This document shows positions 1 to 64,000 of a DNA stretch of 64,000 bases, in pieces (positions within the stretch are counted from its first letter, which is position 1; every line of letters begins with the position of its first letter). The DNA is from a virus. The notes beneath the pieces are model-generated. The model made no database searches, was not told where the DNA came from, and worked only from the letters and a program-made list of their open reading frames with translations. The stretch lies in IMG/VR virus record IMGVR_UViG_3300025229_000001; one strand, given 5' to 3'. The translations under genes and the position numbers were made by a program.

Positions 1-224
1 CTCGAGCCAGCAGAGCAAACGGCAGCCACAATCGGCGCTGCGTCGGCGAGCTTGGCCTTGGCATCATCGCTGAGACCGACGACGGCTTGCAGAGAGGCAA
101 TTGCGGTTTGCGTCGGGGGGCATACCTGCGCAGCGATTTGAGCGGGAGTTTTGACGGTGCCAGTGGTAGCGCAGCCGGAGACGAGCGCGACAAGGCCTGC
201 CGCGAGCAGCATGAATTTACGCAT
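1..224 (-). CDS. Lipoprotein, 3'-truncated by window edge (spanin-like or accessory lysis)
   Basis: Not in ORF track. Manual translation MRKFMLLAAGLVALVSGC-ATTGTVKTP: K/R n-region, hydrophobic core, VSGC lipobox; starts 10 nt after the upstream stop. Confidence 0.7.
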   Translation of the reverse strand, partial: MRKFMLLAAGLVALVSGCATTGTVKTPAQIAAQVCPPTQTAIASLQAVVGLSDDAKAKLADAAPIVAAVCSAGS

Positions 225-234
225 GGTGATGTCC

Positions 235-537
235 TTACTTGAGGATTTTGGCGGCTGAGATAGCCGTGTTCGAGATAGCGCCGGCGACGTCCGATGCGAC
301 AGCGCTTGCTTGAGCCTGACCTTGAAACGCGGTCACACCGGTTTCTTGGAGGGTGATGACGTAGCCTGTTGGTGTCTGCGCAAACATCGCATTGACCGAT
401 TGCGCCTCTTTGCCGCTATGGATCGTGATCTCAACTCCGTCCGTCAGAGTGACTCGGTAGTCGGACTCGCCGGCATACCAGATGGAAGCGCAGCCGCTGA
501 GTGGTACGCACAGTAGCGCCGCGGCTAGGGCTTTCAC
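235..537 (-). CDS. Lipoprotein, candidate unimolecular spanin
   Basis: LSGC lipobox, beta-rich middle, small-residue helical C-terminus; in lysis cassette. Confidence 0.55.
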   Translation of the reverse strand: MKALAAALLCVPLSGCASIWYAGESDYRVTLTDGVEITIHSGKEAQSVNAMFAQTPTGYVITLQETGVTAFQGQAQASAVASDVAGAISNTAISAAKILK

Positions 538-728
538 GCTGCGGGCGGCGTTGATGCCGAAGGCTTCAGCGTGTGATACAGGCCCAGGCCGATCAGTCCG
601 TCCTTGATGTAGTCAACGAACGAAGTCGCATCGGCCTTGCCCGTATAAACGAGGTATGCCCACGCGCCAAACAGGACGGCGCCAATCAGCATCTTTTGGG
701 TCGCGGGGGAAAGGTTGCCGAGGGTCAT
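534..728 (-). CDS. Small membrane protein, holin/antiholin-like
   Basis: 64 aa, hydrophobic segments MLIGAVLFGAWAYLVY and GLIGLGLY; GAGG RBS; overlaps next gene by 4 nt. Confidence 0.55.
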   Translation of the reverse strand: MTLGNLSPATQKMLIGAVLFGAWAYLVYTGKADATSFVDYIKDGLIGLGLYHTLKPSASTPPAA

Positions 729-743
729 AGGTGAGGCTCCAAT

Positions 744-768
744 AAAAAACCCCGCACGGGGCGGGGTT
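744..768 (-). terminator. Intrinsic terminator after HNH gene
   Basis: CCCCGC/GCGGGG stem with A-tract on + strand (U-tract on -). Confidence 0.7.
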
Positions 769-775
769 CGGGGGA

Positions 776-1813
776 TTAGACGGCCAGAATCTTTTCGGGA
801 GGCCAGCCCTGTTTGACGCCGTAGTACATGCGGCTAGCATTGAGACCAAGTTCAGCGGCCCACTGCGAAACAGTCATGCGACGCCCTTCGTGCTCGATGA
901 AGACATTGTTCCGTTTATTGATGGATTGTTCGGCCGCGGTTGCCCACCGACAGTTTTCCAACGAATATCCTTCGTTGACCCGGTCGCGCTCTAGCGTCAT
1001 ACCGGCAGGGCTCTCGCCCATGTCGGCAAGAAAGTATTCAAAACCTTGCCGCCAGCGTTCGCACACAGTGATGCCGCGCCCGCCGTACAAGTGAAACTCT
1101 GCGTAGTTCGGATTCTCGCAGCGGGTCCGCATGTCGCGATAAATCTGATAGGTGCGACTGCGCGATCCTTTGCGGCTATGCCCATGCCTTGTACGGGCGG
1201 CGGATGTCAAAGCCTTCTGGCATCCGCACGAAGTGGTGTGTCCCGTCCTGAGATTATTTATGGATACGACTGCGGTTTTTCCACAATCGCATTGCGCCTC
1301 TACCATCCGGTGATTTGCGGTGCGCCTGTCAATACCTCGCATGACCGTCAACTTTCCGAACTTTTCACCTAATGGAAGGGCGTGCATTTGCCGTTGCACT
1401 TCGCCAACCAGGCAACCACAAGAACGGGTTCCCCGCTTAGTCCTTAGTTGCCCGATGGCTACCAAACATTCGGTGCCGCAATCGCACAAGCATTGAATCT
1501 TGCGCCCGCTTCCCGATCCAACGGCCTCGGCACTCATTACAACCAGCTTGCCGAAGCGCGATCCAACATCGACAGACTGAACTGCGCCAGAAAGCACCTG
1601 CTTTGCGGCGTAATCGCGAGCTGCGTCGCGCCGCAAACAACCGCAAGATTTCTTGATGCCATTCACAAGCTGCTGGCAACTAGCCTCAGTCTCTTTGCCG
1701 CAGTCGCAGATGCAGCGAACGCGCTTGATGTGGAATTTGTCGCGCCAATATGCACTAGTCACGACGAGACGGGAGAACCGCGCTCCGATTGGAGTAAAAT
1801 CACAGGCAGCCAT
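776..1813 (-). CDS. HNH-type homing endonuclease with three Cys-rich N-terminal repeats
   Basis: Three CxCDCG...SCGC units, then YGGRGITVCERW...TLERDRVNEGYSLENCRWAT...QSIN; AAGGAG RBS. Confidence 0.8.
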   Translation of the reverse strand: MAACDFTPIGARFSRLVVTSAYWRDKFHIKRVRCICDCGKETEASCQQLVNGIKKSCGCLRRDAARDYAAKQVLSGAVQSVDVGSRFGKLVVMSAEAVGSGSGRKIQCLCDCGTECLVAIGQLRTKRGTRSCGCLVGEVQRQMHALPLGEKFGKLTVMRGIDRRTANHRMVEAQCDCGKTAVVSINNLRTGHTTSCGCQKALTSAARTRHGHSRKGSRSRTYQIYRDMRTRCENPNYAEFHLYGGRGITVCERWRQGFEYFLADMGESPAGMTLERDRVNEGYSLENCRWATAAEQSINKRNNVFIEHEGRRMTVSQWAAELGLNASRMYYGVKQGWPPEKILAV

Positions 1814-1834
1814 CGTGTGCTCCTTGTAAGCAGA

Positions 1835-1888
1835 TGGTGGTTAGAGGCCCGCAAGGTGTTAGCGCACCGAGTGGGCCTCGCCATTATA
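1835..1888 (-). promoter_or_regulatory. Putative -10 box and leader hairpin of HNH gene
   Basis: TATAAT followed by GAGGCCC...GGTG-CGCTAA-CACC...GGGCCTC stem-loop before the RBS; -35 weak. Confidence 0.45.
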
Positions 1889-2395
1889 CTACGACTGCTT
1901 AGTACCACGAAGCTTATTGTCCTCGTTCTTCGCGTGGCCGATCGCCTTGGTAATTTCGACGCCATGCTTTGCTGACTTCAGTGCCAACCACGTGGGCATG
2001 CTGAGTTCGTGAACGCCAAGATTGACACCACGGTGATGGCCACCAGGGACTTCGACACCATCCAGAACATGCGATCCGCAGAGCACGACCAGATTACGAA
2101 TGTCATCCGGCGTTTCGATCGGCTGCTCTCCCATCTTGTGCGTGTAGCCGTATGGGTCGAAGACGTGTAGCGTATCGAGCACCTTCTCTGCGTCAAGTGC
2201 CGGCCACAGAGACCATTCGTGCAGATGGTGAACCTCGCGCGCGTCACGTGATCCGCAAATCCAGCATGGCAGATCGAGTTGCTTCACGAGAATCCGCTTA
2301 TTCTTGCGGAATTCAGACGACTCGGTGCGATCGGCGTGAGTCGGGAATTCGACGACCTCGTGAAAGCTGTGTGATTGTTCGTGCGCTTGGGTCAT
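1889..2395 (-). CDS. HNH-like zinc-binding protein
   Basis: CWICGSRDAREVHH ... NLVVLC...HH resembles an HNH/His-Me finger. Confidence 0.55.
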   Translation of the reverse strand: MTQAHEQSHSFHEVVEFPTHADRTESSEFRKNKRILVKQLDLPCWICGSRDAREVHHLHEWSLWPALDAEKVLDTLHVFDPYGYTHKMGEQPIETPDDIRNLVVLCGSHVLDGVEVPGGHHRGVNLGVHELSMPTWLALKSAKHGVEITKAIGHAKNEDNKLRGTKQS

Positions 2396-2406
2396 GTTTT
2401 AGGCGT

Positions 2407-2428
2407 AAAAAAAGCCGCTAGGCAGCTT
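2407..2428 (-). terminator. Possible intrinsic terminator after endolysin
   Basis: A7-AGCCGC-TAG-GCAGCT, imperfect stem. Confidence 0.45.
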
Positions 2429-2470
2429 ATGCGTGAGACGAATAAAAGGCAGATATTCGCGTGGCGAATA

Positions 2471-2926
2471 TCAGACTGCGGCCATGTCCAGCGCGCTGAG
2501 CCCGTGCGCCTTGATGATTGAGACGATCTTCTGCGCGTAGAGAGGATCAGTTGCGTAGCCGGCGGCGGCCACAGCCTGTGCGAAGAGCGCACCAGTCGTG
2601 TAAGCGAACGCCGGCTGATACCGCTTGTTCGTCAACAGGAACTGCGCGTGATCCGTGATCGATCCAAGCCAGTCGGTATAGGCTCGAAACTTTGCCGTGA
2701 TCGTGATGGTTTTGCCGCCGACGACCTCGTGGGTGATCTGCGAAGTGACCGGTCCTTTCCACGACGGATCAGCCTTGATGCCGAACAGATTAAAGCCTGG
2801 GCAATGCGCACCCCATGCAGACTCGAGCGCGGCCTGTGCGACTGTGAAACTGGCGGGGATCTTGGTCGATTTGGCCGAGGTCTTTGCGGCCGGACCGATA
2901 GCGGCGATGAAGTCCTGCGGTGTCAT
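2471..2926 (-). CDS. Endolysin, GH73 glucosaminidase/FlgJ-like
   Basis: AQAALESAWG, FNLFGIKA, KFRAY, AAAGYATDPLYAQK; start moved to MTPQDF. Confidence 0.9.
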   Translation of the reverse strand: MTPQDFIAAIGPAAKTSAKSTKIPASFTVAQAALESAWGAHCPGFNLFGIKADPSWKGPVTSQITHEVVGGKTITITAKFRAYTDWLGSITDHAQFLLTNKRYQPAFAYTTGALFAQAVAAAGYATDPLYAQKIVSIIKAHGLSALDMAAV

Positions 2927-2938
2927 GTGAGCACCCAT

Positions 2939-2961
2939 AAAAAAAGCCCGCATAAGCGGGC
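2939..2961 (-). terminator. Intrinsic terminator between holin-like gene and endolysin
   Basis: A7-GCCCGC-ATAA-GCGGGC perfect stem. Confidence 0.7.
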
Positions 2962-2963
2962 AG

Positions 2964-3293
2964 TTACTTGTCGGCTTTCGTATCGATCTTTCTGTGCATC
3001 TCAGCGAAGCCGTCCCGCGTTTCTTTTGAATTGAGGTTGACGGCTTCGATCAGACGTTCAATAGATCGCTCGAGACTCCCAACAGCTTTCGTCAACTCCG
3101 TCTGTGTGACGTAGTGCTCGGCGACATACAGGCGATGGCCCTCAAGCGCCTTGGAGACCTCTTTGATAGCCTCGCCCTGCTCTTGAATTACCTTGTCTCG
3201 TGCTGTCTCCGATCGTTGCCAGAGCCATGCAAATACACCGCTAACCGCAGCGAATCCCGCGCACCCAACCTCAACAACGGCGGTGTAGTCCAT
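2964..3293 (-). CDS. Holin-like protein (one N-terminal TM plus coiled coil)
   Basis: MDYTAVVEVGCAGFAAVSGVFAWLW then charged helix; directly upstream of endolysin. Confidence 0.55.
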   Translation of the reverse strand: MDYTAVVEVGCAGFAAVSGVFAWLWQRSETARDKVIQEQGEAIKEVSKALEGHRLYVAEHYVTQTELTKAVGSLERSIERLIEAVNLNSKETRDGFAEMHRKIDTKADK

Positions 3294-3304
3294 TCGAATC
3301 CCGG

Positions 3305-3333
3305 AAAAGAAAAAAGCCACTCGAAGGCGGCTT
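3305..3333 (-). terminator. Possible intrinsic terminator upstream of lysis genes
   Basis: A-tract then AGCC...GGCT stem. Confidence 0.5.
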
Positions 3334-3387
3334 AGTTGGTCATGTTGTTAGCGCGGTCTTTGCCGCAAAAAATTCACACTCAAACAC

Positions 3388-3417
3388 TTGACGGAACAAA
3401 CCCTAGGGGGCTAATAT
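3388..3417 (+). promoter_or_regulatory. Sigma70-type moron promoter with flanking inverted repeat
   Basis: TTGACG-N18-TAATAT; GGAAC...GTTCC inverted repeat overlaps it (possible operator of the adjacent HTH). Confidence 0.6.
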
Positions 3418-3470
3418 CCGTTCCAGAGGTAGCGCACCGCGCGACCCGAACAACCCGATAGGACGATCCA

Positions 3471-4565
3471 ATGAAAATCAGCTTTCGCTCGCGCGTCGAC
3501 CGCGCACCCAGAAGACATGCCAATCCAATTCAGCGAACCATCGACAGAAGATCTGGCGGAACTCAAGCGCCGTCGCAATGCGACCGGCAAGGAGATGGCC
3601 GAGGCATTCTGGCTGGGAAGCGATCAGCAGTGGCGCAAATATACGGGCGGCAAGGAACCGCGGAAGATGGGACCGCACGTTGCGTTCGTGGGCGCGGCTC
3701 GTATGGCTTTGACAGCAGAAGAGTTCAACCGTGTGCTGCAGTTCATGGAGACGTTCGGCGCACACGTTCGGCAGGACATCTCTGGAGAAGAGGGGCAATC
3801 GCAGCCCTGACGGCCTGCCTTGCTGCATGCGGTGGCGGAGAGAAGCCGGCTGACACGGCGATCGTCAAAGCGATCGTTCCAGTGGCTGTTTTGCCAGCCT
3901 CGGCAGCATCGGAGGTGTCCGCGTCGCGGCCAGCATCGACGCCGATCGTCAATATCGACGTCTACGGCGACGATGCGGCGATGGGTCTTTCGTCCTATGG
4001 CTTCGGCATTCCGGTCATCGTTAAACCAGCTTCAGCCAGCCTGCAAGACGCGCTGCAGAGGGAGTTCAACGATACCGGCATAACGGTCGCTAACCATGCG
4101 ACTGGCGGGACGTCAGCGAGTCTGATGAACCTCCTCGACGGCATGGATGGCGGCGGTGCTCCGTTCGCTCAACGACTTGCGTCAACGCAATCGACGATAG
4201 TCGTGATTAGCTACGGCCTGAACGAGCAATACGGCGGCGAAACAGTCTTCGATTTCTCGGGCTACCTTGGGCAAGCCATTCAGACAGTGCGAGATGCAGG
4301 CAGAAGACCAATTCTTGAGACTCCGCCGCCAACGTGCGACAGCGATCATCCGTTCACGGCAAGCTACGCCGCTGCAATCAAAGCGGCCGGTGCGACCTAC
4401 AACGTGCCGGTGGTCGATAACTACGCTGCGATTTCTGGTCTGGCCGATTGGCGGTCGCACATGGATGCGATGTGCATATTGCCGGATGAGGCATTGCAGG
4501 CGTTTAAAGCTCAGCAGGAGTTGACAGTCATCGGACCAATCATTAAGGCCCAATTCGGCGAATAG
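3471..4565 (+). CDS. SGNH/GDSL-fold lipoprotein, predicted inactive; true start unclear
   Basis: LAAC-GGG lipobox (Cys codon 3828-3830); blocks GDD, GLNE, ETP, DAMCILP. No ATG/GTG/TTG close to the signal peptide. Confidence 0.6.
   Translation: MKISFRSRVDRAPRRHANPIQRTIDRRSGGTQAPSQCDRQGDGRGILAGKRSAVAQIYGRQGTAEDGTARCVRGRGSYGFDSRRVQPCAAVHGDVRRTRSAGHLWRRGAIAALTACLAACGGGEKPADTAIVKAIVPVAVLPASAASEVSASRPASTPIVNIDVYGDDAAMGLSSYGFGIPVIVKPASASLQDALQREFNDTGITVANHATGGTSASLMNLLDGMDGGGAPFAQRLASTQSTIVVISYGLNEQYGGETVFDFSGYLGQAIQTVRDAGRRPILETPPPTCDSDHPFTASYAAAIKAAGATYNVPVVDNYAAISGLADWRSHMDAMCILPDEALQAFKAQQELTVIGPIIKAQFGE
3517..3810 (+). CDS. XRE-type HTH regulator
   Basis: PSTEDLAELK...GKEMAE...QQWRKYTGGKEPR, a recurrent phage regulator pattern. 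Confidence 0.75.
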   Translation: MPIQFSEPSTEDLAELKRRRNATGKEMAEAFWLGSDQQWRKYTGGKEPRKMGPHVAFVGAARMALTAEEFNRVLQFMETFGAHVRQDISGEEGQSQP

Positions 4566-4665
4566 ACGCCTACTGCGCAAGCAAGTCGCAAGATCCGGCG
4601 CAATTCGCCCGAGTCCAGTTCTCAATTGCGCTATGATGCGCCCAAACAATTCAGGAATAAGGGCA

Positions 4666-6003
4666 ATGAATTCGCTGCGTCAATGGACAATTGCGTTTTT
4701 TTCCATCGTCATCATCGGCAGTTTTCTTTCAGCAATCATACCGCCGATGCAGTCGCCAGATGAAAACGACCATATCAAGCGCGCATATCTGCTTTCTGTG
4801 CTATCGCCAACCGTAACAGAGCCGGGGCGCTCGACTGGCGGTTATTTCGACGACGCTTTGCAACAGTACCAGGTGCTGAACTTTCAGGCGCTTTCTACTA
4901 AGCCCAATGCCCGATTTGATGCGAAAACAGCAGAGGCTGGCGCAGCTATAAAATGGAGCGGCGCGCGGAGTTACGTGGATATGGCCGGCGCTGCGCCATA
5001 TTTCCCGCTAGGCTACCTCCCACAAGCTGTGGGACTGCGGATTGGCGAATCTTTGCACATGGGTGTGGGCGCATCTTATCGGCTTGCCCGCGCGACAACT
5101 CTGATTGCTGTCGCCGTTATCATCGCTTACGCATTCACGGTCTTCCCGCCGAACGCGCTGGTGATCTGCCTCCTAGCGCTGCCAATGACGATGTTCCAGT
5201 TATCGAGCGCTTCGGCGGATGGTATGTCGTTCGCATGGACAGTGCTGGCCGCTAGTCTGTTTCGACGCGGCTTGGAGCAAGACCAGCCGTTCCCGCTTCT
5301 GTGGTCCGTGCTGCTGATCGTCGCGCCGTTCATGATTGCCACGAGCCGGCCGCAACTGATCGCGATCCTGATACTGGCGCCAGTGGTTTTCTTCGTCCGA
5401 AAAGACCGCCGCGCGCTGGCTGCCTCTATCATCGCGGCGTTGCTCGCTGTGGGGTGGGTGATGTATGGAGCGTCACATACCGTCGACCTGCGGTGGCCAC
5501 GCTCGATTACGACCGGTCAGGCTGTCTCTTTCTACATTCATCGTCCCATCGAACTGATAGGAGTCATCTGGCGAACGCTGTCGAACCCGGCAGTCATCGA
5601 TTCGTACTGGCGTCAGTTCGTCGGCGTCCTTGGTTGGCTCGATCGGCCCATGCCGCCCGCTACCTACATATTAGCGGGTGTTGGCTTGCTCATTGCATTG
5701 ATGATCTCGTGCTCCCGCAGGGTGGGAGCGCTGGCTCGGACGGTGCCGTTATTGGTCGCCGCAGCCGCCGTAATGCTTACCCTCGTCGCGCTGCTTGTCA
5801 CTTGGACGGATCTTCACGCCCAACTTATCATCGGTGTGCAAGGTCGATATTTCACCGCGCCGGCCATCCTCGCTGCTTATGCCCTAAGTGATGCAGAGCC
5901 CATGAAGCGGCGATCGTCGGTGACCATGATCGTTTGCGGCGTTTTTCTCGCATTCTCAATGTCGATGACTGTGTCGACGCTGATCTGGAAATACTATTTG
6001 TAG
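4666..6003 (+). CDS. DUF2142-like polytopic membrane protein (GT-C glycosyltransferase-like)
   Basis: PPMQSPDENDH motif after TM1, SASADG, QGRYF, many TM segments. Confidence 0.8.
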   Translation: MNSLRQWTIAFFSIVIIGSFLSAIIPPMQSPDENDHIKRAYLLSVLSPTVTEPGRSTGGYFDDALQQYQVLNFQALSTKPNARFDAKTAEAGAAIKWSGARSYVDMAGAAPYFPLGYLPQAVGLRIGESLHMGVGASYRLARATTLIAVAVIIAYAFTVFPPNALVICLLALPMTMFQLSSASADGMSFAWTVLAASLFRRGLEQDQPFPLLWSVLLIVAPFMIATSRPQLIAILILAPVVFFVRKDRRALAASIIAALLAVGWVMYGASHTVDLRWPRSITTGQAVSFYIHRPIELIGVIWRTLSNPAVIDSYWRQFVGVLGWLDRPMPPATYILAGVGLLIALMISCSRRVGALARTVPLLVAAAAVMLTLVALLVTWTDLHAQLIIGVQGRYFTAPAILAAYALSDAEPMKRRSSVTMIVCGVFLAFSMSMTVSTLIWKYYL

Positions 6004-6056
6004 ATCCCAGAATCCGCTAAGGCTGCGATTTTATAGACACAAAGAAGGCGAACGCG

Positions 6057-7265
6057 GTGCGTGATATATCCATTTTTTCGGTATGGCCCATGATGGCCAT
6101 TGTCGGCCTGGTTGTAGTCGCGCTTTCCGGGCGATCCCTCCGGTTTCTGGACGTCAGTCCGACTGTAGTCGCGCACCGACTAGATTCTATCGACGGCCTG
6201 CGTGGATTCCTCGCAACAGCCGTTGCGTTCCACCATTTTGTGCTGCATGGATATGGCGCGAAGTTTGGAGTGGCTGCGCCCTCCCACTTTTATATGTCTC
6301 TCGGACCCGCAGCCGTAGCTATATTCTTCATGATTACCGGCTACCTGTTCTGGGGTCGACTTCTTGCTAAAGCCGATTCCGTGAACTGGGCGGAGTTATA
6401 TGTCAACCGGTTCTTCAGGATCTATCCACTGTATCTTTTCCTGATTGCGTCGTACTTCGCAGTGGTTTTGTGCCGCGTCCACTTTGAGATCGACCAACCG
6501 TTCAAGCAAACTGTCTTTCAAATTGCCCAATGGCTCGCACTTGGAGTCGTCAAGAATCCAGCGCCTTTTTTGAACATGGATGCTGCGATGTCGGTAGTGG
6601 GACCTGTGTGGAGCTTGCGTTATGAGTGGTTGTTCTACGCAAGCCTACCGATATTGTCTATCTTTGCTCGCCTCGGACGCCCGGTCGCATTGACGGCATC
6701 AGCACTGTTTCTTGTTCTAGCAGTCGACGGTCTGATCGCGGAGCCGTTCAGGTCGTTTCTTGCCGAATTTCTGTGCGGAATGCTCGCGTCATCGATCATG
6801 CGCACGCGACCGGCCCTCAAAGGAGATGGAGCCATACGGTCCATCATCGCTTGCGCCTTGATCGTCGCCGCGTTTCGTGTTCCGGACATCATCTATTCGC
6901 CGGTCGGCACGTTGCTTCTCGGTGGATTTTTCATGATGGTAGTTTCGGGAACGTCAATCTTCGGAGTGCTTCAAACGCGGGGCGCGCATCGCCTGGGTAA
7001 CATGAGCTACAGCGTGTATCTGCTTCACAGCCTCGTCATTACGATAGTGATGACCCGTCCCGCTATTGTTTCCTATGCCCTCGGGAACAATTCCGCATTC
7101 TGGATCATCTGCGCCTTCATGTATGTCATCACCGTTGCAATGTCCATTGCAACGTTCTCGGCGATTGAACGGGTCGGAATCTCAGTCGGAAAAGCCGCGA
7201 TTACGCGGCTCAAACGGGCATCAGACGTTCGCCCAGGTACTGGAGTTACGACCGGGCAGCCGTGA
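6057..7265 (+). CDS. Acyltransferase-3 family (OafA-like O-acetyltransferase)
   Basis: IDGLRG...FHH, FFMITGY, RFFRIYP, WSLRYEWLFY, GNMSYSVYLLH. Confidence 0.92.
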   Translation: MRDISIFSVWPMMAIVGLVVVALSGRSLRFLDVSPTVVAHRLDSIDGLRGFLATAVAFHHFVLHGYGAKFGVAAPSHFYMSLGPAAVAIFFMITGYLFWGRLLAKADSVNWAELYVNRFFRIYPLYLFLIASYFAVVLCRVHFEIDQPFKQTVFQIAQWLALGVVKNPAPFLNMDAAMSVVGPVWSLRYEWLFYASLPILSIFARLGRPVALTASALFLVLAVDGLIAEPFRSFLAEFLCGMLASSIMRTRPALKGDGAIRSIIACALIVAAFRVPDIIYSPVGTLLLGGFFMMVVSGTSIFGVLQTRGAHRLGNMSYSVYLLHSLVITIVMTRPAIVSYALGNNSAFWIICAFMYVITVAMSIATFSAIERVGISVGKAAITRLKRASDVRPGTGVTTGQP

Positions 7266-7266
7266 C

Positions 7267-9030
7267 TTACTGCGAGCCGCCGCCGAGCGTATTGCCTGTC
7301 CCGCTGTTCGAAATGTTTGTCGTGTTAGCGAAGTAGACATTCGACTGCACATTGACAGACTTGGAGCCCGACCCGAGGAGGATGCCCGTTGTCATTTCCT
7401 GAATCGCATTAGCCGTAATCACACCGGCGCTCGACGCCCAGGTGTCGATATATATGCCGCGAGTGCCAGTCGGAGATGCAACGGCGGGGTTGAATGTGTT
7501 ACCGATGATGCTGAATGCGCTGTAGTTCTGCAACGAAATCCCGTTGCTGTTGTTCTGGACGAGAAAAAAATTGTTGGCGATCATGATGACACCAACGTTC
7601 GACTGGGTAAGGATGCCGTTGTTGTACGTGTTGAACTGACTATTCGTCACGCTCAACTGGTCGAGCCCTGCCTGGCCAGTCGGAACAACGATCCCGTTGG
7701 TGTCGCCAGTGAAGTTGCTCTGGTTGACAGTAACTCCTTGCACATAGGCCGCGTAGTAAAGGCCAATGCCAAGATAGTTGAAGGTACAGCCCTGGAAGTT
7801 GTACACGACGCCCAAAGCGGTTGCCGTACCGTTCAGAATGACCCCATACGATGCGGTTGATGGGCCGATCGTAGTGACGTTCGTGAAGTTGATGTTGGAT
7901 ACGCTCGCGACATTTACGCCATTGGACCACCCGTCAGTGGCAACGTACCCGTCAGCGCCACGGGTCGTGACATTTGTGATATCCGAGAGAGCGGAGTTGG
8001 CCGGATTGGCGATGGTGCTCTGCTGCTGCGCCAGGTTGATTGCAACCCCAGTCGGCGTTGATGCCGTCGTGGTGACTGATAGATCCCTGATGTGGATACC
8101 GGAAAACGGACCGTTTGCTGCGATCGAAATTCCGAATGATGTGGCATTGAATTTCAGAATCGACGAGTCGGCTGCAACGCCTTTGATGGTGATCGAATTG
8201 GGGTTGGTGTTCGGGAAGGTATATCCGATGCTCGATGCGAAGTAATACGTGCCTTGCGGAAAAAATACGCACACGTTGCCCGTCGACTGGGCGGCTACTG
8301 CATTCGTCCAAGCGGCATTGTTCGATACGACGCCGCCGTTGTTGCCACCGTAGTCAAGTATCGACGGGCAGGGCGAGTGGGCGGCGACAAATGCCGCGTT
8401 GGCTGCCGCAGTGCTGTTCGTGCCTACTGCCGGCGTCGGAACGGTAGGCACGCCCGTTAGGTTGGCATTGGAAATCGTAGGTGCCGTGCCTAGGACGATC
8501 CCTCCTGACGACCCAGTCACTGTTGCCCCCAATGCGGAGGCAACTCCACTGCCGAGGCCTGTCAGACCCGAGATCGGAAGACCCGTGGCGTTAGTAAGCG
8601 CGACTGAGGACGGCGTACCGAGGTTCGGGGTAACAAGAGTAGGACTAGTTGCGAGAACTGCCGAGCCTGAACCTGTTGCCGTCGACGCTCCCGTCCCGCC
8701 TTGAGAGACGGACAGCGGCGTGGTCAAACCGGAGAGCGAGGTAATGTTGCTGTTAGCTCCTGCGGTAGCCCCACTGGAGCTGTTCAGCAGGGTTCCGCTG
8801 GTCGGCAACGTGATATTAGTGGAGCCCGTCGTGTTCAGCACGAGGGAGTTGCCGCCAGTGGTCGAAAAATTTCCTCCAAGCGTGATCGTTCCCGAGTTCG
8901 CGACGCCGGTTCCGCCATTGGCCGGCGTCAACGGATTCTGAAGCGTAACGCTGTTGAACGTGGGTGATGGGTAGGTCTGGGCGAGCGCCGCCAGCGGCGC
9001 AAACAGCGCCGTGATGATGATTTTCTTCAT
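7267..9030 (-). CDS. Tailspike/fibre with beta-helix (pectate lyase 3-like) depolymerase domain and signal-peptide-like N-terminus
   Basis: GGTG shaft repeats; SILDYGG...AWTNA...VFFPQGTY; Asn-rich coils; MKKIIITALFAPLAALA-Q. Confidence 0.8.
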   Translation of the reverse strand: MKKIIITALFAPLAALAQTYPSPTFNSVTLQNPLTPANGGTGVANSGTITLGGNFSTTGGNSLVLNTTGSTNITLPTSGTLLNSSSGATAGANSNITSLSGLTTPLSVSQGGTGASTATGSGSAVLATSPTLVTPNLGTPSSVALTNATGLPISGLTGLGSGVASALGATVTGSSGGIVLGTAPTISNANLTGVPTVPTPAVGTNSTAAANAAFVAAHSPCPSILDYGGNNGGVVSNNAAWTNAVAAQSTGNVCVFFPQGTYYFASSIGYTFPNTNPNSITIKGVAADSSILKFNATSFGISIAANGPFSGIHIRDLSVTTTASTPTGVAINLAQQQSTIANPANSALSDITNVTTRGADGYVATDGWSNGVNVASVSNINFTNVTTIGPSTASYGVILNGTATALGVVYNFQGCTFNYLGIGLYYAAYVQGVTVNQSNFTGDTNGIVVPTGQAGLDQLSVTNSQFNTYNNGILTQSNVGVIMIANNFFLVQNNSNGISLQNYSAFSIIGNTFNPAVASPTGTRGIYIDTWASSAGVITANAIQEMTTGILLGSGSKSVNVQSNVYFANTTNISNSGTGNTLGGGSQ

Positions 9031-9040
9031 TGTTTTCGAA

Positions 9041-9256
9041 TCAGGAGATGGAGACTACGCCGCCGTTATTCCACACGACGCCGGAAACAGAAGGGCGGGC
9101 TGTTGGAAGACTGGACGCGAGGGCCGTAAGCGTGATGATCGAGATGAGGGAGGACAGCGGCATGGTGCAAAGAGCAGATTGCCCGTTTTGCACCTGTCGG
9201 ATGGTTACCGTTTCACTCCCGGTAATAGGCTGAGGAAGTCCAAACACGTCGTCCAT
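9041..9256 (-). CDS. Small tail-associated protein ending in LPT...WNNGG motif
   Basis: 71 aa; C-terminal motif shared with the wedge protein at 9985-10884. Confidence 0.7.
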   Translation of the reverse strand: MDDVFGLPQPITGSETVTIRQVQNGQSALCTMPLSSLISIITLTALASSLPTARPSVSGVVWNNGGVVSIS

Positions 9257-9979
9257 TTAATAGCCTATCGCCATGAAGTTGACCTGAGCGAGGTTGACCG
9301 GCGCACCGTTACTCGTCACGACGGCAACCAGATTGAATCTTGTCGACGAATTGGAGAAGGACGCCTGGTTGTTGGTGACCGTTGTGCCGTTGTTCAGATA
9401 GTTCGCGACCCCAGATAGCAGTGCGTTGGGGAATGGCAAGTCTAGTGGCAGGGTCGCAATCCCCGAGGCATTTGAGACTGCCTGCCCCCACTGGAACACT
9501 AGCGGGACAAGAACGCCAGCTACTGAGCATGGGACTACAAGGTGGCCTGTAACAGTGGTGTCCGCTGAGAACTGCCCGAGATTCACCGCTTGTCCGGCCG
9601 AGGCGGCCGCAGCTACAGCTACGGGATCGTTGAAGGTGTTTGGCCCTGACCAGGTATTCGTCGACGCTAGCTGACCAAACGACGCTTGCTGACCCGCGGT
9701 CGGAGGGCTGTAGGCGTAGTCTCCGGTTAGCCACGAAAGCGCTGCGGTACCCTCTTGCCCCCGCAATACTGTTAGTGTGGATCCGGTCCTCTCCGTCGCA
9801 TATACGACCTCGTAATTCTGGCGGGTCGCGACGTCGTTCAGCGTTATGGCCAAAACCTGTCCGGAGGGGATGGACGCCGGCAGATTCGCTGTGTTCGAAA
9901 GGGTAATCGTGGTTGCGTTGGACGCGACCGGTCCTGCCAACGTCGTATTAACGTTGTTCGCGAACGTGAAGATTGTCAT
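9257..9979 (-). CDS. Short tail fibre / fibre adaptor
   Basis: FANNVNTTLA...LTVLRGQEGT anchor; C-terminal FQWG...PFPN domain; follows baseplate wedge genes. Confidence 0.75.
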   Translation of the reverse strand: MTIFTFANNVNTTLAGPVASNATTITLSNTANLPASIPSGQVLAITLNDVATRQNYEVVYATERTGSTLTVLRGQEGTAALSWLTGDYAYSPPTAGQQASFGQLASTNTWSGPNTFNDPVAVAAAASAGQAVNLGQFSADTTVTGHLVVPCSVAGVLVPLVFQWGQAVSNASGIATLPLDLPFPNALLSGVANYLNNGTTVTNNQASFSNSSTRFNLVAVVTSNGAPVNLAQVNFMAIGY

Positions 9980-9984
9980 TGTCG

Positions 9985-10884
9985 TCAGGCGATCGAGATG
10001 ACGCCGCCGTTATTCCAGAGTTGACCGGTTGAGCCCGGATTGGCAAGGGGGAGATTGCCGCCCCCAAGTGCGAGGAGACCCGCGGCGGTGACAGTTCCAA
10101 AATACACAGGCGGGGCTAAAGGATCCGGAGTAATGCCGGGAATGACAGAAACCGTCCCTCCGTTGTACCAGACAGAGCCGGCGGCCAACCCTGCTGGGCT
10201 AGTTGGATAGTTCAGAGGCGCCGTCATCCACAGAACACCTCCATCGTTGAAGAAACCGATGTTGACGAACGCAAATGTGTACTGGAACGGGAACGCGAGA
10301 ACGCCGTTGTTGAGGCATTCTTGGAGACTGGTGAAAGTGGCGTCTTGAAACGAGGTGATAGTGAACACGTTTCCCGACACCGTTATGGAGGGCGGGCTGT
10401 CCAGCACTGCGTAGTCTGATCCATTCGCGCCATTCAAGAACCGGTTGACCCTGTTCTTCAGCCACCCAAGATTGAACACCTGGCCGTCGCCGCGGTACAA
10501 GTTCCACGTCATCACGCGTTTGTAGATGTCGTCCGATGCAATCTCCGCCGCTCCGGAAGATGAGTGGCTCAGGCCGTTGTACGGCACTGTGTTGTACGGT
10601 GCGGTGTTATAGCCCGCTATCGTTGATGACGTTTGTGTGGATAGGACCGGGCGGGGTATTCCGTAAACCCCGTTACCTATCCAATCCAGCAGCGGACCAG
10701 TAACGTTTGGAGACGTGTAGAGTCCCAACGGGGTCTGGTTGTACCAGTTGAGATACCCTTGCGTGATCGAGTTGAACGCGTCAACAAACGCCTGCAGGTC
10801 CTCGTCGTCACTATATTGCTGATAGAGATAGCTCGGAATGATGTTCTGAAGCGGCAACGTCGAGAACGATTCGATATTGCCCAT
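9985..10884 (-). CDS. Baseplate wedge protein (gpI/DUF2612-like)
   Basis: Follows baseplate J; LLDWIG..YGIPRP, DDIYKR pattern. Confidence 0.7.
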   Translation of the reverse strand: MGNIESFSTLPLQNIIPSYLYQQYSDDEDLQAFVDAFNSITQGYLNWYNQTPLGLYTSPNVTGPLLDWIGNGVYGIPRPVLSTQTSSTIAGYNTAPYNTVPYNGLSHSSSGAAEIASDDIYKRVMTWNLYRGDGQVFNLGWLKNRVNRFLNGANGSDYAVLDSPPSITVSGNVFTITSFQDATFTSLQECLNNGVLAFPFQYTFAFVNIGFFNDGGVLWMTAPLNYPTSPAGLAAGSVWYNGGTVSVIPGITPDPLAPPVYFGTVTAAGLLALGGGNLPLANPGSTGQLWNNGGVISIA

Positions 10885-10886
10885 GG

Positions 10887-12302
10887 CTACCCCTGAGTGA
10901 CTGTAATCGCCGTCGCACTGGCTGAAAAATATCCTTCAGGGTCGCCAGCGATAATGCTCGTGCCGGCGCCCGGCGAGACTGGCGATCCATTGATAGTCAC
11001 GGCGAATTGCAGCGTAGTGATGTTGGAGGCTGCTATCACCGATGACACCGCGTTCTGAAACACTGCGGTCATTTCCAGTTCGTTGATTGGCTGGCCGACG
11101 TAGATCGAATTGATGTAGGACTGCAGAGCCGGCGCGGCTAACTGGTTGACCGATGTTCCTGCCGTGAAACTCGGCAGAGTGGTATTCCAGGTGACCGCGA
11201 CCGTCACAACCTGTTGAGTGGGATTGACGAACGTGATCGAATAGGTGTCCGGATTCTGGAACAGCGAAACACTTACGGTACGCGGATTCGGCGTTAACTT
11301 CGCGCCGCTCACGTATGCCCCAAAACCACTACCATTGGTCGTTGTCGTGATCGTCGTGGGCGTGACAGACGCGATCGTATAGGTGAGGTTGTAGGCGCTT
11401 GGCGTAGCTCCCGACACGGTCACCGTAGCGCCCGCAACATAACCATGGTTCAGGTTTGTCGTAATGACCACAGGATTTGCCGCGGTCATTGTCGTAATGG
11501 CGAGTTGCGACCCTTTCAGCAGTGCGATGTCGCCGGCACCTTGCAATATGGCATTAGCCACGGCATATGCATCGCCGCCACCGCAGATAACCTGCCACCC
11601 GCCTGAAACAGCGTTGACAGAAACCAGTTGCTGCTGGACTCCAGTGATTTTGTAGAGCAACGTCTTAAGGTAGGCGGGCGTGCCAATTGCAGCCACTAGA
11701 CCGGCCTGCAACACCTGGGCGCGATAGTCCTGAACGCTTTGGGTCGTCGTTGCGGCTGTTCCGGCTTCCGGGTTAGTCACGGTAACGGCATATGCGCTGG
11801 GGACAGAGGTCACCAACTGGTTAACGGTGTTCGCAGGAATCGCGAAACTTCCGCTTGTAGTCGCGACTGCATAGAGCAGGGGGCTCAGGCCGCTGGACTG
11901 GATGACTCCGCCGTCCTGAAGAGCATATTGATTGGTGCCATCGGAGACCGTGAATCCTGGCTGGAATACATAACCCGCTGGGCCTGCAAACTGCACATAG
12001 ACGCTGCCATTCGCGCCAACTCCTTGACGGACGCCGAATTGAGCGCCGAGTTGTGCAAGCACAAAGGCGTTAGCGCCATACGGGCTCACGCTGTTGATGG
12101 CGTCGACTCGAGCCTGATCTATCGCAACAAGTGCACCCGTGTCCGTGCCTGCGACGTCGTCAATCAAAGAGCCCGGCAAATTGGCCGTATAGCCAGGGAC
12201 CTGAGTCGAAACATAATTGATCAGGCTGTCGTACAGTGTGGCCACCGGAGTCGCCTGCGGCCCTGCCGTCGTCATAATCAGTGGGATAGACGTTGTGCTC
12301 AT
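10887..12302 (-). CDS. Baseplate J-like protein with inserted beta domain
   Basis: LPGSLIDD, GANGSVYVQFAG, QSVQDYRAQVL. Confidence 0.8.
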   Translation of the reverse strand: MSTTSIPLIMTTAGPQATPVATLYDSLINYVSTQVPGYTANLPGSLIDDVAGTDTGALVAIDQARVDAINSVSPYGANAFVLAQLGAQFGVRQGVGANGSVYVQFAGPAGYVFQPGFTVSDGTNQYALQDGGVIQSSGLSPLLYAVATTSGSFAIPANTVNQLVTSVPSAYAVTVTNPEAGTAATTTQSVQDYRAQVLQAGLVAAIGTPAYLKTLLYKITGVQQQLVSVNAVSGGWQVICGGGDAYAVANAILQGAGDIALLKGSQLAITTMTAANPVVITTNLNHGYVAGATVTVSGATPSAYNLTYTIASVTPTTITTTTNGSGFGAYVSGAKLTPNPRTVSVSLFQNPDTYSITFVNPTQQVVTVAVTWNTTLPSFTAGTSVNQLAAPALQSYINSIYVGQPINELEMTAVFQNAVSSVIAASNITTLQFAVTINGSPVSPGAGTSIIAGDPEGYFSASATAITVTQG

Positions 12303-12369
12303 GCGGCGTAGTGGTCAGTTCAGCGATGGAATGGGCCGCCACAAAACCTGCGGCGTTGATATGCATGTC

Positions 12370-13752
12370 TTAGCGACGGCGCGCCTGAATGTTTCCGTAC
12401 GCCGCCATCGTGCCCCCGGAGAACGTCACGGAGCCGGATAGATAAAGTGTGGTGGTTGCTGAAACATTGATCCGACCCATGCCGGTTTGTACGGCGGTCC
12501 CCTGACTGGCAGTGAAGGCAGTCGACATGAAGAACCACGGTTTCGCCGGATCAGAATCCGTTGGCATCGTCGCGGACGTGGTGCTAAGCCATGCGGAAAT
12601 CAGGGCAATGGAGGTCACACTGCTGGGCTTGGTAATAAATTGCCCCCAGATGTCCCAGTCGCCCGGTGTCAGCGTGATCGACGTAACGTTCGTTGCTGTC
12701 TGGTTGGCAAAAGCTACTGCCGAAGCCTGAGGGACGTTCGATGAAATCGGTTCGCCAACACTGCCGGCCGTCACGTTGCTGCCGGTTGCGTTGCCCACGA
12801 TGCCAGCGGGATACGCCGGCGTGATAGCACTGGTAGCCTGAAGCGTCGAGAATTTGCCGGCTGCAGCAGTCGTTGTGCCGATTGCCGGAGGCGATGCGAG
12901 GTACGTGCTGAATCCGGCGCCGCTTACCGTGCTGGATGCAGACAGAGTAGTGAAGGATCCAGCCGCCGCCGTAGTGCTTCCGATGGCTGGCGGTGACGCA
13001 AGATAGTTGCTGAAGCCCGTGCCACTAACCGTGCTGCTCGCCGCGAGTGTCGTGAACGATCCTGTACTGCCGCTGACCGGAGCGTTGGTGATCGTCCCGC
13101 CCGAGATGGTCGGTGAATTGATCGTCGGGGATGTTCCGAAAACCGCCGAGCCGCTGCCCGTCTCGTCAGACAGCACTCCGGCCAATTGCGCCGATGTCGT
13201 CGCTGCGAACTGCGCAAGCGTGCCGGTCGTCGTGGCCGAACTGGCGTAGCACGTGAAGCCAGTGCCGCTCGTGTACTGCAGCGCGCTCGTTGAAGTGCTG
13301 CAACTCGGCATCGCGAACGCAGTCGGCGATGCGCTTAATGCAGTGACATTTGCAAGCACGCTATTTGCCGCCTGAGCAGCCAGCGACGAAGGAGAAACCA
13401 GTCCGGGAGCCGTGAGCGATCCAGTTACAGTGAGGCCGGAAATTGTCGGCGACGCGGCGAGCACGACATTGCCCGAGCCGGTAGAGGCCGTCGCTCCGGT
13501 GCCGCCTGACGCGACTGGCAAAGGCGAGGTAAGACCGGAGATTGTGCCGCCAGTAATGGCGGTTCCCGACATCGTGCCGCCGGTAATCGTAGCGTTGCTG
13601 ATCGATCCGCCGGTGATAGCTGCAGCCGAATTCGACGTCTTGGACGCTAGGGCGCTATTCAACTGCGCGGCGGTAAGAATCTGGCCGGGCGTAAACTGGG
13701 CGTTCGCGGCCGAACAGACGAACAGCAGGAAGGGAAGTAGACGTCGAATCAT
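12370..13752 (-). CDS. Tail fibre with signal-peptide-like N-terminus
   Basis: Start at 13752 makes an ATGA overlap with the upstream stop; MIRRLLPFLLFVCSAANA-QFTPGQILTAAQLN; PVASGGTG shaft; SITLTPGDWDI C-terminal domain. Confidence 0.8.
   Translation of the reverse strand: MIRRLLPFLLFVCSAANAQFTPGQILTAAQLNSALASKTSNSAAAITGGSISNATITGGTMSGTAITGGTISGLTSPLPVASGGTGATASTGSGNVVLAASPTISGLTVTGSLTAPGLVSPSSLAAQAANSVLANVTALSASPTAFAMPSCSTSTSALQYTSGTGFTCYASSATTTGTLAQFAATTSAQLAGVLSDETGSGSAVFGTSPTINSPTISGGTITNAPVSGSTGSFTTLAASSTVSGTGFSNYLASPPAIGSTTAAAGSFTTLSASSTVSGAGFSTYLASPPAIGTTTAAAGKFSTLQATSAITPAYPAGIVGNATGSNVTAGSVGEPISSNVPQASAVAFANQTATNVTSITLTPGDWDIWGQFITKPSSVTSIALISAWLSTTSATMPTDSDPAKPWFFMSTAFTASQGTAVQTGMGRINVSATTTLYLSGSVTFSGGTMAAYGNIQARRR
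12845..13070 (-). repeat. Tandem ~35-aa repeat in fibre (two copies plus a partial)
   Basis: GSFTTLxASSTVSGxGFSxYLASPPAIGxTTAAA twice, then GKFSTLQA. Confidence 0.85.
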
Positions 13753-14153
13753 GCGAGAGCCGATTGATTGAGAATAAACGTGCTGTCCAGTTGCGGAGCA
13801 GTGATCGAGGAGTCGACGTAATCGGTCAGTACGGCGCCGCTGTGGCAGGTGATGCTGACGTTGTAGACGGGTGGAGACGTGGCCTGCTCCCGCGCGATGG
13901 TCAGAGACGCGAAGTATTGGGCGAACTGCGTCTGGGTCTGCATGACGTAGTAGTCGGGCAGAACCTGCGTGACGATCGTTTGATACTGGGGAATTCCGTA
14001 GTTTGCGTAGATCGGCGATTCGCCAAGATTCAGTTTGAGACATTGCGCGAGCGTGGTCATATAAACCGAGTCGTTGTAGCCGTTTGCATCGGTTTCAACG
14101 ACGACCCACGTCTTCGTACCATCCGCGTTAGAGATTCGTCCGTAAGTTCGCAT
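13749..14153 (-). CDS. Baseplate wedge initiator (gp25-like)
   Basis: Position between spike and J; LKLNLGESPIYANYGIP. Confidence 0.65.
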   Translation of the reverse strand: MRTYGRISNADGTKTWVVVETDANGYNDSVYMTTLAQCLKLNLGESPIYANYGIPQYQTIVTQVLPDYYVMQTQTQFAQYFASLTIAREQATSPPVYNVSITCHSGAVLTDYVDSSITAPQLDSTFILNQSALA

Positions 14154-14177
14154 TCAATTGACCATTCCGATTTATCT

Positions 14178-14831
14178 ATGCCAGAAACCTATCCGCCGAA
14201 CTTCTTCACGCACGACAACCTGCTGACGCTGTCTCGCGACTATCTGGTGCTCGTGCTTTTCCTGCGGAGTCGTTCCGAGGTGTTTCCGTGGGCCATTGAG
14301 GTAGCGAAGAGCGCCCCCTTATTTGCGGTGCGAGACCTTGAGACGCTCAAGGTTCACGTGGCCGGGTTCGCTGCGACTTTTGATGGCGCCACGCGCGCGA
14401 TGGATCTGATTCATTACGTTCGCGGTTGGCGAGGAACGCATTTCTATGCGCAGGGGCGCATGGTCATTGGCGAAATGGAGCCGGCGTTCGAGATAGAGGC
14501 AGTACTAAAATGCTTCGCCGATTCGTGCGCTGCGCGAGACCATCGGGCTCACTGTTTCCGGCTGATTGATGACCCGTTCAATCCACTGGCGCCATATCGC
14601 GCGTTCGACCACGTTGCGCCGAACTTCAGGCACTTCGAAGCGGCATCAATTGACGGAACATATGTCTTCCCGTGTCGACACATGCTGCAGTGGTTCAGGC
14701 CGCAAATGACTCACCCTGCATCAATACCAGACCAGATACAGGCCGAGGGCGTCGCGCACTATTGCGATGTCTGCCCACGGTTCGCGCCCGACGATTTCGG
14801 GATTAACACAGGGAGTGCCAAGAAATGCTGA
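14178..14831 (+). CDS. Moron, cytoplasmic hypothetical protein (217 aa, Cys/His clusters)
   Basis: Start moved to MPETYP, since the ORF-track extension overlaps a real minus-strand gene; CFADSC..RDHRAHC, FPCRH, HYCDVC. Confidence 0.65.
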   Translation: MPETYPPNFFTHDNLLTLSRDYLVLVLFLRSRSEVFPWAIEVAKSAPLFAVRDLETLKVHVAGFAATFDGATRAMDLIHYVRGWRGTHFYAQGRMVIGEMEPAFEIEAVLKCFADSCAARDHRAHCFRLIDDPFNPLAPYRAFDHVAPNFRHFEAASIDGTYVFPCRHMLQWFRPQMTHPASIPDQIQAEGVAHYCDVCPRFAPDDFGINTGSAKKC

Positions 14832-15163
14832 CTCGTTGGATCGTGCTGACCGCAGCCCTGTTGCCATCGCTTGTCCATGCCGTTGACCTTTCCGGAATTC
14901 CTCAGAACTGCCAGGCCCCGCTCGCGCACGACATGGAAATGGCCAATATCCCTTACTTACTGGAACTTGGCGAGAACGCCGCTCGGATCACATCCATACA
15001 AACGCTTGGCGGAACGCCAGCTTACGAGTACTACCCCGGCCTCTATCGAATCGACTGCTATATCACCGTCCACTGGAGCAATGGAACGGTTGATTACGCC
15101 CACAAGTTCAGCATGTGGCAGGACAAATATGGCGACCTGAAGGGCTCGTATTCGCAGCGCTAA
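14825..15163 (+). CDS. Moron, secreted/periplasmic small protein
   Basis: MLTRWIVLTAALLPSLVHA-V signal peptide; two Cys; overlaps upstream gene by 7 nt. Confidence 0.7.
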   Translation: MLTRWIVLTAALLPSLVHAVDLSGIPQNCQAPLAHDMEMANIPYLLELGENAARITSIQTLGGTPAYEYYPGLYRIDCYITVHWSNGTVDYAHKFSMWQDKYGDLKGSYSQR

Positions 15164-15864
15164 TTGATCGGTGGATCGGTCTGCGTTTTTGTTCCTGTGC
15201 CAGGGAAGTAGCCGTGAGTGTGGTTCTCGTAGCTCTCGCCGTTAATGCTTAGCCCTGAGCCATCCAGGACGATGGTGTTTGTCCCAAACATCATAGTGAT
15301 TCCGCTAGCGTTCAACACGAGGGATGTCGAGCCATAGTTCAATGCCGTTTCGGTGGCATTGATCACCACCGTGTTGGAGCCGAACGTGACAGTGGTTCCA
15401 CTGGTGTCCGTCACGATCTGGGAGGTGGGACCTTCCGTCGTGCGAATAATGGCGCCGTTGGGACCCTGAACCTGCGCCGCGTTTTGATCAATCGGCGGCG
15501 ATCCCGAGTTGCTGATCGGAACGAACACCAGGGCGCTCAGATTGCCCGGCCTGGTCAGTGTCGCGACTCCACCACCCAACCCCGAGACCCCGCCAAGATA
15601 TGCGTCCGCGGGCATCGTTACGCCCTTGTCGCCTACCTGCGTCGGCATCCGGACCCACGTGCTTTCAGCCTTTGGGATCGTAATGTTGGGCAGTGTGAAC
15701 GGTGCCGCATTAACCTCAAAGGCAACCGTGACGATCGATCCGCTGACCTTTACAACCCGGCACGGTAGAGCACGGCCCAGATTCTCGATTGCCTGTTGCG
15801 CTCGGTTGATCGCCGTCTGGTTAGCGCTTCGCTGTACCCACAGTTTGGCGTAGTTTTCAGACAT
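15160..15864 (-). CDS. Baseplate central spike (gpV-like)
   Basis: OB-fold start (LPCRVVKV), beta repeats, terminal NHTH metal-binding HxH. Confidence 0.85.
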   Translation of the reverse strand: MSENYAKLWVQRSANQTAINRAQQAIENLGRALPCRVVKVSGSIVTVAFEVNAAPFTLPNITIPKAESTWVRMPTQVGDKGVTMPADAYLGGVSGLGGGVATLTRPGNLSALVFVPISNSGSPPIDQNAAQVQGPNGAIIRTTEGPTSQIVTDTSGTTVTFGSNTVVINATETALNYGSTSLVLNASGITMMFGTNTIVLDGSGLSINGESYENHTHGYFPGTGTKTQTDPPIN

Positions 15865-15867
15865 CGA

Positions 15868-16827
15868 TTAACTCGGGATGATGATGCAGTTCGCTATCGT
15901 CGACCATTGCGCCGCGTCGGGTGATCGGAAGTTTCCGATTTGCCGCAACTCGTTGATGATGAAGTTGCTCTGGAAGGTCGTCTGGTACTTGATGCTCGCG
16001 GGGTACGCGCTCGCACTGGTCTTGATGTAACCGGGAGCATTTTGAAGCCCCTCCGGCATCTTGACTATCGCGCCCATTTGCAGATCCGCTCGAGCGACCA
16101 TCTTCGTCTGGATCGTATTGACACCGATCCACGTCGGTTGGCCCACGAAATCATTGAAGTTCAGCTGGATCGGGTTCGGCTTGTATGTACTGTCATAGAC
16201 GACGATCTGTCCCGCCTGAATGCCGATGGTCACCCGGTTGTCAAAGACGCCTTCGGTGATGTCCCCTACGATTTGTGCGAGTTGATCCAGCGTCCCGCAA
16301 ATATGCGGCTCATCGTGGCTTTGCACAAAATCGCCACTGATGTTCATCGACACCTGAAAGCCTGGGTACGCCACTGAAAACGTCTGCTTCAGCGCATCGG
16401 CGAGCGACATGCCCGCGCTCCAGTCAAGCAGGATGTTGGCCGGGTTGTCGACCGTGTAGACGCCAGGAATCACGACGAAGTCGAGCGTTTGGTCTACGCC
16501 CTCCCAGTTGCCGAACGATTGAAAGATCGTCCCCTTCAGGATCGTGCCCGCTTGCGCAGGGTTGACCAGCGGCAGGCCAGCGCGCATGCCCGCCTTGAGC
16601 TCCAGCGTCATGCCCGCGAACTGCTGGGCCTGCGTCAAATCCTGGAGCGGAATGCCGTAGATCGTGACGGTTGATGCGCCGCTCGGCGTACCGTACGGCC
16701 CGACCAGCGCGTCATATTCGATATTGAGAGCCGCAGGGTCATAGATGTTGTTCGGATGCGAGGTGTAAGTCCGAAACGGCGTCGTGCTGCCCTTTGGCGT
16801 GATGGTCAGGGAATAGTATCTGCTCAC
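15868..16827 (-). CDS. Baseplate hub protein
   Basis: Position upstream of spike; size and pattern typical of hub proteins. Confidence 0.7.
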   Translation of the reverse strand: MSRYYSLTITPKGSTTPFRTYTSHPNNIYDPAALNIEYDALVGPYGTPSGASTVTIYGIPLQDLTQAQQFAGMTLELKAGMRAGLPLVNPAQAGTILKGTIFQSFGNWEGVDQTLDFVVIPGVYTVDNPANILLDWSAGMSLADALKQTFSVAYPGFQVSMNISGDFVQSHDEPHICGTLDQLAQIVGDITEGVFDNRVTIGIQAGQIVVYDSTYKPNPIQLNFNDFVGQPTWIGVNTIQTKMVARADLQMGAIVKMPEGLQNAPGYIKTSASAYPASIKYQTTFQSNFIINELRQIGNFRSPDAAQWSTIANCIIIPS

Positions 16828-17105
16828 GAACTGACCTCGAAGTTTCCAGTGTCAGCCCGGTAAAGCAGGGTGCTCGACGTGAAGATCCCAGGCGCCAGCA
16901 GTATGTCGTAGCCAAGCGGTGAACCAATGAGCGCACCGGACCAGATCGCCGTTCCAGACTGATCCTGCAACGAAGCAAACCATCGCTGTCCAGAAATGTT
17001 CCATGTCACGATGAGTTGATAGCTGACGCTATCGAGCGTCACCGTAGTGGAGAAGGGCGGCGACGCTGAGTTGTTCGGCGAGAATGCAATCAGCGTGGTG
17101 GTCAT
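16824..17105 (-). CDS. Baseplate plug-like protein
   Basis: TVTLDSVSYQLIVTWNISGQRWF pattern; position. Confidence 0.7.
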   Translation of the reverse strand: MTTTLIAFSPNNSASPPFSTTVTLDSVSYQLIVTWNISGQRWFASLQDQSGTAIWSGALIGSPLGYDILLAPGIFTSSTLLYRADTGNFEVSS

Positions 17106-17842
17106 AGTGGCGACGAGAGGTATTGATTGACGACGCCAGTCAGGTTTGTGATGTTCGAAACGGCGTTCTGCGCCGCGGACCCGACCGCTGTTGCAGCGCT
17201 AGACCAGATTGACGTTCCGGCCGTGGTGGACGGTGTAATCTGAGCGCCGGAGGACAGCTTGCTCATCAGCGAGTTGTATGCGCTGTTAGCCTGCATCTGC
17301 GTGACCAACGGCTGGACAAAATCCCACTGCGCCATGATTTGCTGTTGTCGGCCTTCGCCACCCGTCGTGTCGGTGATGCTTTGCAGGAGGCAGTTCGTGT
17401 AGATGTACCAGGGCGTGGCAATGTGATACAGGCCGCCAGCCGCGTTGTGCGCGACCAGTGAATTTTGCAGCGAGGTCCAAATTGCTAACTTGGTGAGGTA
17501 GCCGGCGGTGTCTTTCACCGGCGCGATCATCCTCAGCGAGATCGTGAGCGGCTGCTGGATAGTCGAATTCGCCGCCACGGCCTGGTTGGCGAACGGATAC
17601 GTGGCGATCTGCTGATTAATCAGCGTCGAGCCGGGAATCGGTACGTAGGTGGCGAAGAAGTCGTCTGTCGAAATCCCATTCGTCAACGCTCCTTGCACTG
17701 CTCCCAATGCTTGTCCTCCCAGCGCGACGATGGGCAGCATGCCTCCCAAGGTGTTCGCTGCGATCCCGCCGACCAGAATGATGGGGCTTTTCTGGAAGGC
17801 GAGGTCGTAGACGTTTCGGAACGCATCGGAAATTATGGCCAT
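17102..17842 (-). CDS. Tail tube initiator-like protein
   Basis: Directly after tape measure; function inferred from position. Confidence 0.55.
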   Translation of the reverse strand: MAIISDAFRNVYDLAFQKSPIILVGGIAANTLGGMLPIVALGGQALGAVQGALTNGISTDDFFATYVPIPGSTLINQQIATYPFANQAVAANSTIQQPLTISLRMIAPVKDTAGYLTKLAIWTSLQNSLVAHNAAGGLYHIATPWYIYTNCLLQSITDTTGGEGRQQQIMAQWDFVQPLVTQMQANSAYNSLMSKLSSGAQITPSTTAGTSIWSSAATAVGSAAQNAVSNITNLTGVVNQYLSSPL

Positions 17843-17843
17843 A

Positions 17844-19442
17844 TCAATGCTGGGCTGCGTTCATCGAGGTCGCCACGCGGGCTGGAGTCGAATTGGTAAT
17901 ATTGATGTTGACGTTCTGGTTCTTGCGCAGCATCAACTGGGTAATTTTTGCAATGTAGTCCTGAGTCTCGCGGGGCGCATGCGATTCCCAGTTTTCACCG
18001 TTCTTGGCAATGTCCTTATCCAGGTTACCCATGCCCCAGTTGTATGCGGCAAGAGCCTTACGAACGTTGCCGCCGTAACGGTTCAGCAGGAACGAGTCAT
18101 ACCGGCGCGCGGCGTCTTGGGAGTCCTTGAGACTGTTGACGTCGCCATGTCCCCAATCCTTCCACGTGTCCGGCATGAACTGCATCGGTCCTCGCGCACC
18201 TTTAGGCGATAGCAAATTCTTTCCGCGCGCGGACTCGACGCTGTATTGGGAATCCACGATTCCCGCGAGCGTAGGCGTGCCAAGTGTGCCGCCATCGAAT
18301 GATTGGGCGGCAGACGAGGCGTTGCCGCGGAGCCAGTTACCGAACTTCCGTAGACCAGATGTAACGCGGCCCTCGTTGGGCTGAACAACTCCGGGGTTCT
18401 CGATAGCATCAAGAAGGCTTTTTGCCTCTGGTCCTGCCACTTTCAAAAGATTGACTGCGGCTGCGGCTGCGGCGTCGCCCATCGCCTTCAGTTCCGGTGA
18501 CATTTGAGCCAACTGCCCGTTGAACTCATTCATCACCTGAGCCCAATCAGACTTCAGCGCTGCCTTAACATCGGATGCTTGATCCGCGGTGCCTTGGTCG
18601 ATCTCATTGCGTTTGGCATCTGCGATTTCCTTCTGCTGAGCCTTGGCCCAATCAGTGTCGTTGTAGCTGGCGCCGGTACGCAATTGCTGCAGTGACAGCA
18701 TGTCCGTGAAGCCGTATGCCTGCGCCAGCGAAGCCGCTGGCATGCCTGACTTCTGCCATTCCCGATACTTCCCGCTTGCGGCGCGCGCGAAGTCATACGT
18801 TAGTTGCTCAGCATCTTCGTTCTGGATCTGCTGCGGCGTGAGGCCGGCGGCCATGAAAGCGCGCCATTTGCTCACGTCGCCTTGAGCGTTCGCGACGTTG
18901 CCGAGATCGGAGGCACCGAGGCCAAACTTTTCGAAGTTCGCGCCGAATGCTTGCGTCTGACCGATTCGGAGACCTAGGCCGCGTGCCTGGAGGTTCTGGC
19001 CTGCTACGGTATTGGTGGCACCGTAAATCGCACCCAGCGCCGCCGCTATACCACTGGTCCCGACTGAGCCGAGCTTGAGTAGAACCGAGCTCATGCCGGC
19101 GATCGATTTATGCATTGTCGCAGACGCCTTCTGCATCCGCGTCATCTGGATGGCGCCGTCCTTGACCTTGACGTTGAACTTGTCCTGCACGCCTGTGGCG
19201 CGAGCCATCCCCTTCGAGATCGCATCGGCCTGAATCGCCGCGATCATCAGGAATTCTTTGGACAGCTTCGACGACTTGGAGAAGTCTTCCATGCCAACGC
19301 CGGCATCGTCGATCGACCCAGTGACCTTGGCCCAATCTTCGGGCATCGATTCGAGCTTCTTCTGATAGTCACTGAAGAGAGCATGGAACTCGCGGAACTG
19401 CGAGTCGTTGATCTCAATATCGACGATTGCTTTTTGCGTCAT
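17844..19442 (-). CDS. Tape measure protein with C-terminal lytic transglycosylase (SLT)
   Basis: Helical Ala-rich body; VES...GARGPMQFMP...ALAAYNWG SLT motifs. Confidence 0.88.
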   Translation of the reverse strand: MTQKAIVDIEINDSQFREFHALFSDYQKKLESMPEDWAKVTGSIDDAGVGMEDFSKSSKLSKEFLMIAAIQADAISKGMARATGVQDKFNVKVKDGAIQMTRMQKASATMHKSIAGMSSVLLKLGSVGTSGIAAALGAIYGATNTVAGQNLQARGLGLRIGQTQAFGANFEKFGLGASDLGNVANAQGDVSKWRAFMAAGLTPQQIQNEDAEQLTYDFARAASGKYREWQKSGMPAASLAQAYGFTDMLSLQQLRTGASYNDTDWAKAQQKEIADAKRNEIDQGTADQASDVKAALKSDWAQVMNEFNGQLAQMSPELKAMGDAAAAAAVNLLKVAGPEAKSLLDAIENPGVVQPNEGRVTSGLRKFGNWLRGNASSAAQSFDGGTLGTPTLAGIVDSQYSVESARGKNLLSPKGARGPMQFMPDTWKDWGHGDVNSLKDSQDAARRYDSFLLNRYGGNVRKALAAYNWGMGNLDKDIAKNGENWESHAPRETQDYIAKITQLMLRKNQNVNINITNSTPARVATSMNAAQH

Positions 19443-19582
19443 GCCGGTCGCTTAAGCGCCTCAATGAGGTATCTGTGGCGGAACTGCTGCGCCGTCCGAT
19501 ACGGGCTGTCGTATCGCTCGAACACTTCGCCGAATCCCTCATTGGCGATGTAGTTCAGGATGGAATCGACGATGGTGTCTTT
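19439..19582 (-). CDS. Tail assembly chaperone frameshift extension (T-like segment)
   Basis: -1 frame relative to the chaperone; ends in ATGA overlap with tape measure; 5' boundary uncertain. Confidence 0.5.
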   Translation of the reverse strand, partial: KDTIVDSILNYIANEGFGEVFERYDSPYRTAQQFRHRYLIEALKRPA

Positions 19583-20217
19583 GTCGTAGGCGCGGCCTGC
19601 GTCAATGTCGGCAAAGAGGCGAGGAATTCCGTAGGCGTGGATGATGTGATCGACCCCGACAGAACGGATGCTGTTCCCTTCGCTGCCGTCTCGCGGTCCG
19701 CCTTTTTCGCCATCGCATAATGACAGGTAAAAAAAGTGACGGCGGCGACCGTTTCCTCCCAATCCTCAGAATCGATCTTGCCGCTGGAAATTGCCGTCTC
19801 TACAGGGAGCATGTCCCAACCATTCGGGCCAGGACATAGAATGGTCGTGAGGCGCTTGAACTCGGCGAAGAGGGCATCAGTGGCCTCGTCGTGAACATTT
19901 CCGCGGTCGTCGACCATGCCAAGGCTGATCGCCTCTTTACGGCCCTCGTCCTTCAGCGTCAGAGCGGCAATGCGCGGCCCAGCGCCCATCAGGTAGTGCG
20001 CCCCCTTGCTGGAGAGCGACGCCTTGGTGGCGGCCAGAACACGGTAATGCTGCTCGAAGATGATGCGTGATACTGGTGTATGGAAGGCATAGATTCGCAC
20101 TACGTCTTCAGTCACATCCTCGGTCACGTCTTTGCCGTCAACCTGTTTCGTGACTTTCCGCGTGACCTTTTCAGTCACGACAGGCAGAACCAGATTCCGC
20201 CGTTCGTCGATTTTCAT
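19555..20217 (-). CDS. Tail assembly chaperone (G-like)
   Basis: Between tube and tape measure genes. Confidence 0.7.
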   Translation of the reverse strand: MKIDERRNLVLPVVTEKVTRKVTKQVDGKDVTEDVTEDVVRIYAFHTPVSRIIFEQHYRVLAATKASLSSKGAHYLMGAGPRIAALTLKDEGRKEAISLGMVDDRGNVHDEATDALFAEFKRLTTILCPGPNGWDMLPVETAISSGKIDSEDWEETVAAVTFFTCHYAMAKKADRETAAKGTASVLSGSITSSTPTEFLASLPTLTQAAPTTKTPSSIPS

Positions 20218-20307
20218 CTCAATCCCTTTAACTGAGCCTTATGAGGTGCCACGGCAACCGGTAAGGTGCCGGCGTTCGGGTCGCGTCCCTAGCCGTGGCG
20301 TGAGGTG

Positions 20308-20751
20308 TTACGTGAAAGACCAGAGCGAAGAGTTCGCGTTGAACGATCCGCGGAGCGTGAGGCGGACTACCGGGTCGGTGCCGTCAAACGCGCCGGGCGA
20401 AATCATGCGAATGCCCGTGTCGTTCAGCGTGATCGCCGGGAACGCGGATGTGTCGCTGTGAATCGTCACATCGCCGAGAACGCTCGTGTCCTGAGCCTGC
20501 GCCAGCCAGTTGGCCGCGAGCGCCTGCGAGCGCAAGAGGCCCACAGTGATGGTCGCCATCACGTACGGCTCCGGCGAATTGACGACACCGGTCGCAGTTT
20601 CAATCTGCTGGTTGAAATCACCCTCGAATTCAATATGGGCGAACGACTTGCCCATGTACTGAGAGATGATGTTCAGCGAAGGAAAGGCGGCGATAACTAC
20701 CGAGCACCGGACGCGGTTTAGCGGACCCGCATTGAGATAGGGATTTGCCAT
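20308..20751 (-). CDS. Tail tube protein
   Basis: 147 aa beta-rich, directly after sheath. Confidence 0.75.
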   Translation of the reverse strand: MANPYLNAGPLNRVRCSVVIAAFPSLNIISQYMGKSFAHIEFEGDFNQQIETATGVVNSPEPYVMATITVGLLRSQALAANWLAQAQDTSVLGDVTIHSDTSAFPAITLNDTGIRMISPGAFDGTDPVVRLTLRGSFNANSSLWSFT

Positions 20752-20760
20752 GTTGCGTCC

Positions 20761-22086
20761 TTAAGCGACAAACTGCGTCGCGTCGAGGTTGAAGGTCAGG
20801 GTGAGGAATGCGTTCTGACCAACCACCGTCGCCGAAAAGCCGTTGTAGATGCCAGCGTTGTAGTCGTTCGGGTTTTCCGTCGTGTAAGTCGAGAACGGGA
20901 CGGCGCTTACCACGGCACTTAACGCGCAGCCGAACTTGACGGCCGAGTTGGCAACGTTCTGCGCGACGGCCAGAAGCGTGTTGATGCCGTTCTGGTCATA
21001 GAGCAGCGGCGGGTTGCTATTCGATCCGTTGATGATTGCTGCGGCGAGAGCCTGCTTGACCTGGATACGGAACCAGTCAATCCCGTACCACCAGGCCGCC
21101 TGCTCACCGTCCATCGTCGTGCCCTTGAAAACGCACGCGGTGGATATGCCGCCTTCGGCACCAGTTAGGATCAGGTTGCCGTAGTTGGTCAGCACTGTGT
21201 TGATGTTCGTCTGATTGCCGACTTGGGCCCACGGCGTTACGCCATAAGCGTATCGGTACGACATCGGCGCGAGCGGATTCGACGAGCCCGGCTTGTTCGC
21301 GAGCCAGTTATAGAAGTCAACCGACAGTTGATGCTCAGTCGATGCCTTCGTCGGGCTCGGAACCTGCGCATAGACCGCCTTGTTGACGACGTAGTTCGGC
21401 AGGTTCGCAACGGTGGTGGTGACGAAGAAGTACGTCTGGCCGCTGGGGCTGTCGTAGTTCGACGTCATCGTGTTCAGAGCCGCAGACGATGCTGCGTCCC
21501 ACGAGGCCGGCAGCAGGTACGCATAGAACACCTGCGGATTGCTGTTCGCCGTGATCCACGTTTGCAGCGCCGTGATGGCGGATGCTGCGGTGGTCTGCGC
21601 TCCGAGCTCAAGCACGTACACGCCTACCGCATTTCCTTGCGCGAAGAACGTCGTCGCCGCGTTGCTCAGAAAGCCAGCATTCGACGGGAGATACGTGCCG
21701 GGCACGGTCTCAGTGCCGGGATTCGTCGCGAGTGCGAAAGTGAATGTATTCGCACTTGCCACCGTAGCCACGTACGTGCCGTTATAGGCGGCAGGCGTTG
21801 CGCCGGCAATGGTCGTGGTGAACGTCTGGCCGGTCGCCAAGCCGATGGTTGCGGCAGTTGTCGCGGTGACGGTGCCGCTCGACCAGACCATGCCCGTCAG
21901 TGCGAGAGGCGTAGCGAGCAGCGCCTGTACCGCGGACAGCGTGCCGCAATACTGATAGGTGCCAGCAGTGAGGGTGGTGCCGCCCGCCGACACAATCGCA
22001 CCACTTTGCTGGAGCTGCGAGACGGTCGGCGCGCGCGTCACGGTCGTGTTGACCGTTACGATCGTCGGTGTGATTGTAGTCGCCAT
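20761..22086 (-). CDS. Tail sheath protein (DUF3383-like) with inserted beta domain
   Basis: WYGIDW...LAAAIING...LLYDQNGI C-terminal sheath pattern. Confidence 0.8.
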   Translation of the reverse strand: MATTITPTIVTVNTTVTRAPTVSQLQQSGAIVSAGGTTLTAGTYQYCGTLSAVQALLATPLALTGMVWSSGTVTATTAATIGLATGQTFTTTIAGATPAAYNGTYVATVASANTFTFALATNPGTETVPGTYLPSNAGFLSNAATTFFAQGNAVGVYVLELGAQTTAASAITALQTWITANSNPQVFYAYLLPASWDAASSAALNTMTSNYDSPSGQTYFFVTTTVANLPNYVVNKAVYAQVPSPTKASTEHQLSVDFYNWLANKPGSSNPLAPMSYRYAYGVTPWAQVGNQTNINTVLTNYGNLILTGAEGGISTACVFKGTTMDGEQAAWWYGIDWFRIQVKQALAAAIINGSNSNPPLLYDQNGINTLLAVAQNVANSAVKFGCALSAVVSAVPFSTYTTENPNDYNAGIYNGFSATVVGQNAFLTLTFNLDATQFVA

Positions 22087-22104
22087 GTGGGCGGGCTCCA
22101 GCTA

Positions 22105-22479
22105 TTAATCGAACGAGACAGCGACTTGACCACCGGTACCCGGATCGACAACGATCCCGGCGAGGCAGGGGAAATCGAGAGAGATGACAGTGCCGACCGC
22201 CGGCCACGAAGCGGTGTATTTGAGAATGGCGTTCGCTGTTGCCGCGGCGCCGGTCGTTGCAACGTCGTACACGGCGAAGTTGCCAGCGGTGGCGGCGGCG
22301 ACCACTGTCACCTTGCAAACGCGACCGGCACCGGCCTTCACGAGGTTGATGGCGGTAACGTTCAGCTTGTTGGACGATCCGTTGCCGACGAGCAGATTGC
22401 CGCTGCCGTCCATCTGGAGTTGCGAACTCTTGTTTGCTGCGTTGAGTGCTACGTTTGCTTGAAGCGGGGCCTGGGGCAT
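22105..22479 (-). CDS. Small beta-rich virion protein
   Basis: GGAG RBS; Gly/Ala/Val-rich strands; located before sheath. Confidence 0.65.
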   Translation of the reverse strand: MPQAPLQANVALNAANKSSQLQMDGSGNLLVGNGSSNKLNVTAINLVKAGAGRVCKVTVVAAATAGNFAVYDVATTGAAATANAILKYTASWPAVGTVISLDFPCLAGIVVDPGTGGQVAVSFD

Positions 22480-22496
22480 TTAAAGCTCCTGAAAAG

Positions 22497-22519
22497 AAAA
22501 ACCCCGCTCGCGGCGGGGT
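22497..22519 (-). terminator. Intrinsic terminator between neck and tail genes
   Basis: A-tract-CCCCGC-TCGCG-GCGGGG. Confidence 0.7.
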
Positions 22520-22543
22520 GGAATGACTAGTCGGGGTGCCCCG

Positions 22544-23491
22544 CTAGGTGTTGATAGAAGAGAAGCCCGCCGAGAGAATCAGTCGGCGCGCGATCGCATC
22601 GGAGGTTGTCTGGAAATACCAGGCGTCGATGTCGAGCGTCTTTTTCATCGCAATGACGGTCAACTCCGACTGTGTGCGCTTGGCATCCTTCAGAACCGGC
22701 GAATTGCCGAATCCGAAGTTGTCGGTGTTCAACGAATAATCGATCAGCGATGCATAGAACTGGATGGCCTGCTGGTTAGTCAGGCCGTAGAGGGTCAACC
22801 GGACGCGATCTTTGGCGAGCTGTGAACTCGGCATGTCATGCAGCGGTGATGCCCCGGAATTTGGAACAGTCGTGCCCGGCCACACGTAGATCGGGAATGA
22901 CGGCGCCTCGGTCTGATCGGGTTCAACATGTGCCACCACGTAAGGGGGCACAACGTTCGCTGGCACAAGGTACGACGCATAGACCGGCAGCGTCGGCGTG
23001 CTTTGCGCGAGCCAGATCGGCAGGCTGTTAGAAACGATCGGGCCTGTCGGCAGATCAGCCGCGCTGTCAATCAGCTGCGATGTGAGCGCTGGATAAACCG
23101 CGTTCCCAACGTAGTGATAGAGGTTCGCCTGCTTGTAGAACGCTCCTCGAGCATTGAACGAGAAACGTATTCCGTCGATGATGCCGACAAACAGATCGGT
23201 AGGCGCTGCCGTGTTGAATACGTCGATCTGGCTTAGCGCGGTGAAGATGATCCGGTTGACATCAATCGTTTCGTCTTCGTTTTGCTGCTGATCGGTCACA
23301 AGGTGCAGAGACCCTTGGACCGTTTGAGTGACACCAGTGTTCACCCAGAAGACGTAGCCGTCAGCCGGGAGAATTGACTGGCTGTATTTCGTGAACGTGA
23401 CCGTCTGGCTTTGCGAGATCTGATCAACACCGGCCGCCAGCGTGCTCGCCAACTGGCTTTGTGACCCTAGCGATTCGGCGATAGATGGCAT
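22544..23491 (-). CDS. Neck / tail completion protein
   Basis: Position between head and sheath; function inferred. Confidence 0.55.
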   Translation of the reverse strand: MPSIAESLGSQSQLASTLAAGVDQISQSQTVTFTKYSQSILPADGYVFWVNTGVTQTVQGSLHLVTDQQQNEDETIDVNRIIFTALSQIDVFNTAAPTDLFVGIIDGIRFSFNARGAFYKQANLYHYVGNAVYPALTSQLIDSAADLPTGPIVSNSLPIWLAQSTPTLPVYASYLVPANVVPPYVVAHVEPDQTEAPSFPIYVWPGTTVPNSGASPLHDMPSSQLAKDRVRLTLYGLTNQQAIQFYASLIDYSLNTDNFGFGNSPVLKDAKRTQSELTVIAMKKTLDIDAWYFQTTSDAIARRLILSAGFSSINT

Positions 23492-24042
23492 TAATCAAAC
23501 CACGCGATGAGCGTTGACCAGTAGAGTGACGTGTCGATGAACGAGGGGCGCCGGGGATTGCCCTTGGCATAGGGATGCTTCAGACGGTGATTCACGCCAT
23601 TCATTGCGGCCTGCGTCGGAACGGCCTCAATGCCCATGTGCTCGATCTCCTGCAACGAGATGAAGCTTTTCATCATCGTCGTGATGGATGACTCAGCGCC
23701 GGCGAGTGGATTCCCGGAAGGGTGGCCGCCCATCATCATGGTTTCGAGTTGCCCAGCGATCGAGTCTTCCAGTGCTTTGGTGATATCGGGGAGGCGAGCG
23801 AACGCGAAGGTATCCAGCACGCCGTACTTTTCTTCGAGGATCTCGGCGACCTCGCCGGTTGTCTTCGTGGCCGCGCTCTTCTTGCCTTTCTTTCCCTTCG
23901 ATCCGCCGTCTACGTACGGAACGTCAATCACGCCCAGATGCAACGTGATGCGTCCTGGCGGCGCAGTCGTGGTGCCGACGTGAACGGGGGAATAGCTTCC
24001 GCCGCCTTCCGCCATCGGAACGCCGAAGTCTTTTGCCGCCAT
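23491..24042 (-). CDS. Neck protein (HK97 gp10-like position)
   Basis: HLGVIDVPY, RRPSFIDT; position. Confidence 0.55.
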   Translation of the reverse strand: MAAKDFGVPMAEGGGSYSPVHVGTTTAPPGRITLHLGVIDVPYVDGGSKGKKGKKSAATKTTGEVAEILEEKYGVLDTFAFARLPDITKALEDSIAGQLETMMMGGHPSGNPLAGAESSITTMMKSFISLQEIEHMGIEAVPTQAAMNGVNHRLKHPYAKGNPRRPSFIDTSLYWSTLIAWFD

Positions 24043-24050
24043 GATTTGCC

Positions 24051-24554
24051 TTAGCTAATGCCCCAGATGTTTCCGAGGTCCTGCTGCATGCTCAACCACT
24101 GGCGCCCATACGGGTCCTTCAGTGACTGCAACTGGCCGAGCGTGAGGCCCTTCAGAAAGTCGGGCGACAGCAGGGAATCGGACGTTCCTTGGTCCGCAGC
24201 GGAATTTACGACACCCGGCGTGAAGCTCGTTAGCTTCATGCTCGAGCGCGCGTCAGCGAAGAAAGTCTGACCAGATTGGTCCGGACACCAGTTCAGCAGG
24301 AACGATGTCGCAAGGCAATAGACCCCGAAGCAGTAGTAGTCCTGCCCGATGGCATACAGCACTCGCAGCGTCTGTTCCTCTGCATAGCTGAGAGCCCACG
24401 TGATGTAAGGGCTGTTCGACGGTAACGCGGCAGTCGGAACGCCGGCCACCGTCGTCAGGAAGGTGTACAGGTCAGTCGCATTGGGAGCCGGCTGCGTTTG
24501 CCACGGGGCGAGCACGCCCATGCCGGGAAGCGGAGGAAAGCAGGGCGTGCACAT
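24051..24554 (-). CDS. Head-tail adaptor (DUF4054-like)
   Basis: AGAGG RBS; GVVNSAADQG, DPYGRQWL pattern. Confidence 0.6.
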   Translation of the reverse strand: MCTPCFPPLPGMGVLAPWQTQPAPNATDLYTFLTTVAGVPTAALPSNSPYITWALSYAEEQTLRVLYAIGQDYYCFGVYCLATSFLLNWCPDQSGQTFFADARSSMKLTSFTPGVVNSAADQGTSDSLLSPDFLKGLTLGQLQSLKDPYGRQWLSMQQDLGNIWGIS

Positions 24555-24562
24555 ATTGCCTC

Positions 24563-25075
24563 TTAGGTGCGGCGGCGACCGCGACGACGCTCGGATTGTT
24601 GCGGCTTCTCGTCGCCGACTGTGATGACTTCGTGGACCTGCGACTCGACGCCTTTCTGATCCACCTCTTCGATCTCAACCTCGAACGACGCGATCTTTGA
24701 GTCGGTTTCCTGAGCGGCCCGGCGCATCAGATCGTCCGACGATGCGGCGGCTTCCTTGCGGCGCTCGGCGGCTTCGTCGTACAGGACGTCCTCGTTGTTC
24801 GTCATCGTGTTGTACAGACGGTCCAGCGGGATCGGCGTGTCGAACTGATAGCACTGGCCGACGAATCCCTTGGCGCGATCGATTTCCGACACCGGCAACA
24901 TGCCGTACATCTTGTGCTGGTTCACGATGCTTTCGTGATCTGCCCGTGATCCTTCGGGATAGATGCTCTTCTGTTGTCCCGGCGGGATCTCGACGAAGAT
25001 CGGGCGCTGCGTGCGCTCAGTCCAGAAGTGCAACTGGAAGTTGTGTTTGGTGAGATTTGCGACGAATAACGGCAT
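24563..25075 (-). CDS. Head morphogenesis hypothetical protein
   Basis: Clean ORF just after major capsid gene. Confidence 0.6.
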   Translation of the reverse strand: MPLFVANLTKHNFQLHFWTERTQRPIFVEIPPGQQKSIYPEGSRADHESIVNQHKMYGMLPVSEIDRAKGFVGQCYQFDTPIPLDRLYNTMTNNEDVLYDEAAERRKEAAASSDDLMRRAAQETDSKIASFEVEIEEVDQKGVESQVHEVITVGDEKPQQSERRRGRRRT

Positions 25076-25170
25076 GATATTCCCTGTTAGTTAGTCCCTG
25101 TAATGGTGCCCGCGGAAGCACGACAGGGGGCGTGCGTGTCAGTTGCGCAACCTATCCGCGGGCTGACCGT

Positions 25171-26190
25171 TTAGAAGCCGGCGCTGACGAGCGTGATGGC
25201 TTCGGGGCGCGGCGCCCAGCCCGACGTCGAACGCAGTTCCGACACAACGTCAACGGCACCAGCAGGAAGCGGTGCGATGATTTCAGTCGGAGCGGCGCGG
25301 TCGACGAGCTGGAGCGAGCATGCGTCGAGACCCGGCGTCAGTTCGGCAAACACGTTCGTGTTGATCTTGTTCACGCGGTTCTTCTTCACCTCCGGCATGG
25401 AGATGATGATCAGGTCGGTGCCGCCTGCGCCCTTGCCGATGAGCGTGTCATCGCAGGTCCAGGTGATCTCATCCTTGTTCCAGCCAGCGACGTCGTCCAC
25501 GAGACCGCGGATCGACTTCGAGCCCGCGCCTTCACGCTGGAATTGCGTGAGCTGGACGATGCCGTAGTAGCTGATCGCCTGCATGATGCGCTGGGTCGTC
25601 AGCACCGTGAAACGGGCCGGGACGCCAACCGTCATCGTGCGCGTCTTGATCGCAGCGATCTGCTGTGCGAGGAAGAACGCCAGCGCGCCGTTGTCGTACG
25701 TCGAGATGGTCGTGTTGCCATTCGGGTCGGCCGGCAGGTTCAGTGCCGTGGCGCCGTTCGCGTTCAGCAGGCCTTCGCCGTTCGCCGGGTTTGCGCCGTA
25801 CAGCAGCAGGTTCCGTTGTTGCTGGAACGTGCCCTGACGCATTGCCAGGCGATGGGCTTCCACGGTCGATGCGCCAACGCGGCCGAGAGCAGCCGTGTCG
25901 TGATGATCGTATTCAGCGCGCGAACGGATCATGTACGTCGGCGTGCTGATTTCGTTGTACACGACCGTGCACGACGGCAGCGCATTGGCCACGAACTGGC
26001 CGGTCTGCACTTGCGTGCGGACGTCGAGGCGCTTGATGTAGACGGCTAGGTCGCCCTCACCGAGACGCACGAGCGGGTCGCCAGTTGCGATCGTGTCGAA
26101 CGCGCCCGATGCCTGTTGATACTGCAGGAGAAGTTCGGGAACCACGTACGACGGGTTGACCCGGATTTGTGCCGGTACGATATTGGCCAT
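25171..26190 (-). CDS. Major capsid protein (DUF2184-like, HK97 fold)
   Basis: 339 aa; LLYG...GEGLLN; follows decoration gene; AGGA RBS. Confidence 0.85.
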   Translation of the reverse strand: MANIVPAQIRVNPSYVVPELLLQYQQASGAFDTIATGDPLVRLGEGDLAVYIKRLDVRTQVQTGQFVANALPSCTVVYNEISTPTYMIRSRAEYDHHDTAALGRVGASTVEAHRLAMRQGTFQQQRNLLLYGANPANGEGLLNANGATALNLPADPNGNTTISTYDNGALAFFLAQQIAAIKTRTMTVGVPARFTVLTTQRIMQAISYYGIVQLTQFQREGAGSKSIRGLVDDVAGWNKDEITWTCDDTLIGKGAGGTDLIIISMPEVKKNRVNKINTNVFAELTPGLDACSLQLVDRAAPTEIIAPLPAGAVDVVSELRSTSGWAPRPEAITLVSAGF

Positions 26191-26199
26191 GTTCTGTCC

Positions 26200-27084
26200 T
26201 TAGATCTGGATAAGGGCCGCGTAACCTTGACGATTCCAGGTAGCTGCGCCGGTGGTTGCGTTGTAGGAGACGGTCATGCTGTTGCCAGCGCTGATGTCCA
26301 GGATCTTGACGGGGAGGGCGCCCGTGCCGTAGTTCAGAACGATCGTGCCCGCCAGAGCGCCCGTCGCGATCGCGCCCGATGCGGCCGTGATCTGAATCGA
26401 GAAATGCTGGTTGTCGGTGAATGCCGACACGGTCTGGTTGCCGTTCACGAGCGCTGCGCCCGTGCTGGTCACGCCGCTGATGTTGATGAGGTCGCCCACA
26501 CCAGCCACCGGCGAAGCCGCAGCCATCACGATGGCGATCGTGTAGACGCCATTGGCATACGACGAAGTTGCCGACGTGACCGAGTAGGTCGCCGTGGCTG
26601 CGTCATACGGTTGCAGAACCTGGTTGTTGAAGTCCCACGACACCTGGCTGGTGATGAGGCTGCCGTCCAGCGATACGAGCGACGGGTCCATTGCGACCGG
26701 AATTGCGATGCCCGAACCGAGACGGAAAAACGGCACCGTCATGCCTGCAGCGCCAGCTGTCGGAACCGGGCTCGACGGCGAGCCAACCCATGCGTATGCG
26801 TTGTTGAACACCGTGAAGCCGGTGATGTTCGCAACGGCCGATGCTTCCACAATCGTGCCGCCCAGCGTGCGGTCGTAACCCGATGCCGGAGCGATGCTTT
26901 CCGAGATGGCCATGCCGCCCCAGATGGGACGCGTCGCGCTTGCCGACACCGTGCCGACTGCGAGCGAGTAGCGCGTGGCCGGAGCGTCCTGATAGACGCC
27001 CTGAACGTAACCAGCGCTTTGTACCGAGAACGAACCTTGAGCATTCGTAGTCGCGTACGGGTAGAAAGGCGTATTGAGTGCCAT
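26200..27084 (-). CDS. Capsid decoration/cement protein with inserted beta domain
   Basis: Between scaffold and capsid; PIWGG.AI, VPFFRLGSG pattern. Confidence 0.7.
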   Translation of the reverse strand: MALNTPFYPYATTNAQGSFSVQSAGYVQGVYQDAPATRYSLAVGTVSASATRPIWGGMAISESIAPASGYDRTLGGTIVEASAVANITGFTVFNNAYAWVGSPSSPVPTAGAAGMTVPFFRLGSGIAIPVAMDPSLVSLDGSLITSQVSWDFNNQVLQPYDAATATYSVTSATSSYANGVYTIAIVMAAASPVAGVGDLINISGVTSTGAALVNGNQTVSAFTDNQHFSIQITAASGAIATGALAGTIVLNYGTGALPVKILDISAGNSMTVSYNATTGAATWNRQGYAALIQI

Positions 27085-27103
27085 GTTTTCCTATCCTGAA
27101 ATG

Positions 27104-27127
27104 AAAAAAGCCCGCTCAGTGGCGGGC
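27104..27127 (-). terminator. Intrinsic terminator after protease/scaffold gene
   Basis: A6-GCCCGC-TCAGTG-GCGGGC. Confidence 0.65.
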
Positions 27128-27149
27128 CTCGTGTTGGCGACTACTGCGG

Positions 27150-29906
<2,757 letters not shown>

Positions 29907-29907
<1 letters not shown>

Positions 29908-31322
29908 CAGGAGCGGCCAGAGAATGGAGGCGGGGCTTCGGGGTTTTCCGGAGGCGTGGGCGGCACGTAGCTCCTCAGATCATCGTAATCAAGCTCCAGC
30001 GGATTCGAGAACAGGTGCTTCGACTCGTTGATGTTGCTGGCCGCCCATTCGATCAACCGGGCCTTGTTGTCCGGATCGAGAGTGGGTAGAAGCACTTCGA
30101 TCGCCGCGATGATGCTTTTCAGCTTGATGTCATCGACTTCGACCAGCTTCGATTCCGGCTCAACGAGGAGAGAAGGCCACTCAGCCTCGAAAGCATTCGC
30201 CCAGTCGTAGAACGCCTTTTGATACGGGACGTTCTTGTATTCCGGAACTTCTGCCTGGATCGTCTTGTAGAACTCTTCGGTCCACGCGAGCCGCATCACA
30301 ATCCGATCGAAGAACGTGAAGATCGGTTTGACCGTCTGCTGCTCGTGCTCGATGTATCGAACGATGTCTTTGGCGTCTTCTGTGCCTTCACCAAAGCCTT
30401 CCGCGTATGACTCGGAGTTGAGTAGTTTGGCTGGCTGCGGGACAGCAGCTGCGATGTTCTCGAGGATGTTTTTACGAGCCGTGGTCAGCGCGCCGTCAGC
30501 GTTCAGCAGATTGAGCGTCTCAATGCCTTCGTCGGGCATGATGTTGATGACGTTGTTGGTCTGCGCTTCCTTGACGACGTTTCGCTTGATGCCTTGAAAT
30601 ACAGCCATCGCCCGGTCAGCGATCGACCCGGCCTGTTTCATCTTGGCCACGATGACGCCAACCTTGCGGCTGACCATGTCGTCGGCCACCATCGTTTGCA
30701 CGAACGACTTCAGCGGGAAAAGGGCGCGCTGATAGACCGAGCGGCCGGTGTAGCCGTAAGCCGAGTTCGTGTATTCGATGTAGAGCGGGTCTTCGTTGAA
30801 AAAGACAAGCGACCGGGACGGGTGATATGTCTGGCCGGCGGCTGTTATGATCGTCGGCTTCTGAAAGTCCGGCGCGTTAGGGTCCTGATTCAGCACCAGC
30901 GACCCGGCAGTGTTCAGCGGGTCCAGCGCATTGAAGTACAGATCCTTCTTCGCGAGGTCTTCTGGTTTGATTAGCGTGTTGGTATCAACGCCTTTAGCGC
31001 CAAAGACCAGAGCCGCGGCGCCATAGATTTTAGCGAGGCGCCACGTGTTGGCGATGTACTTGTTCGCGCCGATCTCATCCCACTTGCGCTCGAAAGCCTC
31101 ACGAATCCTTTCCTCCGGGCTGTTCGGAATCGAGATCGTTCGCTTCTGGCTCATCGCCAGTTTGATCGGCTGATCCACGATCTTCGAGCCCAGCGGATGG
31201 AACGCGTAAATCGTCTTGCACAGCTGGTACGACGGCTCAGCACCTGGAATGATGTCATCCGCCATGAGCAGATCACTCAGGCTCGATGAGAGCGTCGACC
31301 CTGTGATGTTGATTTCTGCCAT
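29907..31322 (-). CDS. Portal protein (DUF1073-like)
   Basis: 471 aa after terL; KIYGAAAL, YHPSR, PAKLL pattern. Confidence 0.85.
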
Positions 31323-31335
31323 GTGGTTTTGTCAG

Positions 31336-32880
31336 TTACAGGCCGTCAGAATCTCCTAGGCCAATTGCGATGCCGTAGACGCCCGTGTCGTACAGGTCGT
31401 CCGCCTGGTTGGGAATGCCCAGCCGATAGCCAAAGAACTGGCTAAGGAAGTGGTTTTGCGCTCGCCCTTTGTATTCAACAATCTTGTTGTAGGCGTGTTC
31501 GCTAATCTTCACGTCGCCGTGATGGACAAAGTCGGACACGCCGGTACCGCGCGCATCCTTGCTCATTGAGGTCAACTTGCTGTCGATCGCCTGAGCCGGC
31601 CAATTGCTACGAGCCGCCCGCTGGAGCAGGGTGATACCGCTGCCCTTGTCCTCAACGAAGCTGCCTGCGCTTCCCATGCGAGCCCCACAGAGCCGCGCGA
31701 GTTCTTCAACGCGAGACATGACGTTAGGGAACCACTCAGCGATCAGGTCACTCTCGATCTGGGTGATGTCCCAGTCCAGAATGATCAACTTGTGCCCGAT
31801 GTGACGATTGCGCGCGAAATACGTCACGCCCGTCCCGTCGTTCTTATCGCCCGGCTTGAGCGCCGAATCGAGGATGGCGAACACATAGTCGCAGCGTTGT
31901 GGCCATGGCACTGGTGCGCCGTCTACCAGAACGTTCTCGACCTTGAATAGCGTGCCTTCGAGCGGACGCGGCAACTGCTGATAGAGCGATGCCCATGTGC
32001 GAACGTTGTTCTGAAACTGTGACCAGTGCTTTTCCGTGAACCATTGCGGCCACAGATACTCGCCAATCTTCCGGCCAAGCGGATCGTTCTGAACCTCGCA
32101 TCGCGCCTGCAGACAGACGACTTCCCAGACGTTGCCGTCGCGGCACATGATCGGGCCGCTTTCTCCCTTCCAGTCTTCGGGAAGGATGCGGCCGGCGAGG
32201 TCATCTTCGTGCCAGCGAGTCTGGATGATGACGACCCATCCACCGGGAATCAGGCGGGTCTTCAGGTCGTCGTTATATGCGTCCCACGTCTTGTCGCGGA
32301 TCGTTGGCGAATCAGCCTGCTCGCGGCCTTTCACCGGGTCATCAATGATGATGCCGTTGGCGCGATTGCCCGTTACACCACCGAGAATACCGGTGGCAAT
32401 GTATTCGCTGCCGTTCGTCAGGGAGAACTCTTGTGCGGCCGACGATTCGGTCGTCAACTCACAATTGAAGATGCCCTTGAACCGTTTCTGCTTGATGATC
32501 GAGCGCGTACGCCGACCCATCTTGCGCGCGAGATCATCGCCATAGCTGGCGAGAATGACCTTGCGATTCTTCTCCGCGCCGAGATAGCGCGAGGGGAACA
32601 CAACCGATGCGTAGGTGCTCTTCGCGCTGCCCGGCGGCATGAAGAACATGGCCCGACCGTGAGGCGTCTTGCTGACACGCTCCATCGTCTCGAGGATGAG
32701 CCGATGATGCTGCGCCATCGTGGTTTCGATGGGCTCGAAGAACTCCGTGTCCGGATCTTCGCCGGCGGGTTTGCCGGGAATCTCGATCGCCTGAGCGTAG
32801 GAAAGTACGTCTTCTCTAGCCCTTCGGCGAATCCACAGCTCTTGCGCCGCTTGCTCCAATGTAGGCGGCGAGTTCGTCAT
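31336..32880 (-). CDS. terL: Terminase large subunit
   Basis: MPPGSAKST Walker A, IIIDDP Walker B, IQTRWHEDDLAG, C-terminal RNase H-like DSA...DD. Confidence 0.93.
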   Translation of the reverse strand: MTNSPPTLEQAAQELWIRRRAREDVLSYAQAIEIPGKPAGEDPDTEFFEPIETTMAQHHRLILETMERVSKTPHGRAMFFMPPGSAKSTYASVVFPSRYLGAEKNRKVILASYGDDLARKMGRRTRSIIKQKRFKGIFNCELTTESSAAQEFSLTNGSEYIATGILGGVTGNRANGIIIDDPVKGREQADSPTIRDKTWDAYNDDLKTRLIPGGWVVIIQTRWHEDDLAGRILPEDWKGESGPIMCRDGNVWEVVCLQARCEVQNDPLGRKIGEYLWPQWFTEKHWSQFQNNVRTWASLYQQLPRPLEGTLFKVENVLVDGAPVPWPQRCDYVFAILDSALKPGDKNDGTGVTYFARNRHIGHKLIILDWDITQIESDLIAEWFPNVMSRVEELARLCGARMGSAGSFVEDKGSGITLLQRAARSNWPAQAIDSKLTSMSKDARGTGVSDFVHHGDVKISEHAYNKIVEYKGRAQNHFLSQFFGYRLGIPNQADDLYDTGVYGIAIGLGDSDGL

Positions 32881-33313
32881 CCGTCATTTCCTGGGCGCTC
32901 TTGGTTGGAATCAGTGGAGCGCCATCCTTGCCGGTCATCTCTCGACGGTTGGTGAATGTGCCGCCTGATTCCTTGGCAGCCTGTTCAAGCAGTTGAGCGG
33001 CGAGGGCGGCATTCCCGCGGCTCGCGGCATTTTGGTAAAGGCGATCGAGGGCACGCAGCCGGAAGTTCTGGTTGGCAATCGGAATAGATGCCTGGTCTTC
33101 AAGGAAAGCCTTCCGCGTCGCGTCGAAAATCTCGCGCCACTTCTTGGACAGACTGCGCCCTGCAAACTTGGTCGGGTCATACGCTGCGACCTGCATCCGT
33201 TCAATCGCGATGCCGTATTCCTCTTTTACTGCGTTCGCCACCTGCGTCGGAGTGTCAAAGCACGCCAACGCTTGTACGACGAACGCTTTCACGTCGTCGG
33301 TGAGCGTTGCCAT
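32816..33313 (-). CDS. terS: Terminase small subunit (DUF2280-like)
   Basis: VQALACFDTPTQVA...YDPTK...IPIAN..FRL..L; EMTGKDGAP tail. Confidence 0.88.
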   Translation of the reverse strand: MATLTDDVKAFVVQALACFDTPTQVANAVKEEYGIAIERMQVAAYDPTKFAGRSLSKKWREIFDATRKAFLEDQASIPIANQNFRLRALDRLYQNAASRGNAALAAQLLEQAAKESGGTFTNRREMTGKDGAPLIPTKSAQEMTDDELAAYIGASGARAVDSPKG

Positions 33314-33344
33314 GTTTGATATATCTGTAGTGGTACTGTACTGG

Positions 33345-34001
33345 TTATGCCGCTCTTAACAGGCACGTCCCGCAAGCCTGCGCGATGTTGAGTGCGCCGA
33401 CCTCGGGAGCCTTGTTCGCCGCGGCAATCAGCTTGGCTGTCTCGCCTGCTCCAATGCCGTACCGGCGCACGATGCCGACGAACTCTTCAACGTCGTGGCT
33501 GCGGATCCCAAGCTTTGGCAATCCGTCTTTGGTAAACGCCGGCGCACCGAACTCGTCGGCTTTCTGCGCTATGTGATAAAGCTCGTGCTCGATTAGCGCA
33601 CACCATTCGACGTCCGAGCATTCATTCGCGTACATGGCGTCAAGTGTGATGAGGTAGGTCGGGACGCGCCCGAACCACTCATGCATCTGCTGCTCTTGGC
33701 GACCTTTCTGCCAGGCGCCGCAGCGAAACGTCACTTCCTCACACTGGCCAACGACTCTGCGCATCTGCCGGCTGTTCTCTTGCGCGGCCCAGAGGAATTC
33801 AACGTCGGCGTCCTTGAGATGCTGGTGATCGACGTTATAGAGCGGTGAACTCTCGCTGTGCAGCGTCTTCGATACCCACTCGGCCACGCCCTCGGCTGGC
33901 ATGAAACGACGAAACCAACTCCCCGCATCAAACAGCGAAGAGGGAGGCCGTGGGCGTTGTGCGAAAGGCTCTAACTCAACTTTAGGTTTGCGCGTTGCCA
34001 T
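33345..34001 (-). CDS. Phage putative metallopeptidase
   Basis: ALIEHELYH (HExxH), HDVEEF. Confidence 0.8.
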   Translation of the reverse strand: MATRKPKVELEPFAQRPRPPSSLFDAGSWFRRFMPAEGVAEWVSKTLHSESSPLYNVDHQHLKDADVEFLWAAQENSRQMRRVVGQCEEVTFRCGAWQKGRQEQQMHEWFGRVPTYLITLDAMYANECSDVEWCALIEHELYHIAQKADEFGAPAFTKDGLPKLGIRSHDVEEFVGIVRRYGIGAGETAKLIAAANKAPEVGALNIAQACGTCLLRAA

Positions 34002-34039
34002 TCATTTCTTCCAGGGGCGCGCCTCATGAGAAGAATTCT

Positions 34040-34399
34040 CTAATTCACGCGCCAAACCGGAATAGCGCCACCGGCCTTGTTCTGTGCGTTGGGGTAGGTC
34101 GCTGCATGCGCAGGCAAACTCGTTGCGTCCCATATCGGGATCGCTCCGCCGTTCTGGCCTTGGTCGCTCGGAAACGGACCATTGCCCGCAGGAGCACTTA
34201 CCACTCGAACGGGAATCGCGCCCGCAGCCTTCGATTGATCGTTCGGCCACTGCCCTGATCCGGGCTGCGCGACGAACACGACCGGGATTGCGCCGTTCGC
34301 CTTGCTTTGGACGCTGGGCCACGGTCCGCTGTTCGGTTGCGAGACCAGATAGACGGGAATCGCCCCTGCTGCCTGATTTTGCGAGTTAGGGTAGGTCAT
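34040..34399 (-). CDS. Five-repeat protein of unknown function (119 aa)
   Basis: Five ~24-aa units [YWF]PxxQxxxxGAIP[VI]; start moved to MTYPNS. Confidence 0.75.
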   Translation of the reverse strand: MTYPNSQNQAAGAIPVYLVSQPNSGPWPSVQSKANGAIPVVFVAQPGSGQWPNDQSKAAGAIPVRVVSAPAGNGPFPSDQGQNGGAIPIWDATSLPAHAATYPNAQNKAGGAIPVWRVN

Positions 34400-34501
34400 C
34401 TCAATGTCCCGGCGGCACAATCACGCAAATTTGCTTGCGCCATAATCTTTGCCTTGCGTCAGGCTGTTCGCCGGACGTCCAAAATTCGAGGAGATCGAGC
34501 T

Positions 34502-35029
34502 ATGACTACGCCGTCAGCGAAGCCATCCACGTTGCGCAGAATGCGCGAGTCCGCCATGTCCCGCATCCGCGATGCGAAGACCCTTCGACAGTCAGATCCA
34601 CTGGGAGATCGGTCGGATTCCGATATCCTGCTTGACTTGCTGGCGCTGGAACTTCTGTTGAAGTGCGTTCTGCTGCTCAACGGTGCGAAGCCCGGCAGGT
34701 TTGGACACGCGTACGAGAAGTTGTTTGATCAGCTTCCCGCGGGAGTACGCGCCGATGTGCTCACGAAGGCGAAAACTCGGATCGGTCCCGGTAGCGGATT
34801 GGATGCCGACTATCCCGGCGTACTTGAACGCCTCGGCAGGAACTTCATTGAACTGCGTTATCCCTACGAGGCATATGAAGATGTAACTGATGGAGAATAT
34901 GTCGAAATGGGTGAAGAGTGGATTGCACTTGGCGCTCCGCTTGAATCTGCCACCGTTACATATTACCCAAGCGAGCTTTTTGGCCTACTAGAAGCACTGA
35001 CGGACATGACCGCGTCGCTCGCAAGCTAG
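34502..35029 (+). CDS. HEPN-like domain protein (moron)
   Basis: LALELLLKC...GHAY..LF...FIELRYPYE helical HEPN-type pattern; start moved to MTTPS. Confidence 0.6.
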   Translation: MTTPSAKPSTLRRMRESAMSRIRDAKTLRQSDPLGDRSDSDILLDLLALELLLKCVLLLNGAKPGRFGHAYEKLFDQLPAGVRADVLTKAKTRIGPGSGLDADYPGVLERLGRNFIELRYPYEAYEDVTDGEYVEMGEEWIALGAPLESATVTYYPSELFGLLEALTDMTASLAS

Positions 35030-36198
35030 GCGGCTTCAAGCATTCCCACGTCGCACCGATGGCGCTCGATCTCACCATGCTCGCGGTGATGAACGATGCA
35101 GCACATATCGCGGCCAGCACGATAGCCGTGGCCGGCGGCGTAGGCGTCCTGTGCGGCGAGCGTCCGGAACGACTCGCAAACGACGCCGGGCAGTTCCTTC
35201 ACGCCCTTGGAGTGCACGTGGCCGGTGTACCAGTAGCGGTGCTTGGTTGTGCCCCAGTCTTCGGCGCGATCACATGCCATGATACCGCCGAGCTGCTCGT
35301 GCTTGGCGGTGTCGCCGTGCGTCGAGCCGATTAGTACCTTGCCGAACTTGAAATACCAGAACTTCGACGGACCAAGATCCACTTCAACGCGCGGCTCGCT
35401 TGAAAAGTAAGCGGCCAGTGTGAACGCTAGCGCCCAGATAGCCTGCGGATCGTGATTGCCAGGTACTGCCTTGACGATCACCCGCTTGTGTTTCTGCAAT
35501 GCGCGGAGAATAGCGTGCCGGTATGTCTCAATTCCTACCTGTAGAACCTTGACGAAGCGCGAGTCGACGTCGAGCTGGTGCCGATGTGCCGGCGTCTGGT
35601 TGGTCTGATCGTTCATGTGGTAGACGTCACCGAGAAGCAGCAGGATCGCCGTTTCCGCAGCGGGCGCCGATGCAACAAGACGGTCAACCGCACCTAGTGT
35701 CAACTTGCGGCCGATCTCTAGGTCAAAGTCATTGCCGCATTCTTTCGCCCACGTGTAGAGCCCAACGTGCGGGTCGCCAAAGGGATAAACGGCGAGGATG
35801 TCAGGCTGCGAATACGCCGGCGCGGCGATCAAAGGCGCGAGCCCTTGCACAGACTCCGTCAAGACGGCGATAGCCTCGCGGGCGATCTCTTCTGCCCGGT
35901 TGCCGTCGCGCTCGGTCTTGACCCACTGAATGGCGATGCCGTCTGCCGTATAGGCCGTCGACGTGCCCTTGACGCGAAATCCGTCAGGAACGGTATGCGT
36001 CATGTCGTGCGCGGGGCTATACCCCATCTTCGCCGCACGCTTCTCCAGATTACCCAGAGCGCGAATCAGGACGCTGTGGTGCAGCCCGAGAGCCTTGGCT
36101 GCGAGCGTGGGCTTGCCGTGCTTCTCGACGGCTTCGAGGAACGATATCTCGCGCGAATCAGCGAACTCACGTAACCGCGGGTCGTATTGTCGCGCCAT
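35026..36198 (-). CDS. HTH plus calcineurin-like metallophosphoesterase
   Basis: GDPHVG, GDVYH, GNHD, HGD, GHVH motifs; N-terminal AAKALGL HTH. Confidence 0.85.
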   Translation of the reverse strand: MARQYDPRLREFADSREISFLEAVEKHGKPTLAAKALGLHHSVLIRALGNLEKRAAKMGYSPAHDMTHTVPDGFRVKGTSTAYTADGIAIQWVKTERDGNRAEEIAREAIAVLTESVQGLAPLIAAPAYSQPDILAVYPFGDPHVGLYTWAKECGNDFDLEIGRKLTLGAVDRLVASAPAAETAILLLLGDVYHMNDQTNQTPAHRHQLDVDSRFVKVLQVGIETYRHAILRALQKHKRVIVKAVPGNHDPQAIWALAFTLAAYFSSEPRVEVDLGPSKFWYFKFGKVLIGSTHGDTAKHEQLGGIMACDRAEDWGTTKHRYWYTGHVHSKGVKELPGVVCESFRTLAAQDAYAAGHGYRAGRDMCCIVHHREHGEIERHRCDVGMLEAA

Positions 36199-36226
36199 TC
36201 GATTTCCCCTCAATAGTCCGTCTTGA

Positions 36227-36613
36227 TTATTTGACGGCAGCCTGAAACACAGGAAGCGCCTCCCGTGTCAGCCACCCTAAAACGTACGTGAACGACTCGT
36301 TGTCCTCGCCCGATGCGACAGGAATGCCAACGTCGCCTAGCAGGAAGAACGTCGCGTGCGCCAACTCGTGCACGAGAGTATCGACAGCCTTGTCGAATAC
36401 CCCGGCGGCGTAGACGCGACCATGTTCTTCGCTGTAATAGCGCATCGCTAGGCCTTTGCAGCCATCGGTCCCGGTCGCGTCACCGAACGCTGCGGCCAAT
36501 GCATCCCACTCCTGCGGCGCGGTGCAAAGCACCACTTTGCCGCCGAAGATTGGAACGGGAAAGGCCGGAATCCCGAGCAATTGCACCGATGCCGTCTTAG
36601 CTTTGCGCGCCAT
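36227..36613 (-). CDS. Small HExxH protein
   Basis: TLVHELAHA, NESFTY; start moved to MARKAK. Confidence 0.7.
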   Translation of the reverse strand: MARKAKTASVQLLGIPAFPVPIFGGKVVLCTAPQEWDALAAAFGDATGTDGCKGLAMRYYSEEHGRVYAAGVFDKAVDTLVHELAHATFFLLGDVGIPVASGEDNESFTYVLGWLTREALPVFQAAVK

Positions 36614-36627
36614 CGGTCGCACCAAAT

Positions 36628-36656
36628 AAAAAAGCCAGCAGCCTTTCGGCGCTGGC
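36628..36656 (-). terminator. Intrinsic terminator at end of RNA array
   Basis: A6-GCCAGC...GCTGGC. Confidence 0.6.
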
Positions 36657-36759
36657 AGACTAGCAGGGGTAGCTAGCGAGGAGATTGGGTGAAGGCTTGA
36701 CGCTTGCCCCGCATGGCGCAGTGGCCTCCTATCGGAGCGCGCGAGCAACTCTGCCTTAC

Positions 36760-36846
36760 CTTCGTGGCGGACGACTGAAACGGCCTGCATACCGTGATCG
36801 CCGTTCGAGCCCGTTAGCAGAACGGGATCAATCGTCCATCATGAAG
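36760..36846 (-). ncRNA. Three-way-junction structured RNA module (unnamed)
   Basis: Long closing stem TGATGGACGATTGA/TCAGTCGTCCGCCA with inner hairpins CCCGTT/AACGGG and ACGGC/GCCGT. Confidence 0.45.
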
Positions 36847-36896
36847 GCCCGAGCTTTGCACTCGGCTGCCGGCTTGCGTACCGGAGCTTTCCTCGT

Positions 36897-37020
36897 TGAG
36901 AGTGGCCGGCGCTGATCTCCGGCTTGCCACCACCATGCGCACGTCCCGTTAGGTCAGTGCCGGGAATCGAACCCGGTGGCATGTGATCAACATGCGCATC
37001 AGCCTGCGCATTCACTCTCA
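36897..37020 (-). ncRNA. C4-like phage antisense RNA, copy 1
   Basis: 8-bp closing stem TGAGAGTG/CACTCTCA; GCGC-AGGCTGAT-GCGC and GCCGG-AGATCAGCG-CCGGC hairpins; internal T-arm CCGGG-TTCGATT-CCCGG. Family name from memory of Rfam C4. Confidence 0.65.
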
Positions 37021-37092
37021 CGACTGGCGACTATCTGTCCTGGAGGATATTCGACGGGCTCCAGCGTCCGTCTAAATAATCGCCATGCGTGA
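37018..37092 (-). ncRNA. Long hairpin RNA module abutting the C4-like RNA
   Basis: TCACG/CGTGA plus TGGCGATTAT/ATAGTCGCCA stems. Confidence 0.45.
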
Positions 37093-37152
37093 AAGGGTTC
37101 CGCCGCCCGTATCAAACTGCTACGCCGACCGTAGCTGGCGGCGAAGCGGGGA

Positions 37153-37194
37153 TCATGGCTTGGGAAGCTTGTCCCTACGCGGACGAATGTCCAT
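37153..37194 (-). CDS. 13-aa micro-ORF MDIRPRRDKLPKP
   Basis: GAGGTG four nt before ATG; lies at the 5' end of the RNA array. Confidence 0.3.
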   Translation of the reverse strand: MDIRPRRDKLPKP

Positions 37195-37246
37195 GTCACA
37201 CCTCAATCAAGTTTGTCCATCGGATCACAGCACTGCCGCCCGTCGA

Positions 37247-37399
37247 TCAACTCTCGAGCGCACCACCAACAGCGAACGGCTCGAAGACATCGATCAGCCA
37301 CTCCGAATAGCCGGTAAGGGCGTGCGCGCATGCGAGGTGCCACGTTGCGGCCACCATCGGGCCAAAGGTGAGGATTGACTCCCAACCATCGAAAGTCAT
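37247..37399 (-). CDS. Small hypothetical protein (50 aa)
   Basis: ATGA overlap with GIY-YIG stop. Confidence 0.45.
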   Translation of the reverse strand: MTFDGWESILTFGPMVAATWHLACAHALTGYSEWLIDVFEPFAVGGALES

Positions 37400-38316
37400 G
37401 TCGCCTCTCGCTCCACGAATTCCCATCTGTATCCGTAAGCGCTTTTCCTGCGCCCGGCGCACACATGGCTCAGGTATGAAGACGTAGCCTTTGATATTCC
37501 CGAGTCTTTCAGCCAGATCACCGCATGCACCAGCGATTCAAACACCTTGCCGGTATCAACGATTCTGACGGGCTTTGCCCTTGCTGCGAATGATGCTGCA
37601 GCGGCTTGGGCCCTAGCTTCTGGTGATCGAGCGTTCATCGCCGCCGATAACTTCGCCCTGTGATCATCTGACAGGCGCTTGCCCATGCGGGCTGCGGACA
37701 ACTTAGCGCGCGTCTCTGCAGTCACAACCCGGTTCTTCAGCCGTTCAGACCTCCTGCGCCGCTCATCGGGAGATTGACCAAACAGTGTGCTCTTGGCGGA
37801 CAAGATTGCTTTGGTTTCGGCAGATAGAGGTTTCCCCCGCCTTGCTTGCGCGGACCTCGCTATCGCCTCGGTCGTCGGCGACTTTCCTTTGCGAATGGCA
37901 GATGCTTTCTCCCGCCACTCCGGAGTATCCCGGATCGCCCTCATAGCCGCCCTGGCAGCCGCGGACATCTTTCTGCCAGTCAAGGCAGCAGAAATCTTGT
38001 GGCATGTCGCCTCAGGGCGTTTCATGCCGAGATGACTGCCCGCAGTCTTGCAGATGTTGTAGCCCGGCACCAAGCAATCAATAGCTAGCTGCTCATACAT
38101 GAGCAAATCAGGCTTTCCGCAGATCAACAGGATCTCAAACCGCAACCCTGACTCGCCATGCTTTTTAAATGCCGATTGCAGATGCGGGTTATGGTGCGAC
38201 CCTACTCGAAGGTGATGAAGATGGACATGCCACCTTCTTCTGATATTAACCGCCGAGCCTACGTATTGCTTCCCAGACGCGCTGGTAATGGCATAAATGC
38301 CAGCAACGTTATTCAT
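37396..38316 (-). CDS. GIY-YIG homing endonuclease with NUMOD3 repeats and NUMOD1-like C-terminus
   Basis: GIY...YVGS..NIRRRW..H; repeated SxExRAKLS; YGYRWEF. Confidence 0.9.
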   Translation of the reverse strand: MNNVAGIYAITSASGKQYVGSAVNIRRRWHVHLHHLRVGSHHNPHLQSAFKKHGESGLRFEILLICGKPDLLMYEQLAIDCLVPGYNICKTAGSHLGMKRPEATCHKISAALTGRKMSAAARAAMRAIRDTPEWREKASAIRKGKSPTTEAIARSAQARRGKPLSAETKAILSAKSTLFGQSPDERRRRSERLKNRVVTAETRAKLSAARMGKRLSDDHRAKLSAAMNARSPEARAQAAAASFAARAKPVRIVDTGKVFESLVHAVIWLKDSGISKATSSYLSHVCAGRRKSAYGYRWEFVEREAT

Positions 38317-38410
38317 TCTTTACCTTGACTAGAGGTAGACCATTTGAGGGGCGCGGAAGATTGGCGGTCAAACCAACCGTGTCGGGAGCTACCCTATCCG
38401 CGCTCTGCAA

Positions 38411-38539
38411 TTATATCTGCTCCACGGCCTTCCTCAATTCATCCAGCCGGGCGATCATCGAAGCCCTCAGCGCCGGATCGATGTTTCGCATGCGCTCGAG
38501 ATCCAGTTCCAGGCTGTCGATTAGTTCTTGTGCGTTCAT
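38411..38539 (-). CDS. Small helical hypothetical protein (42 aa)
   Basis: Manual translation MNAQELIDSLELDLERMRNIDPALRASMIARLDELRKAVEQI. Confidence 0.45.
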   Translation of the reverse strand: MNAQELIDSLELDLERMRNIDPALRASMIARLDELRKAVEQI

Positions 38540-38557
38540 ATCGAATTCTCGCTGGCG

Positions 38558-38806
38558 TCAGTCGACCAGCTCGACCCTCATTGCAGAGGGAGTGGGGCAC
38601 CGGACGGCCGACACTGCACCGGCCCCAGCGGGGAGATCAAATAGGGATTCAGCACGTTTGCGTGCCTCGCTCCAGCCTTCGCGGACATGGAGCGTTCTCC
38701 GCTTCTCGGCGCGCTTCTCTGCGTTGGCCTGAGCCGCCTGCTTTTCCTCAAGGATGCGCTCGGGATTCCCGTACATTCGGGATTCGAGAGGAGAGGGAAA
38801 TCGCAT
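38558..38806 (-). CDS. Hypothetical protein, first late gene
   Basis: ORF right after the putative tR' terminator. Confidence 0.5.
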   Translation of the reverse strand: MRFPSPLESRMYGNPERILEEKQAAQANAEKRAEKRRTLHVREGWSEARKRAESLFDLPAGAGAVSAVRCPTPSAMRVELVD

Positions 38807-38822
38807 GACGGAGCCGGAAATG

Positions 38823-38858
38823 AAAAAGCCCCGCGCGGCTTTGGACCGGGCAGGGCTT
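38823..38858 (-). terminator. Putative tR'-like terminator
   Basis: AAGCCC...GGGCTT stem followed by U5 on minus strand. Confidence 0.55.
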
Positions 38859-38879
38859 CTGAAATTTATGTTGGCTCTA

Positions 38880-38906
38880 GACGTAACTCTAGGACCACGG
38901 TGTCAA
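38880..38906 (-). promoter_or_regulatory. Candidate late promoter pR'
   Basis: Exact TTGACA upstream of the terminator, but no well-spaced -10. Confidence 0.35.
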
Positions 38907-38921
38907 TACTGCCACAAACTT

Positions 38922-39323
38922 TTAGGGCTTGCAACAAATTTTGTATGCGCGATGCGACACAGCCTCTTTGTGTTGGTCGTCGCGTCCCCAGTACCGCTGG
39001 TCGCGCTCTTTCCGGGCTTGCTTGGCGGCATTTTGTGGGCCGTGGTAGTCGCGCGAATTCCCCAACTTGGTAGTCAGATAGACATTCCCCACCTTGTAGG
39101 GCCCGCTATCTTTTTCCCTAGCCATGCATAAGTCGTTAGCTCCACGCCCGCGCAAGTGAAAATGATCCTTCCAGATTCCCCACCATTCATCGAACGTCAT
39201 TTCGAAGGGTATTTCGCGTTCCTTGGCGCCATTGCGATGCGCTTGAAAGGCCTGCTTCGGGTTTCGTAAGCCCTTCTCTTTGCAGTACGCCCGTGCCTCG
39301 GCCAGCAAGATTTCGTCACTCAT
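38922..39323 (-). CDS. HNH-variant endonuclease (short form)
   Basis: REIPFEMTFDEWW.IW...RGRG...CMAR..D.GPY..GNV...T..GN; paralogous to the domain in 50031-51164. Confidence 0.65.
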   Translation of the reverse strand: MSDEILLAEARAYCKEKGLRNPKQAFQAHRNGAKEREIPFEMTFDEWWGIWKDHFHLRGRGANDLCMAREKDSGPYKVGNVYLTTKLGNSRDYHGPQNAAKQARKERDQRYWGRDDQHKEAVSHRAYKICCKP

Positions 39324-40048
39324 GCTGCCCACCCCAATTTCTTAGGCGTCGGCGGGACGGTTTCCAGCGTCGCCATGTCGATCAATGTGAAGTAGCCCTC
39401 ACGGAATACCGCGCCTGTATCGATGTGGTACACGTTGCCGAGCACGGCCGGGCGCTTGAGCGGTGTGTGGCCGACGATCAACGCACGAACATCAGGCACG
39501 CCTGAGACATCTTCCGACTGAATGCGATCGCGGCACCACAGCACATCTTGTGTGATTGCCTTGAGTTTATTGTTGCTGGTCACCCCAGCAAACCTAGCAA
39601 CCATCTCGCCCCACGATCCGCCAGACACATCGGCATGCACAATCCCAACAAGACCGTCAGCCGTTTCGACTTCAATGGCATAGGGCAGAGCGGCCAGCTC
39701 GATCGCGTACTCCTGCTGTTCGGGCATAGTCTTGCCGATCAGCCATGCGCCGCCGTTCGAGGCATAGTGGTATGGATCGCGGTTGCCTGGCGTGACGTAC
39801 CGAATCGCCATGTCCTCGTGATTCCCTTGGACGGCATGAAACCACGGCTTCGAGATCCACTCAAGCGCGAGCTCGGAGTCTGGCCCACGGTCCACCAAAT
39901 CGCCGACCGAGAACAACCTATCAGCCTTAGAGTCGAAGCCCATGCTGTCGAGCGTTGTTTGCAACAGCTTAAACATGCCGTGAATATCCCCTACGGCGAA
40001 GTCTCGGCCGATCATGTTCCGACCATAGTGGTGGACGAATGCGTTCAT
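39320..40048 (-). CDS. ninI: Ser/Thr protein phosphatase (lambda NinI-like)
   Basis: GDIHG, VGDLVDRG, GNHE, GHTP, IDTG motifs. Confidence 0.9.
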   Translation of the reverse strand: MNAFVHHYGRNMIGRDFAVGDIHGMFKLLQTTLDSMGFDSKADRLFSVGDLVDRGPDSELALEWISKPWFHAVQGNHEDMAIRYVTPGNRDPYHYASNGGAWLIGKTMPEQQEYAIELAALPYAIEVETADGLVGIVHADVSGGSWGEMVARFAGVTSNNKLKAITQDVLWCRDRIQSEDVSGVPDVRALIVGHTPLKRPAVLGNVYHIDTGAVFREGYFTLIDMATLETVPPTPKKLGWAA

Positions 40049-40452
40049 GCTGCGGCCTCCATCACCTTGATCAGCCTGCGCGCCGTGAACTTTGGCAGGA
40101 GCAACTCCTTCGATTCCTGATAGTACTGATGCGACTCTTCAGCACTCAGACGCGGATTTGAGAACACTGAGTATCCGGCTCGTTTATTGGCCATAGACAT
40201 CTGAATCGACGCTCTGTGCTGCCAGGTCGGCAGAGCATCGACACAGGCGTCCACAGTCTCGCCGTTCCGTTTAAATAGTTTCGCATCCACCGCCTCGGAT
40301 CTCTCCTGATCCGTCATGTGCTTCGCCGGGATCTCGTACTCACGGCACGTCGGCGAGCAGCGCGGGGCTCCAAGTGCAGGAGTGTACGAATCCTGCCAAC
40401 GGTGCCATTGGATCAAGAGTTCTTCAACTTGCTCGGATTGGTCTTGCGTCAT
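40045..40452 (-). CDS. Probable late antiterminator (Q-like)
   Basis: Position after nin genes and before late promoter; LLIQW.RW start, C-terminal helical DNA-binding-like segment. Confidence 0.55.
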   Translation of the reverse strand: MTQDQSEQVEELLIQWHRWQDSYTPALGAPRCSPTCREYEIPAKHMTDQERSEAVDAKLFKRNGETVDACVDALPTWQHRASIQMSMANKRAGYSVFSNPRLSAEESHQYYQESKELLLPKFTARRLIKVMEAAA

Positions 40453-40504
40453 TTAGAACCCCGCGCACTATCTGTTGTGGAAAACAACGCTTGTTAGCGT
40501 ATAT

Positions 40505-40533
40505 ATTGTACTTCAAATCAGTTCGCACTACAA
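40505..40533 (-). promoter_or_regulatory. Sigma70-type promoter upstream of Q-like gene
   Basis: TTGTAG-N17-TACAAT in an AT-rich gap. Confidence 0.55.
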
Positions 40534-40565
40534 ATTAACGGTACTGTCAATCACCCTTTTTGCGA

Positions 40566-40769
40566 TTATTCTTCGAGCCCTGTAACGCCGTACATGTACA
40601 TTGGCTCTGCCGGCTTCTCTACCTCTGTAACTGGCACACCCCGATACTTCCTCCGCTTCGTCGGCGCGACGTAGCGTGGACGGTGGAGGAGGTATAGGCC
40701 AACCAGACCACACATTGATACAACGCCAAGGGTGTAGCCAACCACTAGGCCGGGGACGAATGGGCTCAT
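40566..40769 (-). CDS. Small membrane protein
   Basis: N-terminal hydrophobic helix; ATGA overlap. Confidence 0.55.
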   Translation of the reverse strand: MSPFVPGLVVGYTLGVVSMCGLVGLYLLHRPRYVAPTKRRKYRGVPVTEVEKPAEPMYMYGVTGLEE

Positions 40770-40957
40770 GGATGCTCCCTTGATATGTTTTGTGCTGCCA
40801 GATCAATGACGTCCTGAAAGGTCGCATCACGCCAAACGGTGATCCACGGCTGCGACTCGGGAAGATGGCCGACCACGAATCGCCGCCGCCATTCGGATAC
40901 CTGCAACACCATTGTTTTGCGCCAACCGAGCCGATAGCGGGTGAGTCCGGTCAACAT
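40766..40957 (-). CDS. Hypothetical protein
   Basis: Coupled ORF in nin-type string. Confidence 0.55.
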   Translation of the reverse strand: MLTGLTRYRLGWRKTMVLQVSEWRRRFVVGHLPESQPWITVWRDATFQDVIDLAAQNISREHP

Positions 40958-41292
40958 GCTTTCTCCTTGCGTGCAACGATCGCGGCCGCGTTATAAAGAT
41001 CAATGGCACCCATTCCGAACTGCGCGAATAGCCCTTCGCACCGGCTCCGGAAAAACGCGTGAAACTCCCTAAGCGCCCGCACCTCTGCGATCAGGTCAAG
41101 GACTGCTTCGGGGTTCGCGGCGGCGATATACGATGCGTTCTGAGCGTATCCGTCATACATCCCCGACTTCGTGAGTGCCGTCACGATAGATCCGCCACGC
41201 CCAATCGGATGCACCCCGCCGTATGCGCTTGCTTCCCATGGCCCCGGCGTCGCCGCCTTCGCCAGCGCTTCAAGTTTGTCGATGTCGATCAT
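40951..41292 (-). CDS. Ead/Ea22-like protein
   Basis: DKLEALAKAATPGPW...NASYIAAANP. Confidence 0.8.
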   Translation of the reverse strand: MIDIDKLEALAKAATPGPWEASAYGGVHPIGRGGSIVTALTKSGMYDGYAQNASYIAAANPEAVLDLIAEVRALREFHAFFRSRCEGLFAQFGMGAIDLYNAAAIVARKEKAC

Positions 41293-41564
41293 TGCTGCAC
41301 CTTTGCGTCCAGCTCATGTTCCTTCTTCTCGCCGTAGTAGGCCGTCACTTTCTTGCCGCGCTTCAGTGCATCTTCGGCGACTTCTTCACTCCATCCGTCG
41401 ATCATGGTCGATTCCAGTGGCGACCATTTGATCTTCATGGCGATCGGTGTTTCGAGTTTTTCCCGAAGTGCCCGCACCTCAGCCTCCAGCGCCGCATAGT
41501 CCTCAAACTTCACAAAGCATCCATCATCACGCTCTGCGCACGACGTTCCGTATCGCTGAACCAT
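41289..41564 (-). CDS. Hypothetical protein
   Basis: AGGAG RBS before MVQRY; DGCFVKFEDY pattern. Confidence 0.6.
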   Translation of the reverse strand: MVQRYGTSCAERDDGCFVKFEDYAALEAEVRALREKLETPIAMKIKWSPLESTMIDGWSEEVAEDALKRGKKVTAYYGEKKEHELDAKVQQ

Positions 41565-41614
41565 GGTTGCTCCTATACCTTGCTGTTTGTTGTTAAGGGA
41601 TAGATGGGCGGGTT

Positions 41615-42196
41615 TCATGCTGCCTCCTTTTTGAGTTGACGGACTTGCTCTCTGTAGAACGCTTTCATTTCCAAGATCTCCGGCAAGGTGAGCTTTAACG
41701 GGAGATGAGGACCCTCGAGTCGCTCGACCTCTGCCAGGCCGATTTTCTTGATGAGATTGATGCGGTACAAAACCAGGTTTCCCGACAAATGCACGTTGCA
41801 CGGATCGCATTGTTTATTTACGTTGGCCGGATCGAAGCGACTGGCGGGGTTGGAGCCAACACTGCGGTAATGTCCGGCGTCCCATTGCCCTCGCCATGAC
41901 GCCGGCCGTCCACAAGAGATACACGGCAAGCCAGCGTCCCGCATCCGGATCCAAGCATTGAATGCCGCCTGCAATTCCTTCAGATGGGCGCCTCGCGTTT
42001 TCGCTTTCTCCAATGCCTCACGCAGCGACTTCCGCTCATCCCGTTTTGCGCGTGCTGCTTTTTGCTCTGCCAGCTTCCTCGCCCACTCGAGCGAGCAGGG
42101 CACGCTGCAGACCTTGCTCATACTCCGGATTGGCGTGTAGACGCGCTTGCACACGTGGCACTTCTTTGGCTTGAGCGACGGTTTGCCGAACGTCAT
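41615..42196 (-). CDS. ninG: NinG/Rap structure-specific endonuclease
   Basis: KKCHVC; CISCG...WDAGHYRS...NVNKQCDPCN..LSGN. Confidence 0.9.
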   Translation of the reverse strand: MTFGKPSLKPKKCHVCKRVYTPIRSMSKVCSVPCSLEWARKLAEQKAARAKRDERKSLREALEKAKTRGAHLKELQAAFNAWIRMRDAGLPCISCGRPASWRGQWDAGHYRSVGSNPASRFDPANVNKQCDPCNVHLSGNLVLYRINLIKKIGLAEVERLEGPHLPLKLTLPEILEMKAFYREQVRQLKKEAA

Positions 42197-42651
42197 GCAA
42201 ACTCCTTCGCCAGCGTCTCGTACCCATGCGCCGCCGTTTCCGACCACAGAACCTCGTTCTCGGCGCCAAAGGCAAACAGCCACTCAATAAAGGCGCTGGC
42301 CTCGGCCTTCCGGAATCCACGCGTCTGAACGCCAAGCTGCACGATGCCGGTCCCGTCGAGACTCGGCACCACGGATCCGCTGTTGTGTAGTGGGGTGCCT
42401 GCGACCTTCATATCGCGCACGAACTGATCGACCAACAGGCGCTTCATGTCTTCGCGATCCCACTGGCGGCCAAGCAATGGCACCTGTGCTGCGATGTCAC
42501 CGATCATCGCGTGATAGCGGGCTTCCTGATCGCGGGACTTCGGTGCGGGCTTCACCTCGCATACGAACCCGTCAGGCGCATTGATGACAGCACGGCTTGC
42601 CATCTGGCGGGCTGTCGCATGGACGAGACGGAAAAGCTGTCTGTCACTCAT
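42193..42651 (-). CDS. ninB: NinB recombination protein
   Basis: KSRDQEARYHAMIGDIA, EDMK, FIEWLFAFGAE. Confidence 0.88.
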   Translation of the reverse strand: MSDRQLFRLVHATARQMASRAVINAPDGFVCEVKPAPKSRDQEARYHAMIGDIAAQVPLLGRQWDREDMKRLLVDQFVRDMKVAGTPLHNSGSVVPSLDGTGIVQLGVQTRGFRKAEASAFIEWLFAFGAENEVLWSETAAHGYETLAKEFA

Positions 42652-42937
42652 CGCAGTCAATCCCCCGGTTCATGCTCTGCATCCATTCTTCGTCGGCTTT
42701 CCGATAAGCCTTCCGAATCGCCTCATCGGAATGCACGACTGCGGCGGCCACAAGAAAGATTGAAACGGGATATGTCACCATTGCCAACGCCCAGAGAGCC
42801 AGTTGCGCCGCCACATAAACGAACTCACCGACCGCTCGGCGGATCTCGTCCGGGAAGTCGCCACGGAAAGGACCGAGCGGGAGGCCGATTGCAGACTCAC
42901 GGAGTGCTGCGAGATATCTTTTCGTTTTATCGCTCAC
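42644..42937 (-). CDS. Hypothetical membrane protein
   Basis: Central hydrophobic segment; coupled ORF. Confidence 0.55.
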   Translation of the reverse strand: MSDKTKRYLAALRESAIGLPLGPFRGDFPDEIRRAVGEFVYVAAQLALWALAMVTYPVSIFLVAAAVVHSDEAIRKAYRKADEEWMQSMNRGIDCDE

Positions 42938-43437
42938 GCTGCCTCCCGATTCGACGTTTCGATATGTCTCGCGTCATCCTCGCGTGCAGCGTGTTCGGTC
43001 ATGCCGGCGCTGTCTGCGATCGTGTAATGCCGCGGATCTTTACTGGCGTGCAGCGCCTTCAATCGAGCGACGTGCGGCGTGAGCGCATCGAGCATCGCGT
43101 GATAGCCACCGGACACCATGCGATCGTCATTGAGCTTGCCTGCGGCCTCCGCGTCTACCAGGATGGCGAGGCAGGCGAGGGCGTGAGCAAAGTGGGGAAG
43201 GCCGCTGTCGACATCGTTGTCTTGCCCTTCGAACCACTTGTCAAGATGACGCTTGGCTGCGTCGACATAGATCGACGCGCGGACACCGGCAACGCGCCAG
43301 TTTGAGCGGCCATATTTGAGCATTCCGTCCAACAGACCCAGGGAGCCGAGCGCGGTTGCGGTCGCCGGCCACAGATGCAACGGCAATTTCCCGGACCCGA
43401 TAGCGTCTTTGGGATTGGTGTTCTTAAGTTCGCTCAC
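42934..43437 (-). CDS. dATP/dGTP diphosphohydrolase domain protein (DUF5664-like)
   Basis: NPKD...K.PLHL...GMLKYGRSNWR...AAKRH...D.DSGLPH.AHA.AC. Confidence 0.85.
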   Translation of the reverse strand: MSELKNTNPKDAIGSGKLPLHLWPATATALGSLGLLDGMLKYGRSNWRVAGVRASIYVDAAKRHLDKWFEGQDNDVDSGLPHFAHALACLAILVDAEAAGKLNDDRMVSGGYHAMLDALTPHVARLKALHASKDPRHYTIADSAGMTEHAAREDDARHIETSNREAA

Positions 43438-43628
43438 GCGGCCTCCTTCTTGTCCATGTACTCGCGCGTAGCCTCGTTTTCGAGTTCCTCTACCTTGTGG
43501 CCAAGTTCGTAGATCAAACGGATCACGGCACCGTCCTTGAAGCCCTTTGCCGAAGCCTCTTCGATCTGCTGCGATAACTGGCGAACGCGCACGATCAGTT
43601 CGGACGCGGTAGTGGATGTGTAGGTCAT
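43434..43628 (-). CDS. Small coiled-coil hypothetical protein
   Basis: Coupled ORF. Confidence 0.55.
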   Translation of the reverse strand: MTYTSTTASELIVRVRQLSQQIEEASAKGFKDGAVIRLIYELGHKVEELENEATREYMDKKEAA

Positions 43629-43939
43629 GCTTCCTCCGGGATCAGATCAGCCAAGTGGAAAACCTTGAGCCCCATCCTGTCGGCGGCCATTCGTTCAATC
43701 TTTGCGCCGTATGAATTGGTCCAGCCGGGCAATAAGCAAATAGCCGTGCAACCTCTCATCGCGAGAAGGTCAGCAGCGATGCAATCGAGCCAATCAGCGC
43801 TTTCATCCGGATTGATCTCGACGGGATTTACAACTTCCCAGCGAAGATTGCGCAGTCGTACAGCGACGCGATTGAACAACGGGAAATTGAGGCGGGGCAG
43901 CCCCGTCATCGGCCCGGAGATGTAGATTCGACCTTTCAT
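43625..43939 (-). CDS. DUF4406 / nucleoside deoxyribosyltransferase-like protein
   Basis: IYISGPMTG...NF..F...VVNP...LLPGW..S.GA..E. Confidence 0.85.
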   Translation of the reverse strand: MKGRIYISGPMTGLPRLNFPLFNRVAVRLRNLRWEVVNPVEINPDESADWLDCIAADLLAMRGCTAICLLPGWTNSYGAKIERMAADRMGLKVFHLADLIPEEA

Positions 43940-44118
43940 GCATGTTCCTTTTGATTGTTGTCGTTCTGTGCCGCGATCGCCCGGCGCTGTGCTTCCTGAA
44001 GCCGACGTGCGTACTTATCCGGCGAGCAAAACACGCCATCCTCAGCCATCCAGTCAAGCATCTGGCGGTGCGTTAGCCCGATGACGAGTTGGGTGGGCTC
44101 TTTGAGTTCAGTGCTCAT
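43936..44118 (-). CDS. Hypothetical protein (60 aa)
   Basis: Start moved to MSTELK for ATGA overlap. Confidence 0.5.
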   Translation of the reverse strand: MSTELKEPTQLVIGLTHRQMLDWMAEDGVFCSPDKYARRLQEAQRRAIAAQNDNNQKEHA

Positions 44119-44510
44119 ATGAAATCTCTCCGACGTGCCGTCCGGCAGCACAAGTAATCCAACGAGGTGTTCAGTTGTTTTGCGAGTTCGATTAATTGCC
44201 AATAGTGCGGAAGCTTCTGATCGGCTTCGTAATTCCAGATGCTCCGAGCGCTTACGCGTGCTTGCTGAGCCAATTCCTCTTGCGATAGCTTCAGTCGCTT
44301 GCGCAGCTTGGCGAGGCGCTTGCCAAAGGTCTCGCTAGACATGGGAGGCGCCGATTTGCGCTTGATCGTGCGATGGCATTCGACGCAATTCATGTTGCAC
44401 ACGAACCTCGGTGCGATATGTCCGCGCTTGCATGGGACGCCTGTTTCGTATGTGGATTTACCCGCAGCTTGAGCAGCTTTGCGAATATCAGCGGCGTTCG
44501 CGGCTCTCAT
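44115..44510 (-). CDS. Zn-ribbon plus XRE HTH protein
   Basis: PCKRGH...CVEC, then RLAKLRKRLKLSQEELA...WNYE. Confidence 0.75.
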   Translation of the reverse strand: MRAANAADIRKAAQAAGKSTYETGVPCKRGHIAPRFVCNMNCVECHRTIKRKSAPPMSSETFGKRLAKLRKRLKLSQEELAQQARVSARSIWNYEADQKLPHYWQLIELAKQLNTSLDYLCCRTARRRDFI

Positions 44511-44890
44511 CGACTGCCTCCATGGGCATGTCCCGATCGCACCATCGCGTTGATGGTCTGGACAAGCAGGGCATCTGCTTTCGGAAACCATGAGCCATCG
44601 TCGCGAAACAGGTTGTCTGAGATTCGCTCGTATTCTTCGTCCGAGACTCCAAGTGATTCGGCGGTCAGGTAAAAGAGTCGAGGCTTGGAGCCGTTCATCA
44701 GCCCGCGCTCCTGCTCTTGCACTTGCTCAAAGAGAACGCCAAGGTTCAGCATCAACTCAACACGAATGGATTCCTGGCCCCAATCCAACATCTGAGCTAG
44801 CGCCTGGATGGTCAGCGGGCCATTGGCTTTCAGCGCCTCGATCATTGCCTTGCGGCGCTTTTCTTTGTGCAGGTTGCCTTTGCGGTTCAT
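44507..44890 (-). CDS. Winged-HTH-like hypothetical protein
   Basis: EALKANGPLTIQALA; ATGA overlaps. Confidence 0.55.
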   Translation of the reverse strand: MNRKGNLHKEKRRKAMIEALKANGPLTIQALAQMLDWGQESIRVELMLNLGVLFEQVQEQERGLMNGSKPRLFYLTAESLGVSDEEYERISDNLFRDDGSWFPKADALLVQTINAMVRSGHAHGGSR

Positions 44891-45222
44891 GCGACCTCCC
44901 AATCGCTACCGAGCGAACGATATTCAACGGTCTTGCCAGCGCCCTTTGCCGCTGCAATGCCGTAATCCATGCCCTTGCTAATGCCCCGGTCGGTGTAGAC
45001 GACGGAGCCGTGAGCGACGGCGCGCCATGCGAGCCCAGCATCAATGCCGTGCTGGCGCTCCGCAGGGATGTCGTCGTTCAGCACACCCGGTTGGGTGTAA
45101 AGCAAGTGCGATGCAATCGGCGCTTCGCCGCGAAGGAGCGAATCACGCACGCACGCGCGGGCATATTCGATGTTCTTTTCAACGTCGCCCGCAAACGGGC
45201 TTTCCAGAATGACCAGTTTCAT
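44887..45222 (-). CDS. Second NDT-like/Rossmannoid small protein
   Basis: VILESPFAG...APIASHLLY...GISKGM pattern. Confidence 0.7.
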   Translation of the reverse strand: MKLVILESPFAGDVEKNIEYARACVRDSLLRGEAPIASHLLYTQPGVLNDDIPAERQHGIDAGLAWRAVAHGSVVYTDRGISKGMDYGIAAAKGAGKTVEYRSLGSDWEVA

Positions 45223-46379
45223 GCGACCTCCAATTGAAGCCCCGGCTGGCGCAGTCGGTCGCGCTGCAACGGCTCATAGTCTTTGTTAAGTTCCGTTCCG
45301 ATGAAGTGGCGGCCAAGGTTTTGCGCAACTTGGCCTGTCGTGCCGCTGCCGAAGAAGGGGTCGAAAACGATGTCGCCAACACGCGAACCAGCCAGTACAC
45401 ATGGCTCGACGAGAGCAGACGGGAACGTGGCGAAGTGCGCACCAGGATAAGCCTCGGTCGCTATCGTCCAGACGCTGCGACGATTCGCCGTGTCGAGATT
45501 CATGGCGACCTCAGTTACATCTCGCCCTTCGCGGTTAGCGCGGCCCGTGCCTTCCGGGCGGCTTTGTCCTTGACCGCGCATTGCATTACGCCCCGCCTTT
45601 TTTCCTTTCTCGCGTCCGCTGGGATGAAATGAACCGTGCGCGCCCGGGCCGGTATTCCAGCCATCAGGCATCTTGTATTTGTCGCGCGCCTTGAAATCCA
45701 TCGTTTCGAAGGATTTCAATTTCGTCTCGACGCTAACTGGCGTGCGGATAGCTGCTTGATCGTAGAAATATCGTTCGCTTTTGGAGAGCAGGAAAACGTA
45801 TTCGTGCGCCTTCGTGCACCGATCCTTGATCGACTCCGGCATCGGATTGGGCTTGTGCCAAATAATGTCTTGGCGCAGATACCAGCCGGCGTCCTGCAGC
45901 GCGAACGCGAGGCGCCACGGTTGGCCCATCAGATCCTTTGGCTTCAGCCCTTCGTCGCGGATTGTTCCCGTCTGTGTCGCTTTGCGCTGCGATGCCGCCA
46001 CTTGGCGGGCGCTCAGTGCCGACACACCGACGCCGGAGTACTCGCGCCCCTGGCTGCCCCATGAGCCAGCGTATGCGTCTCCCATGTTGACCCAAGCCGT
46101 ACCGTCTTCGGCGAGCAGCTGGCGGCAGAGTTCGAAGACGTCGACCATCGTCGCGATGAATTCTTTAAGCGTAGGCTCACTGCCGAGCTCATGCCCTTTA
46201 TCTTCGTGGCCTTCCGGCAGGTACGACCGCAAGCCCCAGTAGGGCGGCGACGTCACAATCGTCTGCACCTTCACGCCGTCAGCGATCATCGCGCGCATCG
46301 TTTCGCGGCAATCGCCGAAGTGGCAGTTGTCAAGCCACTTAGTACTACTACCTACGGTCAACTCAATTCTCTTCGTCAT
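45219..46379 (-). CDS. Amino-DNA methyltransferase (N4C/N6A, beta class)
   Basis: TSPPYW before DPFFGSGTT; IIWHKPNPMP, HFATFP. Confidence 0.92.
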   Translation of the reverse strand: MTKRIELTVGSSTKWLDNCHFGDCRETMRAMIADGVKVQTIVTSPPYWGLRSYLPEGHEDKGHELGSEPTLKEFIATMVDVFELCRQLLAEDGTAWVNMGDAYAGSWGSQGREYSGVGVSALSARQVAASQRKATQTGTIRDEGLKPKDLMGQPWRLAFALQDAGWYLRQDIIWHKPNPMPESIKDRCTKAHEYVFLLSKSERYFYDQAAIRTPVSVETKLKSFETMDFKARDKYKMPDGWNTGPGAHGSFHPSGREKGKKAGRNAMRGQGQSRPEGTGRANREGRDVTEVAMNLDTANRRSVWTIATEAYPGAHFATFPSALVEPCVLAGSRVGDIVFDPFFGSGTTGQVAQNLGRHFIGTELNKDYEPLQRDRLRQPGLQLEVA

Positions 46380-46390
46380 CTCGCCACCCC

Positions 46391-46549
46391 TTACCGTTTT
46401 CTCTTTTCCCAGAGGGTCAACAACCCCGCCTTTACCTGCTGCGCTTCCTCGGCATTTGTCATCGCCAAATTCGCGATGTATGCTCGACGCGCCTCAAGGG
46501 TCCATCCGGCGATTTCCTCGAGCACTTCAGCCGGTTGGGCGGGAGTCAT
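46391..46549 (-). CDS. Small hypothetical protein (52 aa)
   Basis: Not in ORF track; MTPAQPAEVLEEIAGW..., ATGA overlap with dnaB stop. Confidence 0.6.
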   Translation of the reverse strand: MTPAQPAEVLEEIAGWTLEARRAYIANLAMTNAEEAQQVKAGLLTLWEKRKR

Positions 46550-47955
46550 TCGAAGCCTCGCTTGGATCTCTTCGGCTGCTCATCGCCCGGCTGTTCCCCG
46601 AACCTGGTTCCCGGCATCAGGTCGGCGAACAATGTGCGCTCGCCGATGTAGGCCGCCGCAACCGTTCCGGTCGGCCCGTTCCGTTGCTTGGCTATGTTTA
46701 TCTCGCCAATTCCGCGGTCTCGTGTGTTGGGGTTGTAGACTTCATCCCGGTACAGAAAGAGGACGATGTCAGCGTCCTGCTCGATTTCGCCGGAGTCGCG
46801 CAAGTCGGAGAGCATCGGGCGCTTGTCATGCCGTTCTTCGAGCTTCCGGTTCAACTGGGCCAGCAAGACAACCGGCACTTCCAATTGCTTCGCCAGCGCC
46901 TTAAGGCCTCGGCTGTTGGCGCCGACCTTTTCATTGCGGGTGTTGCCTTCGCCGTCAGCCATCAGGCCCAAGTAGTCGATAACGATCAGGCCGAGACCGT
47001 GGCGACGCTTCACGGTGCGGGCGCGGCTGCGGATTTCGTTAAGGCTCAGCGCCGGCTGCTCGTCGACCAGCAACTCAAGTTCCGAAACTTTCAAAGTGCC
47101 GACCGTCAGACGATCGAAGTCGCCTTCGTCGTCGTTGAATTTCTTTCCATCGAGAATCTTGTCCAGCGGCAGGCCCGAGGCGCGAGCGATAGCACGGTTC
47201 GCCAGTTCCTCGCCAGGCATCTCCTGCGAGAAGAACAGCGTGGCGCCACCGGCGTGCGCCGCAGCTTCGGCCACTCCCAAGGCGATCGCCGTCTTTCCCA
47301 TTGCGGGACGGCCGGCGATCACGATCAGCTGACCGGGGCGCATTCCGCCGCCGAGTTTCTCATCGAGGTCACGCAAGCCGGTCGACAAGGAGCGAACCTT
47401 GGTTTCCTTGCCGTAATATTGCGCGTCAATGCGTTCGATAACCGGAGACAGGAAGGCCCGGATGTATTGCGCGTCTTTCGTCGTGGTGACGACCAGCGGT
47501 TCGAATTTGGCCTGAGCTTCGTTCAGGATCTGCTCGACGGTTTTGCCTTCGCGGTTGTAGGCCATCGCGGCAATCTCATCGGCTGCGGAAATGATCCCGC
47601 GCAGCTTCCAGCGATCGATCACAATGTCGGCCCAGCGAGTGATACCAGCGGCGCCAGGGGCGTTCGAAACAAGGCTGTTCAGGTACGACAAGCCACCAAC
47701 CTGATCGGCAACGCCGGCGGAATTGAGCGCCTCGAAGACCGTGATCATGTCCGCACGGCGGTTTGAAACGATCAGCTTCTGGATCGCGTCGAAGATCTGC
47801 CGATGGTCGAAGCGGAAGAAGTGTTCACCGCGCAAATGGCCGACGCGGTCGAAGCCATCGTTGTCGGACATGAGCGCGCCGAGAATTGTCTGTTCGGCTT
47901 CGACGGACGCCGGCACTTCGCGCGCTGTCTCGATGAATCTATCAGGTGCGTTCAT
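46546..47955 (-). CDS. dnaB: Replicative DNA helicase
   Basis: AGRPAMGKT, IVIDYLGL, LAQLNR, SGEIEQDAD, KQRNGP; start MNAPDR by ATGA overlap. Confidence 0.95.
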   Translation of the reverse strand: MNAPDRFIETAREVPASVEAEQTILGALMSDNDGFDRVGHLRGEHFFRFDHRQIFDAIQKLIVSNRRADMITVFEALNSAGVADQVGGLSYLNSLVSNAPGAAGITRWADIVIDRWKLRGIISAADEIAAMAYNREGKTVEQILNEAQAKFEPLVVTTTKDAQYIRAFLSPVIERIDAQYYGKETKVRSLSTGLRDLDEKLGGGMRPGQLIVIAGRPAMGKTAIALGVAEAAAHAGGATLFFSQEMPGEELANRAIARASGLPLDKILDGKKFNDDEGDFDRLTVGTLKVSELELLVDEQPALSLNEIRSRARTVKRRHGLGLIVIDYLGLMADGEGNTRNEKVGANSRGLKALAKQLEVPVVLLAQLNRKLEERHDKRPMLSDLRDSGEIEQDADIVLFLYRDEVYNPNTRDRGIGEINIAKQRNGPTGTVAAAYIGERTLFADLMPGTRFGEQPGDEQPKRSKRGFE

Positions 47956-48953
47956 TGTTCTTTCCTGTTGAATTGGCCACCCGAGACTTTCGAGAATCCG
48001 TCGCGGCCAATTAGCCAATCAAAACCGCAGTGGGGCGGCACGTCCACGCTGTCAGCAACCCAAGGGAAGTACCGCTGCCAGAACGTCGGATCTTTTGGAC
48101 GGAATCCGAGGAAGTCGGTAATCGCGTCGGCGCGGTCCTTGCTGAATACTTCGTGACTGGCCTCTCCAAGGGAATCCCCAAGCGACTCGTTGAACGCGTT
48201 CATTACCGAAATCTGCTCAGCGGTATAGGCGGCCGGCGTGTAGTCATCCATCCATCCGCCATCGTTCAGCCAGGAGGCCGGGTAGGGGATGTAGGTCTTG
48301 TCGAGCCATTCAACCGAAGTCTTGGCCTTCTCCAAGCCGGACATGATGTCTGCAAGGAGTTGCTCGTTCGGTTTCAGCTTGGCAAGTGCCTTTTCAGCCG
48401 CGGTCTTCGATTTCTTTCTCGGATAGGCAGTCCAGAAGGAATCAAAGCGTTCGCGAAGCGAGCGCGAAAGATTGTCTTTTGGAGTTGTCTTTTGAGTTGT
48501 TTTTAAAGACGTATATTGTGGTTGTTGATTTGACAACCCCTCAATGGTTGATTTGACAACCCCTGAGTTGTCGTTTTGACAACCTTTCTGTTGTTGTTTC
48601 GACAACGGTTGCTGTTTCGACAACTGGGGTTGTTGATTTGACAACCCCCATTGCTTGTGATGCTTGTTGATGCTGAGTGTGTGGCCGTGGGTGCCGCCGC
48701 TACGATGGATCACTTTTGCGATTTCAAGTTCGCGCACGGTTCTGCTCAGGTTCGACTTGTCGAGACCAGTCATGGCAGACAACTGCGACAGCCCGATCTC
48801 GTCGGATGTCTTGTTGAAGCCGTACGTTTTACGAATGATCGTCATTACGACCGCCCATTGCCTTGCTGTTAGTCCTGCACAAATGAGTGCGTCCAGAAGC
48901 TCGTTAGCGAGCCTCGTATATCCGTTTTCGAGTTGCGGTGACGCTTCTTGCAC
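47952..48953 (-). CDS. O: Replication initiator (lambda O-like)
   Basis: ENGYTRLANELL...RKTYGFNK; FDSFWTAYPRK; internal iterons. Confidence 0.9.
   Translation of the reverse strand: MQEASPQLENGYTRLANELLDALICAGLTARQWAVVMTIIRKTYGFNKTSDEIGLSQLSAMTGLDKSNLSRTVRELEIAKVIHRSGGTHGHTLSINKHHKQWGLSNQQPQLSKQQPLSKQQQKGCQNDNSGVVKSTIEGLSNQQPQYTSLKTTQKTTPKDNLSRSLRERFDSFWTAYPRKKSKTAAEKALAKLKPNEQLLADIMSGLEKAKTSVEWLDKTYIPYPASWLNDGGWMDDYTPAAYTAEQISVMNAFNESLGDSLGEASHEVFSKDRADAITDFLGFRPKDPTFWQRYFPWVADSVDVPPHCGFDWLIGRDGFSKVSGGQFNRKEQ
48470..48648. repeat. Replication origin: six 17-bp iterons plus AT-rich flank
   Basis: GTTG(T/C)NG(A/T)TT(T/C)GACAAC-type units near 48521, 48545, 48567, 48590, 48608, 48629; T-rich tract at about 48470-48520. 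Confidence 0.88.
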
Positions 48954-48962
48954 ACTTCCGCC

Positions 48963-49202
48963 TCAAGATCTCGATTGCTTGGACAGGTACGCCCGCAACT
49001 TGCGAATAGCCTCACCAGCCATGCGCGTTGCCGGCGTGTCTTCCTGACACACAGTCATGCGATGCAGCAGCTCGGATAGCGCTGCGAGGTCCGGATCAGC
49101 GATCGGGAAGACGTCGACCGGTAGGCTCTTAACAAGCGAATCCAGCGCCCTGTTAATGCGCAACTCAGCACTGGAGACCCGACGAGTTCCGCGGGCGCTC
49201 AC
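48963..49202 (-). CDS. Hypothetical protein
   Basis: GTG start overlapping upstream stop. Confidence 0.55.
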   Translation of the reverse strand: MSARGTRRVSSAELRINRALDSLVKSLPVDVFPIADPDLAALSELLHRMTVCQEDTPATRMAGEAIRKLRAYLSKQSRS

Positions 49203-49369
49203 AGCGGCCTCCGATGCTTCGGCTTCTCAGTCATCCGCGCGAGCGAATCACACAGAAGGGTGACGAGTTGATGCTTCTCGGCCTTCTTGCGCGCATGTGC
49301 GATCTTCTGGGCCAGCTCGTCCTGGTCGCGCCACTTGGCCGGTTCCCGATTCAAACGGTCTCGCTTCAT
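49199..49369 (-). CDS. Hypothetical protein (56 aa)
   Basis: Start MKRDRL just after upstream stop. Confidence 0.55.
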   Translation of the reverse strand: MKRDRLNREPAKWRDQDELAQKIAHARKKAEKHQLVTLLCDSLARMTEKPKHRRPL

Positions 49370-49370
49370 C

Positions 49371-49544
49371 TCAACCCCTAAGACAAACAATCACTGCCAC
49401 CACCGGCAGCGCACACAGAGCAGCCAGGCAGACTCCGAACGTAACGGGCGATGCCATCAGACGGTCGATCAGCGGTTCGTTCTGACGGGCCCTGTATGCG
49501 TCCCATTGGGCGCGCTGTAATTGGTCTCGGTGGTGGAAAGTCAT
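49371..49544 (-). CDS. Small membrane protein (57 aa)
   Basis: Not in ORF track; MTFHHRDQ...FGVCLAALCALPVVAVIVCLRG; ATGA overlap with cII stop. Confidence 0.6.
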   Translation of the reverse strand: MTFHHRDQLQRAQWDAYRARQNEPLIDRLMASPVTFGVCLAALCALPVVAVIVCLRG

Positions 49545-49939
49545 GCTGCCCTCGATGAATTAAGCATTGCTGCCAGAGCGCCCTCAAGGGCAGCTACCTT
49601 TTCCTTCAGCGCGGCGTTCTCGGCTTTCGCGTCGACCACCGTTTCGTCTACGTCTCCCAACCCGATCTGCATCACCTCGTACTGGACTGGGGCGCGGTTT
49701 CCACAAAGGCGCATTAGTTTCAGGCGCTTGTGAGTCGGAAAGCCGACCGAACCCGACATGATTCGCGAGAAGTGCCCCTTGTCGATCGACAGTTGCTTAC
49801 CGATGTATTCGTTGGTAAGCGAACTGAGTTGGATGCACAGTCGCACCGCGTCGAGTTCGTCGTCACACATACTCAGCAACTCCTCCGACACGTTCTTAAG
49901 CTTCCTTGGCTCTCCGAGAGCCGTGATTTCGCGTTGCAT
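49541..49939 (-). CDS. cII: CII-like transcriptional regulator
   Basis: HTH (IGKQLSIDKGHFSRIMSG) plus C-terminal coiled coil; position after cro. Confidence 0.65.
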   Translation of the reverse strand: MQREITALGEPRKLKNVSEELLSMCDDELDAVRLCIQLSSLTNEYIGKQLSIDKGHFSRIMSGSVGFPTHKRLKLMRLCGNRAPVQYEVMQIGLGDVDETVVDAKAENAALKEKVAALEGALAAMLNSSRAA

Positions 49940-50030
49940 GGTCTTTTCCTTGAGGGTTCTTGCAGGCAGTTAAATTGAGTTGCAAGTCCTCAGGAAATCA
50001 AAATGGCGTCAAATCATCGCCATCCGTGAC

Positions 50031-51164
50031 CTACAACTCATGATTCACTGCTTCCGTTGTTCCGGTGAACTTCTTGTTCTCGCTCGTTGCGCCGAGCGGA
50101 GCGGTGTTCGTCGTATTTCTCAATCTATTTTTCAGTTCAAGTTGGCGTCTATTGCATTCTTCGATGTACGCGGACCTCGCTTCCTGCTCTGTTGCGAAAT
50201 AGCCAACGGTCTCGCGTCCGACCTTCACCTGGTAGGGCCGGGATTTGCACTTCTTCAAGTACGTCCATCCGCGACCACGGCCGAGGCCAAGGCCGGCCAA
50301 ATGGTCATACCCCTTCGCGGCCATCGTTACGGCTCGTTTAGCCGTGCGAATGCTAGCCGGAGTCTTGATATAGCTATCCTTCGAGTTCTGGCTCTGAGTG
50401 CAGATGTAGACATTCCCGACCGAGTACGATCCAACATCGCCGGTCCGCGCCATGACATAACCTTGTCCTCGACCGCGCTGCTCCCACTTGCCGGATTTCT
50501 GCCAGACCGCCCACCATTGCGGGAAGGTCAACGAGAACTCAATCCCTCGTTTGTCGCTGTTTCGCTTCTGGTGGACATAGGCCTTGGCAGCCTTGTTGGA
50601 CGTAAGCTGAACGCCTTTTCCAAGCAATGTTTCAAGGCCGGAATAAAGGCAGCCATAGACGCGCATGCAGCGTTCGTCACGGTTAGCCACGATTCGGAAT
50701 GTGCGGGCGGCCTTTTTAGCTTCCGCGCGAATCGACGAACCGCCATCAAATCTCGTCACGCCGCGTTTCGAGATGATCTGTCGGACACGCTCACGCGTGA
50801 CTCCGTGGATCTCGCCGATCTTTTCGAGACTCAAACCGGCCGAATAGGCATCGATCATTTGGCGGGCGCGGGATTCGGCGTCGGGCGATTGCATAGGGCC
50901 GCGCTTTCGCGTAGTCCCAGCCGCCTTGGAGGCCTTGTATATGGTCGCCGTGCACACGCCGTATTTGGCCGCAATCTGCTCAGTCGGCATTCCGGCGTTC
51001 CAATCGTCTGCGAACTTCTCGAAGGAGAACTTTTCGCGAGCCAGCGGACGACCGGCTTTACGCGCGCACTCAAAACAGCGCATGCGCCGACCATGACGAG
51101 GAACGGGCAGCGGTCCGCGACAATCAGCGCAGATTCCGGGCTCTGTAATGTTGAGGTAAGCCAT
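50031..51164 (-). CDS. Multidomain endonuclease: Zn ribbon, two HTH, HNH variant, AP2-like
   Basis: CADC..CFEC; EQIAAKYGV; EKIGEIHGVTRERVRQI; RGIEFSLTF.QWW...GNV...QN; VGYFATEQEARSAY. Confidence 0.75.
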   Translation of the reverse strand: MAYLNITEPGICADCRGPLPVPRHGRRMRCFECARKAGRPLAREKFSFEKFADDWNAGMPTEQIAAKYGVCTATIYKASKAAGTTRKRGPMQSPDAESRARQMIDAYSAGLSLEKIGEIHGVTRERVRQIISKRGVTRFDGGSSIRAEAKKAARTFRIVANRDERCMRVYGCLYSGLETLLGKGVQLTSNKAAKAYVHQKRNSDKRGIEFSLTFPQWWAVWQKSGKWEQRGRGQGYVMARTGDVGSYSVGNVYICTQSQNSKDSYIKTPASIRTAKRAVTMAAKGYDHLAGLGLGRGRGWTYLKKCKSRPYQVKVGRETVGYFATEQEARSAYIEECNRRQLELKNRLRNTTNTAPLGATSENKKFTGTTEAVNHEL

Positions 51165-51455
51165 TTACAACACCGACCGCATTTCTTTCGTCTTGCGGCT
51201 CGAACTACCGCCGGGGTTCGGCTGAGCGTCGTCGCGTGCTGCGATGGCATCTATACCGTTACCCCAGATGTCTGGGCGAAGCTCCGCGAGAGTGAAACGT
51301 GGATCAGCTTCGACAAGCTCTTTGCAGAGTTTGGCGCCAGGCTTACGTCCCGGTCGCGTGCAAAGATAGAGGTACTCGACCGACCTGCCGATCTTCGCGG
51401 CAAGCGCACGGCGCTCGTCAGGCTTGGTAGTGAGGAACCACGTTCGAAGATCCAT
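51165..51455 (-). CDS. cro: Cro-like repressor
   Basis: ALAAKIGRS.EYL...LRPDIW; divergent from cI. Confidence 0.85.
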   Translation of the reverse strand: MDLRTWFLTTKPDERRALAAKIGRSVEYLYLCTRPGRKPGAKLCKELVEADPRFTLAELRPDIWGNGIDAIAARDDAQPNPGGSSSRKTKEMRSVL

Positions 51456-51488
51456 TTAGTCAGCACCGAGAAATCATGTAGTGCTGCC

Positions 51489-51517
51489 AGCATAGATCAA
51501 AACGATGTGCGACTCAA
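51489..51517 (-). promoter_or_regulatory. pR promoter with operator in spacer
   Basis: TTGAGT-N17-TATGCT; ATC-N5-GAT palindromic core between the boxes, repeated near 51554. Confidence 0.7.
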
Positions 51518-51588
51518 GCTTTTTGCTTTGCTAAATCAAATCTTTTTGCACGTTGATCAAAATGATTGATCCAATCATCATTCGCACC

Positions 51589-52347
51589 ATGAAAACGGTG
51601 AAAGAGATCCGGTTAGAGAACGCGCGCGCGCTCGCACACGAGGGCCCGGCTGAGTTCGCGCGTCGAATAGACAGCAGCACTCAGCAGGTCAATCAGTTCA
51701 TGGGCCCGTCGCCAACTCGCAACATCGGTGACAAGCTGGCGCGCCGTATCGAGGCAGCGTTTGGCAAGCCAGAAGGGTGGCTTGATGTCGAGCACATAAC
51801 AGGCAGCACCGATGCATCAATCAGCGGAACAAGGTCGGCCGTACTCGAGAAATTGCTGCCAGAAGGAAGCGGTAACTTAGTCACATGGGAGACCCCGGAA
51901 GATCTCGAGCCCGACGACGACCGGGTGTGGATCGACCGTTATGACTATCGTTACTCAGCGGGGAATGGCGTGATTCAATGGGAAGTACGACAAAAAAAGG
52001 CGCTGCCGTTTGATATCGGTTTCTTCAAGGCCCTTGGTGTGCGCCCACAGGATTGCAGGTTGGCCCAGGTTCACGGTCGGAGCATGGAGCCGTATCTGTT
52101 CAATAAAGACATGATGATGATTTGCATGGCGAAGAACCGGGTGAAGGACGGTCTGATTTACGCCGTGACGTTTGAGGATGAACCGCTGGTGAAGCAGATC
52201 TTTAAGGAGCCGGAAGGCGCTCTGAGGCTGCATTCCTACAATCCAGAGTTTCCCGACAAGATCATCGCCGCGGACCAGCTGGAAGGGCTTCAGATCGCCG
52301 GAGAGGTTGTGTATCGATCCGGTTCAGGCTTGGCCGGCGGTAATTAA
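51589..52347 (+). CDS. cI: CI repressor (HTH plus S24 autopeptidase)
   Basis: AEFARRID...RNIGDKLARRIE; VHGRSMEP (Ser) and LVKQI (Lys). Confidence 0.93.
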   Translation: MKTVKEIRLENARALAHEGPAEFARRIDSSTQQVNQFMGPSPTRNIGDKLARRIEAAFGKPEGWLDVEHITGSTDASISGTRSAVLEKLLPEGSGNLVTWETPEDLEPDDDRVWIDRYDYRYSAGNGVIQWEVRQKKALPFDIGFFKALGVRPQDCRLAQVHGRSMEPYLFNKDMMMICMAKNRVKDGLIYAVTFEDEPLVKQIFKEPEGALRLHSYNPEFPDKIIAADQLEGLQIAGEVVYRSGSGLAGGN

Positions 52348-52420
52348 GACCGCTAAAAACCACAAATACGGGGTAGCCGATGGCGGTCGATCTGACTGAC
52401 CATCTTTGCAGCACTGAACG

Positions 52421-52447
52421 ACCCGGCCTCGGCCGGGTTTTTCATTT
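52421..52447 (+). terminator. cI terminator
   Basis: ACCCGGCC-TC-GGCCGGGT followed by T-tract. Confidence 0.75.
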
Positions 52448-52642
52448 CCGCCTCTGCTCGAAGCCCTCCCGCCATAACGTAGCACCGACCGACGTCAACA
52501 CGGCCAGGTCGTCTCCCCCGAATCTCTCCCAGTTCTGCGCAAGCCAGCCTGCGAAGCCGGCGCACGCGTAGTCAATCGGTACGTCTGCTCGGCCCTCGAC
52601 GTTCAATCGCTCGAAAACCGTTATCACGTCGTCTGCGGTCAT
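52442..52642 (-). CDS. Hypothetical protein in immunity region
   Basis: GAGG RBS; convergent with cI. Confidence 0.65.
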   Translation of the reverse strand: MTADDVITVFERLNVEGRADVPIDYACAGFAGWLAQNWERFGGDDLAVLTSVGATLWREGFEQRRK

Positions 52643-52692
52643 CTCAGCCTCCTAGTACCCACCTTCAGTCTAGACGGCGATCCCTCTATCTG

Positions 52693-52805
52693 AGCAAATC
52701 TTTATGATCTATTGAAGCTATGCAGGCGATAGAAATAATTGTTCGCTCCGAGCAAATCTTTTTGCGACATAGCGCTTGGCAAAGCAAATCAAATTGATCT
52801 ATGAT
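52693..52805 (+). promoter_or_regulatory. OL operators and pL promoter
   Basis: AGCAAATC-N5-GATCT at 52693 and 52783, degenerate copy at 52751; TTGGCA(52776)-N18-TATGAT(52800). Confidence 0.7.
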
Positions 52806-52851
52806 TCTCTCCATACCGCAACACAACGCAACGACGGAGAAGGGGATTGAA

Positions 52852-53058
52852 ATGAGCCCGAACAACCTTAATGCATTCCGCGCGATTGACGAAGTCTTCG
52901 ACGGAACTTTCATGTTGACGTTTGGCGGCCCGCTCGACGCACCGGAGATGATTCCGAACGGCTCGATGGTCGCGCATGAATGCCACACGATCCTCGCCGG
53001 TTCAGCACTTCGCTTGGGCGCGCACAACAAACCGTGCATATCGTTCCAGGTGCGCTAA
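52852..53058 (+). CDS. First pL gene, hypothetical (68 aa)
   Basis: Purine-rich RBS before MSPNNL; stop abuts the ribozyme. Confidence 0.6.
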   Translation: MSPNNLNAFRAIDEVFDGTFMLTFGGPLDAPEMIPNGSMVAHECHTILAGSALRLGAHNKPCISFQVR

Positions 53059-53113
53059 CAGGTCGAAACCGCTTCGGCGGTCTGAGCGTAAGGCGCTCAC
53101 TGACGAGACCGTG
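53059..53113 (+). ncRNA. Hammerhead ribozyme, type II
   Basis: GGTC-GAAA-CCGC(TTCG)GCGG-TC|TGAGCG(TAAGG)CGCTCA-CTGACGA-GACC: full core, G10.1-C11.1 pair, GUC cleavage after 53082. Confidence 0.92.
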
Positions 53114-53363
53114 AATTACCCGCAGTAGAAGCACCCGCCCCGGCAGAGCCGGATCGCGGAACGCACATTAACAATCGAAGTTTGCGGCCTCCCTCGGGAC
53201 TCGCCGCACGGTCTGATCTAGTCGACCGATACGCAGCACAGACCAACCGCGCTAGGCCGATGTATGGCTACCGGATAGAAGTCTGATTGAAGGCTGCGAG
53301 ACGATCAAAACCACGCGGCAGCTGGAGCCGGCTAGGCCGGGAGTTGTCAGCGTCGCGTGGATA

Positions 53364-53497
53364 GCAGTTCTCAGTGTTGGCGGTTGGTAACACGCATAGA
53401 CCATCGAGCCTTGCGAACCCCGCGTGTCTGGCGAATCCGGCGCGGGCGGCGGAAGAAGATGAACTAGCTAGGCCCAGCCGCCAACACTGAGAACTGC
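53364..53497 (+). repeat. 24-bp inverted repeat (RNase III-type stem)
   Basis: 53364-53387 pairs with 53474-53497 with one G-U. Confidence 0.85.
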
Positions 53498-53500
53498 AAG

Positions 53501-53623
53501 CGTTTTTAGTGGAAGGGTAGCGCAGTGGTGATGCGCGCTGAAGTGCACAGGTGGTGCGGGCGGCGATGTAGTCGTAACCGTTCCAAGCCGGAAATTCACC
53601 CCCGGCGCCTTCCCCTAAAGACG
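53501..53623 (+). ncRNA. C4-like RNA, copy 2 (divergent)
   Basis: Closing stem CGTTTTTAGTGGAAGG/CCTTCCCCTAAAGACG; GCGC-AGTGGTGAT-GCGC and GCCGG-AAATTCACCC-CCGGC hairpins. Confidence 0.6.
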
Positions 53624-53714
53624 TTTCGAGTCCCCTAGCCGCGGCCGATTCGCTGAGTCGGCGGCGGTTAGCGGGCTCTTGAGAGATTAGGACAACTACT
53701 CGCTGGAGACATTC

Positions 53715-54029
53715 ATGAGCGAAAAATCGGCCATCAGATGCGAGACGCCGCGTTGCATCAACGACATAGCGAAGTACGGCCCGCAATACCACATGGTCTA
53801 CGACCGCAAGGAAGGCCAGTGCTGTGAGCGTTGCGGTGGAAAGTTCGACGGGGCCGCATGGCGCCATGCCTGCAAGCACTGTGAAACCGAAGTGCAACCC
53901 GGCGAGCTTGTTGGCCTGTTCGTGCCGCACTCGTGCAAGGCGTGTCACGAGAAAGTTGTCGCCGACCAAGTCAAACGCGGCGCGGTCTGCGGTGGATGCA
54001 AATCGGCCTTCGCACTTTGTTGCTGCTAG
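53715..54029 (+). CDS. Cys-rich multi-zinc-finger protein
   Basis: 14 Cys in 104 aa, CxxC pairs, CCC terminus; GGAG RBS. Confidence 0.75.
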   Translation: MSEKSAIRCETPRCINDIAKYGPQYHMVYDRKEGQCCERCGGKFDGAAWRHACKHCETEVQPGELVGLFVPHSCKACHEKVVADQVKRGAVCGGCKSAFALCCC

Positions 54030-54040
54030 AGGAGCCAATC

Positions 54041-54229
54041 ATGAACTGGCACCAAGACATGACCGTCATCGACGGCAGACTGTACGCGGGCGACAGGTGG
54101 CTGGGCAATTTCACCTCGCACTCTGCGGCGATGGCGGGGATTCAGATCATGCGCAACGGCGGCAGCGATGTTGCTCTCGCCGAGGATGACCGCGATCTTC
54201 TCGCGGCGATTGATGCGGACGAGGTTTGA
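54041..54229 (+). CDS. Hypothetical protein (62 aa)
   Basis: GAGGAG RBS before MNWHQD. Confidence 0.65.
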   Translation: MNWHQDMTVIDGRLYAGDRWLGNFTSHSAAMAGIQIMRNGGSDVALAEDDRDLLAAIDADEV

Positions 54230-54251
54230 GGATACTTGCTGGAGATTTGTG

Positions 54252-54710
54252 ATGCACAGAATACCGCTAACCAGAGGAATGTTTGCGCTGGTCGATGACG
54301 AAGACTTTGATGCTTTGTCCAAATACAAATGGTGTGTGAGCCACTTTGGCTATGCCGTGCGGAACGAAGGCAGCAAACAAGTTCGAATGCACCGTCAGAT
54401 CATGGGCGTGGATGACAGATGGATTTTGGTCGATCACGTCAACATGAACAGGACGGATAACAGAAGGAAAAACCTTCGCACGTGCACCCAAGCAGAGAAT
54501 CTGAGGAATCGACCATCCGCCAACAATAAGTCTGGTTACAAAGGTGTGACGCACTGCGCGAAAACAGACAGTTGGTGCGCAAAGATTGGCTACAAGGGCC
54601 GGTGTAAGAACCTCGGGTATTACGAAACGGCACAAGAGGCGCACGAGGTCTATTGCCTGTGGGCCGACATGCTTCACGGCGAATTCGCACATTACGGGGT
54701 GAAATCATGA
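54252..54710 (+). CDS. HNH-AP2 homing endonuclease
   Basis: VDHVNMNRTDNRRKNLR; SGYKGV...LGYYETAQEAH...HGEFA. Confidence 0.9.
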   Translation: MHRIPLTRGMFALVDDEDFDALSKYKWCVSHFGYAVRNEGSKQVRMHRQIMGVDDRWILVDHVNMNRTDNRRKNLRTCTQAENLRNRPSANNKSGYKGVTHCAKTDSWCAKIGYKGRCKNLGYYETAQEAHEVYCLWADMLHGEFAHYGVKS

Positions 54711-54850
54711 GCTTCTACACCGACTTCGGATTCCGGGCCTACGTGCCGAGAGTCTCCAACTACATCCTGACGTTCGCCAGACACTTCGACGTCTATTCCA
54801 ATTCACGGCTGGTCATGTCTGTGGACTACAGCCAGATCGCTTGGTGCTGA
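54707..54850 (+). CDS. Small hypothetical protein
   Basis: ATGA overlap. Confidence 0.45.
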   Translation: MSFYTDFGFRAYVPRVSNYILTFARHFDVYSNSRLVMSVDYSQIAWC

Positions 54851-54851
54851 A

Positions 54852-55115
54852 ATGAAATACATCGTCACTCTGATCGACGGCAAAGAGTCGATCTTCGTGT
54901 TTCCCCGGAGCATCAATCACGACCGCTTTCATGAGTCGCTCGCAGCGATCCGATTCGGGTCGGAGCAGAACTGGCGGCGACACGTTCTTGGCGATCCCAG
55001 CGATTTGGTGTCAGCCGGGTTCGTGGACGACGGATTCTGTCACGGACATAGCGAGACGCTCCGCCTGAAGTCGCGAGGCGACGCTGACACGGTGCTGTTG
55101 AGGGGATGGAAATGA
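54852..55115 (+). CDS. Hypothetical protein
   Basis: Coupled ORF. Confidence 0.65.
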   Translation: MKYIVTLIDGKESIFVFPRSINHDRFHESLAAIRFGSEQNWRRHVLGDPSDLVSAGFVDDGFCHGHSETLRLKSRGDADTVLLRGWK

Positions 55116-55765
55116 CAACCGAACAGTGGGCGCCACCCCGAATCTGGCTACAACGCGAGCAAGGCGACCACGGCATGCACACGTGGTGTGAGGATTCCGT
55201 AGGCGACGGCGACATTATCGAGGAGGCTGAGTATGTGCGGGTTGACCGAAAGGCGACCGACACGAATGCCGCGTCTATCGCCTTCGAGAACTCCAAGTAT
55301 TACTTCACCGGCGAAAGCCCGGTGCGTCGCATCGAAGATTGGCGGGTGTGGATCGACGCGTGGAACGCCGCACTATCCGCCAGCCAGCCGAAAGCACTTC
55401 CGAATCTCGCCGTCTGGTACGGACCCATGCCCGAGAGCAACGGCAAAACGAACTGGACGGCGATCTTACACGCAGGCGAGATCTGGAAGGGAATCACGAT
55501 CGACCGCTCAGAATACCCAGATCGCGTGCGCTATGAAGCCGATCGCATGCGCTGGATGATCGGCGAACTGGATAAAGAACCGTCCACTCTAGACTACGAC
55601 GCGGACAAGCATAGCGGGTATGTGCCGCCTGTCAGCCAGCCGAAAGCGCTGACGGACGAAAAGATCGACGCCGCGATCCTTGAATGGTTTTCATACGAGC
55701 GCAATCAGGACGATTTTCGAGCCCGCATGCGCGCTGCAATCATTGCTGCCACGGAGGCCAAATGA
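55112..55765 (+). CDS. Modular hypothetical phage protein
   Basis: Contains VWYGPMPESNGKTNWTAILH...DRVRYEADR block; ATGA overlap. Confidence 0.65.
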   Translation: MTTEQWAPPRIWLQREQGDHGMHTWCEDSVGDGDIIEEAEYVRVDRKATDTNAASIAFENSKYYFTGESPVRRIEDWRVWIDAWNAALSASQPKALPNLAVWYGPMPESNGKTNWTAILHAGEIWKGITIDRSEYPDRVRYEADRMRWMIGELDKEPSTLDYDADKHSGYVPPVSQPKALTDEKIDAAILEWFSYERNQDDFRARMRAAIIAATEAK

Positions 55766-55881
55766 ACGCCTGGTATTTCGCTCTGGGCGCATGGTGTGGC
55801 GCCGTTACGGTGTGCATCCTGTTCATCCGCGGCGCCAATCCGCCGGAGCAAGTCGGTCAACGTAGGGAGTGTGAGCAATGA
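55762..55881 (+). CDS. Small membrane protein (39 aa)
   Basis: Hydrophobic N-terminus; ATGA overlaps on both sides. Confidence 0.5.
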   Translation: MNAWYFALGAWCGAVTVCILFIRGANPPEQVGQRRECEQ

Positions 55882-56123
55882 GCACAGTCGCAACGAGCAT
55901 TGAAGATCGGGTGAAGACGATTCTCACAGCACAGTTCGCCTTGGGCTGTGAGGTGCAGATGGACGCGCTGCTAGACGGCGAGTACGGCATGGACGACATA
56001 GACCTTCTGGAAATCACGATGTCAGTCGAAGACGAGTTCGGCATCGAGATCGACGACGACTCCATGAACGCGCTCAAAACGGCGCGGAACATTGTTGACT
56101 GTGTGACGGCGAGGGTGAGATGA
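55878..56123 (+). CDS. Acyl carrier protein-like, lacking the attachment Ser
   Basis: IEDRVKTIL...GMDDIDLLEITMSVEDEFGIEI...KTARNIVDCV aligns with the AcpP pattern; DSLD is DDID. Confidence 0.85.
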   Translation: MSTVATSIEDRVKTILTAQFALGCEVQMDALLDGEYGMDDIDLLEITMSVEDEFGIEIDDDSMNALKTARNIVDCVTARVR

Positions 56124-56251
56124 AAACCGCACTAGACGACTGGATCGAATTCACCCGTGCATCGATTGACGAGCAGTTGGCGGAGCAGCGGGCAAGGGAT
56201 GAGGCCGCATGGTTGCGGTTTCGAGCGGCGGCGTTTGGGCCGCTGGACTGA
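56120..56251 (+). CDS. Small hypothetical protein (43 aa)
   Basis: Not in ORF track; ATGA overlap with ACP-like stop. Confidence 0.5.
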   Translation: MKTALDDWIEFTRASIDEQLAEQRARDEAAWLRFRAAAFGPLD

Positions 56252-56470
56252 TTCCCCGAAGCCAGCGCGGCTCCAACAGCGCCAAGTCAGGTGGGAAGCC
56301 TGGCGCCCTGCGTGATGGTGATTGGCCTCTAAGGGTTGTACCGGCGAGCCAATGTCCCCTTAAAAGGACTGCCAGTCGCTATCGCTCAGGGCAAAAGCGG
56401 ATTCTGCGCGGAAGGCAGTACGAGTAAGCGCAGTGCAGCGAGTAGCTCTGACAAATTATCAGGAGTCCAT

Positions 56471-56656
56471 ATGGGGCAGCATGCAAATCAACGTGCTTGG
56501 GCCGAATTCGAGCGCAAGCAGCGCAAGGCGCAAGACGACTACTTCGAGGCCGAGCCGCCGATTACAGATGACGAGCTGGCCGAGATTGCAAGCGACAAGC
56601 ACTTCGAGCGGATCGACTACCCGCGCACGAATCGGCAGTGGGGAGGATGGCAATGA
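56471..56656 (+). CDS. Hypothetical protein (61 aa)
   Basis: AGGAG RBS before MGQHAN. Confidence 0.6.
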   Translation: MGQHANQRAWAEFERKQRKAQDDYFEAEPPITDDELAEIASDKHFERIDYPRTNRQWGGWQ

Positions 56657-57033
56657 GCGAGGTCAAGCATACGCCGGGGCCGTGGAAGCTCATGCCCCGC
56701 GAAGTGTTGGAAGACGACAGCGTTTATTCCACGCACATCGTCGGCGGCCCCCGCGAGGTTCAAGTCTGCCTCCTAGAGTCATTCGAATCCGCGAAACGAG
56801 CACATGACAACCCGGAAATGAAATCCGCAGTGTTCGAAGCTAACTGCCGCCTGATAGCCGCCGCGCCTGACCTCTACGAAGCGCTCGAAAGTATCCGCCG
56901 ATACGGGCTGGACACCCTCTCAGGGCGAGCAGACGGCGGAGAAGATGACCGTCAGTGGCAGCGCGAAGCAGTCAACGAAATGACCAAGCGTGCTCGAATC
57001 GCAATCGAAAAAGCCACCGGGAGCCAGTCATGA
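56653..57033 (+). CDS. HTPGPW-type phage protein
   Basis: KHTPGPW...ANCRLIAAAPDLYEAL. Confidence 0.75.
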   Translation: MSEVKHTPGPWKLMPREVLEDDSVYSTHIVGGPREVQVCLLESFESAKRAHDNPEMKSAVFEANCRLIAAAPDLYEALESIRRYGLDTLSGRADGGEDDRQWQREAVNEMTKRARIAIEKATGSQS

Positions 57034-57203
57034 GCGCCACATACGAGATACACGACGGCTGCACGACATGCATATCTGATGCCGGTCGCGACCGCTTGGC
57101 AGAAGAGCAACGCCAGCGCCAAGCAGAAATCCTGATGTGGACCACGGCCGGATCTATCGGAGCGATTGCTGCGCTGGTGCTTAAACAACTACTCGGAGCC
57201 TGA
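57030..57203 (+). CDS. Small protein with C-terminal TM
   Basis: ATGA overlap. Confidence 0.5.
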   Translation: MSATYEIHDGCTTCISDAGRDRLAEEQRQRQAEILMWTTAGSIGAIAALVLKQLLGA

Positions 57204-57205
57204 AG

Positions 57206-57400
57206 ATGACCGACTACAACGAACAGCAACGCAAAGCAGCGATTCGCCAGATGGTGGCGCAAGCGGACAACAACATCGAGGCTCAGCGCAAGCGGGCCAT
57301 TGATGCGCTTGGCGAGCGTTGGGTGTGTCATCCGAAGCACGCGCCGAAGCGTGCGCGGTACAACCCGATGACTGGCGCATACCTTGGAGAGGCGGCATGA
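57206..57400 (+). CDS. Hypothetical protein
   Basis: ALGERWVCHPKH; coupled. Confidence 0.6.
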   Translation: MTDYNEQQRKAAIRQMVAQADNNIEAQRKRAIDALGERWVCHPKHAPKRARYNPMTGAYLGEAA

Positions 57401-57597
57401 AACCGCTCGCTGGCAAGCGCTGGTTCTACTCACTAGGGTGGCGCATGTTCGTCAATCACCACGGCTGCCGAATCGATTCCAACGTGCCGATGTGGGCTAT
57501 TCGTGCATTCGAGCGCGGTTATGAGGACGCGCGCTGGGCTGGCGCTGTTCATACCGTCAAGCAATGGCCCGTCAGCAAACTCGCGGGTGCGGCATGA
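57397..57597 (+). CDS. Hypothetical protein
   Basis: GGAGG RBS, ATGA overlap. Confidence 0.55.
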   Translation: MKPLAGKRWFYSLGWRMFVNHHGCRIDSNVPMWAIRAFERGYEDARWAGAVHTVKQWPVSKLAGAA

Positions 57598-57788
57598 CCC
57601 AGCATTACGACAACGCCATCCACATGATGGAAGCGCAAGGCGGCTCTTTCGTTCAGTCATTGGCCCACTGCTACCTGATGGCCGATCCAGTCAACAAAAC
57701 AAAGCTTCGCGACACGTTCGCCGGTTACTTCGAAAACTACGAGCACCGGTTTGATCTGTGGAAGCAACAACAGAGGGAAGCAGCATGA
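57594..57788 (+). CDS. Hypothetical protein
   Basis: GGSFVQSLAHCY..AD..N pattern; ATGA overlap. Confidence 0.6.
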   Translation: MTQHYDNAIHMMEAQGGSFVQSLAHCYLMADPVNKTKLRDTFAGYFENYEHRFDLWKQQQREAA

Positions 57789-58837
57789 GCACAGCACTTT
57801 CAGTACGCCAGGAATTCGGCGCACAAGAGACGACCAACGCACTGGTCGAAACCGCCTCGACGGCCATTGCGGCCAAGGCGAAGGCAATGGTTGAAGCCCG
57901 GTACGTGATGGCGATGCGCCAGCCGCGTAACTGGGATCAGGTTCGGCAAGATCTGATGAGCGAATGCAAGCGCCCATCCTTTGCACACAACAAGAGCGCC
58001 TACTACCGCAAGCCGATCGGCCAAGGCGTAGAGGGCCTGGGAATTCGCTTCGTGGAAGTCGCGTTGCGTTGCATGAAGAACGTTCTGGTCGAGACGTCCA
58101 TGACCTTCGAGGACGACGCGAAAGAGATTCATTGCGTCAGCGTAACGGACCTCGAATCGAATCTGACCTATCCGCTGGATGTGCGGGTGTCGAAGACGGT
58201 CGAGCGCTCGAAGCCGGCAGACGATGGCTCGTATATCTCGGTCCGAAAGAATAGCTACGGGAAGATGGTCTACACCGTTCCGGCCAACGATGACGACTTG
58301 CTCAACAAGCGCGGCGCCCTGATTTCCAAAGCTGTACGGACGCTTGGTCTGCGGATTATTCCGGGCGATCTACAGGACGAAGCAGAGGAAATCATCAAGG
58401 CGGTCCGAATGAACGAAGCCGCCCGCGATCCGGGAGCGGAACGGAAGCGCATCGCCGATGCATTCGCTGAAATCGGCGTGAAAGTCGAAGACCTAACGAA
58501 GTATCTTGGCCACGCGCTTGATACGTGCTCGCCCGCAGAACTGGTAGATCTGCGCGGCATCTATGGCGCGATCAAGGACGGCGAGGCCACCTGGAAGCAG
58601 GTTGTCGAAAACAAGGCCGAGCAGGGCGGGGAGAGCAGCGAAAGCGGCTCAACGAGCGCCAAGGTGATTCCGGTCTGCACTGCCGATGACTTCGAGAAAA
58701 AGTCACCTGAATGGCGAAAGCTGATCGTCGATAAGAAAAAGACGCCCGCCGAGTTGGTCAAGATGATCGAGACGAAGACCAAACTCAGCGAAGAACAGAA
58801 ACTGACGCTGGACTCATGGAGCCACGAGAATGACTGA
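57785..58837 (+). CDS. Probable ssDNA-annealing recombinase
   Basis: AYYRKPIG..VEGLGIRFVEVA; directly upstream of YqaJ exonuclease; family inferred from context. Confidence 0.6.
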   Translation: MSTALSVRQEFGAQETTNALVETASTAIAAKAKAMVEARYVMAMRQPRNWDQVRQDLMSECKRPSFAHNKSAYYRKPIGQGVEGLGIRFVEVALRCMKNVLVETSMTFEDDAKEIHCVSVTDLESNLTYPLDVRVSKTVERSKPADDGSYISVRKNSYGKMVYTVPANDDDLLNKRGALISKAVRTLGLRIIPGDLQDEAEEIIKAVRMNEAARDPGAERKRIADAFAEIGVKVEDLTKYLGHALDTCSPAELVDLRGIYGAIKDGEATWKQVVENKAEQGGESSESGSTSAKVIPVCTADDFEKKSPEWRKLIVDKKKTPAELVKMIETKTKLSEEQKLTLDSWSHEND

Positions 58838-60437
58838 CCGCATAACTCACGACCTGATTCAAGGCTCGGATGAATGGGCACAGTTCCGCCTGACGAAGTT
58901 CGGCGCCAGCGAGGCCGCTGCCATGCTCGGAATCTCGACGAAGGCCAAGCGGACAGAGTTGCTGCACATGAAGCACACCGGCAACCCGAAGGAGTTCAGC
59001 GAGTGGGTTCAAAAGAACATTCTGGACTACGGTCACGAAGTAGAAGCGCTGGCCCGGCCCATCATCGAAGAACTGATCGGGCAGGACTTGTATCCGGTGA
59101 CGCGTTCGCTGGGCGTGCTTTCGGCATCGTGCGACGGCCTAACGCTCGACGACGAGATTGCATTCGAGCATAAGCAGTGGAATGCAGCGCTAGCTGAATC
59201 GGTGCGCAATAGGGTGCTGCCGGAAGAGTATCAGCCGCAGTGCCAGCAAATCATGCTGGTGGCCGGCGCGCAGAAGGTCATTTTCGTTTGCTCAGACGGC
59301 ACGCGAGACAACATGGAGTACATGGAGGTCTACCCGGATCAGGCTTGGTTCGAGCGGATCATCGACGGCTGGGTGCAGTTTGAAAAAGACCTGGCCGCCT
59401 ACGTGCCGCAAGTCATCGAAGAAAAGCCGATCGGCCACACGCCTGAAACGCTTCCTGCGCTGCACATCGAACTCAGCGGCGTTGTCAAGCATAGCAACCT
59501 CCGCGATTTCAAGGCTCACGCACTGGCCGTCTTCGCAGGTATCAACCGTGAACTGACGACCGACCAGCATTTCGCCGACGCCGAGAAGACCGTCAAGTGG
59601 TGCGAAGACGTCGAATCACGACTCAAAGCGGCGAAGGAGCACGCGCTGAGCCAGACGCAGAGCATCGACGAATTGTTCAAGACCATCGACGACATCGGTG
59701 CCGAGGCTCGCCGCGTCCGGTTGGATCTCGACAAACTGGTGACGAAGCGCAAGACCGAAGTCAAGGATTCGATCATCGCCGGCGGCCGCAAGAAATTTGC
59801 TGATCACTGCGCGGCACTCGTGGCAGACCTAGGCTTGGGCGACGTTCGGCTTGAAGTGGCGCCGCCCGATTTCGTCGGCGCAGCGAAGAACAAACGGACG
59901 ATGGCAAGCCTGCATGATGCGATCGACACAGCGCTGTCGAACGGCAAGATTGCCGCCGATGCTGCTGCCCGCGATCTACGCGCGAAGCTCGACTGGTACA
60001 AGCCGCACGGCGAAGCTCATGGCTTCCTGTTCCGCGATCTGCAAACACTGATCCAGAAGCCGACTGAGGACTTCCAGTTGGCCGTCACGACTCGAATCGA
60101 GCTTCACAAGCAGGCAGAAGCGGAGAAGGTAAAGGCGGCGGCGCCGCCCACACCCGCAGTCGTGGCGCCAGCACCGATCGCCACGAAGCCAGTTCAGGTC
60201 GCAGCGCCTTGGATTGGCACTACGCCGACCGGCGCTCCGACACTGCGTCTTGGCCAGATTAACGAACGGCTGGCGCCGATCGCTCTGACAGTCGAAGGCT
60301 TAGCGGCCCTCGGATTCAAGCACGCAGCCACCGACAAGGCCGCCAAGTTGTACCACGAGGAAGTCTTCCCGAAGATTTGCGCAGCACTGATCGAGCACAT
60401 CGATACGGCGGCTCGCGGGCTTGCTCACGCAGCCTAA
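58830..60437 (+). CDS. YqaJ/lambda-exonuclease family protein with long helical C-terminus
   Basis: QGSDEW..FR...GASEAA, SASCDGL, FEHK, QCQQIM. Confidence 0.9.
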   Translation: MTDRITHDLIQGSDEWAQFRLTKFGASEAAAMLGISTKAKRTELLHMKHTGNPKEFSEWVQKNILDYGHEVEALARPIIEELIGQDLYPVTRSLGVLSASCDGLTLDDEIAFEHKQWNAALAESVRNRVLPEEYQPQCQQIMLVAGAQKVIFVCSDGTRDNMEYMEVYPDQAWFERIIDGWVQFEKDLAAYVPQVIEEKPIGHTPETLPALHIELSGVVKHSNLRDFKAHALAVFAGINRELTTDQHFADAEKTVKWCEDVESRLKAAKEHALSQTQSIDELFKTIDDIGAEARRVRLDLDKLVTKRKTEVKDSIIAGGRKKFADHCAALVADLGLGDVRLEVAPPDFVGAAKNKRTMASLHDAIDTALSNGKIAADAAARDLRAKLDWYKPHGEAHGFLFRDLQTLIQKPTEDFQLAVTTRIELHKQAEAEKVKAAAPPTPAVVAPAPIATKPVQVAAPWIGTTPTGAPTLRLGQINERLAPIALTVEGLAALGFKHAATDKAAKLYHEEVFPKICAALIEHIDTAARGLAHAA

Positions 60438-60600
60438 CCTTCCCGCGTCCACCCAGCATTGGATAGAAGCCTACCGGCGTAAATCTCCGCGTAAGTCTGG
60501 GATGGACGCGCCTATACCAGTCGCGCAGACAGCACAGTCTGCGGCGTGTTTGGGGCGGCCGGTCTGGCGCCTCCTTTTTGCAGAGACAGACAGAGAGACG

Positions 60601-61356
60601 ATGAATGAGCTTTCACTCTTCACAGGCGCTGGCGGCGGAGTGCTTGGAACCCGTTTGCTCGGATGGCGCCCTGTCGGATATGTCGAATGGAATGACTACT
60701 GTCAGCGCGTCATTGCAGCGCGAATCCGAGACGACATGTTGCCTGCCGCCCCAATCTTCACTGACGTGCGTCAGTTCGCACAGTCCGGTGCAGCCGACCA
60801 GTACCGAGGAATTGCGGAGGTGGTTACAGCAGGCTTCCCCTGCCAGCCGTTCTCGCTCGGAGGAAAGCAGCTCGGAGAAGCCGACGAGCGAAACATGTGG
60901 CCCGCAACGGCAGATGTCATTCGCCGTGTTCGACCGCGATGCGTGCTGCTGGAGAACGTCACAGGGCTCATTGTTTCTGGATACCTCGGAACAGTGCTCG
61001 GTGATCTGGCCGCGATGGGGCTGGATGCGCGATGGGGAGTGCTGGGAGGCAACCACATTGGAGCCGCCCAGCGTCGAGAACGAATCTGGATTCTTGCCTA
61101 CGCCAAGGGCGAGCGTTGGAACGCACGGAATCTGTTGGAAGCGGGCCAAGAGTGGCGATCACCGCAGTCAGATCGAGGATTACCTCGCCTGGCTAAGCCT
61201 CAATCATGGAGGCCAAGTAGTTTCGGGGCGCACAGTGAATGCGGAATTCCAGGATTGGCTGATGGTGTGGCCGCCAGCGTGGACCGACTTAAAGCCTCTG
61301 GCAATGGACAAATTCCAGCAGTGGCTGCGGCAGCATTCACCATCCTCTCACGCTGA
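60601..61356 (+). CDS. C5-cytosine DNA methyltransferase, alpha-type polypeptide
   Basis: LFTGAGG (I), GFPCQ (IV), ENV (VI), QRRERI (VIII), RLKASGNGQ (X); motif IX not apparent. Confidence 0.9.
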   Translation: MNELSLFTGAGGGVLGTRLLGWRPVGYVEWNDYCQRVIAARIRDDMLPAAPIFTDVRQFAQSGAADQYRGIAEVVTAGFPCQPFSLGGKQLGEADERNMWPATADVIRRVRPRCVLLENVTGLIVSGYLGTVLGDLAAMGLDARWGVLGGNHIGAAQRRERIWILAYAKGERWNARNLLEAGQEWRSPQSDRGLPRLAKPQSWRPSSFGAHSECGIPGLADGVAASVDRLKASGNGQIPAVAAAAFTILSR

Positions 61357-61366
61357 AGCGGCGTGA
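60605..61366 (+). CDS. Nested alternative-frame MTase beta-type polypeptide
   Basis: 253-codon +1 frame ORF with LPTP and NAEFQDWLMVWPPAWT (motif IX-like); ends EAA-stop like neighbouring genes. Confidence 0.65.
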   Translation: MSFHSSQALAAECLEPVCSDGALSDMSNGMTTVSASLQRESETTCCLPPQSSLTCVSSHSPVQPTSTEELRRWLQQASPASRSRSEESSSEKPTSETCGPQRQMSFAVFDRDACCWRTSQGSLFLDTSEQCSVIWPRWGWMRDGECWEATTLEPPSVENESGFLPTPRASVGTHGICWKRAKSGDHRSQIEDYLAWLSLNHGGQVVSGRTVNAEFQDWLMVWPPAWTDLKPLAMDKFQQWLRQHSPSSHAEAA

Positions 61367-61383
61367 TCTAACCGAGCTAAACC

Positions 61384-62145
61384 ATGACGACAAACGACAG
61401 CAAAGACCAGGGACGCGAGGCGTTCGAAGCGTGGAACGATAGCCAAACAGTGCTCGAATTCGAAGACGCGGAAGCCGAAAATCACGCTCTCACCATTTTC
61501 AGGGCCGGCTTTGCGACCGCCCTCGCTACCAGTGCATCCGCTCTCGCTCGCGATGAGGCGAGTGTGGTGATGTCCGGCGGTGCGCAGAACTTCGCCTGCT
61601 TCCTGATCGATAAGTGTGAGGGCGAAACGATCACTGAGGAATCGGTTTTGCACTGGCTCGGCAAGATGCTCGACAACCCACAGTACACATCCCCTGCCGC
61701 CTCTAGCGCAGCCACTGTTAGCGATGCCGCGAGTGTGCAGGACGAGCGAGCGGCGTTTGAGGAACTGCGCGGGCAGATGGCCTATATCGCTGCTTACTCG
61801 CCCGACGAAGCTGACAGCATGAGCAAGGATCGGCTTGCTGGCCGCTTGCGAGCGATCATTGATCGAGCGCGCATCGCCGTGAGCGCTGCCCGCGCAGCAT
61901 CATCAGCCACGGCTCCCCTGACGAGCGATAGCGATGCAGTGCAGTCGATGGATGCTGCCGAGATTGCCGAGTTCGAACGCACCGTAGAGGAATTCATCGA
62001 TGACGGAGAAACGTCGACTGACTACGAAATATTGATGGGTTGGGCGCGACGCGGGCTCCTCGAATGCACTCACTTCACAGTCACAAAGACCGCGCGTGAC
62101 CTGATCGACCGCGCCCAATCCACTAACGGAGAGGCGAAATCGTGA
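61384..62145 (+). CDS. Modular hypothetical phage protein
   Basis: REAFEAW and DERAAFE modules with Ala/Ser linkers. Confidence 0.65.
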   Translation: MTTNDSKDQGREAFEAWNDSQTVLEFEDAEAENHALTIFRAGFATALATSASALARDEASVVMSGGAQNFACFLIDKCEGETITEESVLHWLGKMLDNPQYTSPAASSAATVSDAASVQDERAAFEELRGQMAYIAAYSPDEADSMSKDRLAGRLRAIIDRARIAVSAARAASSATAPLTSDSDAVQSMDAAEIAEFERTVEEFIDDGETSTDYEILMGWARRGLLECTHFTVTKTARDLIDRAQSTNGEAKS

Positions 62146-62657
62146 GCAAGCGACCGAATAACGTCAGCGCTGCGGGTGTGCTGTTGCCGTGCCCGTTTTG
62201 CGGGGAACACCTTGAAGCATGGGGCGTGAATTATCGGCACTCGATCGACAGCAATTGTTTGCTGGCTTTCGCATCGGTTCGAGTGTCGCCTACTGAAGTG
62301 AAAGCATGGAACCGCCGCGCCGCTGCCAACACTCAGGCGATGGGGCAGGCAGTGCAAGAGCCAGTGGCGTGGACGACCGCTGAGCGTCTCGAAACACTAC
62401 GCCGTGACGGGAGCCGCGCGCGCACGATGTGGGGCGCAGACTTGGCCGGCCCTCACGACGTTCCGCTGTACGCCGCACCCTCTCCCGCCGCGCGCGAAGC
62501 CGGGGACGGGGTGATGCTTACGGATGAGCAGCGCACGACCATCCAGCATGCAGCCGACAAGCTGCGCACGGTGTGGGCAAATCATACCGGCTACAAAGAA
62601 TCACGCGAGCTTTGCCACAAGCTGGAAGACTTGCTACGCGAAGCGGGGAGCCGGTGA
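62142..62657 (+). CDS. lar: Lar-like restriction alleviation domain protein
   Basis: LLPCPFCG...C...KAWNRR, then QEPVAW module. Confidence 0.65.
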   Translation: MSKRPNNVSAAGVLLPCPFCGEHLEAWGVNYRHSIDSNCLLAFASVRVSPTEVKAWNRRAAANTQAMGQAVQEPVAWTTAERLETLRRDGSRARTMWGADLAGPHDVPLYAAPSPAAREAGDGVMLTDEQRTTIQHAADKLRTVWANHTGYKESRELCHKLEDLLREAGSR

Positions 62658-63076
62658 TGAGCGATGAACTGATTAAGCGCCTGCGCGAACGTTCACAAGG
62701 CCGAATCAAGTGGTTCGCGATGAACCGGACTGAGACGGCTTACTTCATCGACTTCCAGAGCACATGGGAAGCCGGTGAGTGGATGGAACGCCAGAAGAAG
62801 TCGAGCCCCGAATGGATCGAGCGCGAAGGTGTGCATATCGTCGAGCAGCGCGTCTTCTCCGAACTGGAGACGCTCGCGGGCCAGGCGGCTGATGCCCTCG
62901 AATCCGCTTCGAAGGATGCGATACGGCGGGAGGCATTCACTGAGGCGGCGTTGCGCGCGTCGATCCACTCGCAATATCCAGCAACGACAGAGTATGACCG
63001 GGGCTATGCAAAAGCGCGCGAAGACGCGGCTGCGGCTATCCGCGCCCTGTCTCAAAAGGTAGGAGACCAGCAATGA
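62657..63076 (+). CDS. Hypothetical protein
   Basis: Start MSDELI at upstream stop. Confidence 0.6.
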   Translation: MSDELIKRLRERSQGRIKWFAMNRTETAYFIDFQSTWEAGEWMERQKKSSPEWIEREGVHIVEQRVFSELETLAGQAADALESASKDAIRREAFTEAALRASIHSQYPATTEYDRGYAKAREDAAAAIRALSQKVGDQQ

Positions 63077-63348
63077 GCGAATGCACCACATGCGGCAATG
63101 GCGAACTGCTCCCCCAATACGGCGTTGCTCCCCATGACTGCTTCTACAAGTTAGGAAAGTCGATCGGACAATCAGTGGTGCACCCGCGGCAGTCGTGGCC
63201 TAGCAACTTTGAACTCGACGCGGAGAGCAATGGCCAATGCGGGATTTTTCATTGCCCTGATTGCGGGCCTAAGTTTTCGGCCGGCTTGCCGATCAACCGC
63301 GAACCCGAGCGCGACACGAAGACCATCGACATGTTCTCGGAGGGATGA
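63073..63348 (+). CDS. Zn-binding hypothetical protein
   Basis: CTTC, HDC, CPDC; REPERDTKTIDMF tail. Confidence 0.6.
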   Translation: MSECTTCGNGELLPQYGVAPHDCFYKLGKSIGQSVVHPRQSWPSNFELDAESNGQCGIFHCPDCGPKFSAGLPINREPERDTKTIDMFSEG

Positions 63349-63551
63349 TGATCACCGTCTACAAACGTCGGTTCTGGTGGACAGAGCGCGATGGCACCCG
63401 CAATGAGATCGAGTGCGAGGGTTGGACGCGCGAAGAAGCTTGGCAGCGGGCGCTGACGTACGCGAAACAAAGCGGGTGGACCGTGCCGATATGGTGGCAA
63501 TGGTGGCGGTGGGGCGATGTGCCGCGATCTGAACTAATGGAGCGCCAATGA
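63345..63551 (+). CDS. Trp-rich hypothetical protein
   Basis: Coupled ORF; WWQWWRWGD. Confidence 0.55.
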   Translation: MMITVYKRRFWWTERDGTRNEIECEGWTREEAWQRALTYAKQSGWTVPIWWQWWRWGDVPRSELMERQ

Positions 63552-63748
63552 ACCACCTCAACAGCCGCCGAGCATTCGAAGAATCGCACCGGTCGTTCTC
63601 GCTGGCAAAGCAGCCCACGACGCATCAGGTGCATGACCTCTGCAGCAAGTTTGCACAGATGGTCGCCGATGATCGGCGGGACAAGGTATCCGTGGGGCTG
63701 TCTGCGGCGGGGATTAATGTGGTAAGGGAGCCGAGGACAGGGAAATGA
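63548..63748 (+). CDS. Hypothetical protein
   Basis: ATGA overlaps. Confidence 0.5.
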   Translation: MNHLNSRRAFEESHRSFSLAKQPTTHQVHDLCSKFAQMVADDRRDKVSVGLSAAGINVVREPRTGK

Positions 63749-64000
63749 GCAAATGGACATGCGCTCACGGCTTCGGCCTGAGCGAGCAGTGCAGGGAGTG
63801 TGACTTGGACAATGCGCGCGAGACGATCGCTCGATGGGGTGAGCGCGTCGATAGCGCAAGGAAGGTGGTTGCCGAAGCAGCCGGCCAGAGCGTCATGCTC
63901 AAAGTCGGCGGCAAACCATTCCGCTGTCAGTGCGGATGCAATGTGCTCCACCGCCTGTCAGGCGACCGCGATCTGTATGCATGCAATGCGTGCGAACTTC
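63745..64000 (+). CDS. Cys-rich protein, 3'-truncated by window edge
   Basis: Manual translation MSKWTCAHG...CREC...FRCQCGCNV...YACNAC. Confidence 0.6.
   Translation, partial: MSKWTCAHGFGLSEQCRECDLDNARETIARWGERVDSARKVVAEAAGQSVMLKVGGKPFRCQCGCNVLHRLSGDRDLYACNACEL

Follow-up and report, generated by a model that had tools for sequence, protein, structure and literature searches.

The most conserved part of the early leader of this phage is a unit at positions 53148-53313, in which a boxA-like element is combined with three RNA helices that we name P2, P3 and P4, and which the earlier note on this DNA had not listed. With about even confidence, we read the leader as a device of the rrn/nut kind that would load Nus factors, counteract Rho, and carry modules for processing and stability. 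The phage, a temperate one, probably protects and trims its early transcript with RNA and host factors alone. The window, meaning the whole stretch of 64,000 nt that was analyzed, makes up the greater part of an IMG/VR phage record of 68.5 kb, which is complete according to CheckV.

The leader occupies a place in the genome that resembles the surroundings of lambda pL. A gene for a CI-like repressor with an S24 peptidase domain (51553-52347, + strand) is followed by a terminator (52420-52439), 3′ of which come a small minus-strand gene and then an AT-rich stretch with a sigma-70-like promoter (52776-52805, +; 10/12 consensus match), the pL analogue that drives the leader. Downstream of this promoter we found, in order, an open frame of 74 codons (52834-53058, +), a hammerhead-like motif, about 600 nt without a supported ORF, and the first early gene, which has a GGAG Shine-Dalgarno sequence (53705-53708) and runs from an ATG at 53715 to 54029 on the + strand. 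Neither the 74-aa ORF product nor the Cys-rich 104-aa product of the early gene has a match in Pfam or PHROG. Since this order of cI, promoter, leader, and early genes, all transcribed away from cI, is the order at lambda pL, the name pL leader is a fair one. The window and six of ten further loci tested (L007, L017, L024, L029, L032, and L059) have a gene for a CI-like repressor (phrog_4) 5′ of the leader on the same strand, and a gene annotated 'repressor protein C' takes this position in L004.

The + strand between 53059 and 53714 contains no ORF of 60 aa or more, and the only long ORF over the leader, of 256 aa on the minus strand (53268-54038), lies mostly antisense to the first early gene and has no PHROG family match. 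The 601 nt from 53114 to 53714 fold to -279.6 kcal/mol, compared with -231.7 +/- 5.5 kcal/mol for dinucleotide shuffles (z = -8.67), and 0 of 20 shuffles folded as well. Together with the gene order, these results bear out the proposal in the earlier note that a non-coding, structured leader of about 600 nt sits at the lambda pL position.

In the conserved unit, one or two small hairpins precede boxA, and helices P2, P3, and a three-tier P4 follow it. The hairpin just 5′ of boxA, in a position like that of rrn boxB, is part of the minimum-free-energy fold (53135-53159, +), and the boxA-like element itself, GCACAUUAACAA (53163-53174, +), aligns column for column with the canonical boxA of the homologues. 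P2 (53184-53207, +) corresponds to helices 1-2 of the covariance model alignment A3, which are 95% and 84% paired with double changes in 6 of 9 pairs; P3 (53209-53228, +), which ends in a GAUC-type hairpin loop, corresponds to helices 3-4 (100% and 92% paired; 4 of 6 pairs), and P4 (53232-53298, +) to helices 5-8 (87-100% paired; 13 of 20 pairs). P4 has a near-invariant core, CGCUAGGCCGAUG..GGCUACCG at 53250-53273, and this invariance is partly an ascertainment effect, because the family was partly collected with a sequence pattern inside P4. One member that was found by the covariance model and not by the sequence pattern, L059, has a compensatory C-G to U-A change in the core hairpin of P4.

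A sensitive BLAST search of phage records matched only 53156-53291, upstream of every structure that the earlier note had listed, and the matches were to unannotated leaders of the 'Shewanella' phage vB_Sb_QDWS and of Burkholderia phage phi644-2. Pattern scans of IMG/VR yielded about 24 true homologues, and from IMG/VR homologues we built the covariance model R1 (170 positions, 35 pairs). In the window, R1 has a single match, 53148-53313, at 127.6 bits. Among 150 sampled Burkholderiaceae genomes, seven are positive, including five divergent members at 33-65 bits that are independent of the search pattern; a genome-wide DNA pattern scan returned mostly chance matches, and only L046 was real. 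BLAST placed the unit in the Burkholderia phages Bups phi1, Magia, vB_E192a, vB_PL1, and BgManors32 as well, where it is unannotated or labelled 'hypothetical protein'. In all, the covariance model finds the unit in about 30 other phages or prophages, mostly of Burkholderia type, and the unit matches no Rfam family.

Covariation across these members supports the helices. In a 28-sequence model alignment (the window and 27 members), 95% of the cells are paired and 23 of the 35 pairs show changes on both sides, counts that lean towards the model to which the alignment was fitted and that still leave a large gap to the controls: 0 of 500 shuffles were as good, and slid partners gave only 2-10 double-change pairs. 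An independent MAFFT/RNAalifold run found 13 compensatory pairs. Two minimal members (L017 and L031) have a ribosome-binding site and a gene directly 3′ of boxA-P2-P4, with no other modules. In L109, the 40 nt that correspond to 53120-53159 are 97.5% identical and there too stand just 5′ of a boxA; the same pre-boxA hairpin and a boxA thus lead into a different downstream domain, so that P2-P4 could be cargo rather than part of the signal. No second copy of the unit was detected by BLAST in the 68.5-kb phage or by the covariance model elsewhere in the window, i.e., there is no partner of the nutR/putR kind.

The boxA of the window is degenerate. GCACAUUAACAA carries two mismatches to GCUCUUUAACAA, both at conserved U positions, and taken by itself it is no better than chance (2 matches in the window versus 2.8 expected); we call it boxA only because its alignment position matches the canonical copies. 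Relatives have GCUCUUUAAAAA, GCUCUUUAACAA, GAUCUUUAACAA, or GCUCUCUAACAA, the last being the commonest Burkholderia variant, with one mismatch. In view of these mismatches, Nus binding at the window boxA may be weak. The published boxA consensus, GYTCTTTAANA, is gamma-proteobacterial, and Nus factors at boxA can also repress genes, e.g., suhB (PMC5725501). We recognized no boxC-like GU-rich element 3′ of boxA and found no other boxA in the phage.

Five members (L004, L017, L023, L031, and L059) have a perfect boxA that equals the rrn leader or spacer boxA of the host. In the Burkholderia-type host G041, which carries such a prophage, GCUCUUUAAAAA lies about 190 nt 5′ of 16S and GUUCUUUAACAA lies just 3′ of 16S; this pair occurs six times, about 2.07 kb apart, in 6 operons, which identifies the two sequences as the rrn leader and spacer boxA of this genome. 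Hairpins precede the rrn leader boxA there. Judged by their letters, several phage leaders carry the host's own rrn boxA in rrn order, a hairpin and then boxA. This identity lends concrete support to the antitermination role that the earlier note had suggested.

Between the 74-codon ORF and the leader lies a hammerhead-like motif of type II topology with an open stem II (53059-53113, +). Reading the sequence by hand gave the hammerhead core (CUGANGA, GAAA, and a UH site; here CUGACGA, GAAA, and GUC) with three helices, and the predicted cut falls after GUC, between 53082 and 53083. Two further members, L023 and L031, have a hammerhead-like motif in the same place, directly 5′ of the pre-boxA hairpin, and stems I and III show compensatory changes among the three sequences. 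None of the Rfam hammerhead models was significant, the best being Hammerhead_3 (type III) at 15.4 bits of the 48.5 needed, and RAGATH-16 scored 21.2 on this region versus 65.6 needed. It is on the hand-read core and the covariation that we base the call of a candidate ribozyme.

The same slot can be filled in another way. L109 has the order promoter, 46-codon ORF, canonical tRNA-shaped module, pre-boxA 40-nt segment, and boxA; thus, the slot between upstream ORF and boxA holds a hammerhead (window, L023, L031) or a tRNA-shaped module (L109), which suggests that the module is a candidate transcript-cutting signal. The shared slot is the strongest indirect pointer to such a signal. The processing role put forward in the earlier note gains indirect support from this exchange and from the fact that the module adjoins tRNA genes elsewhere. 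In L007, the operator and promoter sequence is the same as in the window, and the boxA leader follows directly, with neither the 74-aa ORF nor a ribozyme in between. Because that promoter runs straight into the leader, the 74-codon ORF and hammerhead of the window look like an insertion between promoter and leader.

Further helices follow the conserved unit, and three of them had been seen in the earlier note. Helix P6 is a three-tier hairpin (53311-53360, +) that is present in the minimum-free-energy and centroid folds and is kept in 12 aligned homologues, with double changes in 10 of 18 pairs. P7 (53364-53497, +) is a closed domain and a candidate RNase III substrate, in which a 24-bp stem surrounds 86 nt; the arms of this inverted repeat (53364-53387 and 53474-53497) are 96% complementary and span 134 bp overall. 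In L007, compensatory changes preserve a stem of 24 positions, and the sequence enclosed by it is unrelated; in the Burkholderia clade, the part of the long P7 stem is taken by the closing stem, in extended form, of the next module type. Hairpin P9 (53628-53678, +), just 5′ of the ribosome-binding site, is found in both folds and is only partly common to the window and L086. All three structures are thus confirmed. An intrinsic terminator after the 24-bp stem was considered and rejected, as the bases of the U-run (53503-53507) pair within the stem that closes the next module and so form no terminator tail.

This next module, at 53498-53627 (+), is tRNA-shaped and has kissing loops. It appears in the minimum-free-energy and centroid folds, and its homologues are the canonical modules of L086 and L109, with which it has the middle domain in common. 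Its parts are an extended closing stem (53498-53516 with 53608-53626), hairpin A (53520-53536), and hairpin B (53587-53606). Canonical modules have a closing stem of about 7-8 bp, a hairpin A of the form GCGC-AGGCUGAU-GCGC, a variable middle of about 26-50 nt, and a hairpin B, GCCGG-AGAUCAGCR-CCGGC, that is stacked on the closing stem. The closing stem covaries strongly (57 different stems in 85 sequences; 94% paired versus 50% when shuffled), and the loops, which hardly vary, are complementary to each other (GCUGAU : AUCAGC). Scans with the A-loop pattern in which one change was allowed at each of two positions returned no variants at C and one at U. Both loop variants compensate: L183 pairs GCCG with CGGC, and the window module pairs GGUGA (53527-53531) with UCACC (53596-53600). 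Its close relatives L086 and L109 share the middle domain of the window module but keep the canonical loops. The element at 53498-53627 thus belongs, as a variant in its loops, to a type of tRNA-shaped phage module that is very widespread and unannotated.

The module is distributed far beyond this leader. An exact-pattern scan of IMG/VR found it in at least 120 viral contigs, and BLAST found it in 162 phage records, including phages of Klebsiella, Escherichia, Salmonella, Pseudomonas, and Burkholderia. The HK620 copy is placed between pR'/qut and the late terminator, and the copy in the P1-like phage RCS47 lies 3′ of tRNA-Asn and tRNA-Thr. A same-strand tRNA is located within 600 nt of the module in 13 of 123 loci, and in four of these 13 the distance is 14-20 nt. 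From phage to phage, and in late as well as early leaders, modules recur in shuffled combinations.

The earlier note had described 53501-53623 as a C4-like RNA. The fold does show a closed, C4-like architecture, and membership in the C4 family was rejected: the Rfam C4 model (RF01695; gathering threshold 45 bits) found nothing at E<=10, whether run on 53480-53650, on 36860-37060, or on the whole phage. RCS47 served as the positive control: two of its loci reach 75 and 70 bits with this model, which does not match the kissing-loop module there. A second module copy lies at 36897-37020 (-) and likewise has no Rfam C4 match. A tRNA or tmRNA was rejected as well, with 0 genes called by ARAGORN in the window and an Rfam tRNA score of 12.6 bits versus 29 needed, in a match that covers only the acceptor and D-arm-like part. 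Rfam searches at gathering threshold and at E<=10, covering the window, the leader, both module copies, two named phages, and ten canonical-module loci, gave nothing relevant; the by-matches were int-alpA elsewhere, one real tRNA, and weak chance matches. Searches of the full-text literature by topic and by module sequence found no description of boxA-P2-P4 or of the tRNA-shaped module family.

Downstream of the leader, we agree with the earlier note that no N-like antiterminator gene is recognizable, which is weak negative evidence. ORF clustering within 3.5 kb downstream across 31 loci produced no family common to all, and the largest family comprised 18 loci, with the window not among them. 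The first downstream genes differ between clades, those that were read have no arginine-rich start, and the small early ORFs have no Pfam or PHROG matches. Between 53.7 and 64 kb, the + strand shows no intrinsic terminator that is convincing, so that Rho acting on long untranslated RNA is likely the main threat to the early-left transcript. In rRNA operons, this threat is solved by boxA/Nus complexes (PMC4807359, PMC6614797).

In the reading that we favor, the region would be the untranslated leader of an immediate-early, 'leftward-type' operon that is transcribed from a promoter downstream of the CI repressor gene, and the leader would be a chain of autonomous RNA modules. Module 1 (53135-53300), with the hairpin, boxA, and P2-P4, would stand where lambda has nutL and HK022 has putL. 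We infer that its boxA recruits host NusB/NusE(S10) as in rRNA operons and that the P2-P4 domain stabilizes or specifies the complex on RNA polymerase. The outcome would be transcription that resists Rho through about 600 nt of untranslated RNA and through the operon, of which at least 10 kb beyond the leader are within the window, with no need for a phage N protein. P6, the 24-bp stem, the tRNA-shaped module, and P9 would then serve as punctuation for processing and stability: host RNase III may cut the long stem, enzymes of tRNA maturation, e.g., RNase P, may cut the tRNA-shaped module, and the hammerhead upstream would free the 5′ end of the leader from the inserted 74-codon ORF. A bolder and distinctly more tentative proposal is that temperate Burkholderia-type phages use a new, N-independent class of antiterminator for their early-left operon, in which an rrn-style boxA and a phage-specific three-helix domain work with host Nus factors to make RNA polymerase resist termination. 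The 5′ end would be set by a self-cleaving hammerhead or by a tRNA-shaped module that tRNA-processing enzymes cut, the two being interchangeable RNA 'scissors'.

Several known systems share parts of this design. The antitermination signal of rRNA leaders consists of boxB-boxA-boxC, with NusB/NusE, NusA, NusG, SuhB, and S4 as its factors (PMC4807359, PMC6614797, PMC10250234). The phage leader resembles it in the order of promoter, hairpin, and boxA, in a boxA that is letter-identical to that of host rrn in several members, and in its long untranslated structured RNA with domains closed by long stems, which recall the RNase III leader-trailer helices. It differs from rrn in that it belongs to a phage early operon ahead of protein genes, shows no boxC, has a phage-specific P2-P4 domain 3′ of boxA, and, in the window, has a degenerate boxA. 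With lambda nutL, where boxA and boxB act with the N protein, it shares the leader position downstream of cI and a boxA with structure 3′ of it; unlike nutL, it is present as one site per phage, lacks a hairpin of boxB type whose loop is conserved, and is accompanied by no N-like gene that we could find. No 15-nt boxB-like hairpin is conserved among the members, and the apical loops of P2 vary freely (GCAA, ACAC, UUCG, and others).

HK022 putL and putR encode a protein-independent antiterminator RNA that binds RNA polymerase (PMC9378689). Compared by position only, the phage leader is similar, a cis-acting folded RNA just 3′ of the early promoter in a phage with no recognizable N, and by analogy a put-like action could explain the conserved P2-P4 domain. 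However, put needs neither boxA nor Nus, consists of two stem-loops of about 70 nt, and is present in two copies per phage, versus one here. With the C4 RNA of P1/P7 and the CI RNA of P4 (RF01695), the leader shares a closed tRNA-like module inside an operon leader. C4 is reportedly matured by RNase P (Hartmann et al. 1995). The module differs from C4 in that its two loops pair together rather than with a target on an mRNA, in its lack of any score with the C4 model, and in a far wider family, which occurs in late leaders and tRNA clusters. It also resembles tRNA genes that act as processing punctuation, with its closing stem of about 7-8 bp, on which a 'T-like' hairpin of 5 bp is stacked, a 'D-like' hairpin of 4 bp and 8 nt, a loop-loop 'elbow' contact, and real tRNAs that often adjoin it in other phages; in contrast to tRNA, it lacks CCA and a T-loop consensus, and its anticodon-arm region has no fixed size.

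The main rival to our reading is a small-RNA operon, which we consider unlikely. In this case the leader would mainly be the precursor of stable RNAs that act in trans on the host or defense systems (the P2-P4 domain, the RNA inside the 24-bp stem, and the tRNA-shaped module), and boxA would only aid transcription and folding of the array, as it does in rRNA/tRNA operons. The rrn-like layout of promoter, hairpin, boxA, and domains closed by long stems agrees with it, as do the shuffling of modules between phages and between early and late leaders, the abundance of the tRNA-shaped module in viral contigs and phage records, often far from boxA, and its almost invariant loops, which suggest a conserved partner. 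The minimal members, in which boxA-P2-P4 is followed by a ribosome-binding site and a gene, fit a cis-acting leader better. Appreciably less probable is a conventional nut site at which an unrecognized N-like phage protein binds P2, P3, or the P4 core, a reading that would keep the role of the RNA and end the 'RNA-only' claim. N proteins are small, divergent, and easily missed, the near-invariant P4 core resembles a sequence-specific protein site, and many members have a boxA that departs from the rrn consensus, a defect for which N makes up in lambda. Against a hidden N, no gene family within 3.5 kb downstream is common to all members, the first genes vary by clade and have no arginine-rich N-terminus, the freely varying P2 loops provide no hairpin with a conserved loop of boxB type, and there is only one site per phage.

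The other alternatives find little room in these data. Immunity of the P1 C4 or P4 CI type, with 53498-53627 as a processed antisense RNA that would pair with the same transcript and thereby block the early genes, seems very improbable. It would account for the C4-like architecture of a long closing stem enclosing hairpins, for the position in an operon leader, and for a 13-nt imperfect complement of hairpin B at 53111-53123 (pair I8); yet short imperfect inverted repeats like I8 are common in the region, the Rfam C4 search was negative at E<=10 while true C4 was found in the control phage, the loops pair together in two independent compensatory cases (window copy 2 and L183), and the phage already has a CI/S24 repressor. 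We give marginally less weight still to a riboswitch-like sensor that would bind a ligand or factor at the P2-P4 junction and thereby control the early-left genes: this 5′ leader does contain a junction of several helices in which unpaired nucleotides are highly conserved, but neither the window nor the minimal members have a terminator or a platform that sequesters the ribosome-binding site 3′ of P4, and the obligatory upstream boxA points to Nus factors. Hardly credible, finally, is the idea that the conserved features are not RNA at all and reflect either an overlooked coding gene or repeats that matter as DNA (MITE, binding palindrome, or origin). The 256-aa minus-strand ORF overlaps the region, and the 24-bp inverted repeat has a MITE-like size of 134 bp overall. 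The ORF, however, has no family match and is largely antisense to the + ORF 53715-54029. A conserved coding frame, which according to the earlier note would refute its proposal, was looked for and rejected, since the indels among homologues break the frame, their lengths not being divisible by three, and since the homologues also differ by compensatory changes in pairs. No further copy of the repeat exists in the phage genome, no target duplication flanks it, and its stem covaries in L007, so the MITE or palindrome was rejected as well.

Phages are known to achieve processive antitermination in three ways: through N with nut, through Q with qut, and, in HK022, through put, which works as RNA only. 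If the reading proposed here is true, the joining of a host rRNA boxA to the phage's own conserved RNA domain would be a fourth antitermination design and would offer a direct handle on the redirection of Nus complexes. The presence of the unit in named, cultivable Burkholderia phages (phi644-2, Magia, Bups phi1, and BgManors32) makes it testable at once. The exchangeability of module and hammerhead suggests a general RNA punctuation logic in phage operons, and the tRNA-shaped kissing-loop module is among the commonest unannotated phage RNAs that we met in this analysis. One of its variants is present in 107 complete E. coli genomes and is annotated in one among the 25 records listed.

The late leader of the temperate phage (window 36660-37146, minus strand) includes, at 36897-37020, a tRNA-shaped kissing-loop module of the canonical form, followed by an intrinsic terminator near 36625-36655 that marks the end of the leader. 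This layout, module and then intrinsic terminator, is the same as that of the pR'-tQ leader of phage HK620. Inside the middle domain of the late-leader module we also observed a perfect tRNA T-arm (CCGGGUUCGAUUCCCGG).

Examination of the module flanks revealed a single-stranded 5' flank, (C/G)AGUGCUCUUUCCG, in several viral-contig copies (L064, L068, L070, L079, L096, L108, L152 and L153) and in HK620 (L178, ~2495-2515), and within this flank the putative boxA-like stretch UGCUCUUU is identical to the first letters of the rrn boxA in E. coli. In L086, from a phage closely related to that of the window, ~700 nt of non-coding sequence (9300-10050) lie upstream of the same kissing-loop module and hold two T-arm-like GGUUCGACUCC segments along with further hairpins; modules are thus reshuffled among related phages.

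The boxA leader RNA of the Burkholderia clade carries an additional hairpin (GUGaCCGAU..AUCGGCAC) between helices P4 and P6, e.g., at ~2375-2415 of L016, that is missing from the window and from the viral loci L007 and L023. Its GGCU loop could pair with an upstream AGCC, and an H-type pseudoknot is therefore possible in this clade. In most members, the first gene 3' of the leader encodes a protein of ~140 aa (L004 2928-3371, L016 2683-3111, and 16 further loci) that starts with (T/H)ER(A/V)xEFW(T/S)DRQ and, in most cases, closes with a zinc-ribbon-like tail, CSxCGxxxGxG..G.S.C.DH; this protein is not present in the window.

The hammerhead-like motif with its 3' flank (window 53059-53125, plus strand) matched RAGATH-16 weakly, at 21 bits vs the 65.6 needed, with a marked local likeness, CGAGA..GUGAA..U.CCCG.AG, which could be due to chance or could reflect remote kinship between ribozyme-associated motifs. 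Two int-alpA RNA motifs on the minus strand scored above the Rfam gathering score, at window 20236-20299 (44.7 bits) and 25096-25162 (42.0 bits).

In the database records of Burkholderia phage Magia (NC_070954.1, 39305-39557) and Bups phi1 (EU307292.1, 2793-3050), 'hypothetical protein' annotations, two in each record, cover the conserved leader RNA and are probably false gene calls. 'Shewanella phage vB_Sb_QDWS' (L004, OK094664.1) and 'Hujiaoplasma phage zrk29-1' (OP650936.1), each of 47,902 bp, gave identical matches, with no difference in E-value, bit score, identity or query span. Since the leader in each of them is of the Burkholderia type, at 83% identity, their stated hosts (Shewanella and Hujiaoplasma) deserve checking.

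Follow-up and report, generated by a model that had tools for sequence, protein, structure and literature searches.

An acyl carrier protein homologue with aspartate at the prosthetic-group attachment site, encoded by an optional and exchangeable phage cassette

The window analyzed here, a stretch of 64,000 nucleotides, takes in 64 kb of a stand-alone virus contig of 68.5 kb, complete according to CheckV, and has a lambdoid layout. On the plus strand, an S24-peptidase (CI/LexA-type) repressor-like gene (51553–52347; PF00717, 6e-18) lies upstream of a sigma-70-like promoter candidate of a pL-like operon (TTGGCA-18-TATGAT, 52776–52805, a consensus match only), from which an array of small plus-strand genes extends to a recombination pair at 57758–60437. 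The pair comprises a 359-aa RecT-like protein (phrog_3657) and a 535-aa YqaJ/RecE-like exonuclease, assigned by Pfam and PHROG, and is 71% identical in DNA to the Ralstonia phages Firinga and Hennie. Inside the array, 1.6 kb upstream of the pair, is the plus-strand open reading frame (ORF) at 55878–56123, which encodes an 81-aa homologue of acyl carrier protein (ACP). The minus strand carries the replication genes (O-like, DnaB), a methylase, and NinG. The ACP gene belongs to an early, pL-like operon; the earlier note on this DNA had called it expressed early, of which the location stands, while early expression itself is suggested by position only. The virus is a temperate phage, likely with Burkholderiales hosts. 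Its DNA occurs in root metagenomes, which hold it in full and may be its source, and the sole RNA run holds a small share of it. A Pfam scan of 29 ORFs of the window detected no phosphopantetheinyl transferase or lipid enzyme.

Several other features of the window were recorded. The Rfam int-alpA RNA (RF02996) matched the minus strand at 20236–20299 and 25096–25162 (44.7 and 42 bits, above the gathering score), in both cases inside a block of long minus-strand ORFs upstream of 37000. A 166-aa protein encoded in the NinG region (42934–43437, minus strand) contains the N-terminal domain of dATP/dGTP diphosphohydrolase (PF18909, 1.7e-23). Within the early operon, an HNH-AP2 endonuclease gene (54168–54710; PHROG 99, 3.4e-35) precedes the ACP gene by four genes, and a GIY-YIG/NUMOD3 homing-type endonuclease gene (37396–38316) is found on the other arm.

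The ACP ORF has a Shine-Dalgarno-like AGGGAG site (55864–55869) 8 nt 5′ of its ATG and overlaps both of its neighbors through ATGA sequences. At 55878–55881, its start codon overlaps the stop codon of an ORF for a 39-aa single-pass membrane peptide (55762–55881, plus strand) with a juxtamembrane F-I-R-G-A motif, for which HMM matches were found beside ACPs with Ser (S-type) and with Asp (D-type) at the attachment site; at 56120–56123, its stop codon overlaps the ATG of an ORF for a 43-aa predicted helical peptide (56120–56251, plus strand), defined by alignment and HMM matches and invariant at W8, R13, A14, D17, D27, A30, R33, and F34. The membrane-peptide gene is in turn ATGA-coupled to a plus-strand gene for a 219-aa protein of no family (55106–55765), which had no match in Pfam, PHROG, or PADLOC. 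Codon 40 of the ACP ORF, a GAC at 55995–55997, encodes an Asp (Asp40) in the context G-M-D-D-I-D-L-L-E; the closest Ser codons differ from it at two positions, and the TCG used by Ser-bearing sister genes differs at three.

Homology of the 81-aa protein to ACP was confirmed, with a resemblance far beyond chance. The protein scored 34 bits against PF00550 (PP-binding; E 3.6e-8), above the superfamily gathering score of 20.8, and matched PHROG 5934, "acyl carrier protein" (1.4e-12), as well as ACP chains in the PDB (phmmer, best E 3.9e-9). An AlphaFold (AF2) model built from 87 sequences had a pLDDT of 87.4 and placed predicted helices at residues 8–20, 40–54, 60–64, and 69–80, which is the classical four-helix ACP arrangement. 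When the model was compared by Foldseek with the AcpP structures of E. coli and other bacteria, TM-scores ranged from 0.80 to 0.87. In sequence alignments, D39-D40-I41-D42 of the phage protein fell on D35-S36-L37-D38 of AcpP, so that Asp40, the first residue of helix II in the model, occupies the position of Ser36. The earlier note had described an intact, coupled ORF with an AcpP-like pattern, an Asp in place of the phosphopantetheine Ser, and a GAC codon at least two changes from any Ser codon; our results agree with it on each of these points.

The residues by which AcpP docks on its partners are preserved in the phage protein. D39, D42, E45, M48, and E51–F54 (E51-D52-E53-F54) align with D35, D38, E41, M44, and E47–F50 of AcpP and are invariant or nearly so in D-type and S-type proteins alike; D39, D42, E45, E51, D52, and E53 give the protein an AcpP-like acidic recognition helix II, and an EDEFGIEI stretch of the D-type protein is identical to Burkholderiales AcpP. 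The conserved Ser of the D-S-L motif, expected of a holo-ACP, is absent. Thus, the docking helix is intact and the attachment site is lost. Outside this helix the likeness to housekeeping ACP is weaker. The Asp40 protein scored 45.1 bits against TIGR00517, the AcpP equivalog model, and 36.4 bits against NF002149, below the respective cut-offs of 106 and 70.45; with the curated AcpP models of NCBI, an S-type sister scored 71.4 bits and a host AcpP scored 134.7 bits. Since the phage clade, S- and D-types together, is 35–37% identical to host AcpP and the D-type protein reaches only 45 of the 106 bits, any mimicry of host ACP would be limited to helix II.

We examined how well the Asp is conserved among the closest relatives of the protein. 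The immediate clade, drawn from metagenomes and two NCBI genome assemblies, comprises ten distinct proteins that are 57–94% identical to the product of 55878–56123; all ten have Asp at the attachment site, and the ORF is intact in each. For the eight D-type genes with available DNA, pairwise dN/dS was 0.1–0.35 with dS from 0.6 to above 2, and the Asp codon was GAC in three and GAT in five; the Ser codon of the S-type sisters was TCG in all. The presence of Asp in ten members, the use of both Asp codons, and the low dN/dS argue that the protein is functional and that the Asp is selected. The D-type proteins also share a co-varying signature, consisting of an invariant E35, D59 in place of the usual Pro, and N64 in place of an aromatic residue. 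No other Ser or Thr with a conserved D-S-L-like context was found in the D-type alignment: S49 and S62 vary across the clade, and only T47 and T68 are conserved, both being conserved or common in S-type proteins and AcpP as well. We conclude that the D-type gene is not decaying and that modification at another residue is unlikely.

Phage ACPs are common, and beyond the immediate clade Ser predominates. Among 64 viral ACP loci found by search patterns that left out the attachment-site position, the residue at the site was Ser in 59, Asp in three, Arg in one, and Leu in one; all 80 genomic matches kept from the scan have Ser, nearly all of them being housekeeping AcpPs of 29–40% identity. The earlier note had proposed that Asp conservation be checked in phage homologues, with a majority of Ser, or modification elsewhere, counting against its reading. 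Ser is indeed the rule for phage ACPs at large and is not found in the immediate clade, where Asp is universal and under purifying selection; the alternative of a displaced modification site loses ground with the absence of a second D-S-L-like context. A close relative occurred in only two of the 401 Burkholderiaceae species genomes searched, and the Asp40 protein belongs among the ACPs of temperate phages with Burkholderiales-type hosts, with relatives in prophages of Burkholderia cepacia and Paraburkholderia phymatum.

In a tree built without the Ser column, the phage ACP clade was set apart from host AcpP at 100/97 support and the Asp40 protein fell in a D-type clade of nine at 94/82. The tree also contained a further acidic variant (L156), an Asp-type protein (L176) grouped with the Ser-type protein P0018 (91/85), and a pair formed by P0025 (Asp) and P0120 (Glu) at 99/98. 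Given the branches with good support, no fewer than three changes are required, and a single origin appeared in 0% of the bootstrap trees; an AU test of one origin for all acidic variants gave p = 0.067, short of formal rejection. On this evidence, Ser has probably been replaced by Asp or Glu at least three times within one phage ACP family. All 13 Ser-less family members in the tree carry Asp or Glu, a pattern that speaks for selection of a negative charge or of a carboxylate that caps the helix and not for simple loss. A library clustered at 50% identity held 19 Asp and 6 Glu types among 126 aligned single-domain sequences, query included, a list that is biased by the query's own Asp and was therefore not used as a frequency; nine of the ten D/E-type representatives looked up were one-member clusters, mostly on contigs of less than 10 kb.

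The Asp-type ACP at L176:2236–2490 has the motif R-F-D-D-L-D and groups with a Ser-type subgroup that reads G-F-D-S-L-D, and hence looks like an independent change from Ser to Asp. In the early region of another phage (L166:2508–4125), the gene for the Glu-type P0120 follows thymidylate synthase (ThyA) and DHFR genes and lies upstream of a KTSC gene and a RecT-like/RecE-like pair of the same kind as that in the window.

Comparison of near-identical phages revealed that the spot is variable and that the ACP gene there behaves as a cassette, both optional and exchangeable. The viral contig L174 matches the window at 97–99% identity on either side of the ACP gene and is missing precisely this ORF: its membrane-peptide gene runs straight into the 43-aa gene through the same ATGA overlap (L174:2150–2800 against window 55601–56250), which indicates that the whole gene was gained or lost precisely at its start and stop overlaps. 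In a second contig, L006, flanks that are 87–97% identical to the window over 55821–55940 and 56118–56178 enclose a Ser-type core that is only 30–70% identical to it. Phages that are nearly isogenic thus carry an Asp allele, a Ser allele, or no ACP gene. A variable accessory slot of the early operon is consistent with a role in host takeover or counter-defence. Because Ser-bearing alleles share the slot and are exchanged by recombination, the function of the slot may not need the prosthetic group, or the two types may differ in role.

Phage ACPs, down to one that is only 31% identical (L117), are often flanked by the membrane peptide and the 43-aa peptide, and this co-occurrence had suggested a complex of all three proteins. 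We downgraded this candidate, given the precise junction in L174 and the finding that ten of 16 informative loci hold the membrane-peptide and 43-aa pair with no ACP. In a search from the 43-aa peptide, the membrane peptide adjoined in 14 of 17 loci and an ACP in only six, and many phage ACPs have no 43-aa gene; the pair therefore appears to be a stable unit whose junction serves as an insertion spot for accessory genes. A predicted complex of the ACP-like protein with the 43-aa peptide, run without controls, scored 0.00, which speaks neither for nor against binding, and look-ups of the 43-aa and 39-aa peptides in the ESM Atlas returned nothing usable.

Related arrangements were seen at other loci. 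The pair, with a membrane peptide of 39–50 aa (F-I-[RQ]-G-A) and often ATGA-coupled, occurs in L169, L173–L175, L179, L181, and L183–L185, and at other loci the insertion junction is taken by small genes for a 40-aa membrane peptide or an 81-aa lipoprotein. In three phages with S- and D-type ACPs, the ACP gene is directly followed by the gene for the lipoprotein (L004:5252–5497, L094:4240–4485, L156:4255–4500) that has a signal peptide plus Cys and a conserved C-terminal ...GVVCSGWLKGATVRF. The upstream proteins are of very unequal length (window 55106–55765; L001:5631–5894; L006:4556–4882; L111:1944–2468) and have in common a C-terminal block centered on S-Q-P-K-A-L-T-D; with the L111 protein, an N-terminal block of W-C-E-D-S-V-G-D-G-D and W-Y-G-P-M-P-E-S-N-G-K-T-N-W is shared in addition. 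There was no family match.

How might an ACP without its Ser act? Phosphopantetheinyl transferases act on the hydroxyl of Ser (PMC3896788; PMC13343975), so the Asp form would be fixed in an apo-like state, as a permanently apo-like paralogue of phage ACP that carries no acyl chain. With the fold and the docking helix kept, competitive binding to an ACP-receiving surface is the simplest mechanism: the Asp40 protein, the product of an optional accessory gene for host interaction within the early pL-like operon, would most likely act by binding alone, docking on the basic ACP-binding surface of a host (possibly phage) protein and competing there with host ACP. Its carboxylate probably caps helix II as Ser does and probably also supplies the negative charge normally given by the phosphodiester of holo-ACP. 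That the protein stays unmodified, that it works by binding, and which target it has are our inferences, and we regard the decoy reading as plausible but unproven. We give an even chance to the view that the protein is an unloadable mimic of ACP and works by binding one of the host's ACP clients.

In published E. coli work, the known partners of ACP differ in whether they accept the apo form. SpoT, one of the partners that the earlier note had proposed to be titrated, is not bound by apo-ACP (PMC3896788) and is therefore unlikely as a target, and IscS, whose binding requires Ser36, is not bound by S36T ACP (PMC13343975). MukB, also named there, is bound by apo-AcpP and stimulated equally by the apo- and holo-forms (PMC8602292). 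For the third proposal, ACP-dependent defence proteins, the case is weakened in that no ACP-like component was found in the PADLOC defence models, which gave no match at E ≤ 1 for the ACP, an S-type sister, or the three neighboring proteins. MukBEF is probably absent from Burkholderiales, the likely hosts, so that MukB, sound as a binding partner of apo-ACP, is probably irrelevant to this phage. With SpoT and MukB set aside on these grounds, lipid-synthesis acyltransferases or AcpS remain as candidates. E. coli apo-ACP inhibits glycerol-3-phosphate acyltransferase and stops growth, according to work as cited in PMC3896788, which makes this acyltransferase one candidate target; the other is AcpS, for which the Asp40 protein may be a dead-end substrate analogue, with the carboxylate placed where the Ser hydroxyl would meet Mg2+ and the phosphate of CoA.

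The same cassette could be read without host mimicry, with the whole phage clade serving as a small, acidic, cofactor-independent structural protein or adaptor for phage proteins, perhaps together with the neighboring membrane peptide and 43-aa peptide, and the change from Ser to Asp being a near-neutral N-cap swap. Helix N-termini are capped well by Asp, Ser, or Thr, and the model places the attachment site at the first residue of helix II; S- and D-type cores sit in one cassette between near-identical flanks, and the two small peptides accompany even the distant ACP of L117. However, the small-peptide pair and the ACP are so often apart, as in the ten ACP-less loci, in L174, and among the many ACPs with no 43-aa gene, that their linkage looks like a shared insertion spot. 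The retention of Ser in 59 of 64 phage ACPs and of TCG in all sisters suggests that the prosthetic group matters in S-type proteins, and the D-type has a co-varying signature of its own. We therefore hold the adaptor account to be possible but doubtful. An acidic mimic of nucleic acid, a decoy of the Ocr, ArdA, or Gam type that blocks a host nuclease or restriction, might seem to be indicated by the net charge of −12 and pI of 4.05, by an accessory position in the early operon upstream of the RecT-like/RecE-like genes, and by a presence that differs from one near-identical phage to another, a typical trait of counter-defence genes. But the charge is the same in every ACP, host AcpP included (net −12), and is thus inherited and not a new feature of the D-type, in which, by net charge, no DNA-like charge pattern has been added; moreover, matches in Pfam, PHROG, the PDB, and Foldseek were to ACPs only, with none to known DNA mimics, which leaves this account improbable.

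Loss of the defining Ser, the dispensability of a gene that a near-identical phage does without, and an AcpP-model score below that of the S-type sister (45 against 71 bits) could each be expected of a decaying or neutral ACP remnant, yet a remnant would hardly keep its ORF intact in ten of ten clade members, a dN/dS of 0.1–0.35 at saturating dS, an Asp that persists through synonymous turnover (GAC/GAT), and translational coupling, and we consider decay very improbable. Least credible to us, and with nothing found in its favor, is the alternative that the protein remains a carrier and is modified elsewhere, as the earlier note had considered, or at the Asp itself by an unknown enzyme: the remaining Ser and Thr residues offer no D-S-L-like context, S49 and S62 vary, T47 and T68 also occur in S-type proteins and AcpP, and the known phosphopantetheinyl transferases use a Ser hydroxyl (PMC3896788). 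Returning to the ACP mimic, a bolder form of it, which we think rather unlikely as a whole, would have phage ACPs repeatedly converted into unloadable, phosphate-mimicking decoys that jam host ACP clients, with the Ser, Asp, and null alleles under diversifying selection; candidate clients would be AcpS, a membrane-lipid or lipid A acyltransferase, or an ACP-dependent defence protein or toxin. If this were true, carrier-protein mimicry would be a recurrent phage strategy and the three alleles would represent alternative states of host manipulation.

Few hub proteins in bacteria have as many connections as ACP, and annotation routinely labels the ACP genes of phages "auxiliary metabolic genes" for fatty-acid synthesis. 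In the literature, the function of phage ACPs has been called unclear (PMC5463345), and they have been treated as metabolic helpers (PMC11705849); our literature search found no paper on Ser-less phage ACPs, ACP mimics, or anti-defence ACPs. A non-carrying version that is conserved, selected, and repeatedly evolved suggests that some phage ACPs, at least, are binding proteins and not metabolic helpers. At this locus, Asp-type, Ser-type, and no gene occur in almost identical flanks, a natural allelic series on which the question can be tested directly and which could bring to light an unrecognized host target or another means of inhibiting ACP-dependent pathways.

Among known systems, AcpP (PF00550; TIGR00517) resembles the D-type protein in its four-helix fold, acidic helix II, size, and charge, with 35–37% identity for the Burkholderiales proteins; the D-type protein differs in being phage-encoded and optional, in having Asp for Ser36, and in lacking a fab gene context. 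Nearest to it are the Ser-bearing ACPs of Burkholderiales-type temperate phages (P0007 of L006; P0008 of a B. cepacia prophage; L010 of Paraburkholderia phymatum), which belong to the same clade at 48–56% identity and share the early-operon slot between the membrane-peptide and 43-aa genes, but have D-S-L-D (TCG), Pro59, and an aromatic residue 64 where the D-type has D-D-[LI]-D, D59, and N64, together with E35. E. coli apo-ACP, in the work cited in PMC3896788, likewise has no prosthetic group and acts by binding; it is a transient host precursor, whereas the D-type is a diverged protein of phages in which an acidic residue at the site is genetically fixed. In our alignment, ORF97 of Vibrio phage ICP1 has retained the Ser. 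The ACPs of Ackermannviridae (Salmonella phage Maynard gp88, Serratia phage Kevin) have Glu at the Ser position, confirmed in these two members, and a conserved helix II, but they are 25–31% identical, are 90–108 aa long, come from large virulent phages, and fall outside the clade, so that their loss of Ser is independent. New here, relative to these systems, are a separate temperate-phage lineage of Ser-less ACPs nested among Ser-bearing sisters, a probable repeated change from Ser to an acidic residue in one family, and a natural series of Asp, Ser, and null alleles.
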